Shown here: positions 1 through 13,060 of the stretch, piece by piece
Layout: each line of letters opens with the position of its first letter
Numbering within the stretch: the stretch's first letter is position 1
The notes under the pieces: model-generated
The model's input: only the letters and a program-made list of their open reading frames with translations
Told to the model about the DNA's origin: nothing
Database searches by the model: none
Program-made: the position numbers and the translations under genes
Assembly (NCBI GenBank): GCA_034717975.1
Contig: JAYEMF010000084.1
Span: 1 to 13,060, forward strand
DNA: 13,060 nt
Source: Campylobacterota bacterium
Lineage (GTDB): Bacteria; Campylobacterota; Campylobacteria; Campylobacterales; Sulfurimonadaceae
Direction: 5' to 3'

Positions 1-12
1 AGTAATAGAGAT

Positions 13-42
13 TTGATTTGATCTGTCTCAACTTGTTATAAT
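13..42 (+). promoter_or_regulatory. sigma70-type promoter with extended -10, overlapping a TTGA-N6-TCAA palindrome
   Basis: TG-T-TATAAT at 34-42; TTGATT at 13-18 (18-nt spacer); TTGAtctgtcTCAA at 18-31; AAGGG RBS-like at 60-64 before the TTG start at 72. Confidence 0.6.
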
Positions 43-71
43 GTAAAAAAAAATAAAGCAAGGGTACGAAA

Positions 72-575
72 TTGGTTTTATTTAGAGTACTGTTATTAGT
101 AGGCTTAATTGTTAGTATTTCTTTTTCTTCATCTGCTCCAGAATTTGATGGAACATATGTTCAGAAAAAAAACAGGGAATGGATAGAATTACCAGAACAT
201 AGGGGGATTAGCGCTAAGATTAAATTACATGATGGAACAAGACTTTATTGTTGGAATATGGCAAGAGAAGATTTAACTGATATTCCAGAAATCAATGCCG
301 ATGATTTTAAGTTGATAGCAAAAAGAATAGATGGAAAAGTTTATTATGAACATCTGTCCTTAATTGATGTTTATAGATATCCTGATGATACAAAAGCCCA
401 TGCGACTGGTTATGGAGATATTCAAATTTGGCATTGTGATGCCAATCGTTTAGAGACAAAAGAAAAACTTATTAAAAGTGAAAATACAAAAATTATAAAG
501 CCAAAAAACAAACCTAAAAAAGGACTATATGCTATTAAATTTATTACAAATAGAAAATATTTTATACTTAAATAG
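72..575 (+). CDS. hypothetical secreted/periplasmic protein
   Basis: 167-aa ORF with TTG start, promoter and RBS upstream; N-terminal signal-peptide-like stretch (FRVLLLVGLIVSISFSSSA); very AT-rich; no family recognised. Confidence 0.7.
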   Translation: MVLFRVLLLVGLIVSISFSSSAPEFDGTYVQKKNREWIELPEHRGISAKIKLHDGTRLYCWNMAREDLTDIPEINADDFKLIAKRIDGKVYYEHLSLIDVYRYPDDTKAHATGYGDIQIWHCDANRLETKEKLIKSENTKIIKPKNKPKKGLYAIKFITNRKYFILK

Positions 576-800
576 TTGACTCGTTCTCAAGTTGCACTTG
601 GAAATGAGAAGATCATCAAACTAGGAAGCGGTCTCTATGGAACAAGCAGGTTCTATTGTGTAAAAGGGACTTTTCATTTCTTCAATAACTGCAATAGTTG
701 GAGTGCAGATGCGATCCGTTCTTCAGGCTACCCAATAAGCACATTTTATACATTTACAGCAGGCAATCTAATGTATCAATTGAAGCTGGATGAACGCTGA
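576..800 (+). pseudogene. C-terminal remnant of a DUF2459 (TIGR02117-like) gene
   Basis: GLYGTSRFYxxKGTFHFFNNCNSWSADAIRSSGYPI resembles the DUF2459 C-terminal motif (FYxAxGxYHxFxTCNxW). The N-terminal portion is missing and there is no RBS; it starts immediately after the upstream TAG. Confidence 0.6.
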
Positions 801-855
801 TTTATTGACTTTTCGGACGCAATGAAAAAAACGAGAAACCCGATACTTCTGTAGA

Positions 856-1638
856 CTACCTCATAAACTCTGCAATCCTCTTCGTGTAATCGGGATGCAG
901 GTGCACGGTGTTGTGCCCTGTATCGTCAAACGTTGCAACCTCTACCCGTGCGTTGGTAAAAGTCTCTGCAAGGCTTTGGGTATTCTCACCAGGAATGATC
1001 CTGTCATCGGCCGCTACAACGATCAGTGTATCTGCACTGATCTCGGCGGCCCTGCCAGCCGAGTCTAACCGCTCTTGCAAAATCAGGTCTATCGGGAAAA
1101 AACCGTAGAGATTTTTCCCGACACTCACCGCACTGTCAAAAGGCGTAATGAGAATAAGCTTTTCAATGCCACGTTTCGAGGCAAGATAGGTCGCAACCGC
1201 CGAACCGATGCTGCGGCCCATCACGGAGACCGAGCTATGCTGTTTCGAAAAATGATCGTAAGCTGACAGCGCATCACTGTAAAGCCCCTCTTCATGAGGC
1301 GACCCACTACTGCCCCCGTAACCGCGGTAGTTGACGAGGTAGACCGTACGGTTCGCAAAAAGCGTCCTGAAATCATCGATGTTATATGCAACGTTCTCGG
1401 CATTGCCGCCAAAGTATATAAGTGCCTTCTCCTCGCCCGGATTGAGTATCCAGACCTTGATCTCTTCTTCACCCGTATCTAGTACGACGTGAGCCACACC
1501 AGGAACACTCACCTCAGAAGTGGGAAAGTAGATCATCTTGCGCTGAAAGAGAAAAAGCAAAAGAGACAACACCGCATAGGTGATGAACAGTGTTGCTATA
1601 AACGAAACCATATCTCTGCCAATTTTTGGAATATGCAT
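856..1638 (-). CDS. membrane-anchored alpha/beta hydrolase (ABHD13/Bem46-like)
   Basis: N-terminal TM helix then FQRKMIYFP; YFGGNAE; YRGYGGS; nucleophile elbow GRSIG; acid DDRIIP; GHN His. Start is uncertain: ATG 1638 or ATG 1611; the TTG at 1674 looks less likely. Confidence 0.9.
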   Translation of the reverse strand: MHIPKIGRDMVSFIATLFITYAVLSLLLFLFQRKMIYFPTSEVSVPGVAHVVLDTGEEEIKVWILNPGEEKALIYFGGNAENVAYNIDDFRTLFANRTVYLVNYRGYGGSSGSPHEEGLYSDALSAYDHFSKQHSSVSVMGRSIGSAVATYLASKRGIEKLILITPFDSAVSVGKNLYGFFPIDLILQERLDSAGRAAEISADTLIVVAADDRIIPGENTQSLAETFTNARVEVATFDDTGHNTVHLHPDYTKRIAEFMR

Positions 1639-1729
1639 AGAACTATTATGCCTAATTGTATTGATACATATCAACCCTTATTTTAAAAAAAAACAGAGCG
1701 CCGCTGCATTCTGATTTCAATTGAGTGGA

Positions 1730-1785
1730 TTTTTATTTTTATTTAATGTAAAATATTCGGACTATCATTCATTAACAGAGGCATC
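1730..1785 (+). repeat. copy 1 of a degenerate ~57-bp direct repeat / shared promoter element
   Basis: Aligns by hand to 4811-4867 at 43/57 positions; shared core GGAsTATCATT-N9-AGGCATC. Confidence 0.55.
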
Positions 1786-1838
1786 CCTAAAAAGCTTCCG
1801 ATATCCAGATAGATTTTTGAGGGGTAGCCATGATTCTG
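1776..1838 (+). other. long imperfect stem-loop in the leader of the PAS gene
   Basis: CAGA/TCTG, GGC/GCC, ATCCCT/AGGGGT and AAAAA/TTTTT nested pairings. Confidence 0.5.
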
Positions 1839-1860
1839 CAAAAAAGAGGGGTGTTATATA

Positions 1861-2664
1861 ATGGACAGTTCAAATCTTCTCACTCAGTGTGAATTTTCAC
1901 TACAGATTATAAATAACTTAAAGGCAATGATTGCTGTAATCGACAGGCAGGAGATGGAGCTGGTTGGTGCAAATCAGACACTCTTCTCGTTTTTTGACAA
2001 AAAAGACCTCTCTGATTTCAAACACACTTATGCATGCATTTGTGAGAGCTTTGAATCTACAGAGAAAGCAGATTATCTAACCGATAAGGATTTAGGTTCT
2101 GCCTGGATATTGGAACTTCTGGATAAGTCCAAAATAAATAAGGCGATTATCAGAGGGAGAATCTTCAAAGTCCTTGGCCACACAATCGATGAGAGGTATA
2201 TCGTTGCTACCTTCACAGATATAACAGAGACAGTGCGTCAAGACAAAGAGCTGGAACAGCTTAGAACACAACAGATGAAGGAGTATGTCAACAAGGCCTC
2301 TTTCCTGCATGAGATAGAGCTTGTCAGCTCCATTGCCCTTCCGGCTTTGATTGTCAATGGAAATGATCGGCTAACCGCCTACAATAACGCTTTTGTCTCT
2401 CTGTTTGATATGTATGAAGACACAGAGAGCATCGAAGATATTAAAACCAAGCAGCTGAATGTTGGTGAAACATTTCTTTTTGAGAGTGAGAGTATCTGTA
2501 AAAGTGCTTTCATTGACTGGAAAGAGGACCGCCTGAATATAGAGAGTGACGAAGCCGATGTCATCGAAATACCGATCAGTTCACAACGGCAGGCCTTTCA
2601 TATTTATATCAGTAAAGTAGAAAATCAGGATGACCGTTTCCTGCTGATTTTGCATAGAGTTTAG
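1861..2664 (+). CDS. PAS-domain protein (PAS - coiled coil - PAS-like), no output domain
   Basis: IINNLKAMIAVID..ANQTLFSFF..CICESF..TFTDITE (PAS ending in DIT), a helical linker, then second PAS-like PALIVNGNDRLTAYNNAFVSLF; RBS GAGGGG at 1846-1851. Confidence 0.75.
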   Translation: MDSSNLLTQCEFSLQIINNLKAMIAVIDRQEMELVGANQTLFSFFDKKDLSDFKHTYACICESFESTEKADYLTDKDLGSAWILELLDKSKINKAIIRGRIFKVLGHTIDERYIVATFTDITETVRQDKELEQLRTQQMKEYVNKASFLHEIELVSSIALPALIVNGNDRLTAYNNAFVSLFDMYEDTESIEDIKTKQLNVGETFLFESESICKSAFIDWKEDRLNIESDEADVIEIPISSQRQAFHIYISKVENQDDRFLLILHRV

Positions 2665-2667
2665 ATA

Positions 2668-4788
2668 ATGCTGGAAATCACACACGATACAACATGCCAT
2701 GGCAGCATTATCTCTATAGGTGCAAGCGAAAAGTATCTCTTCGTTCTTGACAACACCTACCATCTGACACTGTTGCATCCCAATACGCTGGCCTCTCTTA
2801 AAAGCATTCTGCTTGCATCGAAGAGTGCGCCTCTCCATCAGTTCAGCAATGCAATGGATGCTGACGATAGACACCATATTCTCTTCACCGTTGCTAAAAG
2901 CGGCAAAGTCATTCATATGAAGATAACGACCAAACTGGAAAAGATCACCGATACGCTATGGCACGAAGCCAATATTGGGTGTATGACGTTCGACCCTACA
3001 GGACGCTACTATGCAACAGGCGGAAATGATGGCAAGGTCCACCTTTTTGCGTATGAGAGCAGTAAGTGGCTCACATCCTTCGAGATCAGGCCGGACTACA
3101 TATCTGACCTGAACTTTTCCCATGATGGCAACTACCTGCTCTCTGCAGCTTACGATCATCATGTTTTTTTGTATGACACGGTTCGTATAGAACCTGCCGG
3201 AAAATTTGAAACCTCAAGCGTAACAGAGTCAGCACTGTTTTTTGATCATAACCATAAAGTCTGCTGTATTACCCGGCATAAGACATTGGAAGTCTATGAC
3301 CGTGCCGAGCATGAAATCATTTTTTGTGAGACGCTTTTTGATGCATGGCCAACGGTGATGATTACCGATGAGAATGAACGCTATATCATAGTTGGTACAA
3401 AACAAAACCTACTCTATATTATCAGCCTCGATACATACTCTGTCGTGGCAAAGGTTCCCCTTGACGTCCAAGGGGTCTCAACACTGAAACTGACCGATGA
3501 TGCACTTTTCATCGGTACAATAGACGGGCGCATCATGCGAGTTGATCGTACAGTGCTGCTTACGGAGTTTGAAACTGCCTTGCATGTCAAGGATTATAAA
3601 AAGGCAACGGAGCTGCTTGAGAAAAATGCACTGCTCTATTTCAGTAAAGAGGCAGAAGTCTTTGATAAGGATTGGCCGGAGGTCATGACACAGGCCAGAA
3701 AACTGCTTGAACTAAAGAAAATTGATGCTGCAGTTGCATTAACAGACCCCTTTACAAAGCACAATCCAAAATATTCGCAAGAGTTTTTATCTTACTTCTC
3801 CAACAGTAAAGAGATAGTGAATCTTGGAGAGTACGTTGAAAAAAAACTTTTCCAGGCTGCCTATGAACTTATTGAACAGTTCCCGACTTTCAAACAACTG
3901 CAGCTCTATCAGAAACTTGAGGAGTATTGGTTTTTATCGTTTAAAAAAGCGAGAAGGCACCTTGCTACCGGTGAATATGAGGGGAAACTCGAAGCAGAAA
4001 AAATCCTTCACCCCTTTATCAATGTTCCTCAGAAGGAGCAATCCATCAGACAGCTCTTAGCCAGTGCGTCAGTGTTTGAGAATGCAGAGAAACTGATCAA
4101 GCAAAAAGAGTTTGCTGCCTATTTCCAGATGGTAGAACAGTTCTCTTTTTTGGAATCGACGGAGCTCTACCTGAAGACATTGGCTCTGGGCAGTACACTC
4201 CATGATAAAGTTGTAAGATTGGAGCAAGAGAAGTTATGGGACAAAGCTATCGAGCTTTTAGAGTTTTTGGCTGCTTTCCCCACCTATAAAAAGAGTTCGA
4301 TTGAACGTATCAAAGAGATAAACAGATATTTACAATTCATAGAGAACTTAGAGGAAAAGAATTATAAAGCGGCCTATGCACAGGCTGAAGAGAGTCCCTA
4401 TATACAGAGCAGTGATGAATTTCAGAACTTGATAAAAGAGTTTAATACCGAGTATGAAGAGGCATACCATTTGGCGAAATTTGGACCACCAAAGAAGGTA
4501 TTGGCTGCTTTGGAAATATATTTTGAGATTCCATACTGGAATGAAAAAACAAAAAATATCATGAAAGTAGCTTATGCCAACGAGATAAAGAACAGTGCTT
4601 TAAGTACCATAGACTGTAAGAAGACATTGGAAAATTATATCGGTCTGTTTGGTAAAGATACGGTTTTAGAGCAAGCGATCCATGATATCAGTGATTTCCC
4701 AAAAGAGGTCTGGAGCTCAGTAGAAGAGAATAAAAACCCTAAGGAGAAAATTGAGCTTACCAATTATTTTGACACTATACTAGCTTAG
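2668..4788 (+). CDS. WD40 beta-propeller protein with C-terminal alpha-helical repeats
   Basis: WD repeats HEANIGCMTFDPTGRYYATGGNDGKVHLF and YISDLNFSHDGNYLLSAAYDHHVFLYD; all-helical C-terminal ~400 aa with ~85-aa periodicity; 3 nt downstream of the PAS gene. Confidence 0.85.
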   Translation: MLEITHDTTCHGSIISIGASEKYLFVLDNTYHLTLLHPNTLASLKSILLASKSAPLHQFSNAMDADDRHHILFTVAKSGKVIHMKITTKLEKITDTLWHEANIGCMTFDPTGRYYATGGNDGKVHLFAYESSKWLTSFEIRPDYISDLNFSHDGNYLLSAAYDHHVFLYDTVRIEPAGKFETSSVTESALFFDHNHKVCCITRHKTLEVYDRAEHEIIFCETLFDAWPTVMITDENERYIIVGTKQNLLYIISLDTYSVVAKVPLDVQGVSTLKLTDDALFIGTIDGRIMRVDRTVLLTEFETALHVKDYKKATELLEKNALLYFSKEAEVFDKDWPEVMTQARKLLELKKIDAAVALTDPFTKHNPKYSQEFLSYFSNSKEIVNLGEYVEKKLFQAAYELIEQFPTFKQLQLYQKLEEYWFLSFKKARRHLATGEYEGKLEAEKILHPFINVPQKEQSIRQLLASASVFENAEKLIKQKEFAAYFQMVEQFSFLESTELYLKTLALGSTLHDKVVRLEQEKLWDKAIELLEFLAAFPTYKKSSIERIKEINRYLQFIENLEEKNYKAAYAQAEESPYIQSSDEFQNLIKEFNTEYEEAYHLAKFGPPKKVLAALEIYFEIPYWNEKTKNIMKVAYANEIKNSALSTIDCKKTLENYIGLFGKDTVLEQAIHDISDFPKEVWSSVEENKNPKEKIELTNYFDTILA

Positions 4789-4791
4789 AAC

Positions 4792-4825
4792 AGCTATGAT
4801 TTGGGATAGCTTTTAATTTTTATTT
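4792..4825 (+). terminator. possible intrinsic terminator after the WD40 gene
   Basis: AGCTAT-N8-ATAGCT stem (4792-4811) followed by TTTAATTTTTATTT; the stem is weak. Confidence 0.4.
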
Positions 4826-4867
4826 GATGCAAGACTTTCTGGAGTATCATTAAGAGAGACAGGCATC
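4811..4867 (+). repeat. copy 2 of the degenerate direct repeat / probable amrS promoter
   Basis: Matches 1730-1785; TATCAT -10-like hexamer at 4845-4850. Confidence 0.55.
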
Positions 4868-4886
4868 TTTATGAAAAGGATAAGAG

Positions 4887-5912
4887 ATGGCAGAAGCAGC
4901 ATGGTTAAGCAAAAAGCTCGGCAGCGGAAAGGTTTTGTGTCAGGCGTGTGCGCAGGCCTGTAAACTCGATGAAGGTGAATACGGCATCTGCGGTGTAAGA
5001 AAAGTCGAAAACGGCGAACTTAAACTGCTCGTATACGGAGTTGCCGCAGCGGTAAACGTTGATCCGGTGGAGAAGAAACCGATGTTTCATTTTCTGCCAG
5101 AAAGCAGAGCATTTTCCGTGGGAACGGTAGGATGCAACTTCTCCTGTAAATTTTGCCAGAACTACGATATCTCCCAGTACCCCAAAGAGCATGAACATCA
5201 GATCGTCGGCCAGGAACTACCACCTGAACGTATCGTTGAACTTGCAATAGAGCATGGATGCAAATCGGTCGCCTACACCTACAATGAACCGATCGTCTTT
5301 TTTGAGTACACCTACGATACAGCGAAACTGGCACACGAGAGAGGGCTGAAAAACATCTATGTCACCAGCGGATTCGAGACCCGAAAGGCCATCGACCTGC
5401 TAGCACCCTATATCGACGGGATGAATATAGACATCAAGGCTTTTACTGACGAGTTCTACAAAGAGATCTGCGGTGCCCGGCTGAAACCGGTACTCCAGGC
5501 AGTCGAATATGCCCATGAAAAAGGGATCTGGGTAGAGGTGACAACACTGCTTATCCCGGGTAAAAACGACTCCGATGAAGAGATCCGCAATATTGCAAAA
5601 TTTATCGCAGGGGTGGACCCCTCCATACCGTGGCATCTCTCCGCATTTCATCCGATGTACAAGATGCTCGATGTTTCTCGCACTCCCGGATCAACACTGC
5701 GAAGAGCTTATAAAATAGGTCAGGAGGAGGGGCTGAAGTATCTCTATGTCGGCAATATCGACGATGAGGACTTTGAATCGACCTACTGTCCGGAGTGTAA
5801 AGCACGTGTCATTGACAGGCGAGGCCATATCGGACAGTATGTGACTAACGAACTAGATGAAAACGGCAACTGTCCATACTGTGGCTATGGTCTTGAAGGG
5901 GTGTGGCACTGA
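4887..5912 (+). CDS. amrS: AmmeMemoRadiSam system radical SAM enzyme
   Basis: N-terminal CxxCxxxC..GICGVR, DPVEKKPMFHFLP, radical SAM CNFSCKFCQN, AYTYNEP, WVEVTTLLIPG, PWHLSAFHPMYKM, YLYVGN and C-terminal CPEC/CPYC; RBS AAGGA. Confidence 0.93.
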   Translation: MAEAAWLSKKLGSGKVLCQACAQACKLDEGEYGICGVRKVENGELKLLVYGVAAAVNVDPVEKKPMFHFLPESRAFSVGTVGCNFSCKFCQNYDISQYPKEHEHQIVGQELPPERIVELAIEHGCKSVAYTYNEPIVFFEYTYDTAKLAHERGLKNIYVTSGFETRKAIDLLAPYIDGMNIDIKAFTDEFYKEICGARLKPVLQAVEYAHEKGIWVEVTTLLIPGKNDSDEEIRNIAKFIAGVDPSIPWHLSAFHPMYKMLDVSRTPGSTLRRAYKIGQEEGLKYLYVGNIDDEDFESTYCPECKARVIDRRGHIGQYVTNELDENGNCPYCGYGLEGVWH

Positions 5913-5943
5913 GCCTTTGATTTCATTGCATAAAAGAAAATTG

Positions 5944-6573
5944 CTAAAGCAGCTTCTCCAGTTCATGCAAGGTTTTAATGCGATGGGTGGCATCTGAAAA
6001 GTCATGTGAAGAGGTAAAATGATTGTGGACGATGACACACTCTATGCCTGCATTGAATGCTGAGCGCAGTCCGCGCTGCGAGTCTTCCACTACGATCGCT
6101 TCGTGTTTTTCACCCCCGAAAAGTTCCAGCCCTTTGAGATAAGGGTCGGGATGGGGCTTGGAACGTTCGTATTCGCCGCTGCACAGAACAAACTCCATAT
6201 GCTCGGTAAGGCCGCGTGAGGCATGAATAAGCTCAAAGTCCTCACGGCGCGAAGAGGTGACGATACCCATCCTGCAGGTTTTCCCAAGCTCAGAAAGTAT
6301 GGCAGAGACCCCTTTGATCTCAATATCTTCAGTACGAATATAGTGCTGATAGAGCTCATTACGCCTGTCACGATGCTTTTCGACCGTCTCGCTGTCAAAC
6401 CCCTGCTCTTCAGCCAGTAAAAAAGCACTTTGACCATTGATCATAATCTCGCGGTAGCGCGCTTCGTCAAGGTCGATGCCCATTGTCTTAAGAATTTCAA
6501 CATTGGCGTTGAAGTACCACTTCTCAGTCTCTACAAGTACGCCGTCATTATCAAAGAGAATATATTTTTTCAT
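5944..6573 (-). CDS. HAD-superfamily hydrolase (subfamily IA, beta-PGM/CbbY-like phosphatase)
   Basis: Motif I FDNDGVLVET, motif II VTSS, motif III KPHPDPY, motif IV EDSxxG. Confidence 0.93.
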   Translation of the reverse strand: MKKYILFDNDGVLVETEKWYFNANVEILKTMGIDLDEARYREIMINGQSAFLLAEEQGFDSETVEKHRDRRNELYQHYIRTEDIEIKGVSAILSELGKTCRMGIVTSSRREDFELIHASRGLTEHMEFVLCSGEYERSKPHPDPYLKGLELFGGEKHEAIVVEDSQRGLRSAFNAGIECVIVHNHFTSSHDFSDATHRIKTLHELEKLL

Positions 6574-6585
6574 GGTCTAATTATA
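6574..6585 (-). promoter_or_regulatory. -10 box positioned for a leaderless HAD transcript
   Basis: Minus strand reads TATAAT-tagacc-ATG (6-nt spacer) with no Shine-Dalgarno. Confidence 0.55.
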
Positions 6586-6588
6586 CTG

Positions 6589-6688
6589 NNNNNNNNNNNN
6601 NNNNNNNNNNNNNNNNNNNNNNNNNNNNNNNNNNNNNNNNNNNNNNNNNNNNNNNNNNNNNNNNNNNNNNNNNNNNNNNNNNNNNNNN
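6589..6688. other. assembly/scaffold gap (100 N)
   Basis: Exactly 100 consecutive N, the usual placeholder for a gap of unknown size. Confidence 0.98.
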
Positions 6689-6696
6689 AAAAGATG

Positions 6697-6722
6697 TATA
6701 ATAAATATAGCTATACGAAGGA
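6697..6722 (+). promoter_or_regulatory. -10 box and RBS of the coiled-coil gene
   Basis: TATAAT at 6697-6702; AAGGA at 6718-6722; ATG at 6729. Confidence 0.6.
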
Positions 6723-6728
6723 TCTATT

Positions 6729-7022
6729 ATGACCAAAGAAGAAGTTTTACTAAAAGCCAAAAAACAGCTTGATCTGTTTAAAGCTGAAATCGGTGAGTTG
6801 CGGGGAAAAGCATCACTTCTGGGTGAAGAGGCCAAAAAAGAGTTTGAGAGTGGTGCAAATGAGCTCGAAGAGCTCTATAAAGAGACCGGCACAAAATATG
6901 ATGAACTGCAGAAAAAAAGTTCTGAGAGCTGGAATGAAGCCAAAGATTTCGTTGAATTGACCAACAAGGCGCTGCGTCACTCCTTCAACTACTTTATATC
7001 TCATTACCGTAAAAAAGGGTGA
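6729..7022 (+). CDS. small coiled-coil protein (resembles Sll1863-like family)
   Basis: 97-aa amphipathic helical protein KKQLDLFKAEIGELRGKA...SESWNEAK; good promoter and RBS. Confidence 0.75.
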   Translation: MTKEEVLLKAKKQLDLFKAEIGELRGKASLLGEEAKKEFESGANELEELYKETGTKYDELQKKSSESWNEAKDFVELTNKALRHSFNYFISHYRKKG

Positions 7023-7035
7023 TAGTGAGTATATC

Positions 7036-7066
7036 GGACTGTGCCTTATCTTTAGAGGCGTCCTTT
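7036..7066. terminator. possible hairpin between convergent genes
   Basis: GGAC(tgt)GCCT...AGGCGTCC bulged stem followed by only TTT. Confidence 0.3.
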
Positions 7067-7068
7067 AC

Positions 7069-7893
7069 CTACTCCTGTTCCTCGTATTTACGTAGAACTC
7101 TATACGCCGCATGTTTAAAACGTTCGGTATCCAGTCCGTAAGCCGCGACCATCTTTGTCGCTTCCTCGATACTCGCTTCGGTCATACCTGTTTTAACATT
7201 GATACATTGGCGTATAACACGAAGGGCTTCCACCGGCATGCGATACTGTTGCGGGACCTCTTCTTTACTATCTAGGTAGCGCATTGTTTCAATAAACACT
7301 TCATCAAAGTTCCAATGCTCAAAGAGCATTACATTCACCTCTGCCGTCGTCACACCTGCATAGAGCCGTTCAACCTCTTCAATCGAATCACATGTTTTCA
7401 GCTCTTCCTGGAAGTAGTTCATATAATCACTTTGCATAAGTTCTTCAGCAACGACGACCCTGCCTGTTTCCATAAGGAATGCTATTGGTATCAACGAGCT
7501 TGCAAGCTCTACATCGACTCCCATATACCACTGAAACATCAATGAACTCTGCATATTACACAGGTCACTGAATTGTGCATTCGAAATATTATAGGGGCTC
7601 ATATCGATATCGAAACTTCTGTTAACGGAAGAGTTAAAGGCAAAACCACGTATGGTGTTTATGCCAAAAAGCGTAATCGCCTGCGCAACAGAGACTATAT
7701 TGTTTCGCAGAGCGTACAGAGGTGCATTTACCTTCGCCAGGATATCTGCAGTGAGGATAGGATCGACTTCAATTACCGCCACCAACGCTTTTGTATCCGG
7801 CGCGCCCTCTGCAAAGAGCAGCTGTAGCTTCTGGATCGATTCCGGAAGCGGCGGCAAAGAGTGCACTTTTTCAATGATAGATTCAAATCCCAT
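7069..7893 (-). CDS. HDOD domain protein (HD motif degenerate)
   Basis: LPPLP..IEVDPILTADILAKVNAPLY..SVAQAITLFG..EHWNF; the LHDIG position reads LMETG; RBS AGGAG. Confidence 0.9.
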   Translation of the reverse strand: MGFESIIEKVHSLPPLPESIQKLQLLFAEGAPDTKALVAVIEVDPILTADILAKVNAPLYALRNNIVSVAQAITLFGINTIRGFAFNSSVNRSFDIDMSPYNISNAQFSDLCNMQSSLMFQWYMGVDVELASSLIPIAFLMETGRVVVAEELMQSDYMNYFQEELKTCDSIEEVERLYAGVTTAEVNVMLFEHWNFDEVFIETMRYLDSKEEVPQQYRMPVEALRVIRQCINVKTGMTEASIEEATKMVAAYGLDTERFKHAAYRVLRKYEEQE

Positions 7894-7919
7894 ACCGGCT
7901 CCTGACTCTTTTTCTTTAT

Positions 7920-7941
7920 ACTATAATTAGAGCAGCTCTAA
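7920..7941 (-). promoter_or_regulatory. -10-like box with an adjacent perfect palindrome upstream of the HDOD gene
   Basis: TATAGT (minus strand, 7920-7925); TTAGAGC-A-GCTCTAA at 7927-7941. Confidence 0.45.
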
Positions 7942-7947
7942 AAAACC

Positions 7948-9447
7948 TTATATATCATCCGGCCCGCCCTTCCATACCAACGGAATAGCTATCTCAAAAC
8001 AAGCACCCTCACTGCTGTTTTCTACGCTGATCGTGCCATGCAGATGCTTCTCGACAATGGTCTTGGACATATAGAGCCCCAGACCCGTACCGTTCTTTTC
8101 ATCTTTGGTGGTGAAGTACGGGTCAAAGATTTTCGCTATGATCGCGTTGTCGATACCGCCGCCGTTGTCACAGATAGTCATAATGACGTTTTCTGCATTA
8201 TCTCCGATAACAACATCGATCTTGCGATCTTCAGCGCGGTGCTCCATCAGAGCCTCTTTGGCATTTTTAAGCAGGTTGATACAGACCTGAAGAAGCTCCC
8301 GGGAATAGGTCTTGACCTTGTAACCGTTTCTATGCTTGACGGAGAACGCGATTAGGTTGTTTTCCAGACTTTTGCCAATGATCTTTTCGGCTTCGGCCAT
8401 CACCTCTTCAACTGTGACCTCCTCTATCGTTTTTTCAGGACGGAAGAAGTTTCTAAAGTCATCAATCGTCTTCGAGAGGTACCTGGTCTGTCTGAGGATG
8501 CTCTGCGCCTGCTCCTGGAGAGCCTCTTCGCTCACCATTTTGAGTTCAATATCGGCGAGCATATTGTTCGCCCCCATGGAAATAACGGTGATAGGCTGAC
8601 GCCACTGATGCGCGATCATGCTGATCATCTCACCCATCACAGCGTGGCGCGACTGGGCGATCATGATCTCTTCTTGTTGATCGGCTTCGGCTTCAAGCTC
8701 TTTGATATGGGTCAAATCTATAGCCGCTATAATCTTCAGCTCCTCTTTGCCGACTGCTATATTTCTACATCTTACCAATGCAGATATCCCGTTACCCTCT
8801 TTATTAAAAAGGAGGGTCTCATACGGTACTTTCCGATCACACTCCATCTCTGGGTTCTCAACACATTTTAATGCTTTGCCAATCTGCTCAAGGCTCTCTT
8901 TGCCAATCATTTCATCTTTATCGCTAAAACCAAACATCTCCAGGGCTGCACTGTTTACATTGATACAGACATTGCCTCTATAGACCAAAATTGCCTCTAA
9001 TGAAGCATCAATGACATTTCTTAAGATATCATACTGTTTATCTCTTTCCCTATCAAAGAGTATCGCTTTTGCAACGGTTTCCAGACGCTTTTTAAGCTCT
9101 TTTTTAGCTATGGGTTTAACAATATAACCATCAACATGAAGTTCTACCGCATCGAGCAGAAGTTCAGGCTCCTGATGGGCTGTTGTAATTATAATCGGGG
9201 TCTCCGGATCAATCTCTTTTATACGCCTGCTCATCTCGAGACCATTCATGACAGGCATTTTTATATCCGTTACCACAATATCGGGTCTGTACTGTTCAAA
9301 AACCGCCAGACCCTCTTTCCCGTCTTTTGCAGAGTATGCTTTTTTTGCCCACATATCCAGAAGCATCTCATAACTGCTTCTTACCCCGTCTTCATCATCG
9401 ACAAAAAGTATGGTCATCTCATTTAAGTAACTTTTACTCTGATCCAT
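7948..9447 (-). CDS. hybrid sensor kinase: REC - PAS - HisKA - HATPase
   Basis: REC with VDDE, DIKMP, T and KP intact; PAS ([20 protein letters not shown]); H-box IAHQWRQP; N-box [30 protein letters not shown]; overlaps the upstream kinase by 14 nt. Confidence 0.93.
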
Positions 9448-11143
9448 TGTCCATTCCCAACTCGATTATAAATACCGTTCCGCCATCTTCATTTCTGGCA
9501 GACAGCTTTCCACCCATATTCTCTTCAATGATCATTTTTGAAATATAGAGTCCCATTCCTATACCTTTACCCTGCTCTTTGGTCGTAAAGTATGGTTCAT
9601 ATATTCTATCCAGAATTTCTTGAGCTATTCCACCGCCGTTATCTTTAATCTCTATTATTGCATCATTCTCTGTTTTTGATAGAGATATCCCAATCTGCCC
9701 GTTACTCTTTCCACCCTCCATAATGGCATCTTTTGCATTATTTACGATGTTTAGAACAACCTGTTGAAATTCATTTGGAAGACCAAAAACAGCAAGATCA
9801 TCACCAGTGATATCAAAAGCTATATTATTGTTTTTGAGTTGCGTAGCTACGATATCCAACGTATTTTTTATCTTCTCTTTTACACTAAAGTGATCTTTCT
9901 GCTTGTTTATTCTAAAAAAATCACTGAAATCTGTAATGGTTTTAGATAAAAATCTTATAGTCTCCGTATTTTTTGATACAAATTTTTCAACAAACGCTTC
10001 ATCTATGACACCACCCTCGTAAAACTCTTCAAGCATCTCGATATTGATATTGAGCTCATTGAGAGGCTGTCTCCACTGATGGGCGATCGAGCCCATCATC
10101 TCCCCCATGGCAACAAGTTTTGCATGCTGGGCAAGCTGGGATTCAATCTCTTTTGTTTTTTGGTAATTTCTTGCATTGGCAATGGCAAGCGCACATACCC
10201 CGCTTAAAGATATTGCCAGATTGAGGTATTGGTTCTTATATTCGGGGAAGGCTATCTCATCTATATTTAAGACACCGAGCAGGATACTATTATACTTTAT
10301 CTGCAAAACAAAACCGTTGCTTTTTAACAGATATTGCTCTTTTGATTTCAAGGTCTCTTCGATTGTCTCTGCAGTGACATTTTCTGTCAAAAACTGTTTT
10401 TCCAGTTTTGAATCCCTTATAGAGAGATAAAAGAGTGTTTTAGGAGCAAAAAGCATGCTGAAGATCTCAATGATCCTCTCTATGATCTCTCTCTCATCAA
10501 GTTTTTGATTCAGGTGGCTTATTAGATCAAATGCCATTGTATGGTCAGCCGAACTCTTAAACGCCTCTTTCAGTTTTTTTGAGTTCTCTGCACAATCCAT
10601 TTTACCGACAATATTTGTCACATAGAGTTTAAACTGATCCAGACCTATTGGCAAAACCTCATAAGGCTGCTCTACAAAAGCAGAGAACTCCTTCAGGTTC
10701 TCTATAGCATCACTGTCAACCCCGGTATCCAAAAGAAGAAGCTTTTTACAAAATTCCTTATAAAACTCTACCGCTGTACTTTTATCGAATCCCCAGCTTT
10801 TCGTTACATACTTTTTCCAGTTTGAAAGCCATCCCGGGGTTATTATATAGGCGCCCTCTTTTATATGATGATCGACCAGACTCTTTGGAGCAAACATATA
10901 AAAGCAGTTTTCAGACTTGAAGAGTTCGATATTTTTGGGCAGGGAGGCAGCATCAAGGGTACATCCGCCTATCACTGCTACTTTTTGATATCGGTTGAGA
11001 AGTTCTTTATCAAAATTCTCTTTGATGTGGGGAAAATTACATTTTGCCTGATAGGTCAAGATATCTATATTGCTGAACGCTTCTGCAATAGCTTTGATCT
11101 CTTTTTCAAAACTTTTGCAGACTAACAGACATATCTTGCCCAT
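9434..11143 (-). CDS. cytoplasmic sensor histidine kinase: DUF1638-like Cys-rich domain - GAF-like - HisKA - HATPase
   Basis: N-terminal LVC..C..GGC..NC..YIITPGWL..LLLLDTG (DUF1638-like pattern); GAF-like region ending LAIANARNYQ; H-box [35 protein letters not shown]; no TM helix; RBS AAGGAG. Confidence 0.88.
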   Translation of the reverse strand: MGKICLLVCKSFEKEIKAIAEAFSNIDILTYQAKCNFPHIKENFDKELLNRYQKVAVIGGCTLDAASLPKNIELFKSENCFYMFAPKSLVDHHIKEGAYIITPGWLSNWKKYVTKSWGFDKSTAVEFYKEFCKKLLLLDTGVDSDAIENLKEFSAFVEQPYEVLPIGLDQFKLYVTNIVGKMDCAENSKKLKEAFKSSADHTMAFDLISHLNQKLDEREIIERIIEIFSMLFAPKTLFYLSIRDSKLEKQFLTENVTAETIEETLKSKEQYLLKSNGFVLQIKYNSILLGVLNIDEIAFPEYKNQYLNLAISLSGVCALAIANARNYQKTKEIESQLAQHAKLVAMGEMMGSIAHQWRQPLNELNINIEMLEEFYEGGVIDEAFVEKFVSKNTETIRFLSKTITDFSDFFRINKQKDHFSVKEKIKNTLDIVATQLKNNNIAFDITGDDLAVFGLPNEFQQVVLNIVNNAKDAIMEGGKSNGQIGISLSKTENDAIIEIKDNGGGIAQEILDRIYEPYFTTKEQGKGIGMGLYISKMIIEENMGGKLSARNEDGGTVFIIELGMDNGSE

Positions 11144-11163
11144 AACTGATCTCCTTACCTCAA

Positions 11164-12186
11164 CTATTCAATCGGATATTTCCCATATTTCAGGACAGCA
11201 TCTCTAATGGCCAGAAGTGTCTCCTCTTTTATATCCCACGGTATCTCTCCATGGTTTTCCGCCAAAATGAAACCTCCGCCTTTGGCCGCTTTTGAGATGG
11301 CCTCTTTTACTTTCTCATGGGTCTCCTCTACGCTCCAGTGTCTCATCTCTATCGCATTGAGATTTCCAAGAAGCGTCAATTTACCGTCAGCTTCCTCTTT
11401 TAATTTTGCCAGATCCTCCAAGGAACTGACTCCTACAACGGCAGTACCGGTATTGGCCACATCTTTTAAAATCGGTATGCAGTTACCTGATGCAAAGTGT
11501 GTTGCAGTCGGTCCGTTTATGGCCGAGATTGTTCTTTTTGCAACCTCAAAACCTGTTTCCAGATAGAGCTCTCTCGGTATGATTGTAGAGGAAGAGACCG
11601 GGTCAAAATAACAGATTGCCGTAGCTCCCGCTTCCAGCTGTGCATTTGACCAGTTTACACAAAACTCGATATTGACATCCATCAGCTTGTTAAAAAGCTC
11701 TCTATCGTTATAGATAAGCTCCAGATACTTGTCAAAACCCATCTGCATGACAGGAAGCGAGAACGGCGAGACAACAACACCGATGATAGGAACCTCGTCA
11801 CCGGCTTTTTCTTTAAGCATTGCCGTTGCTTCCAAGACTTTTTGCAGAGGCTCAGACTCTTTTACAACAGGCGCTTTCAAGTTCTCTATGTCGGATGCCT
11901 TCAAAAAAGGTGCACCTGCATTTGGAGGACCGTCTTCGCTATAGATGACTCCTGCCCCGAATGCCTCGACTTCTATCGCTGCATAAAAGAAGGAGTAGTA
12001 ACAGTCATGCCCGTACTTCTCTCTAAGCTTAAGCTGCCCCTCATAAACATTTTCAGCTTTTGAAAAATACTCTTTTATCGACATCTTCAGCTCTTTGGCT
12101 CCATGCAGACTCAAAAGCAGAAAATAGGGAACCCTGTCTGGTTCATTCTGTCCGATAGCCGTTAATACTCTTTGCAGTGAGGTCAT
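11164..12186 (-). CDS. uroporphyrinogen decarboxylase-family / MtaA-CmuA-like methyltransferase homolog
   Basis: MTSLQRVLTAI..EPDRVP start, EVEAFGA, IGVVVSPFS, AQLEAGA, DPVSS, LLGNL, GGGFIL; lacks the HemE RQAGR motif; ATGA overlap with the upstream gene. Confidence 0.88.
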   Translation of the reverse strand: MTSLQRVLTAIGQNEPDRVPYFLLLSLHGAKELKMSIKEYFSKAENVYEGQLKLREKYGHDCYYSFFYAAIEVEAFGAGVIYSEDGPPNAGAPFLKASDIENLKAPVVKESEPLQKVLEATAMLKEKAGDEVPIIGVVVSPFSLPVMQMGFDKYLELIYNDRELFNKLMDVNIEFCVNWSNAQLEAGATAICYFDPVSSSTIIPRELYLETGFEVAKRTISAINGPTATHFASGNCIPILKDVANTGTAVVGVSSLEDLAKLKEEADGKLTLLGNLNAIEMRHWSVEETHEKVKEAISKAAKGGGFILAENHGEIPWDIKEETLLAIRDAVLKYGKYPIE

Positions 12187-12815
12187 GACTGATCCTTTAA
12201 CGCTTCAATAACATCTATAACTTTGGATGCATTTGTTGCCATTGCATCCGCACCTATCTCTTTGTAAAGGTCCTTATCAAATCTAAAAGGTGCGCCGCCG
12301 ACTACAACCTTAACACTCATCCCCTCCTGCTGTATTCTGGCTATCAACTCTTTAAGATGCAGAGCAGAGTTAAGCATCAAAACCGAGACCAGCAAGATTT
12401 CAATCTTATCCTCTTTTAAATGAGTGATCAGATTGTCTATGCTGTTTTCCTGTCCATAATCAACAAGATCGTATCCGCTTGCCCTTAAAAAGGTATAGAC
12501 AATCCTTTTCCCCAAGGTATGATAATCGTTAAAAACCACCAATCCCAGGTTTGGATCATCTACTCTTTTGCTTTTGGTCTTTGGAAGCATCTCATCTACG
12601 ATCTCTTCGCAGATCCTGCCCCCCATATAGATTTGAGAGAGTGCGATTTCACCGTTTTCCCATTTCAGGCCCATACTCTCCATCGTAGGAACAACGATCT
12701 GCTCCAATGTATCGATAAAATCACCTGAAGTGGTATTTTCAACCAGGATATCTTTAACTTTTATTCTATTTAAAGATAAAAGGGCATTTTCAAAGTCATT
12801 GATAATCTCTTGCAT
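12183..12815 (-). CDS. stand-alone corrinoid (cobalamin-binding) protein, cap + Rossmann domains
   Basis: Cap motif PTMESMGLKWENGE; DxHxxG (D97-Y-H99-T-L-G102); SVLM; VVGGAP; IGAD; RBS AAGGAG. Confidence 0.92.
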   Translation of the reverse strand: MQEIINDFENALLSLNRIKVKDILVENTTSGDFIDTLEQIVVPTMESMGLKWENGEIALSQIYMGGRICEEIVDEMLPKTKSKRVDDPNLGLVVFNDYHTLGKRIVYTFLRASGYDLVDYGQENSIDNLITHLKEDKIEILLVSVLMLNSALHLKELIARIQQEGMSVKVVVGGAPFRFDKDLYKEIGADAMATNASKVIDVIEALKDQS

Positions 12816-12846
12816 GACAGGAACTCCTTATACACTTCTATAATTG

Positions 12847-12888
12847 AGGATACTCTTATTTTCTCTGGTTTGTCAAGAAGTCGTCAAG
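12847..12888 (-). promoter_or_regulatory. candidate promoter of the corrinoid operon with a tandem CTTGAC repeat
   Basis: Minus strand TTGACA (12871-12876)-N18-TATCCT (12847-12852); CTTGAC twice at 11-bp spacing (12872-12877, 12883-12888). Confidence 0.45.
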
Positions 12889-12895
12889 TGATTCC

Positions 12896-12920
12896 AGAGA
12901 GATTTAGTACTGATCTCTCT
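12896..12920 (-). terminator. hairpin just downstream of the upstream gene's stop codon
   Basis: AGAGAGAT/ATCTCTCT 8-bp stem, 6 nt past the TGA; no U-tract. Confidence 0.35.
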
Positions 12921-12926
12921 CATACA

Positions 12927-13060
12927 TCACCCCTCCAACTCTGCCAATTTCCCCTCATACATCTCAAGAAGCTCATCCAGCTCATTCTGCACAACTTCCA
13001 GACGCTCAAACTTCACTTCGACATCACTCTCCTCTTGAGAGACAAGCTTAGAGAGTTCCA
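12927..13060 (-). CDS. 3' end of a gene, probably the C-terminal coiled coil of an ABC-F ATPase (partial)
   Basis: Open frame to the window edge: ELSKLVSQEESDVEVKFERLEVVQNELDELLEMYEGKLAELEG*; acidic coiled coil; family call is tentative. Confidence 0.6.
   Translation of the reverse strand, partial: ELSKLVSQEESDVEVKFERLEVVQNELDELLEMYEGKLAELEG

Follow-up and report, generated by a model that had tools for sequence, protein, structure and literature searches.

The question raised by this locus is whether cobamide bound to a protein can act as the receptor of a signalling pathway. To our knowledge, corrinoid methyl-transfer chemistry has so far been found only in catabolism, methionine synthesis and acetogenesis. 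The region studied is on contig JAYEMF010000084.1 of a Campylobacterota bacterium (Sulfurimonadaceae, assembly GCA_034717975.1); the whole stretch analysed, 13,060 nt in length, is referred to as the window. The sequences make it moderately probable that one operon in the window (12815-7948, perhaps extending to 7069) encodes a sensory pathway of the cytoplasm, with protein-bound cobamide as its receptor.

Operon organization

The ORF list and Pfam place four closely spaced, co-directional genes on the minus strand between positions 12815 and 7948. The first (12183..12815) encodes a corrinoid protein of 210 aa, composed of Pfam domains B12-binding_2 and B12-binding. The second (11164..12186) encodes a 340 aa protein of the URO-D/MtaA fold (Pfam URO-D, 209 bits), the third (9434..11143) a soluble histidine kinase with DUF1638 and GAF domains (Pfam DUF1638 and HATPase_c), and the fourth (7948..9447) a REC-PAS-histidine kinase of 499 aa (Pfam Response_reg, PAS, HisKA and HATPase_c). 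The corrinoid and UroD-like genes are joined by an ATGA overlap (12186-12183), a 20-nt gap containing AAGGAG separates the UroD-like gene from the DUF1638 gene that starts at 11143, and the two kinase genes overlap by 14 nt (9447-9434). The tight packing with these junctions, described in an earlier reading of the sequence only, is borne out by the ORFs, the Pfam matches and the sequence itself.

That reading had also placed one candidate promoter before the operon. A sigma-70-like element (TTGACA, 18 nt, TATCCT; 10/12 consensus positions) is situated at 12847..12876 on the minus strand, within the 110-nt gap that precedes the corrinoid gene, whose ATG has an AAGGAG 8 nt upstream. However, the region shows no enrichment of such sites (17 observed vs 12.7 +/- 3.9 in shuffles), and the element is therefore weak evidence for a promoter. 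A gene omitted from the earlier reading (7069..7893, minus strand), which encodes an HDOD protein of 274 aa (Pfam HDOD, 86.9 bits), starts 54 nt downstream of the second kinase gene on the same strand and is possibly the last gene of the operon. It is not conserved with the cassette in an all-against-all ORF comparison of related loci.

Distribution of the cassette

The corrinoid, UroD-like and DUF1638 genes follow each other in this order on one strand in 74 of 80 related loci, which span at least 15 phylum-level groups, and a signalling protein follows. Since the same order recurs so often, the arrangement is far beyond chance. Three of the six loci without the full trio are contig ends; of the remaining three, L017 and L024 come from genomes in which the UroD-like gene is found elsewhere, beside a corrinoid gene. 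The all-against-all comparison of the loci yields these three families only, with no conserved fourth.

The DUF1638-containing input module was found in 1,098 clusters (50% identity) at E <= 1e-30, and it is N-terminal in all of the 150 matches listed. Among 77 proteins, a count that leaves out four truncated ones (L022, L032, L091 and L092), the outputs are 38 kinases, 16 hybrid kinases, 11 GGDEF proteins and one protein with HisKA only, while 11 have no recognisable output. A second sample, formed by every second one of 138 newly listed representatives (n = 69), contains 53 proteins with HATPase_c, nine with GGDEF, one with HD and one with STAS; DUF1638 itself is matched by Pfam in 67 of the 69. 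The recurrence of the trio with varied outputs, for which kinases, GGDEF proteins and MCPs had been named as candidates, thus holds for the first two, and also for HD and STAS, but no MCP output was seen in the samples of 77 and 69. Gene order and domain composition show the trio to be a self-contained, conserved cassette placed before interchangeable signalling outputs. The proposal that its corrinoid and UroD-fold proteins serve signalling and not catabolism has, on this arrangement, withstood the comparison of genomes.

The distribution is patchy, and neither the input module nor the RACo activator was found when 60 genomes were sampled from the genus, family and order of this bacterium. 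According to the record titles, the hosts are mostly anaerobic or sulfur-cycling, and many come from dark anoxic settings.

The corrinoid protein

The corrinoid protein consists of a cap domain and a Rossmann B12-binding domain (B12-binding_2, 34.3 bits; B12-binding, 67.7 bits). Its sequence DYHTLG contains the His-on motif D97-x-H99-x-x-G102, of which D97, H99 and G102 are kept in 77/77 orthologues; S144 and G173-G174 are also invariant in the orthologue alignment. The cap and Rossmann domains with DxHxxG, SxL and GG motifs constitute the architecture of the MtaC/MtbC/MtgC type, and among PDB entries the monomethylamine corrinoid protein 3ezx matches best (E 6e-20). The score against TIGR02370 is well under the curated cut-off (96.3 vs 215.3 bits), and all of the NCBIfam equivalog models score the protein far below their cut-offs.

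The invariance of the corrinoid-binding motifs would also suit a sensor of cobamide availability, in which the kinase would read the holo or apo state of the corrinoid protein, the UroD-like and DUF1638 proteins would be loading helpers, and B12 uptake or synthesis would be regulated. A role of DUF1638 in B12 synthesis is weighed, and argued against, by Price et al. in the available part of their article (PMC5764234). We find this explanation highly improbable: genes for B12 uptake or synthesis are not conserved beside the cassette, and a holo/apo switch does not need a TIM-barrel enzyme that is so constrained.

Protein-bound cobalamin is also the sensing element of CarH, AerR and the photocobilin regulators, and CarH likewise uses cap and B12-binding domains. 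Fusions of a B12 domain with GGDEF exist as photoreceptors, according to the accessible part of PMC11796333, and PDB entry 8j2y is among the matches of the corrinoid protein. A light sensor of the CarH kind, with photolysis of the Co-C bond in the bound cobamide as the signal, is nevertheless scarcely credible. The light-response signature given in the same part of that article comprises GxxW, EH, GxxH and GxxxP; GxxW is present in 77/77 orthologues of the corrinoid protein but EH in 0/77, and a CarH-type photoreceptor was rejected on this count. Moreover, many hosts are from dark settings, and light sensing leaves the UroD-like and DUF1638 proteins unexplained. The known regulators are single proteins with light-driven Co-C cleavage, whereas the input here has two extra proteins.

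The UroD-like protein

The UroD-like protein has the URO-D TIM-barrel fold, with MtaA (4ay7) as its best PDB match (E 3e-18). It is conserved across phyla, its orthologues are 47-79% identical with a mean column identity of 68%, and as judged from these alignments it is very strongly constrained. When the protein is aligned to 4ay7, the MtaA motifs HiCGN and GCGiap are opposite HfasGN and nHGeip, respectively, so that both cysteines of the HxC and GCG motifs are replaced. The residues found here are themselves conserved among 75 orthologues (H230 in 69, A232 in 75, S233 in 73 and H312 in 75). We take the His-x-Cys ... Cys residues of MtaA to be the ligands of a zinc site that activates the thiol acceptor.

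The protein had been called MtaA-like in the earlier reading. The MtaA-motif cysteines are replaced, and the scores against the MtaA/CmuA models TIGR01463 and NF004889 are below the cut-offs (127.4 vs 235.4 and 129.6 vs 244 bits, respectively). By these measures the protein is not a canonical MtaA and, since the cysteines are missing, it may be something other than a methyltransferase. A true HemE was likewise rejected (69 bits vs the TIGR01464 equivalog cut-off of 302.95), and a separate URO-D gene, scoring 391.8 bits, is present on contig C55 of the genome.

The corrinoid and UroD-like proteins together resemble the MtaC/MtaA-type pairs of methanogens (3ezx, 4ay7), which are their best PDB sequence matches, in having the same two folds, adjacent genes and invariant cobalamin-binding motifs. 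They differ from such pairs in falling below every NCBIfam cut-off and in lacking the MtaA-motif cysteines, an MT1 partner and a CoM or folate context. In addition, a signalling protein follows the pair.

The DUF1638-GAF kinase

The DUF1638 domain, delimited by Pfam, alignment and AlphaFold2, occupies residues 1-185 of the sensor kinase (10589..11143, minus strand) and scores 40.5 bits with PF07796, above the gathering cut-off of 27. AlphaFold2 predicts an alpha/beta domain with a pLDDT of 93.4. The orthologue alignments show conserved cysteines (C9, C35, C61/62 and C80) and the motifs TPGW and LLDTG. In the model, the four cysteines are situated at the C-terminal ends of strands 1-4, and it is from these positions only that we infer that they may bind a metal or a cluster. 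DUF1638 alone has no Foldseek match at E <= 0.001; its best VIA-align Z is 7.8, with generic alpha/beta domains (Toprim, receiver, PrpR N-terminal and LacI-type). A PDB sequence search with the input module gave matches at chance level only (E >= 0.26).

A GAF domain (10139..10561, minus strand; approximately residues 195-335) lies between DUF1638 and the kinase core and is bordered by long helices (residues 169-208 and 300-339). Pfam finds no GAF in this kinase. The domain was recognized in the AlphaFold2 model (pLDDT 91) with VIA-align: residues 194-337 superimpose onto the GAF domain of PDE5A with Z 13.2 and an rmsd of 2.4 for 143 aligned residues. Many other GAF domains also align, and Foldseek concurs. 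DUF1638 had been assigned as the input domain of the kinase, but the input also includes the GAF domain. DUF1638 therefore need not be the reader of the cofactor.

The kinase core (9434..10138, minus strand) comprises a HisKA-like DHp domain (residues 346-413) and an HATPase_c domain (residues 456-563). HisKA scores 19.7 bits, under the cut-off of 26.9, and HATPase_c scores 78.8 bits. Having a DHp histidine and a GHKL ATPase, the protein is by sequence a two-component histidine kinase. Its H-box, HQWRQP, is found in the next kinase as well. The latter has an N-terminal receiver followed by PAS, HisKA and HATPase_c domains, and is the likely phosphoryl acceptor. In 21 of 70 assessable loci, the DUF1638 gene is followed by a co-directional kinase- or receiver-like gene.

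The sister cassette and other B12 proteins

The genome has a single RACo activator. It is part of a second, paralogous cassette that encodes a corrinoid protein, a UroD protein, RACo and a kinase. The operon itself has no activator, as had been stated; the RACo found elsewhere in the genome is within a kinase-linked corrinoid cassette and not in a catabolic cluster. The same cassette occurs in a Dongiaceae genome bin. On metagenome contigs, the corrinoid gene is upstream in 54/55 assessable loci, RACo comes next in 36/46, and a kinase-like gene then follows in 24/27. The type-1 GAF domain matches the N-terminal domain of the sister kinase weakly in a profile-profile comparison (hhalign E 9.3e-4, probability 22.5%), and hhalign detected no similarity between the input module and the N-terminus of a single sister kinase (C149). 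RACo is present in 28 of 50 cassette-bearing genomes and absent from 22, some of which may be incomplete; a cycle that depends on Co(I) would thus have to draw on a different reductant. The neighbourhoods of RACo in 20 cassette genomes are short loci without a link to the cassette.

RACo, a reductive activator, stands in the sister cassette at the position equivalent to that of DUF1638. Together with the four strand-end cysteines and the mostly anaerobic or sulfur-cycling hosts, this favours a redox or oxidant sensor, in which the Co(I)/Co(II) couple would sense oxygen, N2O, other oxidants or very low potential. The DUF1638 cysteines would then be a putative metal or Fe-S centre, and the UroD-like protein would only protect or re-methylate the cofactor. 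In the accessible parts of PMC5764234 and PMC12478193, the reactivation of B12 is also linked to DUF1638 together with a RamA-like protein. The redox sensor is unlikely, though worth serious attention; it does not account for the UroD-like protein being the most conserved part, and it overlaps with a receptor set by methyl transfer without excluding it.

The other B12 proteins of the genome are a MetH with its own activation domain, a glutamate mutase and a B12-radical-SAM protein; MttB and MtaB were not found in it. They give no sign of a catabolic context. As had been noted, the operon has no second methyltransferase, and the cassette has no conserved fourth gene. In Phaeobacter inhibens, DUF1638 and a RamA-like protein are both required for a split B12 methionine synthase, and the function of DUF1638 is not established even there, as far as the available part of PMC5764234 goes. 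That stand-alone DUF1638 protein belongs to the same Pfam family and adjoins a stand-alone protein with cap and B12-binding domains, whereas the domain here is fused to GAF and a kinase. A split methionine synthase was ruled out, as a full MetH is present.

The metabolic phenotype of the Phaeobacter DUF1638 mutant (same part of PMC5764234) is in line with ordinary methyl-group metabolism, for example of methyl-sulfur or methyl-selenide compounds as proposed for mlp clusters, with the kinase acting only in local regulation and DUF1638-GAF as its means of sensing the substrate. According to the consulted part of the preprint by Kountz and Balskus (bioRxiv 10.1101/2023.07.31.551370), type 1 mlp clusters are metabolic, are widespread in anaerobes and, like the cassette, combine a corrinoid protein with UroD-superfamily CoM methyltransferase homologues without a folate methyltransferase. 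Such a cluster encodes two or three Mlps, of which Mlp2 and Mlp3 are the minimum, together with a Ram/RACE activator. In contrast, the operon encodes a single UroD homologue along with DUF1638 and a signalling output, and no RACo. That part of the preprint contains neither DUF1638 nor sensor, two-component or signal, and kinase occurs in it in enzyme names only. The lack of a second methyltransferase, of MttB and MtaB and of a conserved fourth gene, the absence of RACo from 22/50 cassette genomes, and the position of the cassette directly before a signalling protein, to which it is mostly fused, make methyl-group metabolism quite improbable.

Proposed mechanism

In the sensory pathway that we prefer, the UroD-like protein would dock onto the corrinoid protein as MtaA does onto MtaC and would set the upper-ligand (methyl) state of the cobalt via a small-molecule donor or acceptor, instead of a zinc-activated thiol. 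The four-cysteine DUF1638 domain would handle the corrinoid protein, either resetting or coupling the redox state of the cobalt, a role that would match that of RACo in the sister cassette, or binding in a state-dependent manner. The helix-GAF-helix unit would relay the change to the DHp domain, thereby altering autophosphorylation, and the phosphoryl group would be transferred to the receiver of the REC-PAS-histidine kinase, which would bring a second input. Our preferred guess is that the pathway reports on a methyl-donor or one-carbon state, or else on redox conditions of low potential. GlnD, PII and NtrB offer a similar logic with unrelated proteins and chemistry, in that the chemical state of a small carrier protein is set by an enzyme and read by a kinase.

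Because the cassette precedes different signalling outputs in many phyla, it is probably an undescribed route from B12 chemistry to a cellular signal. More tentatively, and with somewhat less than even confidence, the two cassettes may belong to a widespread family of receptors of the cytoplasm in which protein-bound cobamide senses, a dedicated UroD-fold enzyme writes the cobalt's methyl or ligand state, DUF1638 or RACo resets or couples and so controls its redox state, and a specialised GAF domain reads out the corrinoid protein to drive a range of outputs, among them kinases and c-di-GMP enzymes. Two such receptors would then operate side by side in this genome. A literature search limited to sources outside subscription journals found no paper on DUF1638/PF07796 signalling, or on corrinoid or cobalamin with kinase signalling, of this design.

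If the proposed reading is true, corrinoid methyl-transfer chemistry gains a second role, as a signal receptor. In at least 15 phylum-level groups, including sulfur oxidisers, sulfate reducers, relatives of Geobacter, syntrophs and digester bacteria, this receptor would feed two-component and c-di-GMP networks. The reading would also place DUF1638 in a functional context, account for an orphan branch of the UroD family that is very strongly conserved, and add a new ligand or redox input to those of kinases. Small and soluble, the cassette is, by record titles, present in the cultured strains Geomonas, Dethiosulfatarculus sandiegensis and Desulfatitalea alkaliphila.

Gene organization

The window constitutes an entire contig (C84, 13,060 bases) of a genome assembled to 2.52 Mb in 149 contigs. 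On its minus strand a 210-aa corrinoid protein (12815-12183; Pfam B12-binding_2 and B12-binding, motif DYHTLG) is followed by a 340-aa URO-D-fold protein (12186-11164; Pfam URO-D, 209 bits), a 569-aa kinase (11143-9434) and a second kinase of 499 aa (9447-7948; Pfam receiver, PAS, HisKA and HATPase_c). In the 569-aa kinase, Pfam finds DUF1638 (40.5 bits against a cut-off of 27) and HATPase_c, with a weak match to HisKA. The best matches of the kinase bear Sulfurimonadaceae and Campylobacterales names, so the host probably belongs to the Campylobacterota. An HDOD gene identified with Pfam (7893-7069, minus strand) begins 54 nt after the second kinase. The junctions described in the sequence-only reading were confirmed on the sequence: the first two genes overlap by ATGA, 20 nt including AAGGAG separate the second from the third, and the two kinase genes overlap by 14 nt. 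The single promoter proposed there is less secure: a promoter-like site does lie in the 110-nt gap upstream, but the region shows no enrichment of sites of this kind. No intergenic terminator-like site was found between these genes.

Upstream of the gap is the 3' end of another co-directional gene (12926-13060, minus strand), which is cut by the contig end and encodes a glutamate- and leucine-rich tail. At 1861-4788 on the plus strand, a 267-aa PAS protein is followed after 3 nt by a 706-aa WD40/beta-propeller-repeat protein, an unusual pair for a bacterium. WD40 alone, among the Pfam matches of the 706-aa protein, reaches its family cut-off. A radical-SAM protein (341 aa, plus strand), convergent with a HAD-family hydrolase (209 aa, minus strand), occupies 4887-6573 between this pair and the HDOD gene.

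Conservation of the cassette

The corrinoid, UroD-like and DUF1638 genes form a conserved cassette. A profile of kinase residues 1-340 was searched against contigs from one genome per species and gave 109 relatives; 80 loci were kept, whose record titles cover at least 15 phylum-level groups. The window proteins were then searched against every ORF of these loci. In 74 of the 80, the DUF1638 gene is immediately preceded by the corrinoid and UroD-like genes, all on one strand and ordered as in the window. Three of the six loci without the full trio are contig ends (L016, L060 and L063). Of the other three, L017 has no member of the pair close by, L024 is without the UroD-like gene, and in L020 no corrinoid gene was detected; for L017 and L024, a UroD-like gene that is 64-66% identical is present elsewhere in the genome, adjoining a corrinoid gene. 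An all-against-all comparison of the ORFs from the 80 loci shows that only the three families are conserved, the remaining large clusters being antisense shadows of them.

Identity to the window protein is 47-79% for the UroD-like protein, 33-59% for the corrinoid protein and 26-44% for the DUF1638-GAF module (the N-terminal input part of the kinase), with mean column identities of 68%, 56% and 41%, respectively. Against the cassette UroD orthologues, the UroD paralogue encoded in the same genome reaches only about 1e-25, and the cassette UroD-like protein is therefore an orthologous group of its own. Of 70 assessable loci, 21 have a co-directional kinase- or receiver-like gene after the DUF1638 gene, showing that the second kinase is a common addition and not a fixed component.

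Several loci have variant arrangements. At L058 (2314-4822) the cassette is adjoined, in divergent orientation, by an HDOD gene and by a kinase similar to the second kinase of the window (E 3e-45). An Anaerolineales contig (L083, 2469-8770) has two tandem DUF1638 kinases; the first follows corrinoid and UroD-like genes and the second is preceded by its own corrinoid gene only, as though the two shared a single UroD-like protein. Geomonas sp. Red32 (L084, 120-3182) has the sensor in split form: a 204-aa DUF1638 gene stands alone, with an 812-aa kinase-like gene immediately behind it. This pair lies some 4 kb upstream of a complete cassette.

Signalling outputs

The cassette is coupled to interchangeable outputs. 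Pfam domains were assigned in 77 DUF1638 proteins out of 81, the four omitted being truncated. The output is a kinase in 38 of the 77, a hybrid kinase with a receiver (some also with Hpt) in 16, GGDEF in 11 and HisKA only in one; it is not recognisable in 11. When 1.84 billion cluster representatives were searched with a profile of the module, 2,782 proteins matched at E <= 0.001, of which 1,098 reached E <= 1e-30. Among the matches listed, the module begins within the first 36 residues in all 150 of 150. The 69 representatives sampled contain HATPase_c (53), receiver (17), GGDEF (9), HisKA_2 (6), HWE (3), HD (1) and STAS (1) domains. The sequence-only reading had asked whether the trio recurs with variable outputs (HK, GGDEF or MCP). 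It does recur, in the 74 loci, and kinase, hybrid kinase and GGDEF outputs are found; no MCP output was seen among the DUF1638-module proteins examined. Recurrence with varying outputs favours a sensory input module.

DUF1638-GAF proteins of 337-502 aa without a recognisable output occur at loci L015, L035, L046, L052, L060, L063, L066, L070, L074, L084 and L085. L015, the nearest Campylobacterota relative, has a faint HisKA match only.

Structure of the kinase input

The kinase input is predicted to be a DUF1638-helix-GAF-helix unit. In the AlphaFold2 model (pLDDT 91 over residues 1-340, and 93.4 over residues 1-185), an alpha/beta DUF1638 domain is followed by a long helix at residues 169-208. 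The predicted GAF domain (about residues 195-335) superimposes on a PDE5A GAF domain with a Z-score of 13.2 and an rmsd of 2.4 over 143 aligned residues, and many further GAF domains match it at Z-scores of 10-13. A second long helix leads from the GAF domain into the DHp domain. Fold searches found no informative structural relative of DUF1638.

Four cysteines are situated at, or just past, the C-terminal ends of strands 1-4 of the modelled DUF1638 domain. In 73 sequences C9 is kept in 72, C35 in 71 and C80 in 68, while the third cysteine is found at position 62 in 62 and at position 61, as in the window, in 23. The same cysteines, together with a TPGW motif, are kept in stand-alone DUF1638 proteins of 179-202 residues. 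These positions hint at a putative metal, cluster or ligand site. A rival reading is that the system is a redox or oxidant sensor.

Corrinoid and UroD-like proteins

The cobalamin-binding motifs of the corrinoid protein are intact. Residues D97, H99 and G102 are kept in 77 of 77 orthologues, S144 and G173-G174 are also invariant, and a block in the cap domain (G49, W52, L59, Q61, Y63, R67, C69 and E70) is strongly conserved. What is sensed might instead be cobamide availability, a further rival reading. A light sensor of the CarH type is unlikely, because the EH element of the published CarH-type signature (PMC11796333) is present in none of the 77 orthologues.

The active-site region of the UroD-like protein is altered. 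The nearest solved structure is MtaA (4ay7, E 3e-18), and the protein falls below all NCBIfam cut-offs (127 bits vs 235 for mtaA_cmuA). The MtaA motifs HiCGN and GCGiap are aligned to HfasGN and nHGeip, and of 75 orthologues all have A232 and H312, with H230 present in 69. If the cysteines of the two MtaA motifs bind the zinc through which coenzyme M is activated, as we assume, the UroD-like protein operates without a zinc-thiolate mechanism.

Proposed mechanism

In the mechanism proposed here, the corrinoid protein would have its methyl or ligand state set by the UroD-like protein. DUF1638 might handle or reset the cofactor, or bind the corrinoid protein in a state-dependent manner, and the GAF unit would relay the change to the kinase. 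From there the phosphoryl group could pass to the REC-PAS kinase, whose gene overlaps by 14 nt. In the literature searched, which has most subscription journals outside its coverage, no paper was found on DUF1638 (PF07796) in signalling, and nothing relevant on corrinoid or cobalamin in combination with a kinase.

The cassette might alternatively serve ordinary methyl-group metabolism, with the kinase as a local regulator. For this metabolic reading the nearest counterparts are the mlp gene clusters (Kountz and Balskus, bioRxiv 10.1101/2023.07.31.551370). These differ in needing two or three UroD homologues and a Ram/RACE protein, and the terms DUF1638, sensor, two-component and signal do not occur in that paper. 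Neither MttB nor MtaB was found in the present genome, which is 99.9% complete by markers. Apart from the corrinoid protein of the cassette, the B12-binding proteins encoded there are a corrinoid protein on contig C149, a B12-radical-SAM protein, glutamate mutase and a full-length MetH that includes an activation domain of its own.

The sister cassette

Contig C149, outside the window, carries a sister cassette of corrinoid, UroD-like, RACo and 710-aa kinase genes (L011, 5598-10983, minus strand). The RACo has Fer2, middle and ASKHA domains and is the sole activator of its type in the genome. The sequence-only reading had allowed that MT1 or activator partners elsewhere in the genome might show a plain catabolic role. 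One such activator exists, but it sits in a kinase-linked cassette; since it belongs to this sister sensor cassette, it does not indicate catabolism. The kinase combines PAS, HisKA and HATPase_c domains with a weak GAF match and an N-terminal domain that has no assignment. An identical four-gene order is found in a Dongiaceae genome bin (L130) that also has the DUF1638 cassette, so that both cassette types occur together in one genome, here and in that bin.

Eighty metagenome loci were collected with the sister-cassette type of UroD. Of the loci assessable for each position, 54 of 55 have the corrinoid gene upstream and 36 of 46 have RACo next; in 24 of 27 there then follows a kinase, or a protein sharing the N-terminal domain of the sister kinase. 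This fourth protein varies (HATPase_c in 23 and GGDEF in two of 27), and the DUF1638 module is present in none of the 80 loci. RACo was found in only 28 of 50 genomes bearing the DUF1638 cassette, some of which may be incomplete; this argues against a strict requirement for RACo. Among 60 sampled relatives of the present genome, neither RACo nor the DUF1638 module was found.

The GAF region of the module has a weak profile match to the N-terminal domain of the sister signalling protein (127 columns, E 9.3e-4, probability 22.5%). If the match is real, the shared reader would be a GAF-like domain, with DUF1638 and RACo in equivalent places. Such an equivalence agrees with work in Phaeobacter that ties DUF1638 genetically to a RamA-like protein in the reactivation of B12 (PMC5764234).
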